64,000 nt of DNA, from positions 1 to 64,000 of the forward strand of contig ML002234.1 in the NCBI GenBank assembly GCA_003614675.1, given 5' to 3'. The stretch's first letter is position 1. Each line of letters starts with the position of its first letter. The notes under the pieces were generated by a model, which saw nothing but the letters and a program-made list of their open reading frames with translations, did no database searches and was not told the origin of the DNA. Positions 1 through 64,000 of this stretch are shown here, one piece after another. Origin of the DNA: Dimargaris cristalligena. Its lineage: Eukaryota. Both the position numbers and the translations under genes were made by a program.

Positions 1-2
1 CT

Positions 3-131
3 TTTGACCAGTAATATTTACCTCATCAAATGGATTATTCGTTATACAGCCTGGATGAACTTCTGCCATATGGTTATTTGTGATGGCTGTATCCTATATG
101 ATTCGAGATGGTAATACCTACTTGATCACCA
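3..131. repeat. Degenerate dispersed repeat, copy A (may continue past the window start)
   Basis: The reverse complement of 21-48 matches 63049-63076 at 27/28 nt, with patchy similarity on both sides. Confidence 0.7.
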
Positions 132-835
132 TGTATCGTTCCTACTTGGGAATAACCGGTGGACATCAAGTGCAAAATCCCATCGGAAGCTGCCCTCCTC
201 TTCGGACTCGCCAGGTAGCGTGGTTTATCTATCTGATGCCACGAAGTCCACCCAACTCCCCCAACAGCACACTAGTTCGAACCAGGGGCGCACCTGGATA
301 AATGACTATAGCCCGTTCGGTAACTTTGCCGTTAAGGTTCAGTTAAGGAGTCGAGTCCCGCTGTGCGAAGTACGTGATAAGGCTTATTAGTACCCCGCAC
401 CGGGTGATGAGTCCAAAGTGAGTCATCCTCGATAATTCAGCGGCATGTCGAGTGCTATGCAGCCTTCCCCCTTTTCTGCTTTACGCTGAAGAAACTGCGG
501 CCTGGGCCACAGTAGTGCATAAGTCGTGCCTTTTACTATGGGAACCGTCCCCCATGCCATCGCTCCTTGCCTCTTTTTTCCCGGGTATCTTCCCGGTCCA
601 GATGCGCCCTATTGCCGCGCCCAGGGAAAGGCTTCCACGTACCCATTATATGCACTACGCGTCGCATTATTTCCAAAGGGTTCTACTTGTCTAAACTGGT
701 CTTGTTCTATTCTAGCCAAGCGTTTCACCCTCCCCCCTTCCACATTCCCATGCTCTTTTTCATTTCTCCTTTCTAGCCCAATTCTTCTCTCTCTGCCGTA
801 TATTCAATATCCAATTCCTCAGCGCTTAACCAACT

Positions 836-2860
836 ATGGACAGCGACGAATCGAGTCCCCCAATCGTTTCCATCACCAGCGATTCGCCTTCTCTCCTTCG
901 CCTGCCTAGTCACCGGACACCAGGGAAACGGGCTATCCCTTACTCCGCCGCCCCCGCCAGCAAACGATCGCGGCCCCAACCCTGGGGGAGCCCTCCGATA
1001 CCCCGGTTCTCCCTAGGTCTTTCCCCTCGCACTACTACAGCCACTTCCCGCCTATTACCCGCTTCGACCTTTTCGCAATCGAATAGTCGCGTGGGTGATA
1101 GGCCCCCGCCGCCAACCTTCGGGAGCAATCGGGCTGTCGGGTCACTTTCTCCTGCAACCCCCTCCCGTCAGCCCATAGGTGCGAATGCCTCGTCCGGAAG
1201 TGCCACCAGGCAGCCTGCAGGGTACCCGAAGGACGATTTCAGCCATTGGGTCAAGGGCCTTCGCGAGCGGGTCAATGAGGCCCTCCTGGCTCGGCCCTCG
1301 CCACCTACTCCCATCCAGCCGATAGACCTCCCCCGCACCACCACGCCCCCAACCCTAAATTCGTCCCATCGGATACTTAGCCCTACTCCTTCCACTCCGA
1401 CTAAACCGCTTAAACGCCCGGACCTCTCCCCCTCACCCACTCATTCAGATACCCCGTCCCGCCGGCTAAGCCTATCGAAAACCCCGAAATTGGTTATTTT
1501 GGACGAAAACAGCGATCAGACCAGTCTGAGCCGTCAAAGTGAAGATGATGAAGTGGAGTCGGAGGCCGAGTCCGACGATATGGAGGCGGCTGCTATCGAT
1601 TTGGATTCCTACTCCGATGGGGTAGAGCCCGATGAGGTGGATGGCCTAACCTCATATATCATTAAGCAAAATGATACCGCAAACCAGGATGTCGAAAGTA
1701 CCATTGATCTTAGCGACTCCGATGAGGAGGATGTGGCTTCATACTCTAGCAGTGCCTCCGCAGCCTCCACACACAGTGTCGCATTCAATGTAATCACCGA
1801 ATCTGAAGAATCCGACAGCCCTCTTTCAGCGACAGATGTCCCCAACTCACCAATCTTTGATACCTGGTCGACGACCAAACGTGAAGTTTTGACCCAGGGA
1901 GCTAGTGACTCATACGATTCCGAGTCATCTGAGTTATCCGAACAACTTGAAGGGCCCTGGTCTTTGAGGCTTCTACCCAACGAGTCCTCTCTAACCGCCC
2001 CCGAAACTATTACTACCAACCACGGTGACCAAGTGGCTGCGACTGCCTTTCTCCAGTCGGCGACCTTTGTAACCCAAGAAACCATTGACTCTTGCGAAAG
2101 TTCATCTATCGTCGAATCCATAATTATGGGGACAGCCTGGCCGGCCCCAACTCCCGATGCGCGAAAAGAAGAAAAACATTGCTCGGCCCTCTTGGACCCG
2201 TCACCCAGTGGCACTTTGAACCGACGACTATCTATGGAATCAACTGTCTCCACTTCTTCTTTAATTTCATGTCACTGTTCTCCGGCACCTCCTTCACATA
2301 CATCCGCTAGTAAAGAGTCCGGCAATTCCCCCTATTTCTTACGGTCCCGGTGCCGGTCTAAATTTTGCTCACACCGATCTTTCCCTAATGGTACCGCGGG
2401 GGAAACGAGTCTGGGACAGATGAATAGCACACCTTCGACCTCGCACGATTTCCTTTCCCCCACACCGAATGATGTTGCTCTGCTCAAATCCCCCTGGTCC
2501 CGAAAACCACCACGTTCCCCGCGTAAACCCAACCACTACTCCCACACTAACGGTAATGCCCGTTCAACCGGGGATGGTGCCGTTGAGTATCAGCATCCCG
2601 CTGATCTAGGAGACCAGCAGCCACTACCCATAGACACTGCCAGCGGCACGTCTGCCGAGACTGGTGTGGGCCCACCAGCGTCAAATACCCGACTTCAACA
2701 GCGCCGTCGCTCCATAAGTCCGGTCTCACCCTTAAATTACAAAGTGATGGGCCAGTCGATATCTCCAACTACGATTAATACAGGGTATTCACCCCAGGGA
2801 ACTAGTCCTCAACGGTCCCCCCCACTCCACTGTGGGCAAACCAACATTCCCGCCGGATAA
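836..2860 (+). CDS. Ser/Pro/Thr-rich, probably disordered protein of unknown function (674 aa)
   Basis: Long ATG-initiated ORF after a pyrimidine-rich leader, with an acidic central block (EDDEVESEAESDD) and many SP/TP sites. No domain recognised. The C-terminus is uncertain. Confidence 0.6.
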   Translation: MDSDESSPPIVSITSDSPSLLRLPSHRTPGKRAIPYSAAPASKRSRPQPWGSPPIPRFSLGLSPRTTTATSRLLPASTFSQSNSRVGDRPPPPTFGSNRAVGSLSPATPSRQPIGANASSGSATRQPAGYPKDDFSHWVKGLRERVNEALLARPSPPTPIQPIDLPRTTTPPTLNSSHRILSPTPSTPTKPLKRPDLSPSPTHSDTPSRRLSLSKTPKLVILDENSDQTSLSRQSEDDEVESEAESDDMEAAAIDLDSYSDGVEPDEVDGLTSYIIKQNDTANQDVESTIDLSDSDEEDVASYSSSASAASTHSVAFNVITESEESDSPLSATDVPNSPIFDTWSTTKREVLTQGASDSYDSESSELSEQLEGPWSLRLLPNESSLTAPETITTNHGDQVAATAFLQSATFVTQETIDSCESSSIVESIIMGTAWPAPTPDARKEEKHCSALLDPSPSGTLNRRLSMESTVSTSSLISCHCSPAPPSHTSASKESGNSPYFLRSRCRSKFCSHRSFPNGTAGETSLGQMNSTPSTSHDFLSPTPNDVALLKSPWSRKPPRSPRKPNHYSHTNGNARSTGDGAVEYQHPADLGDQQPLPIDTASGTSAETGVGPPASNTRLQQRRRSISPVSPLNYKVMGQSISPTTINTGYSPQGTSPQRSPPLHCGQTNIPAG

Positions 2861-4226
2861 TAGTAGGCCACAACCAACCAGTAGTCTTAGTCAGGCTGCC
2901 AAAGTCGACCCCACACTCCGCTTAAACCCGGATTCAGATATAGGCGAACGAGATGCCACTCGTTAACACCATTTAACCCCACTCCTGTGAATTGGAGAGC
3001 GATCCACTGCGGTGATTTATTTTTAACCCCCATACAGCCGCCACTTTGTACACTTGATTCAGATATTGTTTTATCCAGGGCTAATCTAGCCAATTTCGCA
3101 CCTTGCTTGACGTTTGTTATACGAGTACACCCATGTCTGATCCCTATGGTCAACTGTATAATCGGTCGATTAGAAGATTTTGATCAGAACTTAAAGAAAT
3201 TCAATTAAATAAAGGGAATTGCTTAATATCCCGAATAACATTCCATGCTCGAAGCGAATATCTATGGATGCATGGGTACAAAATTCATTCTTTAAGCAAT
3301 CGGTATTCCAAGGCCTACCTGGTTAGGATGGTTTGATCAAGAATGTGTTGGAATTTCTTGGTAACAGTATCAAAAGGCCATATCTATACAAATACAGTAT
3401 TGCTGCCTTCATACCCTCTCTATCATCCATTTATTCCCCAGTGCTCACGCTTGTTAAGAAACTTCTTAGTGAACGCGTAATGAAAAAATGATACGGTCTC
3501 AATAGTGCTGACGATCTCTTTGAAATCCGGCGAAAACGAACTAAATAGGGAAACGAGGACGCTCAACGTAACCACAGGTTGCGAATGAAGTGACTGAAAG
3601 CAGTCACTAGGATTTCGACACTATTCAACTACTTAACAGGGTAATTGGAAATAGTCTGGAATTCCTTCAAGAAACGCTCTAATCGACAAAGACTATTGTG
3701 AATTCGCCCAAAAATGAAACACTAGATGTAACAGTCATTCATTTAACGAAATTCACAAAGATAATTATCTAACTGGTGACAATTAGCCTTGGAAGCTAAA
3801 ACAAACAATCATATAAAAATAATATCTTATTACATCCGAATACACTCAGTTGGCCATTTATTAAGATGGATGGACGACACAAGAAATAAGAGGAGGGGGT
3901 TAGGGGGAGGAAAAGAGATCCAGATGGACCAAGATATGTGAAATGAAAAAGCAAACGGAATAACCCCGGGTGACAAAATTCCAAGGAAGTAAACCACCGC
4001 TTCTCAATATAAAAAACTCAAGGACACCCTACGAAAACAACCACACCCTTAAAATCGCCAGGGATAGAGAAAAAGGGTAACTCGCGCGCAAGCGTCGCCG
4101 AAAGACGAGGTTTGTGGTACAGATTGGAGGGGATGTGATCGGCGAGACAATGTAAAGGGGAGAGTAAAGAAGAGCAAGATGCCCGTGAGCTGGTGAACAA
4201 GGGAGGAAGTAAGTGCAAATCAGCAC

Positions 4227-5293
4227 TTAAGATCTGGGCTTCTCCTTCTTTTCCTTGTACAGGGCCAGCAGGGAGACACCCGACACCTTGACGACCTTGA
4301 AGCGGACACCTGGGATATCACCGACAGCACGGCCCTTACGACCGAAACCGGAGATGAGGACTTCGTCGTTTTCGTCGACGTAGTTCAGACAACCATCGTT
4401 GGGCACGAAAGCGGTAATCTTCTTGCCGTTCTTGATGAGCTGCACACGGACACACTTACGAATGGCAGAGTTAGGCTGCTTGGCTTCCACACCAATCTTT
4501 TCCAGGACAATACCCTTAGCGTGGGAGGAGCCACCGAAGGGGGAGGACTTGAAGGCAGTACCGAGGGCGCGCTTCTTGTACTGCTTGTCCGCCCAGCGGT
4601 TGTTACGGCGGGTGACGCGGAGCTTGCGGGCGGCGTGAAGACCTTTAGGTTTACCTGTGGAATGGGAATGGACCAGGAAATTGGGAGTGGGATAGTAAAA
4701 GGCATTAGTGTGGGTAATCGGTTAACGGAATTGTAATGTAAACAAACACCGGCGCTGTGGTCAGGAATGTTGATAAGAGCCTCGCTACAGCAAAGGTATA
4801 GGAATGCTATAAATTCTGAATGCGCTGACTGGACTATCCGATACCACACTGCCGACGACTCCAACTACAAGCTTGTAGCAACCGATAGTGCTAGACCGTT
4901 AAGCACACCACAGTTCGACTAGGGGTAGTCTCACTTAGGCACATAGTCGAACACAGTATCAAGCGGGTTACGGCCTTCGTTCGCAGATGAATGGATGGAT
5001 GGATAGATGGTCGGTATGGTAATAGACACCGTATCGCGTAAGAGGAGGGCGGGCGATATCAATACGATACCTTAGTAGTCGGTTGTTGAATCCAACTAGC
5101 GGTATCATCGACTATCCATCCATCCATCCATCCATCCATCCATCCATCCATCTGACCAACAGGACACAGAAAACCTGGAATTGACATGGTCAGTGGGCAC
5201 AGTATGGATTCGGCGACGAGCGGGGTATCGGACGAGTCAGGCGGTTCGAGCGGGGGACGTAGAATTGGAGATTGAGGCGGCGGACATACCCAT
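4227..5293 (-). CDS. RPS23: 40S ribosomal protein S23 (uS12), 2 exons: 5293-5290, 4654-4227; 143 aa
   Basis: ATGG|GTATGT donor and CCACAG| acceptor. Spliced product [14 protein letters not shown]...[19 protein letters not shown]...KEKKEKPRS. Confidence 0.97.
4734..4908 (-). ncRNA. Candidate intronic box H/ACA snoRNA in the RPS23 intron
   Basis: Hairpin, AUAGCA (ANANNA, 4810-4805), hairpin, ACA (4739-4737). ACA lies 14 nt from the 3' upper stem and about 80 nt upstream of the 3' splice site. The 5' internal loop is complementary to a conserved LSU rRNA segment. Folded by eye only. Confidence 0.45.
4984..5154. repeat. Inverted repeat formed by complementary (GGAT)n and (ATCC)n tracts inside the RPS23 intron
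   Basis: CAGATGAATGGATGGATGGATAGATGGTCG at 4984-5013 versus CGACTATCCATCC...CCATCTG at 5109-5154. Confidence 0.8.
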
Positions 5294-5357
5294 TTTGATT
5301 ATATATGGCTATCCCAAGTATTCGATAATCGGGGAAAGTTCGAACAACAAGTGAGTT

Positions 5358-5465
5358 GGAAAGAGGGGGATTACAACAGGCTGCCTTGCTACTTTTTACT
5401 TTATACATCTAATCATTAATTTGGGTGGTATATGGACAATGCCACCCAAAATGGTATCACGTGAT
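5358..5465 (-). promoter_or_regulatory. Putative RPS23 core promoter: E-box, TATA and pyrimidine (TCT/TOP-like) initiator
   Basis: Palindrome ATCACGTGAT at 5456-5465, TATAAAG at 5405-5399 and CCCCCTCTTTCC at 5369-5358 on the minus strand, upstream of the ATG at 5293. Confidence 0.4.
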
Positions 5466-6423
5466 GTCAACTCATCGGTTTAGCGGCAGCTTTAGCTAAT
5501 GGGAGAAAATCGGCCCACTCATACTGATTTTACCATAAACAGTTGGGTCGAATTTCTCCCAAAACCCCATATACCCACTGTTATTATAGAGGTGAAGTTA
5601 TTGTTGGGGCTAAGTGCGATTGTGAAGGTATTCTCGAGTCAAAGACAGGTAGTAGATATGGAGAAGCTTCGCTTGCACCCCCGGGTGTTAAATGTATATT
5701 CCCAACGAGGATTAGCTTACTATAGAAATCGAATGGGCGAGTACCTTGCCACATTCAACGCATGCGAGCGTGACTTGAAATATGAGTGGTGCGCAAAACC
5801 GCATCTATTATCAGCATATTGGACAAATCGGACTGCTCAGTTTTGTGGTTTATGACCAACAATCCTCTTGGATCTGCCTCAATAAAATTTCAAGGGAATT
5901 TTGGAGAATATAAGTTGTTTAATACATCTTAATATTGTTGGTAGCGAGCTGTTTTTGAATCAATTTACTATATAGATAATCGGAGTATATAAATCGACAT
6001 GGGCGTTAGTTGTAGCTGACAACCCAGTTAAGACATAACATCGGGCCAAGGCTTAATTATGTGAGTATGAGTGATTCAATCCATCGAATGGCAGTGTTCT
6101 TCCCATTAGCCCTAAGTGAACACTCTACTGATCAACGCCCAAAACTATGAGGGTATCGCGAGTAGACTGTGGAAAGGCTAATTAGTGATAAGAAATGGGG
6201 GAGTCGCTTTGGATTTAGCCCTAATCCACTACCATAATCCTATTATAAAACTATAGTTCACTGCAACTGTTCTCCTGCCTAGCTCCCCAGCGATTGTAAT
6301 AAGTAAAAAATCGCCATATTAAATTTATTGGCTTTCAGCACTAGTGTCTTGTTTATTTAATTAAAATATGTACTGCAAATTGCTTTTAAGGGTCCCAGTT
6401 AACGTACGTGTAAATATCAACCT

Positions 6424-9400
6424 CTAAGGTCTAGGAAGGTCTCGCTGCCATTTAGCCGACGCAGCTGCACGAAGCTCTAGTTCCGTCTCAGGCCCCGTCC
6501 GGGCTACTAAATTAGAGAGCCAGCCCCCGGATTTCTGCAGGAGCACCCATGGTTCATCGAATTCCTTCACCTCACCACGGTCCAGTACTAGAATCCGGTC
6601 AGATTCACCAATCACCGTGTGCAACCGATGGGCGATGGTCAACACAGTGGCATGGGCAAACTGTGTTTGAATAGTTTTCTGGATGAGTTTGTCGGTGTGT
6701 AGGTCCACATTGGCCGTGGCCTCGTCCATGATAATGACTCGGGCATTCTTTAGTACCGCTCGACTTAACGAAAAGAGTTGACGTTCACCCACTGAAAAGT
6801 TCTTGCCGTTTTCGCTGACGGGGCTCTCGAGACGTTCCGGTAATTTCTCAATACTGGTTTTGAGTTCACAGGCCTCAAGGGCGTCCCACAGTTGGGCATC
6901 CGTATACTGGTCAAAGGGATCCAAGTTGAACCGCAACGTGCCGTGGAATAAAAAGGCCTCCTGGGGAATAATAGTCAGGCATTGGCGTAATTCAGACAGA
7001 GGGAGTCGGCTGATATCCACTCCGTCAATGATAATACTACCCGCTGGGTGGGCTTCAGTCAATCGGAACAGGGCAGTGAGAAGGGATGATTTACCCGCGC
7101 CTGTTCGGCCCACCACCCCAATTTTCTCCCCCTGGCGAGTTTGGAGATTCACGTTCTGAAGCACGGCCCGGGAGGTCCCGGGGTAGGTGAGGTTCATGCC
7201 GCGGAATTCGATGCAACCTTCCTGGGGCCACTGGGGTGGCGGGTCCAGCGGGTTAGCCGGGGTGGGCTCAGATGGTAGGCGCACATAAGCCATCATACGT
7301 TCCACCGCCACAAACAGGATCTCCACCTCCGTTGTTTGGCGCACCATCCACTGCAATAAACCCAACAGCTGGATAATATAGCACAGACCCAGACCGACCA
7401 TGCCTGGGTCACTGTTTGCCCGACTGGCCACCGTCACCATGGATGAGAGGGTCACAAATAAGGCCGACATGAAATCCAATCGGAACCCCAGCCACCGGCT
7501 GCAGCCCATGAAAATGAAGAAGGCCCGGGCGTTCTGGTCCAAGGCTTCGGCGAACCGCCCCATAAAGCTCGGACCGGCCCGGAAGGTACGAATGGTGCCC
7601 AGGCCGTCTAGGGTTTCGGACAGGATGGAATAGACAGGGCTCCGGGATGCACTTTCGATGCGCTTAATCACCCGATTAGCCGCCATATAGGATCGGCGAA
7701 GTAGACCGAATCCAAACAAAATGACGGGTACAGAAATGATAATCCAGGGGTTGGCCAAACAAATGACCACAATCGCGCCCACCACCATCAAGCAAGCTTG
7801 GGTGGCATCGTAAAAGTTAAGTGGCAGCTGTTCATCAACACTCGATTGATCCTTGGTAAACCGGTTAAGGATACGTCCCTGCGGGTTGACATTGAAGAAA
7901 TGCATGGGACTAGATAGCACAGCATCCAACATATGGCGGAAGGCTCGGTCACTGGCCCGAAGGGTGAGCAACAGAAATGACATGGACCGTGAAATGGCAA
8001 TGGTCAGGGTCAGGATTGCTAGGCCTGCGTAAAGAGTGACATGGGAGTGCTTGCTTTGTTCCTCGGGCGGCATCATGGACCAGCGGGACAAGTAGTAGTC
8101 CGTAAACAGGAGAGAGACCTGGCCCAAAAGCATGAGCACCACCAAGGCAATGAGAGCCAACACCGGGGCTCCGAACCGCATAAATTGATAATACGTGGAG
8201 AGTGGGGTGACTCCCTCTTCGGACTGCTCGCGGTCCCCAAGGCGAGCAACATCGGGGGACTGAGGGTCGGCAGTAGAGTTCTTTTCAGCGGGACTGGCCT
8301 TTTTGGTTAGGGAACTAGGGGTATCAACCGAAGGCATGGCCTTCTCGGGGTTTGGAATCTTTGGCACCACTAACGTGTGCTCACCCGGAGTAGCCCACAT
8401 TGTCTTCGAATCAACTCCCTGGGTGGGCATCTCCGCTGATGTAGGTGGTGTCGGATCAACCGTAAAATCGCAGTAATGGCGCAGGAATCCACGCAAAAAG
8501 GTAGAACTGTCGATTCGGTCGAGTACACCCGGGAGGGGTAGTGCCGCGGGGTTGGGGGCAAGGGTGCCGATCGGAGGGGTGACCGAAACCGAACTGGCGG
8601 GTGGGGTCTCGAGGACACCATACTGGTCCAAATGGTTCAGCAGAAGGGCCGTCACCGTATCCACCGCGCCGTGGGTAAACACACGCCCCTCATCCAGAAT
8701 AAGCACCGAATCACACTGACTGATGAACTGCAGTTGGTGGGTTACCAGTACGACGGGTTTATCACGCAGTAATCCGCGAATGGCCCGCTCGAATAGGTGG
8801 CGACCTACTTGGGAATCGACCGCGGATAAGGGATCGTCTAGAACGTAGAGGTCTGCGTCATGGTAGACCGCCCGGGCGAGGGAAATGCGGGCCCGTTGGC
8901 CACCACTGAGGTTAGTTCCTTTTTCTCCGACCAGTGTAGCGTCCCCCTCCTCCATCAGGGCCAGGTCGCGACCCAAGGCACAGCATTCAATCACCCGCTG
9001 GTACCGAATGGGTTCATACCCAGAGTAGAAAATAATATTTTCCCGAACGGAGCCCGCCATAATCCAGGGAACCTGAGCCGAGTAGCTAATACGGGGTTGG
9101 CGAGAGGAAGTTAAAGGGGCGGTTTTCTCATCCTTTTGCTTGGGAGTACCACCGTATTTGAAATGCAGTTGGCCCGATAGGACCGCCAACTCGCCCATTA
9201 AGGACATGCAGAATGACGATTTGCCGCTAAGAGGGAACGGTGATAAGATTGGGCGAATTTAGTGATGGGTATATCGAGGCATGATTGCAGGTTAGTATCA
9301 TACGCCAAAGCAGGGACGCCGAGGTGGTTGGGGCATTTCAAATTGATTATAAGAATAAAGTCATTAAAACATAGGCTACCAGCCCTTCATCTCCGGAAAA

Positions 9401-11506
9401 TAACTTACCTGCCAACCGGTCCGATTACAGCACACAGTTCATCGGACCCTAGTGTTAGGGTCAGATCTTTAAGCACTGAATTGCTATGCAGGTGGGGTAC
9501 AGTGAGACTTAAAGTTGCGTTGGGACCATTCGAAGATGACTGACTCCCAGTCGTATTGACCAGGGGTTCTGCAATCCTATCCACCAATTGAGCGACCCCT
9601 TTAGCCGGCTTCGAAGAGTCTGAATGGGCGGTAGTAGCCGGCAAAGCCTTCGTTGAGGTCGTTTCCATCGATTGTCCCCAGGAAAAATAGGCATGTTGGA
9701 AGGAAATGGATTGCAGTCGCGATCTTCCCTTATCGTTACCATTGGTGGCAAGTTTTTCCAACGGCGCAGAGACATCAATATCCACAGACTTTTCATCCGA
9801 ATCACAGTCCGAATTAGGAAGGGGAGAGGGGGTGGGTTTCGACGGGGATTCTAGAGCGTGTAACTCGGACAGCATGAGGAAATCTACGATACGCCTGGAT
9901 GATACCTTGGCCTCAGCGAGGGACTCCAGAAACTTGGGCACGAAGCAGGCCATCGTCAAGCGGATATGATTAAACAGCGTCATCGTGGTGAACACTTGGC
10001 TAGAATGAAAGGAGGTGTTAATAAAATGTAGGGTAATGAAAGTAGCCGCACACACTAAACTACCTGACGAAAAGAAAATGCCCTCGTTCACCGACTTAAA
10101 TCTCGCGGCCCGCTTCAGAAAACCGAGTTCAAGTCGGCGTAAACTAAGGATACGCTCCCCCAAAATACGCTCCCAAGCCGATAGCTTGACGAGACTCATT
10201 CCACTGAAGGTATCGCTAAGCAGTCGTACGCGCTGGTCGCGGGCCTTGACCACGAATTCCCGGATGCGGGAGAAGTTGTGGGCGAACCACAGCTGCATCG
10301 GAATCATAAGGGCAAAGATGCCCAAACCGACAAACAGGCTGAACCGTAGTGAGCTCCATAGGAAATAAAAGGCCAGTGCAATTTCAAAGGGACCCAGCCA
10401 GAATGAATGTATGAAAGATGACAGGACTTCGAAAGGCATAAGGTCGTTTGAAATCAAGTTAACTACGGTTCCGGTGGCTAATGATGAAGCGGCGGGTAGC
10501 CTCAAACTCTTGCTAAAAATCAGGGCTGTACAAAGGTAGTATTATTATACACATGTAGATATGCATTGGTTTGTAAAGTTAGTCCATGCAGCAGTGGTCA
10601 AGGGGATTGACAGGCCAATTCGATAGTTTTGGGGGTGGGAGGGAAAATAAGGCATGTTAGCTGCTACTATCACTCACCTGATAACCCAACTCGCGTATTC
10701 AGAATAGTACGCGCCAAACCGAAATAAAAAATGTGGTGCATAAAGGCTTGCAAGAGAACGGCGAACGAAAGGCCCATGGCGTAGAGATAACCCTAATGGC
10801 ACGGACGAGGTAATGTAGTGGTGATTTATACAAGAGTAAAGAACGTAAGTTTAATCAAATTGCTCGGAGGATTATAATTTGGAGGCGGGGTTGCCTTGCC
10901 GAAAACGGACACGTGCTAAGGATACCAATAATAAACCACACTTACCTTATACATGGGCATGGTCGGATCTTGGAAAAAGCCAATGATATAGCTATATATA
11001 GCCAAAAGTTGCAAATGAGGGAACAACATACATTAGAACCTTGTATTCGTACTTGGGTTTGGGACACTATGGCCTAACGTATACTTGAGGATACCTGCTA
11101 CGAAGTTCAAAGTATACAAAGATCTAAAGCGGATGACTTACCCTAAAAATACGGCCTGGGAAATTTTCGAAATCGACTCCACCATCCCGATTATGGCTGT
11201 TTGAATTAAATGGAATCGGTTCAGGAGTAAGAGTACGCGCCATAAACGGGGGTTATCGGGACAACCCCTAACCTCGGCCTCCCACAGCGTCTGTAGTCGA
11301 CCTGCCACAACGGCACAGCGGTCCTCGGGGCTAAGTTCGTTGAGATTCTCGTCGGTGATCGTTTGTTGACCACCCCGGCGAATAATAGGCTGAATCCAGT
11401 GAAACGTAAGGCGAGACAAAATACCACTGCCTTCCATTAAGGGGGTAGGGCGACCTCCCCCGGGGAACTCAAGTCCTGGGGATTTCTGGATGGAATTCGG
11501 CTTCAT
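6424..11506 (-). CDS. Full-size ABCC/MRP-type ABC transporter (short form without TMD0, ABCC4-like), 5 exons: 11506-11142, 10991-10946, 10792-10678, 10525-9409, 9226-6424; about 1481 aa
   Basis: NBD1 has Walker A GPVGSGKSS (formed across a splice), LSGGQ and YVLDDPLSAVD. NBD2 has GRTGAGKSS, FSVGERQ and IIMDEATANVD. N-terminal lasso LSRLTFHWIQP. All intron phases are consistent. Confidence 0.93.
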
Positions 11507-14500
11507 TGCTTAAATGGTTGACAATGAATTTCGAAGGAATATTTTTGCTTAGACGAATCGAGGCTATCACTTTACTTACTAAATAAAAAAATTATATAAA
11601 AAGGGATGAATGAGAGTAAAGTGAGTTTTTGAAAGAAGAAATCTCCGATGGGAACAAAAATCGGCGGGCTTGCCACAGGCAAATGAAACCGAATAAGAAT
11701 GTGAGTAAGAGTGCGGAGGAACGTAGGGGAGGGGTTACAATAGAAAGTGAAACAAGGCGATTCCGTCGAGGTTATATACGGCTATTTTTTTTAGACAAGG
11801 GTCCAGGAAACTAATTGCTCTGGGCAAGAACTCTGGGTAATATATATATTTATATGCACTCGGGTATACTTAGTAGACTTTATCGATCACCGTTCGATTG
11901 GATAAAATATACTCCGTGAAAGCACCGATTAAAAATGGAACAGACGGGCAAAGACGATGACTTCAAAGGGTCTCCTCCACTGTCCGTGTAAACCCTTTAC
12001 CCTGTTTATTATTGATTCGGACGGTTCCACAGGCTTATTAATGGAGGAAAAGGAAATATAGCTTGTCTTGTATCAAACAGGAGAGGAATTCTAGTTCCTA
12101 TTATAATATACCAATTTTACGCGTCTTCATACTAAACCTGGGTGGCAAAGTGGTCCTAATGGCTCCGTCAAGACTGCTTACTTGACTTTTGATATCCTCC
12201 CATCTCCCTACGCTTCTTTATATTAGCCGATTAATAGACCGCTATTTATACCACTGGCCATCCTATTGGTCCCCGGGCTAGGTCCTGTTTTTTTTCTCTC
12301 AGTTTCTTCATCTGAGGGTGGGAGCGCTGTGTACCCTCAATGTCGTACAGTCGAGGCGGGGGAAGCTTGGGATGCGAGGCATTGGAACAATGTACACCGA
12401 CGTTTTCCCGCTCGTTGGTATAGTCCAACATAAACGACCGGATATAAAAAATAACACCACCCAAAGTTGGAATATTCATTTCTCTCCATCCGATGGTAGA
12501 AAAAGAACGCCCAACATTAAAGATAAGTAAAAAGGGTCTAAACGAGGAGCGCTTCATGACCATTGCACAATCCCCACCCTATATAGGCCGCTGGTTTGAT
12601 TAACCCAATGTATGTGTGGGCTACGTGTCACTTGTCGGCGGAGTGGATGCGGGAATATCAGAAGCGCTAAATGAAGGGGAGAAAGGGGGTCTCGGGATGA
12701 TGTCGGTGCCGTGTTCCAATAGGAGGCCCACGTATTTCCCTAATACAGGGCAATTTGTGATTCGTTCGATAAAGTCACATTTGTTCAGTTTCGCGGTCAT
12801 CGGCGAGTGGCAAGGCTTCGCGAAGAGGACACGGTAGGTAGAGCCACCCCCTCATCAGGTTCACTTGTGATGAATGTTCCATTTGGGAAGTAATTGCATG
12901 AGGTCTCGTACTGTCAACCGCACCATACTAACAAAGGAAATACCACCATGAATGCAAGTCCGCTTGCCTCTTTGGACCAGCAAACCTATTATATACTTAT
13001 AGACACCTTGCGGCAATTAATTGATGGGGAATATAGGGACGGGGCCGTTCATAACGAGATTAGCCGGATAAGGTGGACTGAAATAGTTTCATACGGATGA
13101 TCTGCAGTGGCAAAAAACCCGAGACGAGCTCATTCACGAGCATAGCTTATGCTTCCATTACCGTACATCGGCTATTCGACCAAGCTAGTTTCCAGGCCAG
13201 GTTCGGAAATGGCTCATGAGAACTCTATCCACACGTATTTGTCCAGCTGTCAAACAGTGACCCTCTCGAGCCAGGGAAATGGGCAGGCAATTGCTCCCCT
13301 CCCTTGAATCCAACGGATATGTACATTTTCACTTGTGTTCAACTACTGCATTGAAGAACTAGGCAGTCCTGGCCATCTGGGTCGAAAAATTCGCATGTGC
13401 CGGAGCTACATCCATAGAAATATACGATGCAGAATTGATAGGGCAAAACAAAATTACTTCCCAACCACCTCTACCTCCCTCCTTTATTCCTATACGTTCG
13501 CACACGTCACCTGTAGCGTCGAAAATAGTTACGGTTAATCGTTTAACCCACCGCCACCCGTACTGAGACGTCTACGAGTCGTCGGCTCCGGAATGCTTCG
13601 CGTCATTAACCGATGAAACAAGAGCACTGGCCCCATTGTAGTCACCAGTTGCCCTACACTTCCACGCTACACGAAGGCAAAGAAAGGGATTGGTCGATAT
13701 CAACACCTAAAAAATCAGAGGAATTTTCCTCGACAATAGGCAGGGCCAATATGGCCCAGTCGGCCATGCTATAGGTACGACAATATTCGGTCACTAACAG
13801 TCGATAATCACGAAGACCGAGGGTACATGGCTGAACTGCATAGTCAAACTTGACAGAGTCACGCTAAAGAGTCGAGGCATTCCATTACTTAACCACCAAT
13901 TCACATATGATAATTGTTACAGGCGGGTGGAGCTAGGGCGTCATGCTCAAATAGCTCACAAAGACAGGTGCCTGTATACGCCAACAGGAGGTGTGCTATT
14001 TTGTTGAAAGCAAGGGTAAATTGGGTTTCCCGCCTTTTCAACTCATTTCCTTCTCCAGTCTACTATACCCTCGTTTCTTTATGTATAGGGTGGTACATCC
14101 GACGGAGTTCTGACAAATGAAAGGGTATGTCCTTCAACTGACTGTTATCACCATAGCGGGAAAGACCATCGTCTTCGAGTGTACCACAAACCCTCAACAT
14201 AGCGGGCATGGTTCTTGAGAATATTACTATAAGGTTGTATCAATTGATTAACACCCTATCACAATCTATCCAGAGGCATTTAATTCCATTAGAGACAGCC
14301 AAGAATCGGTCCAAGAAGACATCACTATTAAGTAGAGGGGTGATTAGTAATCGCCCTTTGAAGAAGACTTTTAAGAAATTGGACAAAGGCTTATCTCTAG
14401 CTTGAGAGCCGTTCTTTTTCAAATATATATATATAAATAATGTATATTAATATACCGGAGAGTGGTGCCCACCACTAAGGCCCCCTAATAAGAAACATTA

Positions 14501-14513
14501 TAATAGAGATCCC

Positions 14514-16164
14514 TCATATAAGTGCTGAACAGCCAGGGCAGTTGCGAAGGATTTCATGGATAAATAAATCACAGTCAATGCAAAACTGGTGACTGCATTT
14601 TGGACAGGCGTACCGTCCTGTGCTATTGTCAATTAGAGTGTTGGGGTGGGGGAATGATCGTAAACACGCGAAACAGCTGTAGGAGGAACGAGGACTGTGG
14701 TGCAAAAAAAAAGCCAAAGGCCAAGTGGTATGGTGTATGATTTTGGGGTTAGTCCAGATATATCATGGTGAAAGGCATGTCTCAGCCAAGGCTATTTAGA
14801 TACAGGATTAGACACTCCAGAATAAAAAAACGAAGACTCGAAATCATAAGACCGAAACTAAAGTACTACTTACGGAGTTGATTCCAATTCCTTAAAGTTG
14901 GGAACGGGGAAAATATGGTGGTAGGACCGGGCCAAATGGGGACTGGAAACTAGGGTAAGGTTGCATATCGGGCAATCGGTGGGAAGCTCACAGACTTTGC
15001 ACTTGCAGCGAGGGCAAACATAACCTCCCACTACGGGCTTGTTATGGCTGCATTACAAAGAGGTGGTGTCGAATATAAGGGCGACATATGTAGGAGAGTG
15101 GACAATAATTCCTAGTTAGAAGTTCGACCCATCATTCTAAGGAAGAAACCTAGGCCACTTGAACACAAGCGGTAATAAATATTTTTATAATTGTCCTACT
15201 CGTTTAACCAAATAATGTATAGCTATGTTTGATGCATATAGTATAATTCCACGACTTACCAGACACAAATTGTGGGGATACGATCCACGATTTTCTTCGG
15301 GAATCCCATTTGAATCAAATCGGATGCCTTAGTTCGCCCACTATGCAATGGCGGGGGCGGAATAGATTCAAACAGGAGGTCCTTAAAGTGGGCCTCGTTC
15401 ATGACCACGTTAAATGTACCTCCCGTGGTGGTGCACAGCTCCCGGAACACGCGCACCTCCGCGGCCAGATGCACCATGGAACAGCGCATATGTTTCGTCA
15501 CCGCCGCCTTAATGGTCAACTGAATATTGCCGGGGTCGCAGGACGTGAGGGATCCAAACACGAGTTGGATTTCGCGGGTGCCGTGGGCGGGGGCATGGCC
15601 CAGGGTGTTCATGGCAATCTCGAGGGCGTTCTGCAGGGACGGTTCCCCGCGGGCATTCGTATGCCGTTTATTCTTCAGGGCCCTAATATGATCCATCGGA
15701 TTACCGCCCAACTCCGTGATTTTCTCGGCCTTCCCGTCACGCGTCACAATAATCCCGAGTTGACTGAGGGGGTTCTGATCGAAGTACTCGGCGATGTAGG
15801 CCTCCAGGTTCGACAGGACTAGCTCCAACCGGCTGGGGCGCAGGTCTTTATCGAGCATGGCCGACGACATGTCGAGAATGATAATGACGTGACGGATAAT
15901 ACCCCGTTGGACCGAGGCCGTGTCCCGCAGGCGGCGGCGGCGTTTTTTTTGTTGCTGGAGATTGGCGACCATGCTGGTGAGGCTGCCGCCCTCATCCTCG
16001 CGGATGCCATCCCAACTCCGCTTGTACTCCTCCTCCCAGGCGTACCCCCCGCCCGCGGACCCTGCGATGCCGCCCACTTCGGGCTCGCCCTCGCCTGTAT
16101 CATCGATGTCAATAAACTCTTCCGTGGGCTGGGGTGGTTTGGCATTGCCGGGGGCTTTACTCAT
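14514..16164 (-). CDS. SSL1: TFIIH subunit p44/Ssl1 (GTF2H2), 3 exons: 16164-15260, 15047-14874, 14694-14514; about 419 aa
   Basis: [13 protein letters not shown], vWA domain ([24 protein letters not shown]), C4 zinc finger ([21 protein letters not shown]) and C-terminal C1-like finger ([18 protein letters not shown]). Confidence 0.95.
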
Positions 16165-16824
16165 GCTGGAACGTTGAAAATGGCTATCCCAATCGACTGG
16201 GAATCGGTTAGAGGGGTCCGGTTGGGGTGAATGGAGAAATAATAAGGCTGGTTGTATAGATTTGGTAACTACTGGTGTGAATGCGAGCAGCTTAACATTG
16301 TTCTACTAAAAGGCAGGGTTGAAAATAAACTATTTTACAGGATGAATCAGTTAATGCGAATACAGTCTACGGGTGGAAAACTTAATGGAGAAGTGGTATG
16401 GAAATAATAAATTGATTTCGTCAAAACAGTGAAGGTTTCTACAAACGGTTAAAATCGAGTTTGGAAGGTGAACAATTCAGTAAGCACCCATGCGGTATTC
16501 GGAAGGCCTCACAGACATTGAGACAGGTTATCCAGGGTTTAACGTAGGAACGGTTCTTTATCTTTAAGTAGCCCATTGGAAGAGTGCCCTCAACAAAGTC
16601 GGAGAAGGGGGTGTGAAGTAGGAGTATATTGGCAGTCCCATCTTGAGCAACGCCTGGCCCATTGCTTTTACCCATGTAATCCCTCCACCCTCCCTTCACT
16701 CCATTACTTCCGACTTTCATATTATATATAACTGCCTGCTTTTTTCATAAAGGGATAGCTCCGACTCTTTCCTTCCACTCCCGGACACTTTAACATCTCC
16801 CCTTTAACCCAACCCGCGCTAACC

Positions 16825-17762
16825 ATGCTCACCGCCTTACCCCGCCAGCTCGGATGCCGGCTCCTTGGCCTCTCAACCCGCCCCCATCTGGTCCCGACCA
16901 AGGCGGCAGGGACGGTTCGCCCGACCTTCCAGCCCCGGCCATTTTCAACGAACACCCCATGGAGGTACCTCGACATGCGGGGGCAGTCCCTCATCCCCTA
17001 TGTAGTTGAACGAACCTCGGGCGGGGAACGCTCCTACGACATCTTTTCACGTTTGTTGCGGGAGCGTATTATTTGTCTCAATGGACAAGTGAACGATAGC
17101 ATGGCCTCCGTCATTGTTGCTCAGCTGCTTTTCTTGGAGGCCGAAAGTCCCGAAAAGCCCATTAGTCTATACATCAACAGTCCCGGGGGTAGTGTGACAG
17201 CCGGATTGGCTATTTATGATACGATGCAGTACATCCAGTCCCCCGTGTCGACGCTCTGCCAGGGTCAGGCCTGTTCGATGGGCTCCCTACTTCTGGCCGC
17301 TGGGGCCCCGGGCCAACGCTTTGCGCTGCCCAATGCGAGCATTATGATCCATCAGCCCAGTGGTGGCGCCTCAGGCCAGGCTAGTGATATTGCCATCCAC
17401 GCTCGGGAGATTCTTAAGACCCGTGATCGATTGAACCGTATCTACCAGAAGCACACTAACCAGGAGCTGGGCACCATAGGTAAATACAAGTGTTTAGTTT
17501 AGAAGATCATTAATAGATATCTTTTATTATTTCCCACTTCTGGAAAATTAAAGGTTGCCCATTACCGACGGATATCTCTTGAATATTTTGCCTGGCCTTT
17601 GTCTAACACGTGTCATTTTATATACTCTGACGAACCACCCCCACCTGTCCATCCTATCCCCCCATTTCAGAGAAAATGATGGAGCGGGACTATTTCCTCA
17701 CACCCGCCGAAGCACTTAAACTGGGCCTAATTGATGAAGTTATGGAGAAGCGACCGGCCTAA
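16825..17762 (+). CDS. CLPP: Mitochondrial ATP-dependent Clp protease proteolytic subunit, 2 exons: 16825-17479, 17671-17762; about 248 aa
   Basis: Arg-rich presequence lacking acidic residues, then [22 protein letters not shown], catalytic ACSMG (Ser), IMIHQP (His) and MERDYF (Asp, in exon 2). Confidence 0.95.
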
Positions 17763-20115
17763 TCAGGAAGATTCTACCGCCCGGGTTGTTCATGCCAACA
17801 AACCAGCCAGAGGTGGTTACAGTAACCAAATGGTATTGAACATCCCACCTAAGGGATTCTTAATGACCCCGGATTTAAATGGCTGCCTTAGCTAACCACG
17901 AAGAACGCCCAAATATAAGATATAATCCAACATTCTCTGCCATATACTTTGTAAGAATAAACTTTGAGACAACTCCAATGTAACTTTTTTGGTCCATTTT
18001 GTAAACCAATATTTTTTAGGAAAGCTTTAATTTATTCGTCGATACCAAAAGTAGGAAGAGTAGTAATTTCTACCAAAATGAGGGCATGAACTTTACTCTG
18101 GAATATCCCGAAAGCGCAAATAGGTACGCATACTTAAAGGGCCGTTGGAGTAGAAAAAAAGTCGATGGCCAACTTTAAAACTACCAATTCTATAAGAGCT
18201 GTCCCACTGTAGCTTGGCGAGTATAAAAACAGTGGCAATTAGCCCTTACTTTTTATCAAAATTAGTTTGCCAGTATCGGTCAGATTTTAGGATAATGGCC
18301 CAAGCTCTTCAGGGTAATATTGGATCTAGCGATGCTATAGTCAACTGTCACGGGCATTTTTGGGGATAGATAGTGGTCAGCGACTTCACTCCTTGAGGTC
18401 ACCAGGGTCACTATCATTCAAACAGCCACCTCTCTCAGCATGCAATTTCAGCAAGAGAGCCCAGGATCGTCGATGAAAATATGGGGACATACCCATATTA
18501 ATTTGCAGGTCCCTACACCGATTGCGTTTGTGCAGACGGGCGCACTTGCGGAAATTAAAGAGGCGGATAGGTGAGGGAATGTTGGCCTAGCTGGAATTTT
18601 GCCAACGGCCCTGCCGACCTGTGGACCTCTATAGTGGTCTTTTATACTGTACATGATTTTGGCTTTCTATTCCGCCTCGACAACTATGGTCCTTTCCCAT
18701 TTCCGCATCACTCTATTCCCCAATAGTCTCACCTGCTCAGTAGATTTATCACTCAACCTCGGCAGTCGCTTAATTAAACCACACCCCAGGCGGTAACCCG
18801 AATAAACGACGACGGGTATTAGGGTCAGGCCCTTATTAAGTAAATATCGCAATCTATACCGTTCTTCCGAAGCTCGAATTTCGCACCTTTCCCGCCGGGA
18901 CCTTGGCTTCTACGGGTTACATTGCCCACCTTTTCGACTCTCTTTTATAGGGATAGCTTCTTGGAAAGAAATTGGCATTTCTCACCTAGCCACTTTTCAA
19001 TCAAGGAAAGTAAATTATAATGGCGGGTATGCCAATGGGTAATACTAGTCGGTTGTAGGCCAAAACTGCAATGGAGATCTCTTTGCGTCTTTTTTTTTTT
19101 GTTTGAAGGGGGACGCTTCGTAAAACCCCCTCATTTCAAGGGGGTCATAAATATCCGACCAACCTTTTTGGGAAATGACTTTCCTGCCAGTCGCAGATTT
19201 TTCTCTCCTCTCTATCCCTCTCTCTGTTAGTCTCCTGCTCACATATCCCGAGCCAAGGGATCGACTAAATGACCGGTGCCCAATCGTGAGTCTCGAGGAT
19301 GCCATTATGGAAAATAGCTTGGAAACATCGATGTTCGATGGAACATACCCAGTCCATTATTGAAATGACGAGGGGACAAACGGAAAATTTGATATCAAAG
19401 AAATGGTGGTAAAGGTTGGCGATAGGGTTAGCGAGCCCCGTATGCTCTCCGGTGCAAACACAAAGACAATTGTACACGAACGAGAGTAGACTTGGCACCA
19501 CTATCCTAGAGGTCGGGGATCTTTTCGAGCGTTAGCCAATATTGGGGTGCTAAAGGCACAGAGGTAGGCGGGTCTTGTCGGGTATAGTCTACATCCCCTA
19601 GCCTACGTTTACATTGAAGACTCCTCGAAATTCTTGCCTTGGCATACTGTATCGAATCTCTATACATGATCCACCCTACTAATCCATTGGATATATAAAT
19701 GGTGTCTTTGGACACTATCGTAAAATGCATCACTTCATACCTCTTCCTCATCTGGGAATAGCTTCTCACCGACTCCCTGCTTTTCATACATTTAATTCAC
19801 AGCCATTCGACAGTCACAGTTTAGGTTATCCACTCCACCCAACTGATATCTTGTTTATTTCATCTGGGTATACCTCGTGGATATCACTATTAGTTGCATG
19901 CCTGTGAATTGACCTGCCACCCCCCTCCCATATAATTATTTTAGCTAAAATACACCCAGTTGAGAATTATGAAGGATTCGTTTTTTATTTATTGACTATA
20001 CATTGCCACATTTGTTAGCCTGTTTGTTTCCCGTAACTGCACTCACTGTATCTATTGACACTTATGCCATTGCTTTACCCATCAGGCAGTTTTCAAGTAA
20101 TACCAACCTCTCATA

Positions 20116-21216
20116 ATGGTGGCTCGACTCATTTTGGTCGTCGGCCTTGGGGCCTGTCTCTTTGCCCTGGCGCAAGCCCACATGGCCATCTATGACCCTT
20201 GTATTATGGACACCAGAAACGACAAATGCAAAGGTTTCGGTAAGGTCGACTACGATATTGCGTCACCCACTGGCCAGGCCCACCAGTACGACGACAAGAA
20301 TGGTGTGGAGAATCTCAACGGCGGGGTTTGCCGTACCATGCCGAACGAAAAAACCGCCGTTACTTGGGCCGCTGGCAGCACCAACACCATCACATTTGCC
20401 AACCACGGCAGCCATAAGGGCGGCTTTTGCGAGTGGGCCGTATCGTACAATGAAGGGGTCACATTTGTCGTTTTCAACACCGACCTGAACTATCTCAAAG
20501 ACGCCAAGGACATCGAAAAATACTCGGAGAAGTTGACGTTGCCCGCGGGGTTGCCCAATGGCAATGCGACTATTTCGTGGACTTGGGTCAATCGGGAGGG
20601 ATTCCGCGAGTTCTACTGGAGCTGTTTCCGAGCGCAAATCACGGGCAGTACGGCCACGTCGTTCGTGGGCAAACCGCTGGCAATTTTTAATTTTGCCTTT
20701 GTCCACAACGGCAAAGCCATGGCCTACGTACTGCCCGAATTCAGGAATAAGAAGGAATACACGGAGTTGTACACCAACCGCCCCGATATCGAAGTATCGG
20801 CTACGACGGTGACCGGTGGGGAAGGGAGTATTTTCCCGCTGAAACTGGAAGGGGCCAAGGGACTCAAGGTAAAGTACGAGGACTGTCTGTACATTCCCGA
20901 TAAGATGCCGGTGGCTTTGACCAACAACGGCGTCGAAAGTGTCGCTAAAATTGCCGCGGCCGCCACCGTAGCTGCCCTTCCCGCCATTATACCCCTACCC
21001 GTCGTACTACCCCCGGCCAAGGAAGGTACCAAGGACCTGTCTAGGGACGACGACCAGAAGGACCAACCTAAAGGCGACGATAAAAACGAGAATAGGGACA
21101 AGGATAACAAGAAAAATAGGAAAAAGAGTAAGGACAAGAAGAGAAAGAGGAAGAATAAGAAGCACCGCAAGAACAAGACCAGAACTAAGGTCAGAAATAG
21201 GAGCAGGCCCATGTAG
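20116..21216 (+). CDS. Secreted AA11-like lytic polysaccharide monooxygenase with Lys/Arg-rich tail (366 aa)
   Basis: Signal peptide ending AQA|H exposes His1. SHKGGFCEWAVSYN and LPNGNATISWTWVNREGFREFYWSC match the AA11 motifs HxGGxCQxS and WTWxNxxGNRExYMNC. Confidence 0.8.
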   Translation: MVARLILVVGLGACLFALAQAHMAIYDPCIMDTRNDKCKGFGKVDYDIASPTGQAHQYDDKNGVENLNGGVCRTMPNEKTAVTWAAGSTNTITFANHGSHKGGFCEWAVSYNEGVTFVVFNTDLNYLKDAKDIEKYSEKLTLPAGLPNGNATISWTWVNREGFREFYWSCFRAQITGSTATSFVGKPLAIFNFAFVHNGKAMAYVLPEFRNKKEYTELYTNRPDIEVSATTVTGGEGSIFPLKLEGAKGLKVKYEDCLYIPDKMPVALTNNGVESVAKIAAAATVAALPAIIPLPVVLPPAKEGTKDLSRDDDQKDQPKGDDKNENRDKDNKKNRKKSKDKKRKRKNKKHRKNKTRTKVRNRSRPM

Positions 21217-23514
21217 CTAGCACCGATGATCGCGACTATCCGACCCGCTGTAATTAAAAGGACAATTTCGCCGAATGGACTCTCCATTTCCCCTCCCTAT
21301 GATTTATATTCCTCGACCTATATCTGTTCACTCGCCCAGTATAATATGTAAGGATACATTGGCATTCTTCTCCCTACCACTCTCGCCTCCACTGTCGTTA
21401 TCTGTGCAATATCCTCCGATTTATGTGTTAGACTGCTGGTCAGTCTAGCGGATATCGGTATTGTTCCCCACGGAACTCGGCATACGCCAATAAAAATACC
21501 CGTTTTTTATGCCAAATCCAAATGGTCTTGACCCTCCATTTATGTGCTGGATTATTTGAAGTTGAACATCACTTGGATAAATTTTGGACAATATGATTTT
21601 TTTCATTTACTTGCCCAATACCAGGAACCGGTCCATACCGGCATTCTATCGGGTATTCGCGTGGCTCCTACGGTGCGGTGCTTTAGCCCTATGTAGAAAG
21701 TAGACAGTGTGTATTCACCTGTATTTCAAATATCTCTCTCGCTCTTTTGGCCCACCTATTAATTACCAGCCTGCTCATTGAGCCGTAAATGGTTACAGTA
21801 TGGCCAAGATATCACTCGTTTATTTTACCATTAAATCTGCCGGTAATGTAAATTTAGAGACGGTTAATGTTCTTTTATCACGGGGCACATGTCTTGCCTT
21901 GGGATACGACGGGATGAGGCGGTGTATAGCCAGGGATCAATCGGCACACCACCATGTCATGGAGTAGGCTTTGGTAGGAAGGAGGATGTAGAGGCGGCAA
22001 GCTGATCCTAACGAACGGGGGGGGAGGGTAATGGACCAAAGAGGTAGACTCCGATCCAACTCGGGCCCCGCACGGTGACGCTGAGGCCAACGGCGGGGAG
22101 GGTTGGTAAGAAATAAGCGGGAGTAACCCCCAAACCAGTGAGGGGATATCTAGGCGGGTAGGCCATCCCACGAGGGTAAATGGCCGACCGATTATGATTT
22201 CCAAGAAAACAGATACTCCGGCCCATACACTTTCGGTAACCATACACCCCCTCCCCTCATCTAATAGCGGTACCCTGCCTAATTAGTATGCGACATTTTT
22301 TATATTGAAAACCCATGGGCAATATAAAGCAGGGGTGGTATAGCAGTTGGAGAAGGCGGTGGAATAGTAATAGGACAGCCGAAGGTCTCGGGATTTACCC
22401 GCCTTTGTCCAATCCCTTACTATTCGCCTTCACAATCAGATGGGTTGAAGAACCAAGGAGATGGATCGGGAATAAAGGGTGTGGGTTGGTCAGGGAGGGA
22501 GGGAGGAGGAGGGGGGTATCCCTCACCCTCCACCACCGCCGGTAGAGCGGAAGGACCTAGCTACTGCGTGGGTAACCGATTTCGACCCCATGTATATAGT
22601 TAATTTAATTTAAAAAAGCATCGAGATGAAGAATATATAAATAAAAATACAGCCTTTTTACTGCAGATTTCGTTATAAAGCATGGACACTCTTAGTAAGA
22701 TTGAGTTTGTAAAATAATGAAATGTTCGGCTCTATACCGGATGGACTGGAGACTCGCACAGTTTGACCCTTTTGCCGGTGCATAAAATGGCCGAATGCAG
22801 GTGAGAAGAGGCCCGCCAAAGCCGCACGGGTTGCTCCCTTTTCCCCCAATGGCTCTCGTCTGGAACGCTTAGGCCCCTCTGTCGAAATTGACAATGGCCA
22901 AGATCATCTGGGTGACCCAGTCCGATCGGGACATCGTTAGTTACGCCGATAATTGGCCTGAAGCAATATACAAGGGGGTAGCTGTTGCGCAGGCGACAGT
23001 CGCATCCATGGGATCTACCTCCCCCTCTTCGCTGCGTCGGGGCGGCTGGCGATACTCGAAGGGGGATGAATTCCATCAAAGAGTTGCAACCACCACTTAT
23101 CCGAAGTACTTAAGGCCGAATGTAAAACAGTGCCCGAAGGTATCCCACCTTCGCCTCGCCGAACTTAAATACGGGCCATCCCGCCCTCAAACTAGCATTC
23201 ATTAAGCCAGTTTCCCAACCAACTCCTTTCTTGATTTTCTCTATATCAGCTGCTGAATTCTACATCACACATCTCTGTGTTTGTCCTGTTTTGTATAATA
23301 CCGACTTGTAGCTTGCTTTTTATAAGAACGGATTTCTGCGTTTCCTGTTCCTACCAGCTGATGTTTCGAGAAAATTTTGATATATACGATTAGTCTACTC
23401 CTCTTTTGCTTAATTCGGTTCCATCTATTCAACGGCGTGGCTTGACTGTTTTGCCGTTACCTACATTTACCTATTTAACTTCTCTCCGCCCAGCGCACCA
23501 TTATTACACCCACC

Positions 23515-24780
23515 ATGGTGGCTGCCTACCTAACTATGTTCGGCCTTCTGGCCCTTCCACTCACCTTAGTCCAGGCCCACTTTACCATCTACGACCCCTG
23601 TATTCCGAAGTCCGAAAATTCCAAATGTGCACCAAAGTTCGGCGCTAAAGACGATAATGCTGCGGCGCCTACCGGCCAGGGCCTCCAGTACGACGACAAG
23701 GGGGGTGTGACTAATCTCAATGGCGGGATTTGCCGTACCATGCCGGGCACGGAAGTCGCCGCCACTTGGGCCGCCGGCTCTACCAACAAGATTCAGTTCA
23801 TGAACCACGGTAACCATAAAGGGGGGTTCTGCGAATGGTCTATTTCGTACAACAATGGCAAAACATTCGTATCCTTTGAATTCAATAAGGATTGTTTAAC
23901 GGATGCTTCCACTGAGCCCGCTAATGACGCCGAATTTTACAACATGAACCTGAAACTTCCGGCCGGGTTGCCTGCGGGTAAAGCCATCATATCGTGGACC
24001 TGGGTGAATCGCGAAGGGCACCGCGAATTTTATTGGAATTGTTTCCGCGCCCAGATTACGGGTGGTACGTCCACGTCGATTACGGGGCCTCCCGTGGCGC
24101 TCTTCCATTTTGTGTTCACGCACGGGGGTAAGAAGATGGCCTACGTGTTACCCGAGTTTGCCGATGATAAGGACAAGGAACCTTTAGTAACTTACTACAC
24201 CTCCCGTACGGATATCACCATGACGGTCACTACGAGCGGCGCGACGGTTACCGGCGGCCAGGGCAATATTTTCCCCGTCATCATCGAGGCTACAAAAGGG
24301 GACAAACTTGCGGGCGGGTCGTGCAAATATATCAAGTCTGGCGATACCATTGCAGCCCTGCCTAACAATACTGGCGATGGTGGGGCCGGCTCAGCTAAAA
24401 CTACAATCACGACGACTAGTGGCACTAGGTCCGCCCTTCCTCCACCGGCCAGTCTGGTAGAATCCACCGACAGTACCGAGCTCAATGCCACTACTGATGG
24501 CGACGTCAGCGGTGGTGCTGAAATGACCGACGCGTCCACCAGCTACAATAACGACGAAGGTGATGAGGATGGAGATGAGGATGAGGACGAAGACGGCGAC
24601 GACGGCGATGATGACGATGATGATGACGATGGTGATGACGACGGTGATGACAATGGTGATGATGATGATGATGATGATGATGACGGCGACGACGACGAAG
24701 ACGACCACAAGGGAAGGGGGGGAAGGGGGGGAAGAGGGGGAAGGAAGGGCCGGAGACACGACGACGACGACGACGAATAA
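23515..24780 (+). CDS. Secreted AA11-like LPMO, tandem paralog with Asp-rich tail (421 aa)
   Basis: VQA|HFTIYDPC, NHKGGFCEWSISYN and SWTWVNREGHREFYWNC. Collinear with the 20116 gene over the first 270-290 aa or so. Confidence 0.8.
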   Translation: MVAAYLTMFGLLALPLTLVQAHFTIYDPCIPKSENSKCAPKFGAKDDNAAAPTGQGLQYDDKGGVTNLNGGICRTMPGTEVAATWAAGSTNKIQFMNHGNHKGGFCEWSISYNNGKTFVSFEFNKDCLTDASTEPANDAEFYNMNLKLPAGLPAGKAIISWTWVNREGHREFYWNCFRAQITGGTSTSITGPPVALFHFVFTHGGKKMAYVLPEFADDKDKEPLVTYYTSRTDITMTVTTSGATVTGGQGNIFPVIIEATKGDKLAGGSCKYIKSGDTIAALPNNTGDGGAGSAKTTITTTSGTRSALPPPASLVESTDSTELNATTDGDVSGGAEMTDASTSYNNDEGDEDGDEDEDEDGDDGDDDDDDDDGDDDGDDNGDDDDDDDDDGDDDEDDHKGRGGRGGRGGRKGRRHDDDDDE

Positions 24781-26860
24781 CTACCAGGTTAGCATGCCAC
24801 GTCTTTCGATTTACGACCTTACCCCATATTTATGTGCCAGTCGGCCTGTCTCCGCTCACTTTGGTTTCTCTTGCCATAGCGGCCCCACCTGTATTTCACC
24901 CCGACCCTTCGGTGGATTATTTATTAGTATTAATTTAGTTTTTTATTTCGACGTATAGCCTTGAAACAGGAGCATATTTATACCAATTTTTATATCTATA
25001 TCTATATTCATATTCATATCCATATCGGTATTGTTGTGTCAAGGCCAGCAGGCTGGTCTTCAATCAAAGCATCCGCTAAGACTGTTTGGGGACTTGATTT
25101 TCCTTATATGCTTAGTGGGGATACTCTATAAACCCTTGGTCCTATCTTAAATCATTATAGTGGAAATAGGGGAATTACGACGCGTTCGGTGGGTAAACAC
25201 CAAGATTAGGGAATTGGGATAATGGTGGTTTAAAGCATACAGTAATGCTGAAGGGGGCGAGCGGTAAATAACCTAACCGGGGCACTTCTTGAAGGTTCCA
25301 AGGATTCAGTTGCGGGGGGATGAGGCGGGCGGCAGGTAGTCGCTGGTATATATAGGGGCTTGCTGGTCCGATAATGTAGCGCACCTATTCTATGGAGTAC
25401 CATTATTCATTTGAGTATCCTCGATGGCAGAAGAGGGGCGAGAGGGAGACGCAGCCGTCTTCCGCTGGAACCTAATTGCAGTGACACAGGAACTGTGTCC
25501 CACGTGCCGTTTAATCGGGGCCGATGGAATGAGTTGATAGGCGATGGGACAAAGACATCGAGTGACCTTTGTGGTGTATGGCCCAGGGTACTTGGACAAC
25601 CAATTCGAGGCCGATATACCAAGGATGGAGGAGGGGGGGATCAGGTGAGCAGAACCATGAAGCTGGCGTTGTGGGGATCCAATCGCGCCAATGGCACAGT
25701 CAACTATGCAGCGTATATAATATACCACTTTGGCCAAATGGAGTGAGGGCGTCTAGGTCGCCCAGTATATGAACAACAGACCGAGTATATCGCGGACTGG
25801 GCGGGATGTGTTTCCGGCCAGTGGGACAAGGCGGATGAGTAAGCACGGAGAGGTGGGTAGCTCATTAATGAACTAGCCAATTAGCTAGCTAGCTAAATAA
25901 CTAACTAATTAACTAATAACTAACTAAGTGGGGGTCCTAAAAGGAGTTACGCGGATGGAGCCCAAGGCCTACGGCCCTGCCAAGTGCCAAAGGAGGTGGC
26001 CCGCTAAGCACAACGGGGCGTGGAAGTGGCGGTGATGATATGGAATATAGAGAGCGAAAGAGAGAGACGGCGGGTAATCCCGGCAATCCAGCGTAGGCTT
26101 AGTGAGGGATGAAGAAGAGTGCCGGCTGCACTCCACATTATGCACCTGCCGGCGGAGGAGCGCCTCCCTCTCCTCACCCCTCGCCTTTCTACTCTCCTTT
26201 TCTCCTTTCTGGCTGCTTGACAACCATGCCCCGTCTTCATTGGCAGCGTTTTGTATTTCTAAGCCGCAGAGAATAAGAGAAAGAGTGTCGTTGGATACAA
26301 GAGGGGAAGGGTCTGGTGAATTACTAGGCTGATCTACATTCATTTCCTCCGTCTAAACATACCAAGTCGAATGCATCTGTATCGGGACGGTAACGAAGGA
26401 AACGGGGGGTGGAGGGGCGGGACAAAAAAAGAGGGGATTGGGCTAGGGTGATTGGGTGGAAGGGGTAAACAAACGGGTACACACCCATTGCACGCATGGC
26501 GGAGTTTGGAATTATAACAGTGGTTTCTTTCACCCGTCCCACCCTGCGCCCCTCACTATAAGCCGGTGGTTGGGTCATCTACTTGGTCTTGTTGATTCTA
26601 CTTCTACTTCACTCTCTCTTTTCTTGTGGGCTTCCTCGGTTGCATTCCTTTACTTTTCTCTTTTCTATCCCCTGGAGCTTCCTTGCTAAGGCCTGCTCGT
26701 CTATCGTTATCCGTTCAAGTATCGATACTCCCGCCCCCCTGGTTTTCTCCTTTATCATATACTTTTATACTTTCATATATATACATATATATATATATAT
26801 ATCTCTTCGTTTCCGCTGTTTACTCCCTTCCAACCCCCATACACTACCCCTATAACTCGA

Positions 26861-29403
26861 ATGGCTGATCGCAACGGGCCCGTCAACTACCACGAGGACG
26901 ACCCCACCGGGTCGCACCATTCCGCCCCCACCCACCACCACGCTCTTTACCCGTCCACGCTACTGCCCGCCCATCCCGTCGCCCCGCCCTACGGCTACTA
27001 CCCTGCCAGTCTAGCCGCCGCCACCGCCGGGGGAGGTTCGGGGGCCGGCCTGCCGCCGCAGATCGGCCAGTCGGCTTCCGCCGTATCACCGCCCACTTCG
27101 CCCTATGCTTCCCCCGGGCCCACCAGCCCCTACATGACCCACAGCCCGCCGCCCATGTCCAGCGCGGGCGTCGGGGGTAACATGCACCTGCAATCCCCCC
27201 CTACTTCGCCGTACTTTTACTACAGCCATTTCATCCAGAGTTTCGATCCCCGCCACCCCGGGTCGCCGAATGGCCTTGTTGCTGGCACCCCCGCCAGCGC
27301 CGCGATGGGACTGGCCAGCCCCGGCTCCTTGGGGTCCCCCCGGGGTATGACCCTGACCTCGCCCTATTCCGCCACCAGCCCCCTCATGATGTCGCCCGGC
27401 GGCACCATGGCCGCAGCGGGTCTGGTGCGCGGTTACCCATCCGCGGCTCTGCTCTCCCCCGGTCGCCACCCGGACTCCCTGAGTCGCCAGGCGGCCTACG
27501 AACTGGCCCGGGATAACACCAATGTGTATATCCGTAATCTGCCCAACGATATGACCGATGATTCCTTGAATCGCATGTGTTCAGCGTAAGTCCATCTGCT
27601 TTATCTACCTGCTGGCTGGAACCAGGGGTGGGCAACTTTTCCCACCCACACCCCCATCAATCTATTTATAATCAGGCGGAGGACGGTGTTGCGGACATGT
27701 GTAGTATATATTATATGAAGGGGGGGGAGTGGTGGTATGGTTGGTAGACATTCCTTGGTTTGGATGATTGATTATATGCCCCCTTGTTTTGGGGCAATCT
27801 GTGGGACCTTTTTCCCCAACATCCGAGCCCTGCAATAGTCCTTTTAAGTCACCCCATTCACTTTCTCCCCAGTGCATTGTTTTCTTCCCTTTTATGACAC
27901 CTGTTTATTCCTTTATTATTATTATTATTATTATTACTATTAGTAGTAGTAATAGTATTTATATTAATATTTCCACTGCCATCATTAGTGCGGTGACTTT
28001 TAATTAGCAGGGATCTTACTTGATATATTCTTTATCATTCCCCTTGTATATTTTACCATATGCCATACCCACAGATTCGGGAAGATCACCTCCTCTAAGG
28101 CCATTCTGGACGAAACCACCCAGGCCTGTAAGGGCTTCGGGTTTGTCATGTACGAGTCCATTGATGAAACCCACCACGCCATAATCAAGCTCAACGAAAT
28201 GGGCTACCAGGCCTCCTTGGCTAAGGACTCGTTCAAGACCCGCCTTAAGAACATGCAGGACAAGTCCTCCACCAATGTGTACATCTCCAACCTGCCGCTT
28301 AACATGACCGAGGCCGAGCTGATTTCCCTGTTCGAAAACTACAGCATCATTTCGCCGCGTATCCTTCGCAAGGACGAGGAGAAGGCTAGCCGCGGGGTTG
28401 GTTTTGTCAGGTAAAGTGCCGATCCATGCGGGTAGTTGTAACGATTCAACAGGTTTGATGTGGAGTGTAACCGGCCGGGTTGGGTTATTACCTGCTATGT
28501 ATTTTTTTTCGAAAAGGGTGGGGGGTAGGTGTGTATACATAATTGTCGTGTTGCATTTATGTACATCGGTGTCCCCCCTATGAGCATATGCCCTAATCAA
28601 TCACCCTAGAATTCTCGCGGATCTATTATATTTCCATCCTACCCACGGGCTAATCTAACGGTCTATTAATTTGCTATTTTGCGCGGCATTCCCACAGACT
28701 GGCTGACCGTGAATCAGCGATCGACCTGATCCAGAAATTCAATGGCAAGACTTTGCCCGGTGGTACGGCCCCCCTCCAGATGCGCTTTGCCGACTCGGCC
28801 GCCCAGAAGAAACTCAAGAGCCAGACCGTTAAGCGTCGCCCGTCGCGTTCCGGCCGGGACGGTGAAGGGGAGTCATCGCGCTCGGGTCGGGACTCGGCTG
28901 GACGAGCGGGCAGTAGCGGTGGCAGTGGGGGCGATGGTTTGGCCGAACTGGGCCCCGCCATGTATTACCCGGGTCTCGCCCACTCGGGCAGCCTAGCATC
29001 GGCGATGCTGCCCCCGATGTACGCGGCCCATCCCCACCCGCACGCCCATGCCCACCCTCATGCTCACGCACATGCCCACGCCCATGGACACCCTCCGCCT
29101 TTCCCCCACTTCCCGGTGGCGCCCATCTATTCGAGCTTGGCTCTCAATCCCCACTACCAGCCGAGTATCGATCAGCTCACCAGTGGGGGCCATCCCGCGG
29201 CCATGGGACATCCCCGCATGCACCACCCGACTTCGCCGCATTCGTTAGATGCTAGTATCAGCGGCAGTAGCAGCGGCACCGGGCATACTGGCAAATCGAC
29301 GGCAGCCTCATCCACCGCTGCTGTCGCTTCGGGATCGCATCCCAGCCTGAGCTCGCCGGAGGACCAGTTGAGTCATATTACCGAGACTAAGCTAACTCTG
29401 TAA
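26861..29403 (+). CDS. Two-RRM RNA-binding protein, RBMS/MSSP-like, 3 exons: 26861-27585, 28075-28410, 28698-29403; about 588 aa
   Basis: RRM1 has TNVYIRNLP and CKGFGFVMY. RRM2 has TNVYISNLP, SRGVGFVR and PLQMRFADSAAQKKLK. Low-complexity Pro/Ser and His-Ala/Pro flanks. Intron phases are consistent. Confidence 0.88.
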
Positions 29404-31860
29404 TTAAGGATTGTTCTCTGTTTTCCCAGCAACTCGGGTATCGCCTTCAATTTCCCCATTGATGCATTTTATTTAGTTATCTTTTCGATTTGGTCAATGA
29501 TTTGACATCTTTATTTACTTATTTCTCTTTTTTATTACTTGACTCGGCTTTAAGTCCATTTATCCTTTGATGAACTTTATTACTACCTCTCCCTCCCCTT
29601 CATTGCCACATTTCTCTTTCAGCGAGTCTTTCTTGCTGTGTGTCGTTCCATTTCCCGCCACCACCAGTCGTTGCACCCAAGCGTCTTCGGATTTTAATTG
29701 ATCCGGTTCCATTACTCCTTCCGCATCTCCCTTGTCTCTTTTCATTTCATTTCAGCTTTATTTTTTTTTGGCACCACCCTTCCCTCCCATTTATATCCAC
29801 TACTCCACCCCCGCACACCCATTTCCTTCCCCCACAGAGCCTTACCTCCCTTCTTTGGCCCAGTTCGTTGATTAATTAATTAATTCACCTCTTTTTATTT
29901 TTATCTTATTACATTTAACTACCGTTGATTCCCATGATTCAACCGTGATTTTATTACTTGCTGTGTTAGCCTTTTCCTTATTATCATCATCCACTTGATC
30001 TGATTTCTAAATCGCTTTATCCCCACCCCACAGCCCTCACCCCCCGGGCTTCACAGCCGCACTAGTATTGCCCATGTTAACTTGATGGTCTGACCTTCTA
30101 AACCGGGTTTGGAGTTGCTTCTGCTGGATAAAAGGCATCCAGGCTAAATATGCTGGTTAGGATTAGAAGCGCTTACCATTGTGTTTCCCCACCATTTCTT
30201 CACATTATGCCCTTTAGAATTCCATTTAATCTACCGAAGTAGTGATTACTGGGATCTGAAGGGCAGTAGTTCCTGATAGATGGGAGAATCCTATCCAATA
30301 CATCTGGGACTCCTCCGTTTTTAAATCAGTTCTTACTCTGGTTGATTTCCACTATACTATTCAGTCCCCTACCGCGGGCCCCAATTCATCCATCTGGATG
30401 CCCCCGACACCATATTTATATGGAGGGCAACTATATCGAACCCACCCCTTGGTCATCAATTATTCACTGGACCGTTGGATACCTATGGTACTACTACCAT
30501 GTTCTATTACATCATTGGTACAGTAGCCATTTGCTTTACCTGTTGCTTATTGCTTACTCACAGTTACCTATAGCTACACTTTTACCCACATACATAACCG
30601 CTTGCGATTAATTTACAATAAAAAACGAACCCTTGGAGTTTGGTAAGCATAGTATTGGGAAATGCCCGCTACTGACCTACCTGATATGGCTCGATACGGG
30701 TTCTGTCCCTGGTGGCTTAATTTGTGGTTGAAAGGGTATCTCGGGTCGCCGAGTGTTTCATGGATATCATGCATAGAGCCACCAATTAAAGCCCTATAGC
30801 TTGCAGGAATTCTTCAGGGACCCTCCCCCCCTTCATCCCAACAACAGCGGAGTGAATAGCTTATGCTCTACTCTCACCTGATTTGCATATGGCAATAGTC
30901 CACGATTGGATGGCACATGAGTAGGTGGCGGGGGATTGTGACTGGCCTCTTCTCTCTCCTTTAGTACCGATTGCCCGATATGCCAATAACTTCATCCCAA
31001 CGCTGATTAGTTCGTAGGTGAATTGGGGGGCAAAGGAAAGCAGGGAACAACGGGGTCATTACACCTCTAATTGCACAGGGCCATTAGGGGCCCATTTCCC
31101 TAGTCAGCCTGTGGAGGGCTTTGACTTTCAGCTGCCGACCATTTTCACGTTCACTTTGCGCATATAGAGTTAGTCAGTTAGAGATTACGTCGTGGATCCC
31201 ACTTGGACTCGACCACGGGACTAACTATCCATGCCCAATTGTGTCTGCCAGCCATGGGCCCAACAGTGCTTCAACAACTGATATAAAATGGATGTCATCC
31301 GCTGGCTGGTCGATGTCCCAAGGCTATCTCGTTGTTTGTAATCCCGCCATTTAACCAAGTATTGTTTAATTTTTGGTATTCCACATCTGCTGCAACCCAC
31401 TCATACCCCAAAGCGCAGCCAACCTCGTACGTACCTTTAGGGTTCTTTGTTCCACACTTAGATAATTCCGTCGATTTTCTCAAGGTAGTTTGTTGAAACC
31501 ATACAGCCAGCTATATTCCGCGGCTCACCTGCCCATTCTATCCACAATTAATCTAGTCGTTGCCGCAGTCAACCCTCTAACCCCATCTTGGTCCACCCGA
31601 AATACTCCGAAAGGAAAGGAAACCCCACCCGCCGTAACGAACGCCGCATATACACACACACACACACACAAACGTATTCGCCTACCCGTCTCCCCTCGTA
31701 CATTCCCAATATCCTCGGCACTTTCACGGCAATAATTGGTTGGGGATACTCTTTAGGCCCTCCCGCTTACTCTCTCGGTTGAAAACTCCCTCTCCCTCTG
31801 CACTTTCAGGATCCGTGTGTGATTATTTTTACTTTCATTTAGCCGTTTTGTCCCAGATAG

Positions 31861-32454
31861 GTAAGTGGAGGTTCCACAGACCATTAGCATTTAGTGGTGG
31901 GGTGATTATCCAGGACTTCTTCCGACTTGTTTCGTCCCTGTTTTTCTTCTCCTCCCCTCTTCTTTCTCCAGTGCTTTCTCGGGGGCTCTCGTCCCTGATT
32001 ATAGGGGTGGTGAAATAATTGCCGTTGACCTATTGACTTTCTGTTCAAGGAACAGCTGGTGTGACCGGGCACTTGGCTTTGCGTGTCAAGTATTGGCTAA
32101 GGTTCTAGAAAGCCGCTTAGGCCACCCGCCCTAACTGGCGGTGATGGTGATGGATCTTGCTGGTGGCCTGCTTTAGCTTGGCTCTCTGCATGTATGTTCT
32201 TCTTTGTATGCATATGTCCTCCCCAATGTGGTTAACCGCGGGGGGAACGCATAGAGCCGAAACTTCATCCCGATGGGTTAATTAATATTCCCTTTGGGAT
32301 TGATTTCCTACCCTCGAATCCCCCCCGTCTTCGTCTATTGCGTTGCCCACCACCACCACCCGCCTATCCAATGCATCCCTCCCCTATTCCATCCATACAC
32401 AGTGGGTCCATGACTCACCCCCCCCCTCCTCCCCCCCCCCCCCCCCCTTCGCAG
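31861..32454 (+). other. Putative 5'-UTR intron of the aspartate aminotransferase gene
   Basis: AG|GTAAGT donor at 31861, TGACTCAC branch-like site near 32411, long C tract and TTCGCAG| acceptor ending at 32454, 34 nt before ATG 32489. Confidence 0.55.
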
Positions 32455-32488
32455 GTAGTATATAGAGCACTTCTTCGGCTTCCCAACC

Positions 32489-34679
32489 ATGGCGTCACCT
32501 CAACTCTCTCCCCGCCCTACTCATTCCCCATTGGCCCGTCTCCACCTCGTCGCCCAACACCTCCGCTCCCCCTCCACCATGTCCGAAGGTACCGTTGGCT
32601 TCACCTTTACCCTGTTGTATTCTATCCGCTCCCTTCGGCGGTTAACGGGGGGCAACCTGCCTCCACGTCCCCGAATTAACGGCAAACTTGGTGTGACTAC
32701 CCTTTCCCCCATTATAGACCCTGTCTAAACACACCTATGTGAGCACTGTTCTCCGGACTAATCTTACGCTTCGTTAACCACAACATTTTTACTCCCCCCC
32801 CTTTTTCACCCATGGCTCACCGCATACGTCTTGGCTTTAGTCTCCGCTTTCGCCGATGTTCCCCTGGCTCCCCCGGATGCCATTCTGAATCTCTCTACCA
32901 TGTACAAGAGTGACACCTCCGACCAGAAAGTCGATCTGGGCGTTGGCGCTTACCGTGATAATGACGGTAAGCCCTGGGTGCTCCCCGTGGTTCGCAAGGT
33001 ATGTCATAAGTATTCTGTCTCCCAGGTTGTAAATTAAATAATCGGGAACCGGCGTCTGCAAGACGGGTCTCTTATGGGTTTAATATACTCTGTATTACGA
33101 AACCAGGTTTAGTCATCAAGCAAAGGGTACCGCCGTGCTCATTCAACTGTGGAATCCCTGTCCTTTTGGCTGTAATAGTCTGGGTACTGGGGGGGGGGAC
33201 ACTTGGGTACCTTGGCCCTCCCCCTCGGGAAGCCGGGCCTCCTGGGTGATGTGCTCGTGCCTGCCTGTGTTTGATCTATTGGCCAACTAAATATATGCTT
33301 ACGGGGCCCCCTCTTTTAGATCTACAGTGGCGGTGCTTTTTTCGTTTCACCAACACCATTCCGCCACCTTCTCTCTTCCATTGCATATTAACCATCTCTT
33401 GATTATCCCTTTATTTAATTTCTCCGTCTGGGACACCTCTCCTTTTACGTTTGATATAGGCCGAGAAGCAGATCGCCGACGCTCAACTCGAACACGAGTA
33501 CCTCCCTATCGCTGGTCTCAAATCATTCACTGACGCCGCGGCCGTTCTCTTACTCGGATCCGATAACCCAGCCATCGTTGACCAGCGGGTAAGTGTTATT
33601 GATTATAAATATGCACTTTATTGCTTCTCGATTTACACATACCTCAACATATATATATGTATGCATTCTAGCCCAGTATAACAATTCGTGGAGACTGGAA
33701 ACCATCTAATTACTTACTCACATCCTGACCTATTCACTCTTATTCATTTTACTAGGTTGTGAGCTTCCAGACCATCTCCGGCACTGGCGCCAATTTCCTG
33801 GGGGCTACCTTCCTGTCGCGATTCTACCCCAAGGGCACCTTGGTGCTTCTGTCTGACCCTACCTGGGCCAACCACAAGAACATTTTCAACTCGGCCAGTC
33901 TTGAGACCCAGGACTACAAATACTACGACCCAGCCACCCTGGGCTTGGACTTGGCCGGCATGCTGTCCTCGCTTCAGGATGCCCCCAGCGGCTCGATTGT
34001 TTTATTACACGCCTGCGCCCACAACCCCACCGGCGTGGACCCTACTCAGGAACAGTGGAAGCGTATCGCCGATGTGATGCAGGCCAAGGGCCACTTCCCT
34101 TTCTTCGACTGTGCTTACCAGGGTTTTGCCAGTGGTGATTTGGATAGAGACGCCTTTGCCATCCGCTACTTTATCGAACGCGGCTTCGAATGCTCCATTG
34201 CCCAGTCATTTGCCAAGAACCTTGGTCTTTACGGCGAGCGCGTCGGCTGCTACCATGTGGTTACCCGCAACGCCGCCGTGGCTAACCAAGTACGGAGCCA
34301 GATTGCCCGGGCCTCGCGGGCTATCATTTCCAACCCTCCGCTGTACGGTGCCCGCGTGGCCAGTACCGTGTTGAACTCTCCCACCCTGCTGGCCGAGTGG
34401 AAAGACAGCTTGCGATTCATGTCGGGTCGAATCCTCGACATGCGCGCCGAACTGCGCCGGCTCATGTTGGAGAAGGGTACCCCCGGTAACTGGGACCATA
34501 TTACTAGCCAGATTGGCATGTTTACCTTCACTGGTTTGAATCCTGAACAGGTTAACTACATGGTTAAGAAGCACCATATTTATATGACCAAAAACGGCCG
34601 CATTTCCATGGCCGGTCTTTCTACTCACAATGTGCAACATGTGGCGCAGGCCATCGATGATGTCGTGCGCAACTATTAA
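32489..34679 (+). CDS. AAT2: Cytosolic-type aspartate aminotransferase with optional PTS2 extension; exons 32489 (or 32579)-32588, 32841-32998, 33460-33588, 33756-34679; 436 or 406 aa
   Basis: APPDAIL, KVDLGVGAYRD, QTISGTGA, LLHACAHNPTGVDP, FFDCAYQGFASG, PLP-lysine motif QSFAKNLGLYGERVG and GRISMAG. Splice phases are consistent. Confidence 0.95.
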
Positions 34680-36134
34680 ATATTTCGGTTGGCTTAATCA
34701 CCAACCAACCTGTAGGGTGATGCTTTCGCCAACTTCCCGGGTTATTGCCATTGGCTGTACCCACCTTGTTTTTTTACTATTATAATTAAAGATATTCTGA
34801 CCACTTTATAACTTTCGGCCAAACTGGAATTACTTCATACACTTCATCTCATCCCTTTTTGCTTCGTCAACAAAGCTATACCAATATCCCAAATATACAA
34901 TACAATATGGGCTAAAGCCACTTTTATGGGACTAAAATGCCCGGGGAAATGTAAATATACAACTTATTGGTTGAATATAGTATATACAGCAAGTATCGGA
35001 AGCAAGCCCTATTGCTATTCCCAGACATATTCCAAGACAGGCAGTTGTTACTGAAACTACTGCACCCTCCACTAAACTAGGCGCGATAAACCCGGGTAAT
35101 TTATAGCTGACTGTTTAGAAACCTAATCAGCTAAATTGGTCCATTCTCTAATAATAATTGTATTATCAAACCCGAATCAAATAGCAGTTACAGGGCCATA
35201 ATGCATAGTTTCACTACACCCATGTCTTCACCAACTGTTATGTTATTTTAAGTATATCAGCCGGTTGCTGGAATTACCATCGACAGCAACAATTTCTTGA
35301 AGCAGACTGGTTTCAGTGTAAGGCATTACTCATTTCAACCTTTGATGTTTCTCCGTACATAGCCCTTAAAAGCACGCAAGTAGTTTAATTTAATTGTAAA
35401 GGGTGTCGAACAGGGTCTACATGTAAATGTGGAAGTAGTATTTTATAGACCAGTGGTATCCAGTCCAAGTTTAATATTATTTGGACCGGCTTCATGTGTT
35501 ATTTTTCCCGCAGTCTTGCTATTAACAACCACTCAAGTCTATTGTAGTCAATTTTGAGCAACAGTTCCCTGGTCGATTTACCATACCCATTCAGTCACTC
35601 ACGCTTTAAAAAAAGTGCAGACCCAATCAGAGGAACTATGCAAGCCCACAAGGTCCCTACTATTAATCACCCTTATTTCCGCCATGACTGCGGATCAATT
35701 CACCCAGTCACCCAACGTCTATTTAATTTATTGAGTCGATTGATACATTATGATAGAGCTATAAATTGATTTACAGTTCTACCGGTCGCCTACTATGGGT
35801 ATGGCTATCAAGCCTATGGAATATCCCCATGAATAGATTAAATGCATCGACATTGGCATCGGCACCGCCTCGGCCGAGTGTCGGCTCTTCTTAGTTTTAT
35901 TTTAGAATAAACCCGGTACAGGTCAATAAACGAGACTTGTCTATGAACAGTGCAAAGGGACACATACGCTTCCGACTGGTTAAGAAACATCCCGAGAATG
36001 ACAAGGCTTCTTGGCATATGTAAGGGGTTGGTTGTTGGAGGCCGTTGGCTAGCTCCGGCCAATATGTATAAATATATATATATTATAGTGGGATATTGGA
36101 AACAACGAAAACAAGTCAGCTTCTAAAAGATGAT

Positions 36135-39100
36135 TTAGCAACGTTCAAAGATCTTGTAAAGGTCGGGTAAATCCGCGAGCTGAAGCAAACAGTGGGCTTC
36201 AGCCAAGGACGGTGGCGCAAAGAAGTGGGACTTAAAGGCTGGGAAAAGCGTATGTTGGATACAATTCCGGTACTCCCGCATTTCTTCGGTATCCCAGGCC
36301 TGCTCGGGATCAAAATCCCCCTGATGATTGTCGGGAAAGGGGTCAGTGAGGACCAAGGGGGGTGCGGGACTATAGAAGCGGGCCAACTCGCGGCTAAAAT
36401 CCCGGAAACACTGCTTTTCCTCCTCCCAGTTTACCTAAATCGATTGGTGAGCAAGGGAATTGGGATATACGGTGAAGATATAAACACGAACAACAGGGGG
36501 AGTGAATTTTCGTTAGGGACTGGGTTACCAAAAATAAAAAGTACAATGCAACTGGCGGACCGTTCTATAACCCGGATAAGGGTGAAGTGGATTATAAGGC
36601 CCAGCCGCTAATGGAGAGCCGTTCGCGGTATGAATATTCCGTCTTACCGCCGTCGTGATACGTAATAGAAATAGAGGCAATTTCAAAAGGTTGGGAGTGT
36701 AGTTGGGGATGATCAACGGCAGCGACTGGAGTTCCCCCCGGTCGGAAACCACCAAATAAAAATACTCGTCAAGCATCTCCCGCCGGGACACGATGAGGTT
36801 CGTCAGGACCTACAATAATCATGATTTTTCAAAAAATGGCACCACCGGTTGGGATACACACATGCACAAATAAGTAAAAAAAATCTAAAAATCAGGGAGC
36901 CTTCAATTTGTAATGGCTATAAATAAACAATGACTAAACAATTTTATCAGCATTCCAAACCCTCTATTACCTTAGCCTGGACCCGATATTTGGCGTCTTC
37001 GTCCGATTGGAAATTACTGTCACTATCCCCATTGACATTCTCATCCTGGCCTCTGGACACGTGCTGTTCGCGGAGCGCTATCAAGAACAGCTCAGTTAAC
37101 GACACGGGCGGGTCAATCTGGATGGCCCCAAAGTTACAGAATTGGAGCAGTGTCCGTTGGTAAAATAACTCCTCAAGCGCCCGTATATAGTTGATCATAT
37201 ATAAACGGGTTTCGTGTTGAATAAGAGCTCGGCTATAATCCACCAGGCCCACAAACGTGTGTCCATTTAACAGACGGGTCAGCTCTGGAAATGTGTATGT
37301 GTGGTGCAATTAGAAATATGGCGAATGGGCCAGATTAGGCAAGAATTTGATAGTTCAGTTGGCTGACCAGATAATAATATTTTTATAAAATGATTGACCA
37401 AGGTACCGCATATTCAACATACCTCGGTGGTGGTTAGATTGCACCTCGTTACGAAGCTCCAGGATACTGGTGAGTCGAACCTCAACCTTGGGTCGGATCG
37501 CAAAGGTGCCATCTGGAGTGGGCGCTGTTTCGGCCTCCGGACTAATAATTGGTAGGGCTCAGTGAGGTTATATTACCCGGGATTGGTGGCTGTTAGTCGG
37601 CAATTCTTTAGCAATTAGAACACTATGGAAGAGTACCCAATATAAGGTAATGTATAAGTTATAGACAATCTAATGACAGGGACTTACGCTGGGGGTTTCT
37701 CAGTCTGCTCTGGCCCATGGTTAGGTTGTGGTACAGGATCAATGATGTTTGATGAAAGAGTTGAGCTGTTGTTTGGTGGTATTAGAGGTCGGGAAGATAA
37801 CTCCACTGGTATTCGAGGGGGAACCATGGTTGGAGGCGAGTGATGAACCGAACTATCGGGCGGCCGGTTTCGTTGGGCCAGCCTATTCGATGGACCTGGT
37901 TTAGACCGGGGCGTTGAAGTAAACGTAAAACTCTCCAAGGTTCTTGACCGAGTATCCGTGCGAACCAGCTTATGTTCGTACGGCCGGGAATTAGAGGTAC
38001 TAGGGGTAGAAGGAGCGGGGGCGGGAGTAGAGGGGGGCGCACACTGGGTAGGGCGGTGGAAGTCGAGATGCACATCGATTCTATCCTCCGCCATGGGCGT
38101 GGCTAGGAGAGTCTGTACCTGATAGGTGCGGGATTCGCTCGAGCCGGCTAGGGTGGACTGCAAGGCCTCGGCAATGGCTATGGTGATTTCGTCCTCGTGG
38201 AGAAAGTGGACCTCCCGTTTGGTGGGGTGGACATTCACGTCCACATTCTGGGGATCAATGGAGAGGCTTAAATAGACAAAGGGATGGCTGCCTTTGGGTA
38301 GTACCGTGGTGTAGACGCTCTCGATGGCCTTTTTGAGCGAGCTACTGTCCACCAGGCGGTGGTTAATGAATAGCAGAAACTGCATCTTTTTGGTACTGAA
38401 ATTGGCGTTGGTGACATAACCCTTGGCCGTGAACCCTAAGTTTGCGTGGGCGCATTCCAGTTTCAGCAATTGGGAACGAATCTTGCCTCCGTGGGTCTGA
38501 CTGATGATATCCACGATGGAGGCTCCCACGGGGGTATGAATATCCGTGGCGGTAGTCCCGATCTTTTTGCAACTCATACTGACGCCGGCGTTATGAATAG
38601 CGTAACGGCTCACGACCTCCAAGATACGATTATATTCATCATTGATATTCTTGAGCGCCTTGCGACGGAAGGGAACGTTATAAAAGAGATCCTCCACCAG
38701 GATCTGGGTGCCCACATTACCGGCACACGGCTTAGGGTCTGTACTCGTGCCGGGTTTGGCAGGCACGAGTTGGCCATCGGCATATTTAGCGCGGTACGCG
38801 CAGTTGGACTCGGCCGTACGGGACGTGATGGTAACGTGGGCAATGTGACTTATACTGGCCAGCGCTTCCCCGCGGAACCCGAACGTCTGAATCGAGCTGA
38901 GGTCCTCGAAAGTTTGAAGCTTACTGGTGGTGAACCGCTCGCATACCAGGGGTAGGTCGGCCAAACGAATGCCATGCCCGGAATCCTGGATTTGCAATTG
39001 TTTGAGACCGCCATCTTTGGCTAGGATTTGGATACTCTGGGCCCCCGCGTCGAGGGCATTCTCCAGGAGTTCCTTGAGGGCGTTGGCCGGCCGGTGGATA

Positions 39101-39204
39101 ATTTCGCCCGCGGCAATGCGATTGACCACGGTGGGGTCCAGGCGCCGAATGGGCTTCGGGGTAGATGGAGGAGGTGCGTCCGCGGAGGGGGAGGTGTCGG
39201 CCAT
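36135..39204 (-). CDS. MLH1: DNA mismatch repair protein MLH1, 5 exons: 39204-37688, 37541-37423, 37284-36971, 36809-36648, 36434-36135; about 803 aa
   Basis: [47 protein letters not shown] and the diagnostic C-terminal LYKIFERC*. Confidence 0.97.
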
Positions 39205-40288
39205 GGCGTGCCTAGACCTAGAGGTCGGGAAAACGAGCTTAATCGGCGAGGTGTTGGGGAGTAAAAAAGAGGAGAAGGGTACGCAATGCAAGGTGCGGAG
39301 TCGATGGGGTTAAGGCCCAGCTGAATGGGAGAATCTCTCTTGTAAAGCGAATGGGCTTGAAGGGACTGCAAGTCAATCAGACGCAGCTTGCCTCAAGTTG
39401 CTCTTGGTGGCGGCTCTGTCTGATATACACAAAATACCTTGTTTGCTGCGGTGAAAACAAGGGAGCTTGAATTCACTATAGGGAAGCCTCCCCCGGCCGA
39501 ACTGGCTAGGTGTAGTGAGAGCAATTTTGTTGCCTGACCTAGTCATAGAGGGTGGCTGGGACTCACATTGATAGGGAAAGGTAAAGGAGTAAATTTGGTG
39601 CGACGCATTAGGGCCAGCCGGAAAATATGCTAACGCACTTTAATGCCATGACTGCTATTCACTAATAATTAAGTCGATTATTAAACACGGTAAAGACATT
39701 CCTTGTAAATCCGTTTTAAATAATGAGGGACCAGCGGAATATCACCTCATTAAGAAATCCGAGTATATAGCCTGTATAGTTAGTTGTACAGTGGATAATA
39801 ACCCGATACGCGGCATAGGAGCAGGTGCCGAAGATGCAAACAGTTCGAGCCTACCGCCGAATCAAGCACCCATCTCCGCCATGGCCTCCGATATATTGAT
39901 ACTAAGGTCTTTGTGGAAAAGCTGCCTTCTATCCTCCGATATATTGGCTGCAAGGTCCGACGAGGGCTTGGCCACACTGCACACTACCCACAGATCTACT
40001 TAACAACTCCGGCTGTCAAACAGCCAAGAACAGCTGAGAAACCCCTCATGACCTCCACCAACTCTGTCATACAGCGCATTTATCGATGATTGCCCGCCGT
40101 TACCTCTGTCCTTTCCCGCCATATCCTCGCCTGCTTTTGTCTCTGTTTCTTGTTTCTCCATAACCTTTTCCTTTACCTCATCTGCTACTTTGGTTTGAAT
40201 CCATTCCAGGGGTCGCCGTGGCCCTGTCTCAGCGCGTTTACTTTACCCTTTTCGCCCCCATTGGTCGCCCATTCTACAGAACTTACTT

Positions 40289-42572
40289 ATGCTGTCCCAC
40301 GAACTACTCCAAACCGCCCTTAATTTGGGCTACGAATTGGCCGGTATGTCCTTCACCTTGAATAACATTGCCTTTCTAGGCTATAATGAGAAGACCTCAT
40401 TGGAGGCCCTGTCCTAGCCACATGTCCGTGACGCCGTCTGTCGCATATAACTGGACCCCCTCCCCCCACCGCTAAAGTTACCTATGCTACTCGCCATATC
40501 TTAATAATGTCCGTACTCCCATAGTCGAGTTGAAGAAAATCTCGGACAATATCCTTGAACGGAAAGTCAACCGCCTTCACCAGCCCGATGCCCCCGAACT
40601 CGAGGAAATCGACGTCTTGAAGGCCGACATCGACGACCTAACTCTATGCACCGATGGTAAGTGTTCCCCCTAATATCCGGCTATTTATTACATATTTACA
40701 TTAATATACCCACAGAACTGATTATGCAATTCAGGCTAAGTGCTGCTAATGTGTCCTTTATATATGTCTAATCAAATCCCACCCTAAAACTTAATACGAT
40801 TTTTCTCTTATTCTACAGTGCTTAAGAGCCGGGCCGCCATCCGGGAGTTGACTACCAAGTTGGCCAAAGTCCAGTTCATCTGCTTTTACAGCGACTCTAA
40901 AGATTCATCCCGAATCCCGTCTTCCAAGCATGCCCTGGAATCCGACGGCCATCAACTCACTGAAGCCCTGAAAAAGCAATTCACCCAAATATCCGCCCGT
41001 ATTCCACCACATGAGCAACTCCTGGGATTTAAGACCCTCCTGAAATCAACCGCGGTTCGGTCATTTCTAGGGTCTTCTGCCTCAACAGCATCCAGTGGGT
41101 TGCCACCTCTATCCTCGGACAAACTTTCTCAGAATCCTAATCACCAGTCGGACGACCTGTCCGACTCGCCCGCAACATCCCCACGTCTTGAAGACGACTT
41201 GGCGCCAAGCATTTACCACAGCGTGTACGAGGATTATCCCGCGAAAACGGACATCTCCGCTGGGCCGTCCCGTTATGAAACCAACGCTATGCTAAATCGC
41301 GCCCAGGCCCGTCTAGCCAGTCTTCGTGCCTCTCCAGAAGACCGTTCTCAGGCGCCCGGAAGCATCTCAACCCCATTACTTCCCTCCGAAACAGCATCTG
41401 CAACCGCCGACGAACTCCTATGGGCCCAAAATGATTTGGACCGTAACTACTTAGGCTCTGCCGCCTGCACTGACCGGACTGGCCGCCGCTCACCGACCCC
41501 TCGGCGAGTCTCTTCCAGTTCTCTTCGTCTGGCCCACGGCCCAAGCTCGCGCCCCAGTCGCCGTGGTATGAGTGGAAGTACCAGCCTCCTACCCCCCCTT
41601 GATAATCGGCAGGCGTTTACTCCCGATCCCATGGTGTCTCCATCCCGGACTGATCCCAGCCTCGACCCTACTGACGATGGTTCCGATTTCTTCGATGAGG
41701 ATAACGACCACGATGGCTCCCCGTCCCTCACTCCTCTCACCGAATATGAAGTGTCTACCGATCCGGGTGCTGACCAGCAGATATTTGCGACCCAAGTGAC
41801 CGTCACTAACCCTGTCCGTATTGGTTTCGGGCTCAACTCATACATAGTTTACAAGTGTCGGGCGATCAAAACTGATGTAAGTTATTTGCCGGACATTGTA
41901 TTGGGCTATGGATGAAATATAAAACTAGGCGAGTTATTATTTTTGCCAATTAACAGTGGTCCAGCACCTGTATTATCGCCTATAGAGCTGCGTTGTTCGA
42001 TCCTGATATCACCATTACTTGGTGGTAACTCGATACCACAGTATTCACGCCATTCATTCACTGAATAACTCATCTAAGCATCCGCATACACTTTGTGTTA
42101 CTGATGGAATACCGTCTAACTATAGGGGTCGGAGGCGGTGGTCCATCGACGGTATACGGACTTTGAAAACCTCCGCAAAGTGCTGACCAAATACTTCCGG
42201 GCATTCCGCAAGGGGATTCCTAAGCTACCCGAAAAGAAGGTTATTGGTAAGTTTACATCAGATATTACCTCAGTATTTCTACTTGTATATTATCTTTCGA
42301 CCAGTGTGGGCCTGGCGGCTAGACAGCACTCACCCAAGTCCCTGGTTCCTCTCCTTCGCCTACTAACTACTTTCACACACCCCCTTCATCAATCCACATG
42401 TAACCTCCCCCCCCCCATGTTCCCCATACCAGGTAACTTCGAGCGTGAATTTCTTGAGCACCGCCAGCACGGTTTACAATATTTCTTAAGTTATGTGGTT
42501 CTTCACCCCATTATTGGGACCAGTCCAATCATCAGAAAATGGTTCAACCTGCCCAACCGCGTGGCCTCTTGA
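40289..42572 (+). CDS. C-terminal PX-domain protein, Ypt35-like, 5 exons: 40289-40343, 40525-40656, 40819-41876, 42126-42246, 42433-42572; about 501 aa
   Basis: PX motifs VTVTNPVRIG, YIVY, HRRYTDFENLR, IPKLPEKK and FLEHRQHGLQYFL at the extreme C-terminus, with a helical N-terminus. The 5' exons are inferred from splice consensus and phase. Confidence 0.75.
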
Positions 42573-42996
42573 TCAGCCCGTTATGAAGACCACTTGCCTA
42601 TCTTTAGCCTGTATTTTTAATCACCATCTATACAGTATTCTTGATTTACCCTATACATTTATCAGTACCCCCCTAATCATTTCCTGTGGTCCGATTTAAT
42701 ACCCCCCTATGAACCACTTAACCTAGGAATTATATGCCCCTATATTGCATTAACCAGTACGACTATTTTATTAACTCGGCGTGAGTATGAGATCATATAG
42801 CCAACTATAAATTTATATAATTTTACAATACCAAATACGCAAGAAAACGACAAAAAACTTTGAGAAAATCGAGGCTAGTTCGGGATGGGGTAGAATTCGG
42901 TAGAATGGAAAAAGAAGGAAGGGGAAGAGGGGCGGGTTGCGGGGAAAACCAATGCACTAGACGATAGGCCATTTACAACCATGTAAATTTTCAGGA

Positions 42997-45900
42997 TCAA
43001 GTAGAACCATGTTCAACTAATTTCTGGACACTGGGATCAAAGGTCTGATCACTACCGTACGGTACGCCAAAAATCGCCGGCCAGAAACTAAACGTAACCG
43101 AGGCTGGCAATTGCGGGCCCGTTTTCCCGGAGGTTGAAGATGAGTCGGCTGGGGCGGCTATATGATACGAAGGGGATGATGATGGTGCAGGCTGGAGGAG
43201 CCCCTGTTCCCCGGCCGAGCGCCGCAGGATGGCTTCGGCCTCGGGATTTAACCATTTATCCGGGAAGAACACCAGTTGGTTCGCCGTGCAGTGCTGGAGA
43301 ATCCATTCCCGGAACTGTTGGTGAATCCCGGTCAATAGGTCCGCCGTGGGGAGTGGGAGGGGCTGATGGGTGGTGGTGGTGGTGGCGGGTAGGAGAATAT
43401 ACCCCGCCAGCGTGGTGGAGGGTAGCAAAAGTTGCCCAGTGGCCAAAATATGACACTGTTGGGCTAATTGGGTATCCCATGAAGCCCCCCCTTGAGTAAG
43501 TCGGGAACCACCCTCGGTTTGGCCCTTGCCCTTGCCTTCACTCTCACCGGTCAGTTGGGTGGTGGTGGTGGTAGTATTATTATTGCTATTGTTCCTGCCG
43601 GGGTCCCCCCCACCCAGGGTCCCCAAGAACCGCTCCATATGTTCTAAGCGAACCGGTAAGCGCTGCACTCCCGTAGTTTGCAAATAGCGGTTGAGGGCCT
43701 GTACCGTCGCCGGGGGCGCCTTGGCCCGAATCAGAGGTTCGCCCGTGGTCGCCAAATGCCGGGCGAAACTGAGCAGCTGGCCCAGGATCGTACGGAATAG
43801 GGGGAGGAACAGGATGTTAAAGCGGGCCGAAAGTGGCCGCTGTTGGCCCGCGGTTGCCGAACCCAGGCTTTGGTAGTTCAGGAGGCTGCGGTGACTCGGA
43901 TTTACCTGGTAGGAATTGAAATAGACATAGCCGTAGCGGGCTAGGACGTTGGCGAGGAGACGCACCGAGTAGAGTAGGGTGAGGATATTGGGAAGCTCCT
44001 TTAAGAATCTCTCCGCAATCCAATGCTCACCTGGAGCTAAATCGTCGAGAAATGCCGGGAGGGGGAGGGGGGAGTTGGTAATATCGGTGAGTATAAAATC
44101 ATAATGTAGAGTGGTTAGCTATTAAATTCTACTTGCGCAATCCCTAAATCTTCCAAAATGGTATATTCACAGCTACAGGAGGAATAGACTAGACCCGTGG
44201 CTATTGGTCTTCAGTTTTGTCTCTACTTACTGGACACGCTTTTAGGGTCACATAGAGGGAAGGAGTGGTTAATCTCCGACCAAATGGTGAGGGTATTCAG
44301 AATGGTATGGGTATTCATGTGGACTCCGTTACACGCCGGAATCGTACGGAATAAACCGTCCATGGATTCCAGGGCCCGGCGCAAAACGAGTAGGTCCGAC
44401 TGCAGCGGGTTGGCGCCGATGGGGGACAGGGTGGATAACAGACGGTATAGGGCGGCGACCAATACACCGTTGGTGAGCGACTCCTGCTTATTTAAGGGGT
44501 CGGGGATGGTCCGGAGTATAGTGAGGGTATCGCTACAATCCTGGTCGTTTAAGATTGCACAAGCCAGCTGGTTAGCGGTACCTCCGACGAAATTCATAGG
44601 CCCGGCTATTTATGACAATACAAGGGACCGGTAAAAATATGCATAGTCGTTAGTTAGCGATATTGAAATAATCCAATAAAATAGGGATTCCTAAAGCACG
44701 GCAGCATACCACTGCTATGAAGGTGTATTAATATATAGCCACCCTCTTACTAAGTATTTCGACTTACCTGAGTCAAGTTGTTTCCAGTCGGTCAACACAA
44801 TGATCGCCGCCTCCTGACTTCCCTTTGGACTAACGGCCAGCACCGCACCATTAGGCGCCAGTCGAGCGTATTCCAGTGGCCCGAACCTATCCATCCACGC
44901 AGCCGGCAAAATCCACGGCCGATCCGAACCCCCGGCTACGGCCAAAGTCATTCGATCCAACCACCGGATCGAGCCGTTCCGGCTCACGGCTACCAGTTTA
45001 TCCGGGAGGCCGTGGCAATCCCGGGTTTGGCCAATGAAGATAAGTGGGGAATCGGTACCTAACAGAGTAACCGCCCGTTGGTGGCCAATCAGGCGGGTGA
45101 GTGACGGCAGGGCAGCGGCGGCAGCAGTACTTTCGCTAGGCTCGTCGTCCCCGGGGACCGATGGGAGTAAAGTGGCTGCTTCTTCCACTATGGTCCACCG
45201 TTGGATCACCGACATCGACACCGAGTCCGACGTTGACGCCGAAGCGACAGTGGCGGTGGTGGTGGTGGTAGAGTTCGAACTGATACCTCCTAGATCGCTA
45301 TTGTGGGCCACCGGAGGCGCCGGAACGGAACACTCCACGGTCAAATTGAGCAGGATGTTATGTCCCGCCGAGGGAGGACCGGCCGGTTCGGGACTACGGG
45401 GTGGCAGCAGTTCCAGGTGTTGAATGGTGAATCCGCGTCTAGTGTTCGTATAGGCAGCCGGTAGGCATTGTAACACCTGGTCGCTGGTGAGCGTAAAACG
45501 GCCGAGCGAACGGGGGTCCAAAGTCGGCTCGGTGGTATAAAAGTGAAGCGCTATTTCGTACAGCGCCACCTCCAGGGAGTGCTGGGGCCCGTAATAGGCC
45601 GTCAAGAGGAGATACTGTTCCTGACCGTCGAAACATAGATTGGCCAGTGCTAGAACGGGGGTTGAATCGGAGGGCAATCCGGCGGTGGGTAAGGCCGAGA
45701 CAATCGATTCGAACAGGGCCCCGTCGTATTGATAGTAGTAGTAGAATTCACCGGTGGCGGTTAAGGCAAAAAAGGCCAGGGTACCAAACGTATTGCGTGG
45801 TCCGTGGAAAGGGGGCCGGGTCAGCGGCACTTCGGGTTGGAAAGCGGTGGTCGTGGGGGAATAGCCCCCACCACCACCGGGGGTGGCCGTATCGTCCGAC

Positions 45901-46706
45901 GACGTGGTCATTGTAGCCACGAGCCGAGTTTCCGCACTAGGGATGCCATAAGTTCGGTCACTAGGGAGCCATTGGAAGGTCACGATGGGTTGCTGGAGGC
46001 GCGTTTCGTAGAGCAGGCCGTTCGCGCTCCGCTGATCGACCGACTCGTCGTGGCGCCGCAGCTGGATTGTTCCTAATGGGTCAACTATGGCCGTGACCGG
46101 CCGGCTGGGGTGCCGGTAGTGGTGGGCAAAGGGTTCCGTTAGGGCCACCTCAATCGGACACCCGCGACTTAGCCGCGGGGCGGCTGAACCCGATGGAGGG
46201 GACCGTGTGGCGGTAGACCCGGTTGAATGGGGGTTCGGCCCCGGAAACCCTGCTGACCCTGGGCAGCCACTGCCACCGACCAGGTCGGAGGTGTTTCGAG
46301 ACCGACTCGATTCGGGAAGGCCAGCAGCAGCAGCCGTGGTCGACCCTCCGATGGGTAGTGGAGGACGTAGCGGGGAGGGCGAAGAAATAACCCCACTAGC
46401 TGACCGTTTTAGACTGGTGGGTCGGGGGGATGTGTCCGTCGGATTACTCAGGGCTTTGCCAATTTGGGGATGGATAGCGGATAGGGCTGGGGACGTGAGG
46501 ATAACAGAGTTAGAAGCCGGAACGGTAGCAGTCGTTGCAGTGGAGGAGTTGGAAATCAGGCTGATGTTCGTGTCTGACCGACTGAAGCTGCTGGTTGGAG
46601 GGGAGACGACGGCTGCTGGAGGTCGTCGGTAGTAAGCCGGAAGAGAAGCGGCTTGTTCCGCGTTCGGAATGGTAGAGTGGTCGCCATGGGCAATTGGTCC
46701 GGGCAT
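42997..46706 (-). CDS. Probable Mediator tail subunit 16 (Med16/Sin4-like), 3 exons: 46706-44768, 44605-44231, 44036-42997; about 1117 aa
   Basis: Three ORFs join in phase through canonical GT-AG sites. Beta-propeller-like stretches (PIVTFQWL, GPRNTFGTLAFFALTATGE, LAPNG) are followed by a helical region. The gene model is solid; the Med16 call rests on recalled motif resemblance only. Confidence 0.5.
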
Positions 46707-47366
46707 GGCGAAAGTCGTTTAGAATGGAAGTACTCTACTGGAACACTTCAAAAAAAGATTACAAGACGATGGCAAATGTGGAAACAAAGTGGTAGGTTCG
46801 GAAGAGTGATTGGGTAAAAAGGTTAACAATGTCAACCCAGCCGGTGTTCAACGGCGATGAATTCCAACGAGAACAAATACAAAGGACTATAAAGCCCGGA
46901 ATGACTAAACCAATGGTGGAATCAAACGGGGGCATAAATGGTGAGACTGGAAGTAGAAGTGGAAGTAGAGAAGCTGACGGAGGGATGCTGGGTTGTCCAA
47001 CTGCTTAAGTTTAACCGGTTTAGAATTTACACTACGGCTCCGCATATCCAATCTTAAGAGCGGGAGTATAAACTAACTGAAATGATGGTGCGATATATAT
47101 ACCTGCAGTTGTCAGATCACCACATACCAAGCCACCAAGCACTGGAAAATAACTAGACCCTCGAAAACCCAGTCATACGCTAACCCCAATAAACATTGAC
47201 TTGGATGAATTCGAAATGGGATATTCAGTATTAATCCTTGCCATAAAAACTGAATTTATATACACTTGTCAACGGTGTTGGCGATTAAACTACACCAAGT
47301 AATGACTAAATCAAGCAGCATGGGCCAGTGTGGAGATGCAAAGGGGAAAAGGAATAAGGAGCGCAC

Positions 47367-49037
47367 TTAAAACACTTGGCGAACGTTGACATTAAGACGG
47401 GCATTTTGCATGTAATCGCCGAAGAGAGACCAGTCGGGATCCTCGGCCAACACCGTTTCACTTGAAGCCAGGTAATCCGGCAGCGTATTTTCAATAATCC
47501 GAGGGATGCCTGTAAATATAAAATCGGGACGAACCAAGGTGTTGTAATGAATGGGATAAATAGAGGATATTAGTTAATCGGCATTGGCATTGGTATATTC
47601 CAACCCCCCCCCTACCCAACCCCAAGTTCATTAGATGTTCCATCAATATAAATAGGATAAAAGCCACCAGCAACCTGGTCAACCTAACCTACCGTGAAAA
47701 GCCTTTCGGCGAGGACCACACATACAAACGATATCGCCGCTTCGTAAATACAGGGCAATGGGTTCAGTGTCGCGGGATTCGTCGCCAATCACGAAAATGG
47801 CGGTATTGCCGAGACTGAGGGACACCAACGGTGCCGTCATATTTATCTCGCTTCGGTCAACGTGGGCCATGAGCGAATCCCGGGCCTGGTAGTAATTAAT
47901 CACGCCGGCCTCGGGTTTGAACAACTCCGGGGAGTATTGGTGAATATAGCCCTTGTCGGCAGAATCGGTCGTATGGTACTGGGTGTACTGGCTATTGCCA
48001 TTCACTCCGGCGGTGGAGAGCTGGGCGGGCGAATCGGGCAGGGCTTCGGGAGACGAAGAAGCGGGCGGTACACATTCGTAACCGATGTTGTGAATAGCCG
48101 CTACTACCGTCTGGGCCAAACGGGCAATATCGTCGGGAAAGGGCTGGGGGGCGTCCAAAAAGTACTCCTTGTTGGACCAATTGTACTGATAGCCTAGAGT
48201 GACCCACCGCAGCTTGGGTACCAATTGACCTACCGGAGCCCCCCCATTCGCGGCTAACTGGGAAGCCGGTGGTGGCGGGCCAAGCTGGTGGTGGGTGTCG
48301 GTCGATGAAGTGGACTCTGCTGAATACCTTGCATCAGGAGCAGGGACCGTTGGAGTCTTGGCCTTTCGGGGGATTTGGCCTCTATAATCACCCTCCTTAT
48401 CCTCCATGTTGCCATTTTCAGCGTCACCGTGATGGGCGGGAGGTGGTGCCCAGCCCTCGCAGATACTTTGTTCATGCAGCCGCCAAAGACCTTGGGCGGG
48501 TAAATCGTACAGTGCGTCCAGATTCGACTTCGCCGGGGGCACCGCATGCGTACGTAGGCAGTCTTTGATCAGTTGACGCTGGGCCGCGGGAGTGAACGGG
48601 TTGGGGATAAACACCAGGCCCGGAAATCCGGCTAGCATATACCCGAAGGATAGCGGGGTTGACTCCGGCGGACCGGCGGGGGATGCTGTAGAGCCCTTCT
48701 CCTCCTCCTTCTCCCCGAAAATGGAATAATGATTAAGGGACTGGGCCGCCGGATTCAGCCGCACGGGAACTATGCGCCCTTGGAGGTCGGGGGCATTGGT
48801 AGCCCCGGGCCGGAAATCGAGGACCCGAGTTAAGTCGGGGGGCGGGATCCGGGAGCGGTAAATGCGTTCGATCCGCCGAAACGCCGTGTCATTGGCAAAA
48901 CCCTCCTTTTGGCGAGCGGTCTTTTGGAATAAGCGCTGCTTTTGCTGGCGTCGGGATACGTGGGGCTGGAATGCGGCGTTGGCGAAATTAGGCTTGGACT
49001 TGTCGGCTGGTAGCGATGGGGGGTGAGTGTCCTCCAT
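47367..49037 (-). CDS. ALKBH1: AlkB-family Fe(II)/2-oxoglutarate dioxygenase ALKBH1, 2 exons: 49037-47693, 47509-47367; about 495 aa
   Basis: KLRWVTLGYQYNW, EAGVINYY, LMAHVDRSE (HxD), AFHGIPRI (His) and RLNVNVRQV. Confidence 0.9.
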
Positions 49038-49695
49038 GTTGACGGAGGATGGGGAAATGGAGGAATATGGTAGATAGGCTGGTACAATTTGGCTAAATGG
49101 GGGAGGGGGGGACTAATGGCATGTGGTGTTGGTGGGTGGGCGTTCTTTAGTAGTACAAGGTTGTAGAGTTTGGGACTCTCCCCCTAAGGAATAGGGCGGA
49201 TATACGCGGGGGGAAATCTTCTCTGTGTGGCTAATTAATTACATGGTGCTTTTCTGACATTGGGTATATAGCTGGCGTAGATGGACCAAATACTGCCACA
49301 AGTTTCCTATTTTTGCTATACGGTACATTCTCTTCTCTTCTCTCGGCACTTAGTATTCCCTTTATTGAGGGCAATGGTTTGGGCTAGTTCACTGGGCCCT
49401 TTCTAAACGACATCCTGGCCTGTGTGAGTAGCTGGCGCAACGATTGTATCACGCCCTGGATTAGATGCCAAGGTGTAAAGGGTCTGCGAAAAATATAGGG
49501 CTGATGGGCTAAATACCACACTACTGCATCATATTTTGAAAATATAGTCCATAATGTCAATGGGAGGACGTGTAGGAAGAGGATACGGGGTGGCTAAATT
49601 TTTAGCCAGTGATATCTGTGGCCCATGGCACGGGGGGGGTTCCACAATCTAGCCCAAGTTTGAGGGCCATTCGCCCACTTTCACATAGGCATATA

Positions 49696-49722
49696 AGAGA
49701 GAGAGAGAGAGAGAGAGAGAGA
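49696..49722. repeat. (AG)n microsatellite
   Basis: Perfect dinucleotide run in the divergent ALKBH1/lipase intergenic region. Confidence 0.9.
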
Positions 49723-50922
49723 CCCGAAAGCGTCGTCTTCCGCGTCGGCTGTCGTCCTTCCCCACGAGTGTTTCACAAGCATGGGCTGTAGGCAGCCACC
49801 ACCAACACTTCTCTCCTCTAGCCACCCAAGTGTGGTTGTCCGAAGATTCGAAGCTCTCGGGCGGTGTAACCTCTAGGCTACTCTTGAGAGACTTGCGTCG
49901 ATATAAGGAGTCCCTAAACGGGCTATTTTCGGATTGGGCCCTGAATCCGCCGGACTTTCCCCTCCCCAGTTTGGCCTAAATTTTTCGTATTATATATCTA
50001 CAGGTACCCTTTTGACACTAGTGCGGCATTCATAACCAATGGCAATAATAATCAGGTAGACAATGACGGACGCATCAATCGACACCTCCTCCTCAATTTA
50101 TAAACTGGTGCTACCCAACCTTGGCCGGTGGTATATATAAACGAGCTGCAATGACTAGCCGGTACACAGATTCCGTCTGTTTTAGTATGTTCTTGTCTTT
50201 ATAATGACATGTGTTATATTTTACCCTCGTTAGTATCAATTGTGGTTATTTGCTGGTTTCTTTGATACTTTTAACGAGTGGGTTATACTGTGGCAGGGAC
50301 AAACCTGTCCAATCCAACCTCCCTCTATACAGCTGAACTTCCCCCCTATCTATAAAGATAAACCAATACCCTGAAAATCGCCCACCATGAAGGTAAGCGG
50401 ACCATCACAAAGCCAACCACCCCACAGAACGGAAGCCTGACCTGACTCTACTGCTGGGTTCAAGTAATGCCAAGAAATGCAGATTGGCGTATCTTGAGTG
50501 TGGACAATACACATACGCAACATCTGCCAAGAAACGTGCCCCCCCCCCCTCGCCAACCTTGGTTTATATATCCACCTATGGCATGTGCAGCGTTCCCTCC
50601 CTCGACACCAGTATATATAATTATAGATATAGCTGGGGAAAGCAGTATCCATGGGGTTCGGTTACCATGACGCGAGTGGCTCAGGGAAATTGGTAGCAAG
50701 AATATATATATATATATATATATTCGACCGCCCCCCTGCCCTGACGTAGTTCGGGTCCTGCTTTTGTCTCTTCAAACTATTCGGCCAATACTGCCTCCTA
50801 CACCCACCAACAATCGAGTAAATCTTACTCGCTCACTCACTCTTACCTTGCCTTGTTTTCCCACCCTTCCTCCCAACGCCCAATAGTTCTTCGTCGCTGC
50901 CACTCTTATATTCGCCCTAACC

Positions 50923-52550
50923 ATGAACGGGATGGCCACCGACTACATAGGCCAAAGCGTTCGCCTGGCCAAAATGGTGAGCACGGCCGTGGTAGGGCTG
51001 TACGAGTTTTACAAGGTTAACAAGGCCTATTTCGACGACAATTTGAAGATGGACGAGGCGCTGCTTCGTAAGCACCAAGGAACCTCCCGAGAGGCCGACC
51101 CCGATGTAGTGGATAGCCTCCGTAAACACTTACAGTACGTATCTTATTTCCGCTGTGTCCCGTAGTTCGGTGTATATACATGTATAAAAGGCTATTGCGA
51201 CAGGCTGCCCCAATTACACACACACACATATATATATATATGTATATATCTGACCCCTCTTCTACCCACCATGCCTATAATTTGATATGCCCTACCTCTC
51301 CCTTATTTAGCTACGCCTTTGATGCCTACTTTGATCCCAAAGAGGATCACCCCAGCGTGTTAACCGCCGTGGCCCAAGAAGATAGGACCGAATTGGTTCA
51401 AACGTTTATCAGCGCCTTCCCCTACGCCGGAGGCTACGTGGCCTTGAACCGCAAAACCCAGCAAATTATCGTGACGTTCCGGGGAGCCGATAGCATCAAG
51501 GCCCATTACCACACTCTGCAGCCCATTCTCGTGCCCTGGGAAGAATACCACCCCGGCCTCTATTCATCGACGCCCCAAGACGCCTCCTCCTCCCCCTCGT
51601 CGTCGTCCTCCTCCTCTTTGCTCACCCTCAATGCATCGCCTTCGCCCAGTGGCTCGGGACTGTTATACTCGCTTCCACCTCCCCTACCTAGTAGGCCAGG
51701 CACCTTTCCTCCTCCGCCTAGCGCGGGCCGGCCTCTGCTGCCGCCCCGCCAGTCCCCCTCCTCCTCGTCGGACCACTCGCTCTTACCCCCTCTCCCGGCC
51801 CGTCCCCTGGATTGGTTCCCCTACCCCACCACTCATACTGTCCCCATCCCCCCCGCCACCGCCAATCATGGCGTCCCCACCACTCCGGAGGCCGACCACA
51901 GCAGCCAGCTCAAAGTCCACCAGGGGTTTCTAGCCTCGTTTAAAGTCACGGCTGCCCAGATTCTAACCGTTGTGCAGAATTTGCACGCCCAGTACCCGCA
52001 CTACCACCTCGACGTGGTGGGCCAATCCCTCGGCGGGGTGCACGCCACCATGTTGGCCACCCACCTGGGCGAAGGCCGTCAGGCCGGCACGCTCCTCGCC
52101 TCCTCGACCCGCATCACCCTGACCCACTACGGCCGGCCCCGCGTGGGCAATCTCGCGTTTGTGCACCACTTCCGGTCCCTGAACCTCATCAACCGGCGCG
52201 TCACCTCCCGCAACGACCTCGTGTCCCGTATCCCCTTCCGCCATTTGGGATTCGTGCATGAAAATGACGAATACTGGCTGGATACCCATGGCAAGACGTG
52301 GATCATCGAAGGGGCGGACACCGAAACGGACCTGGGGAACGGAGGGACTAAGTTGGGAACCGATAGCATTTACTGGCATAATGATATTTACGATCGGTCC
52401 ATTTGGGAAAATCCCCTAAAGGGAACCGGAACGAAATTGGCCCAGGTGGCCCAAGAGAAACTGAAGCAGTGGACTCCGGACTCGTGGAGCTTCACAAGCC
52501 GGAAACAGAGCCCGTCGCCTCCCGGTTCGTTTGACGGAGGGAGAGGGTGA
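50923..52550 (+). CDS. Class-3 lipase (alpha/beta hydrolase) with Pro/Ser-rich insert, 2 exons: 50923-51134, 51311-52550; about 483 aa
   Basis: IIVTFRGA, KVHQGF, nucleophile VGQSLGG, YGRPRVGN, NDLVSRIP (Asp) and WHNDIY (His). No obvious signal peptide. Confidence 0.88.
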
Positions 52551-53086
52551 TGAGTAGCAGCAGGCCCCCCTTCTTTTAGGATCAACCAGAAAGATTATTA
52601 ATTAGATGATTACGGTAATGAAGGCCCTTGAATTATTTACTACTGGTCGGGAAATCGGGCATGATAAATCAAGTATTAGTATAAATGTAATTCGATAAAA
52701 GCAATTAACCATGATATTAAGCAGTAGGGGACCTTGGCAACCACCGATGAATTGGGCGTTAAATACTGCACATGAGCCTCCTAGGGCTCTCACTGTGTGT
52801 AGGAAGGGAGAATACACCTCCTCTTTCTAGGCGGCCCAAACCAAGCCATGGTGTGCATCCAGCTGTTCGAATGGCCTACACATGCTGACCCAGGCCTTGT
52901 TTAGCCGGAAGGGGGGGGGAGTCAAGTATGTTGGAACAATTCCTTTTAACATGCTAATAATTCCCTAGGTCCATTTACGCCATGTCCATTGCCCTCCTGG
53001 CGTATGCTTAACTGAATTCTTTAAACGCTTCTTTATTTTTTTCTCTGCCCCGCCCATATAAGTGCATTCTTCTGCGGTAGTCAACC

Positions 53087-55171
53087 ATGTCCCTTTATTC
53101 CGGACTCTCTCTCGGCAAGAATCGTCCAACGGAAGATGGTGGCGATCCCAAGTCGGACGGTAGTGGGTCTAACCCAGGAGGCTCTTCCGCGCCTACCGAA
53201 TCGCAGTCCGTAAACTCCAGCGCATGTAAGTACATTACTACTATTTTCCCTTGAGCCCCTACATGCGCTGGTGTGTGTGTGTGTGTGTGTGGAGGAAGAG
53301 CGAGCGGCACCCTCCTTCTTCTGCCTTTCACCACAGCCACACTATAATGGACCATGCCGTCCACGCTGACCCGTATCAAACCAGTATATTCCGAGTCGCT
53401 TCTATAATAAATCACTCACGCGGGCACTTTTATACCGTCTATGTATATTTATATCGGCTTGAAACCTCGTTATCGCATACGTTACAATGCCACTGCGTCA
53501 GCTGGCTGGAACACCGTCTTTTCATCCCGTAATGCGCGGAAAAAGCCGGCCGCGGCCCCCAAGATTTCCTTCCAGCTGGGTGCCCCAAAGCGGACGGCCG
53601 GGCCTGCTTTTTCGAAAGGAACGTCGCTACAGCCTTCAGGCACCAATCCCCCACTTAGCCACCCAAGCAGGCCAAATCCGAGCCGTCCAAATGTACATAC
53701 ATACTCTAGTGCCACCAGCACTATTACACCCCCCGACGCCAACAGCAGATCCCCAAGCGCAAAACTCGGTTCTATAGTAAGACTTCTTGGCTACTTTCCA
53801 CGAATAAGAGGGATATTATAGGACTACTTGTTTTTTATTTTTCCGGTAGTACATCTATAGAATAATCTTCAACTCGTAAAGGACAATTAATTGGTCAAAT
53901 TCATGGACTAGGCAGTCACTAACACCCCCCCTCCCCAACTTCTCAAATGTACAATACAATGATCTATTCTACCGGGTGCTTGCCAATTTTCAGACACTCC
54001 CCACCGAAGCATCGATTTTAATGGACGCCCAGACACTCATTTCCCACAATCAGCCAGGAACCGCCGGCCCAGCATTAACGGGCTACCACCCCGCAATGGA
54101 CAAGACGGGTCCCAAAGGTGATTTGTCTGCCCGCCCCCCTTTCGACACCCCGACCCTACCACCGGGGTCTTCGTTGTTGTTGTCGTCGTCGTCAACGGTG
54201 GCGCGGGGCAAGCGCAACCCCTTGGCGGGCTTGAACCACGACTACCAACCCCACCTGCCGAATCACTACGACCGATGCAAGGCCGCTTTGGCTCGGCAAA
54301 AAAAGGAGAAGGAGGCCAAACGGGCGGAACGCCGCCGCCTCCGACGACTCGCCAAACACGCAGACAAACGGCCGGATTCGGCATCGGAAAAACCAGGCTT
54401 ACCGGGTGGTGATGGTGGTGATAGGGACAGTGATTCGGAGGATATTCGGTCCAACGTAGTGGTCTTATGCAACATGGTAAGTGTTGAGAGGAACCGAAGG
54501 GCTCGACTAAAATTCGCTAACCGCTGGGGATTATTCTGCTACTAACTATATATATATATATATGCTTGGGTATGTGGTGCCCCCCTCCTTCCCTCTTATG
54601 ATCCAGGTTCGTCCGGGTGAAGTGGATGAGAGCCTCCAACAGGAAACCACCGACGAATGTTTGAAATACGGTCCCGTCGTAAAGTGTTTAGTCTACGAGG
54701 TAAGCATCCCGGTAATTAGAGCATTAACCATGTCTTACTCAATAACTCCCCCTTCTACTTGGATGGGGCGCACGCACCCTTACTCCACCAAATCATCCGG
54801 ACCGTATTACATAATACATTGGACTAACCCCCCCCCTCCCCACGCACACACACATATTTAACTGTATGGATAAAAACTGGTGTTGGGATATATACTAGGT
54901 TCCTGGCGACCAACTGCCCGCCGAGATTGCAGTGCGTATATTCGTGGAATTCGAGGACGAGGCCGCTGCTGAACGAGCGAAGGCCGACTTACACAGCCGG
55001 TACTTTGATGGCCGACGAGTGACGGCCCGGTCGTTTGATCCCCAACGGTTCGGTCGATACGATCTTGCTCCCACTTCGGCCGAAATTGATCGCGTAGTGA
55101 ATAGGAGAAAAGGAGTGTCCCAAGCTATACTCGAGAATCCTACGACTACTACTGCTTCGTCTACCTTGTGA
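53087..55171 (+). CDS. SPF45: Splicing factor 45 (SPF45/RBM17)-like UHM protein, 5 exons: 53087-53225, 53502-53776, 53994-54476, 54607-54699, 54899-55171; about 420 aa
   Basis: MSLY start, SF45-like motif DYQPHLPNHY, UHM VVVLCNMVRPGEVD...ECLKYG...AVRIFVEF...RYFDGR, and DLAP near the end. Confidence 0.85.
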
Positions 55172-56796
55172 GGCACCTCCTTCAACTGGATCTCACATTT
55201 CTGCCACTTGACTTGAAATATACTCGTTCCGCCCTCAGTACCATTCACCCCCCTCCCACCCTTTCTTTTTTATTTTAGTGACTGCAATCCGATCCAGGAA
55301 CAGGCCCCTAGGATATTTGAGCCATGTCTTTTATATATTCAATTAAGATTTTGGGTGAATATGATTAGCAAGTCAACTCGTCTTTCCCACCCATATGTAA
55401 ACTACAGTTAAATCGAGTAAACGGCCGCGGCTTTCCAACCTGTTCTTTCGTCCACAAAACCCTGGTGCGTATTTTTGCGATCGACTCGTTAATAGCCAAA
55501 ATAGGCCGGCCCTCTATACTCTCCCCCTATTAAAAATTACACACAAATATACACATGCACATTGATGCAAAGGAAGGATAAGTCGATAATAAGAAAGGGT
55601 TATTATAGAATGCAATTTAATTTGTGGTATACGGAACTAATATAAAACGGGGAATAGAAGCAGGAGTGAGGTACGTTTATAGATATAGGTTATGGCAGTG
55701 GAGCAAAACAAAGTGGGTGTTTATATATGAATATGATAAATAATACGATAGTAATAAAGAAACGATGTGGGAATGGCCCAAGTAAGATAATATAAACCCA
55801 AAGCCCTTCATCATTATTTCTTTCTTAAGCAAAAAAATACCCTATCCATAACAATAAGCACGGCAAAATTCAACATCACTGAACAGGGGGGGCGGGAGTA
55901 AATGTATGTATAGTTATATAGATTCAGCACAGGCAGCTAATGTGTGATACACAACCAGGTAATAGAGGGGTATAGGTAAGAAAAAGGCGAAAATCATAGA
56001 AATGGTACGACTTAGCGCAAATATCTAATCCTAGTGGCTAACTAAATTCAACCGTGTCGAACCATGAAAAGGTTGAAGTATAGACAATATTATAGACAAC
56101 TAAACTGCGCAAACTCGAATAGGCGAGGATATTGGCTAAACTGCCAAAAACGAAAATAGAAAAACAGGCGGAGATCTCCAGTGTAACGTATGATAGTACA
56201 TGAGACAAGGCTAATGGGATTTGAAAATAGTAGGAAAAGCAAAACTAATGAGAGGAATGGACATTGCAATAAGCAGGGTAACGACCAGGGAGAAAATGTT
56301 TTTAAAGTAAAAATGTAGAGTGCGAAGTCAAGCAATGGTGGGTGGTGTACTAAAAGTGAGGCGAATAGAGCTACGGTAATCATAGCAACATCTTCATCGC
56401 CAAAGTAGGTGCTAACGTATTCAATCTCCCCCGAGGAAATCAAAACTCGAAGGCAGGAAACTATTGAGAACGTACTTTGCAAAATGAATAGATATATATA
56501 AAAATATAAATAGAAAGATAGATTAGGCGGGAAACAAAATAACAATGGGAATGCCCTTCTCGTGTATACCGGGTTCATTACACGACTTGAATCCCGAGAG
56601 GTCATCGGATAACCAAGAGATACATACAAGTGTGTATGTCCTACAAAGCAATTGATGGCGAACATGGTTTGCCCTAGCCACTGTGAAGCCGAAAGACGAG
56701 AAAGAAAAATAATAGAATGTAGATGAAAGAAATAGCGAGCAAATCGAGCAGCCGAATCAAAGCATCCCTATGCGCCCATCGACAGCCTCCCTTGGT

Positions 56797-59062
56797 CTAT
56801 TGACTAAGTTCAGCGTGGACGAATTTTAAAAAATCGTCCCGACTAGCGGCCTTCTGTAAAAATGGGTGGTTTAGCAACTTCTTGGCAGAAGGTCGAATCA
56901 AAGGGTCCATACGGGTTGCATTTTTAACGAAGTCGATAAAGTCATCCGACCATAGCTCCGGTTCGTCAAAGGCGGGGCAACCAGAAGAAGCGATCAGGTA
57001 GAGAGTACGCAGGGGTGGGTACTCCAAATACGGTGGTAAGCCTTGGGCCATCTCGTAAGCCACAATACCAAAGCTCCAAATATCGGTTTTGGTGCCGTGG
57101 GGCCGGCCCAAGGCAATTTCGGGCGAAAACCAATAGGTGGTGCCCACCATGCCGTCCTGGGTCGGATTATCCGGGGTCAATTGGACGGCCCGACCAAAGT
57201 CGGAGATCTTCACCAATCCCCAATCGTTAATGAGCATATTATCACTCCGGATATCGCGGTGCATACGCATATTGCTATGTAGGTAGTCGAGGCCTTGGAG
57301 GATGTCGATACAAACTCGGGCAATGCAGGGCTCATTCATGCGGCGTTCAGGGTAGTTCTCGAGAAGGTCGGTTAGAGGACCCAGTCCCATGTACTCGTAG
57401 ACAATGTAAAGGGAATCGTCGAAGAAATGGCAGCCCCGGTAGTCGACAATGTGAGTGTGGGTATTGGATTTAAGAATAAGGATCTCATGATGAATATCCG
57501 AGATCCGGTCGGACGATTTTGGAATTACTTTGATAGCCACCTAGAGTAATACGAGGCAAAGTAGTGATAAATAAGGTGGGGGTTAGGACGGGCTAGCTAA
57601 TACCTGGGGGTGGGTGAATATTAATCCCAATGAATAGGCGAACATGTAGATGGTGGAACCAGAGTGACAATAGCAACCTATGGTAAATAGATAATGGACA
57701 TACCTTGAGCCCAGTGGAGATTTCGCGGGTTCGGAACATTTCGCCCGACTCGCCGCCAGCAAATAGCTCATAGGGTTCGAAAAGGGAATCGGGATCATTG
57801 GAGTCGATCAAGTCACTAACACTGGTAGGTCGATTTCGGATAACCAAGCGAGCGGCAGGGGTGGGAGTAGCGATGGCCTGTTCAAGTACGTTTCGAGCGG
57901 ATATGCTCTGGGGCCGCGAGCGCCGGTTCATTTCCCGCCGTGAAACACTGGTCGAACTGAAGGGGTCGACGGGCGAGGTAGCGGAAAGCAGTTCAGTAGG
58001 GACTGGGGCTGGGGCGGCTGGTATAGTCAGGGCCAGGGTGGGAGGGGCGGTGGCTTTAACCGGAATCGAAGACGGCTCTACTCGCTGGGCTGCCGAGGAT
58101 TCGGCGGTGTTGTCTACCTCTAAATTAAAAACGGAAAGACTGGTTGGCGTAGGGGCCTGGGGAGGTGTATTAAAGGAAGCGGAGGATCGACCATTGATAT
58201 TAAAGGGGGAGATGAGCGGGGAATCGGACAGAAGGGGGGCGGGAATATGGGGGAAACCGGCGGAGTCGGCCCGGGCCGGGGTCGATAAGGGGTTGGGGGA
58301 GGGGGGGAGCCCGTCGTCTTCGGAGCGACAGGGATAGGCGGGAGATAGAACGGAGTCGGACGAAGAGACCAAATCGGCACTAGTGTCGGCGGGTAGGTTG
58401 GATAGAGTGGAGGTTGCGCGGGACGAAGCGAGTGAATTATCTTGTTGGGATTTGTCGCTGCTCTTGCGGTCGGTAGGCTGACCGGTGGCGCGGTCGTTCA
58501 GAGACGACATGGAGCCGGAATTCTTACGAGCCCGAAAGCGGTCGAGTAGGTCCTTCCATTCGGACGGTAGCTGGTCATAAATGAAGCCGACATTCTCAAT
58601 GTCCACGTGAATGTTGTGTTTGAAATTATAGGGCAGGCCAATGGCGTTGGCCTCCCACGCCCTTACGTAGCGGTCGGAATCGGCGGCGGAGGTGGGGAGT
58701 AAAACGGGATTAAGGTTGGTGGTATCCATGGTCTGGTCCACGTCACCCATTGGGAAATTTTCCTGCCAAACGTCGGGAACACCCAGGTATTTGCCAGTGT
58801 CCATGTCGATTTCAATGTGGACACCGTGGTGCACCTGGGTCGGCCGGCCGATTTCCTGGATACCATTGGCGAACATAGGGTTAAGGGGGCGGGACGACGA
58901 GTTGGTCCGTTCTTTGCTCCAGAATTTACCGCGGCCCTCTGAACGGGCCCGAGTGCCTTCAGGGGAAGTACTGCTATCGGCGGAGCTAGCCCCGTTCTCC
59001 GACTGACGGCCGAACGAGGGTAGGCCAGTATTTTTGAAATTAAGTCGGGGTATTGACTTCAT
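56797..59062 (-). CDS. STE20/PAK-family Ser/Thr kinase with two CRIB motifs, 2 exons: 59062-57704, 57540-56797; about 700 aa
   Basis: CRIB-like EIGRPTQVHHGVHI and AIGLPYNFKHNIHV. Kinase motifs VAIK, HRDIRSDN, DFG, MVGTTYWFSPE, DIWSFGI and GLPPY. Confidence 0.9.
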
Positions 59063-59356
59063 AATGATTATTGGAAGATATTGCGGAAAGAGGGCTGGGA
59101 ATGTGAAAAAAGCGGAGGGGCTGTAGAAAACGCGGACGCGAGTTTGGACCGACGGCCACTAACGAGGCTTGACAGTTAGTGAGGGCAGGGCGCACAGCGG
59201 GAGCGGGAAAGTGACGCAGATAAAGGGGGTATTGTTGAAGTGTGGGAGCGGCAAGTTCGCTAGGACTGTGCAACCAAAGGGAACCGGAAGCGGGACTTGG
59301 CTAAACTAGCGGATGAAAGTCACCGGTGGTGGTGGGAGGGGGCTTGCGAATAGAGC

Positions 59357-59361
<5 letters not shown>

Positions 59362-59389
<28 letters not shown>

Positions 59390-59415
59390 TGTGTGTGTGT
59401 GTGTGTGTGTGTGTG
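59362..59415. repeat. Compound (AG)n(TG)n microsatellite upstream of the PAK start
   Basis: Perfect adjacent dinucleotide runs. Confidence 0.9.
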
Positions 59416-60800
59416 GGAGACTATAGGGTCAGGGAACTCTAGGGTCTAGGAAGAAGGATGGGCACAATGGAAGGAAGGAAGGAAGGGAAGGGAAAACAAG
59501 AAATTTAATAAAAGAATTGGGCAAGCAATTAGGGGGGACAGCGTATAAGCCGAATAAGCCCACGCGAGAAAAGAGAAAGAGGGGCGCTTAAGCAGTTCGA
59601 CGCAGGGCAGGACTACACTATAGTATACTACTCTATCCAAGGCGTGGGTCCGCAAAAGGAAAGAGGGCCGTATGAGGAGAGCACTGCTGCCAATGGGAGG
59701 CAAATGTCGGTAAAGAAGTGTATGTTGACGATAAACGAATAAGCTAAACACTAGAAAACAACGTAAAGAGATGAGAGGAGGAGGGAGCGGACAATAGGAA
59801 TAGAGGAGAGAACAGCATACACGGGGTATATAGTAAAGTAGATAGCTATCTAGGTCTATTTATCGATGTGAATGGAGTAATAAAAAGGAGAGAGGGGGGC
59901 CCCAAGTCAGGAACTGCATATAATAAATAGCCACTAGAGCCAAACCAAGTAAGTGTGTGTATGTGAGGGTATAAAAAGAAGGCCGCGTGGTTCCAGCCAG
60001 CTGGGCGAGAGAGGGGGGATATAAAAGTAGTGCAGTCCCTCAAGAAGAAAAGAAACGGCGAGAAGGTTTGAGGTTGTTGATTCCACTCGCTCACCAACAC
60101 GCTTTCTTATTCGGAATACGGCGCTGTAGGGGAGGAGGAGGGTCCACAGTACACCGTAAAATGGTGTTAGTGCTGGTTAGTTCGGGAGCGTTGGGTTTGC
60201 GCACGAGCCAAATATATAAAAAACACAAGCAATAAAACTTCCCTTCAAAGCGAATCAAACAGCCGCCCTCTCAGGTCAACCGAAAAAAAAACGGGGAGTT
60301 GGAAGTGGGGGGTTAATAAACACTGGGGGGAGGACTGTATTGTAAGCAAAGTGGGGCGGTACTGTTTGGAATGAGGAGGAGGAAGTAGGTTAGCCGTAAG
60401 TAGTAAGGCAGGTCGTTGGAAGATTAGATTAGTTAGAGTTAAAGCATGAAAAGACCAAACGACTAGGGCTAATACAATATGTAAATAGGCCAACAGATGA
60501 GAATGAATAAAAGAAAGGTAAATAAAAGGAAGGAAGAGTAAAGAAGAGGGAATCGGCAACTTGCTCTACTTTACTACCACTTAGACTTGCCTGAGCGGGA
60601 GGGGAAACTCCACTGTCTCTCTATGCTGTATGCTCTATGCTCTATGCTATATGCGCCTACCCCAGTAGAATACTATTTGGCTCCGGGGGGGTTTCTTCCC
60701 ACAGCCCGCCAGCAACAGCAGAGCATCCCTTGGAAACTAGCAGTCCAGTGGTAAGAATTATATACCATTCATTACATTATAATATAATATACGGATGAAA

Positions 60801-60803
<3 letters not shown>

Positions 60804-60836
<33 letters not shown>
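60804..60836. repeat. (TA)n microsatellite
   Basis: Perfect TA run. Similar shorter runs lie near 26790, 50702, 62020 and 62388. Confidence 0.9.
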
Positions 60837-60839
<3 letters not shown>

Positions 60840-62957
60840 ATGACGACGGCTTGACTCTTTTGGAGCAGGAACAATATATAATATCCCTCCTCCTCTTTTC
60901 TTTCACAATAAGGGGCCGCCGTCGTCAGTTTTGTCGTCAATACATTCATTACACATACACTCGGCTTTCTGGGTTGGCAGGAGGGGCTGGCTGTTGTTTT
61001 CTTCTACACTTACCCGTTTTTAGCCCACCCCCCTCTTCCCATTTATTTGGTAGCTGCCATTGTAACCCTAATCAGACTCTATATAATAAGCTAACCCCGA
61101 CCGGTAGATTTTGGGGGGCGTTAGTTGTCACACACCACTAACAATTCCCCACACAGCAGTAGAACCCTATTTATTACTGACCTTACTAATATACTACTCT
61201 ACTTACCACTACTACATTATTCCCCCCTCCAGTCCACGATTTACACATCCTTCGCCTGCACACCACCAACCCCAGCTACTTTGGGCTATCAGGCGAACGA
61301 TTGGTTTTCTGGTCGTCATACCAGGCATATCGATGACTCGCCCATGCAAGTCCTCGTCGATCCTTTTTCAACCTGACCCCTCTTAATCAAGCCCCTCCCC
61401 CGATTTTACTCTTATAGATAATCCCAGACGGGAGGGAACGAAAAAAAGATGTATTATAAATGTATACGAACGGATGAGAGAGACGGTGAAGGAGAAATGA
61501 GGCCTCCAAGTGATGCGATGATGATCAGCATCCCTCTCCTTCCACCCATTCATTATTCATTCGTCAATAAGTCCGATACCACCTTGAGGTCGTGCGATAC
61601 TAGAAGTTTCGTGGATTCTCTAACCCCTTGACCAAGATAACGAATAGACCAGGCCCAACGACCTCTTGGCAGCTGCTACATCAGTATTATTATTTTATTA
61701 TGCTTGCCAATGGTGGCCACTATTGGTTCCAGGAAGTAGCGGCCCGGCTGACTGATTATCCCATTAGACCGTAAATATATCTATGCATAGACCCTTATTA
61801 CTTCTACTACTACTGCTGCTGCTACATACAACCATACACACGCCAGGCCTGCTCGTGCCTTCCCCCTATCATAGAACAACGATAAACCAATTGCCTATCC
61901 ATGTTCACCATCCCTTGTAATAGGCAACCCTGGTTTCTGAATATTCACCCATCGGCCATCCAATCGACGGGATTATCCACCTTTCCCCCCATCTGCACTA
62001 AATGACGACCGGATAATATTATATATATATATATATACAGTCTCCCCTTTATTAGCCCCTATTTAACCATTGGTGACTAATTATTGATTATATACACAGG
62101 CTTAATATACCCTCTTCATCGTATCAAATACGGCCAAGGATCCTCCCATCCCAGACGGGTATGGTGGTAGTATTATGGCCAAGTGCATGTGGAAGGAAGA
62201 TGCTTAATGCATTTATGCCATTAAATGGGTGATGGGCATGCCCAACTGTCAATGGCTTGGCATTTCTTTCCCACCCATCTTCCCCACCGATGCCTCTCTT
62301 TCTCCTCTATACAGTGTGCACTCAAAACAGAGCCAGTCTAGGTCAACCATATCCACAAAAAGACCGTTAAGCAATGTTTATTTATACATATATATATATA
62401 TATATATATATTTAAAATACTAATACAACATAGGATCAAATGAAGAGCAGAGGTGTACTGTTGTTAGGCTGACTTCCCCCCCTACCCATTCATGTCCACC
62501 AAAAGGGACTACTGAATGGTCATCCGCATCATTTTGAAGGCCATAATCACCAGTGATCGGGATCATACTGCCAGTCCGCTCCTACTCAATCTACCAGTAA
62601 CTCACTACCACTATAAACCCTAATCATCAACATTGCCGAATATATTCGAGTGGGTGGGGGTTCAGTCTGGCTGTATATGCAATTCCTCACTGTTTTTCAT
62701 TTGTTTTCTCATTTCCATTTCCATGGCATTCCAAACCTATACAACTGAGCCGGATCTCACCCAAATATATCTATATGCGAAACCCACCCACAGCTCGCTA
62801 TAGGCTTCCTTACTCTCATTTCGGGTCCATGACCGTCTTTTTGTGTGGGGGGTGCTTGGAAAACCACGAAGTTTGGTCTGCTGGGTGATTGGTCAACCAC
62901 TGCCGAAAATTGAAGGGAAGTGTTAAAGTCCAAATCACTCCCCTTGAATAAGAAGGT

Positions 62958-63100
62958 TGGTGATGTACTGTTGCTCCACTACTATTCTCAAATGGAAGTA
63001 CTAGCCCAACAACATCCCTGGTTGAATATGGGAGTAATTCAACAGGGATGTATAACGAAAAATCCATTTGATGAGGCAAGTAAAGTACTACTGGTTGAAA
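62958..63100. repeat. Degenerate dispersed repeat, copy B (inverted relative to copy A)
   Basis: TGTATAACGAAAAATCCATTTGATGAGG at 63049-63076 versus the reverse complement of 21-48. Confidence 0.7.
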
Positions 63101-64000
63101 ATAAACATCCCACCGATTTTCCCATACACATATCGGTTAAAACCTTATACAACCAAGCTGAACTTCACCCATATTGTATTTAAACAGTACCCCATTAAAT
63201 ACTGGGAGTTATTGCATACACCACGGATCAGCTCGTGCGCTTCCAATCACAAGCAGCCCGCAAGGGCTTGGGAATATAGAATCATTGTTGACAAGCATTT
63301 ATATTTTTGAAGCCAAGTAAAGGGGGGGAGTCGAAAGAAGGGGGGAGGGGAGATAAAATTAGGTGAAGGCAGACTGCCAAAGAATGAGAGAGGGGGGTGG
63401 AAGGTAAGAAGGGGAGGGTAGAATAGAGCAATGCAAGACTGGACCATATAGCATTCATTTCAATCAATGCATAATGGTAAGAAGCACAAGAAATTAGGTA
63501 CAAGACCCTTAGCCCAATTAAATCACACATGAATCTTCTTCACATGTAGTAAAAAAAAGGGGCACGAGTAATTCCAACCTGCGTTCGGTGTCCAAATGGG
63601 CCAACCAGATGGTGAAGCAGGCCATTAACTAAATGCCCCGGCTGATAAGGACTGGGAATCGGCCAGGATAGTTCCATCAAACTGTATGTGTCCCTTGAGG
63701 GGGTCAATCACACCACTAGTTTAAATACTGGAATCATCTTTGGATTATCCATCCCTTTCCCGACATTTCATATTCTCTTTCTCTCTTCTCCCCTCCTTTT
63801 TTATATCCCAGCCCTCCATTCCCCCCCTTTATCTGTGCTCCCCTTTTTATTTTTTTATAAAATTGATTTTATCACCACCCCTTCTTCTCGTCTCCCCTCC
63901 TTTTACGTATCTCTCAGGTATGGCCTGCAGCAGTAGCCCTATTTATGATTCTCTTTTCTCCTCCCTTATTCATACCATCTGGCCGGGGGCATTTATCCCC

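Follow-up and report, generated by a model that had tools for sequence, protein, structure and literature searches.

A putative PTS2 nonapeptide between two in-frame starts of a cytosolic-clade aspartate aminotransferase gene in Dimargaris cristalligena

An aspartate aminotransferase (AAT) gene of the mycoparasite Dimargaris cristalligena has two in-frame ATGs in its first coding exon, with a nonapeptide resembling a PTS2 encoded between them, and it raises the question of whether one gene could supply this enzyme to the cytosol as well as to the peroxisome. The gene lies on the + strand of the window, by which we mean the whole 64,000-nucleotide stretch of DNA that was analyzed. It has four coding exons separated by three GT-AG introns of 252, 461, and 167 nt and encodes 436 amino acids from the first ATG, as follows.

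32489-32588, + strand: first coding exon, which contributes only its final 10 nt to the short isoform
32589-32840, + strand: intron 1 (GTACCG...TAG, 252 nt), which gives a homologue-like motif-to-core spacing of 47
32841-32998, + strand: coding exon 2, placed by identity with the public model P0001
33460-33588, + strand: coding exon 3, placed by identity with P0001
33756-34679, + strand: coding exon 4, placed by identity with P0001, with the PLP-lysine motif, the PF00155 match, and the VRNY-stop end

Identity of the enzyme and its N-terminal extension

From Met31 onward the protein is 100% identical with a public D. cristalligena aminotransferase of 406 amino acids (P0001). The product matches Pfam PF00155 (E 1.2e-83), its closest solved structures are AATs (E 2e-138), and it keeps PTWANH, HNPTG, FDCAYQG, SFAKNLG, SRAIISNPP, and GRISM, which we take to be the AAT active-site motifs containing the PLP lysine and the substrate-binding arginines. 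Sequence scores against solved structures do not by themselves separate cytosolic from mitochondrial AATs. In a tree of 52 rows, hand-picked from about 550 proteins, P0001 falls inside the fungal cytosolic AATs (support 99/97), where it joins Dispira and D. verticillata; animal GOT1 is the sister of the fungal group (99/98), the whole cytosolic clade has support of 99/99, and the mitochondrial AATs form a separate clade (100/96). The Dimargaris gene is a cytosolic-clade (GOT1/Aat2) aspartate aminotransferase.

The surroundings of the gene are ordinary. Pfam identifies, between positions 4230 and 59158 of the window, ribosomal S12/S23, an ABC transporter, Ssl1, ClpP, a Med16-like protein, a 2OG-Fe(II) oxygenase, a class 3 lipase, and a PBD-kinase; an RRM protein lies at 28004-29403 and a MutL-type mismatch-repair protein at 37687-39309 (- strand). 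No peroxin was detected among the 20 ORFs of the window scanned by Pfam. Two tandem paralogues at 20101-21213 and 23479-24777 (both + strand), 56% identical over 285 amino acids, have no Pfam match; each begins like a signal peptide, with His next, and their tails are long, of low complexity, and acidic or basic. The product of 20101-21213 shows similarity to solved AA11-type lytic polysaccharide monooxygenases (7p3u, E 7.7e-13; 4mah, E 6.5e-7), and it is plausible that the pair are secreted chitin-oxidizing enzymes of this mycoparasite.

The features of the 5′ coding region are the following.

32489-32491, + strand: first in-frame ATG (CCAACC ATG G), start of the long isoform and of the public model P0121
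32579-32581, + strand: second in-frame ATG (TCCACC ATG T), start of the short isoform of cytosolic length and of P0001
32489-32578, + strand: 30-residue N-terminal extension, with a Pro/Ser-rich lead, the PTS2, and a short Ser/Pro/Thr linker
32537-32563, + strand: PTS2 nonapeptide RLHLVAQHL, residues 17-25, matching all four consensus forms tried

The two ATGs share a frame and are 30 codons apart, and this frame is closed by a stop codon located 33 nt upstream of the first. The first has A at -3 and G at +4, the second A at -3 only. RLHLVAQHL meets the strict consensus R-(L/V/I/Q)-x-x-(L/V/I/H)-(L/S/G/A)-x-(H/Q)-(L/A), as given in the available part of PMC4585086, and has no internal proline. 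It lies near the N terminus and is followed, before the conserved core, by the Ser/Pro-rich RSPSTMS, a linker judged from its sequence to be unstructured; it precedes the core anchor motif by 47 residues, as compared with 43-56 in homologues. The strict consensus has four matches among the window's 127,996 six-frame codon positions, or about 7e-4 per 30-residue stretch, and stop-free shuffles of the extension match it in 18-22 of about 77,000 cases (2-3e-4), so that the probability of a chance match in the extension is about 2-7 in 10,000; none of the other three matches is at a gene start. The codon-usage score of the extension is 0.50 in its own frame, versus 0.47 and 0.57 in the other two, and does not distinguish the frames. 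At the C terminus (VRNY*) there is no PTS1. Read-through was considered as a source of one, but the extended protein would terminate with IFRLA*, not a PTS1 sequence. An earlier note on this DNA had reported the two well-placed starts, the fit of the nonapeptide to the PTS2 consensus, and the lack of a PTS1 even on read-through, and all three observations are borne out. We conclude that the extension is real and that its nonapeptide is very probably a working PTS2.

The same note had described the extension as hidden, which is correct for P0001, a model that begins at ATG 32579 and does not have it, but not for a second public D. cristalligena model, P0121, which already begins at ATG 32489. 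P0121 uses a later first donor that inserts 34 residues and increases the distance from motif to core to 81, against 47 in the four-exon model; because this is outside the range in homologues, the donor was rejected and is probably wrong. The two public models therefore each hold half of the picture of the gene. A D. xerosporica model (P0124) apparently also contains a retained-intron insert.

Occurrence of the motif in fungi and beyond

The 120 best matches to exon 4 yielded 89 usable proteins, after 31 without a Met start or the anchor had been dropped, and these divide into 30 short and 59 long forms. The loose motif R-[LVI]-x5-[HQ]-[LIMF] is present at equivalent spacing in 58 of the 59 long forms, with 21 conforming to the classic and 14 to the strict consensus, whereas shuffled extensions match at rates of 1.0% (loose), 0.3% (classic), and 0.01% (strict). 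The last motif residue is Ile in 18 and Met in another 18 of the 58, both outside the strict consensus. In 53 of the motif-bearing proteins a Met coincides with or follows the final residue of the motif, and the remaining 5 have no second Met. Carriers in this set include Thamnocephalis, Gigaspora, Phycomyces, Umbelopsis, Aspergillus, and Parastagonospora.

A second search, using the first 75 residues of the Thamnocephalis protein P0010, added 113 proteins (1 anchorless, 49 short, and 63 long) and extended the sample to Agaricomycetes, Ustilaginomycotina, chytrids, and Dissophora. Here the motif occurs in 37 of the 63 long forms (Laccaria, Violaceomyces, Boothiomyces, Entophlyctis, and Dissophora being among the carriers), a set enriched for it because the query carries it, and is accompanied by a second Met in 31 of the 37; among the 26 long forms without it, 19 belong to a weakly matching tail that is mostly mitochondrial-type or non-fungal. 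The motif thus recurs in chytrids, Mucoromycota, Basidiomycota, and Pezizomycotina, but it should be recognized that the homologue sets are not random samples, since two of the searches had motif-bearing queries and close relatives are counted repeatedly.

Metagenome DNA provides a view that is independent of annotation. Among the best 80 of 542 matches, 9 are anchorless, 44 are not fungal-like, and 27 are fungal-like; 23 of the last group contain the motif in frame (one with Thr as its last residue), with an in-frame ATG on both sides of it in 22. Two of the loci, L001 and L002, have no introns and look like transcripts, and since the first ATG is part of both, long transcripts may well exist in relatives. 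A search for the motif in related fungi, which the earlier note had proposed as a check, has a positive outcome over a wide range. Within the Zoopagomycota, besides the Dimargaris gene, the motif was found among the models compared only in Thamnocephalis (P0010), where there is no second Met; the models of Dispira, D. verticillata, D. xerosporica, Piptocephalis, Syncephalis, and Basidiobolus are all short, in a comparison that covers annotated proteins for these fungi, the nearest Dimargaritales included.

Some fungal orthologues have near-miss motifs at the conserved place (RAx5HL, RIx5YI, RPx5HM, and RLx5HT, in P0313, P0317, P0318, P0350, L041, and L059); these are perhaps variants of PTS2 that are tolerated, or signals in decay. 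The C terminus of a minority of orthologues is a PTS1-like AKL (P0087, P0104, P0113, P0310, P0341, P0353, and P0360) and that of a Stentor protein, P0453, the PTS1-like PKL. The PTS1-like ends suggest repeated PTS2-to-PTS1 switches or double signals.

Outside the fungi, a search with the motif-bearing protist protein P0405 gave 120 rows, of which 6 were dropped, in a sample biased to ciliates by the choice of query. The loose motif is present in 50 of its 63 long forms and 10 of its 51 short forms, as compared with 2% of shuffles, but a second Met accompanies it in only 10 of the 50 motif-bearing long forms. The ciliate carriers are Tetrahymena (RIAELSSQI), Ichthyophthirius, and two species of Paramecium, and the available text of PMC3178647 lists Pex7 for Tetrahymena; the models from Stentor and Blepharisma are short and have no motif. 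All eight named long forms from plants contain the motif, four with a second Met. The green alga Tetrabaena carries RLTVLARQL in P0283, a protein found by eye in a 50%-identity representatives search, in which orthologues are collapsed and most rows were missed by the anchor pattern. Those non-fungal carriers that were placed in the tree group with the fungal and animal proteins in a single cytosolic clade (99/99).

Two probable isoforms of a single gene and the alternatives

Initiation at ATG 32489 would give a 436-residue form, the RLHLVAQHL helix of which would be bound by Pex7 and a co-receptor for import into the peroxisome, and initiation at ATG 32579 a 406-residue cytosolic form. The production of both by one gene, as the earlier note had proposed, is the best reading of the locus and a likely one, supported by the motif, its spacing, and the conservation of the second Met. 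The region upstream of the first ATG contains further candidate features.

31282-32143, + strand: candidate upstream promoter TATAAAAT (at 31282) and a long ATG-free leader region
32413-32454, + strand: candidate 3′ splice site of a 5′-leader intron, with a branch-like ACTCAC (32413), a 95% pyrimidine run, and CAG (32454)
32459-32466, + strand: TATA-like TATATAGA, candidate promoter of a short transcript, 30 nt before the first ATG

Two mechanisms for making both isoforms can be compared. In the first, a long transcript with a spliced leader would arise from the upstream promoter and have ATG 32489 as its first AUG, and a short transcript from the TATA-like box, with its 5′ end at or just past ATG 32489, would be translated from ATG 32579; in the second, leaky scanning would operate on a single transcript. 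Leaky scanning is not favored because the first ATG has the better context here and in relatives, where position -3 is a purine for 18 of the 20 first ATGs compared but for only 9 of the 20 second ones (near-identical pairs being counted once); the weak -3 base of many second ATGs reflects the preceding His codon, which fixes that base. On the basis of this bias, the TATA-like box, the acceptor-like site at 32454, and a long ATG-free stretch, we lean toward two transcription starts.

The TATATAGA element is one of only two TATAWA sequences between 31000 and 32850. No other ATG-to-ATG gap on the window's + strand is as long as that of 831 nt (31313-32144), and simulations attained this length in 0 and 2 of 1000 cases, although the gap was noticed after the fact. 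This leader region contains a donor-like GTAAGT at 31861 and an acceptor-like CAG at 31971; strong acceptor-like sites are seen at 31971 and 32454, the latter part of a tandem CAG-GTAG acceptor at 32454/32458. Possibly, the whole of 31282-32458 (+ strand) serves the AAT gene as a long 5′ leader that is spliced more than once. The exon that the earlier note called exon 1 is indeed a coding exon but, given the 3′-splice-site-like signals 34 nt upstream of the first ATG, is perhaps not the first exon. The promoter layout is not regarded as shared with relatives, because fungal-like loci with enough upstream DNA have no TATAWA within 200 nt upstream of the first ATG. Two other comparisons do not discriminate. 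The 1848 nt between starts that were compared contain no out-of-frame ATG, against about 10.7 expected at the rate of downstream exons, but recoding and codon-shuffle controls predict only 0.8-2.1 and the deficit is not significant against the recoding controls (P 0.09-0.40). The RNA of 32455-32620 is predicted to be less structured than shuffles (z +1.7), with no hairpin to steer the choice of start.

Of the explanations that dispense with a two-start switch or with a PTS2, the one that survives best, though we consider it unlikely, is that only the long form is abundant, with cytosolic activity arising from incomplete or regulated import and Met31 being a remnant. The stronger context of the first ATG, here and in relatives, would fit this, as would the lack of a second Met in 5 of 58 close homologues and its presence in only 10 of 50 proteins of the ciliate and plant set, and the available part of PMC3798809 documents proteins that reach two locations because their signals are weak or regulated. 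It does not explain why 53 of 58 close homologues retain the second Met within a linker that is otherwise not conserved, or why the ATG of Met31 combines an A at -3 with a position corresponding to the length of cytosolic AATs.

It is still less probable that the extension is a mitochondrial, or dual mitochondrial and peroxisomal, presequence. PTS2 and presequences are both amphipathic helices (PMC4585086, in the part available), and the extension, with a net charge of +3, no acidic residue, and abundant Ser, Arg, and Leu, does resemble 15 mitochondrial-type presequences (median charge +3). However, four of its first 15 residues are prolines, its hydrophobic moment is low (no more than 0.5), Asp or Glu occurs in 63 of 94 homologous extensions from fungi (median charge +1), the motif is absent from all 15 presequences, and the enzyme falls in the cytosolic clade. 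A comparably low probability attaches to an extension that is ancestral but unused in Dimargaris, as an untranslated leader or through loss of the PTS2 pathway in a mycoparasite: the short models of all the nearest relatives would agree with it, but an idle signal should decay, and here a perfect strict match is combined with an open frame and an ATG in optimal context, while loss of the PTS2 route among fungi is cited, in the accessible text of PMC7710942, only for rumen fungi and Microsporidia.

Relationship to known systems and ancestry of the signal

By every feature testable here, the Dimargaris gene appears to be a PTS2-bearing cytosolic AAT of a kind already noted in molds and plants. 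Soybean AAT1 is a PTS2-bearing AAT with two starts. The plant peroxisomal enzymes belong to the same cytosolic clade as the Dimargaris AAT and likewise have their PTS2 in an N-terminal extension, but plant extensions are longer, with the motif 58-70 residues before the anchor as compared with 43-56 in fungi, and plants keep separate short cytosolic AAT paralogues in addition to the peroxisomal enzyme. The signal is described for Arabidopsis ASP3 (RIx5HL) and rice LOC_Os01g55540 (RLx5HL) in the available text of PMC3355810, and for Arabidopsis, rice, and tomato AATs in the parts of PMC3355810 and PMC9328179 that are accessible.

The earlier note attributed the Dimargaris arrangement to a plant-like route, in contrast to yeast. 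This is not supported: the arrangement is common in fungi and the yeast PTS1 is the exception. In the available sections of Thomas et al. 2018 (PMC6099311), a PTS1 or a PTS2 is ascribed to most Aat2 proteins of yeasts and fungi, and the alignment there, which includes nine filamentous ascomycetes, marks a putative PTS2, citing Kiel et al. 2009. Nothing in the present results points to a borrowing of the fungal PTS2-AAT from plants. Filamentous-ascomycete Aat2 proteins (Aspergillus, Neurospora, Penicillium, and others) are orthologues with a nonapeptide at the same distance from the core and then a second Met. They differ in that Dimargaris belongs to the Zoopagomycota and has a strict-consensus motif, whereas many ascomycete motifs end in Ile or Met, and in that the Dimargaris gene has an intron 10 nt after the second ATG; their PTS2 is called putative, and two starts are not discussed, in the sections of PMC6099311 available. 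The same sections describe two other orthologues with dual location: Saccharomyces cerevisiae Aat2, found in cytosol and peroxisome, has a C-terminal PTS1, which the Dimargaris enzyme does not, and that of Hansenula polymorpha is Pex20-dependent, with no recognizable PTS. Nannochloropsis AAT is assigned a PTS1 in the accessible text of PMC7710942.

Single genes that supply isoforms with and without a signal are known for other proteins, and the available part of PMC3798809 includes Aspergillus nidulans idpA (alternative transcription starts), Candida albicans Gnd1 (a spliced-in PTS2), and watermelon Hsp70 (two start codons); AAT is absent from the dual-targeting cases given in that part. Our literature searches, with subscription journals mostly outside their coverage, found no account of a PTS2-bearing AAT in Zoopagomycota, Mucoromycota, chytrids, or ciliates, or of two starts in a fungal AAT.

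With respect to function, the peroxisomal malate-aspartate shuttle proposed in the earlier note is unsupported, since deletion of AAT2 in S. cerevisiae causes no β-oxidation defect, and yeast uses a malate/oxaloacetate shuttle (PMC7829553, in the available text). The peroxisomal role would more likely be oxaloacetate/aspartate transamination tied to fatty-acid and glyoxylate metabolism, as opposed to an essential NADH shuttle.

The PTS2 of cytosolic-clade AATs may have been inherited from the last eukaryotic common ancestor instead of being invented separately, a suggestion that we regard as tentative and somewhat short of probable. It stems from the similar spacing of the signal, among the lineages sampled by name, on orthologues from five sampled fungal phyla or subphyla, land plants, a green alga, and ciliates. 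The alternative, convergent gain, is conceivable because such signals are short, and it may account for the distribution. If the origin is ancient, AAT would be part of the ancestral set of PTS2 cargo, fungi would have kept the signal as a two-start switch with alternative transcription starts, and budding yeasts and some other lineages would have replaced it by a PTS1 or lost it.

The putative PTS2 of filamentous-ascomycete AAT is now extended to an early-diverging mycoparasite. The feature itself would be no great surprise to peroxisome specialists, though its breadth across fungi and ciliates and a possible ancient origin add some value. Since the signal and the second Met are widespread in fungi, a peroxisomal isoform has probably been overlooked in many genes with short models. 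The Dimargaris peptide, which fits the consensus perfectly, offers a clean means to examine the use of Pex7 by fungal AAT, and loss of the first ATG alone would isolate the peroxisomal need without harm to the cytosolic enzyme. That the signal has been kept in fungi, plants, and ciliates alike points to a conserved need for it.
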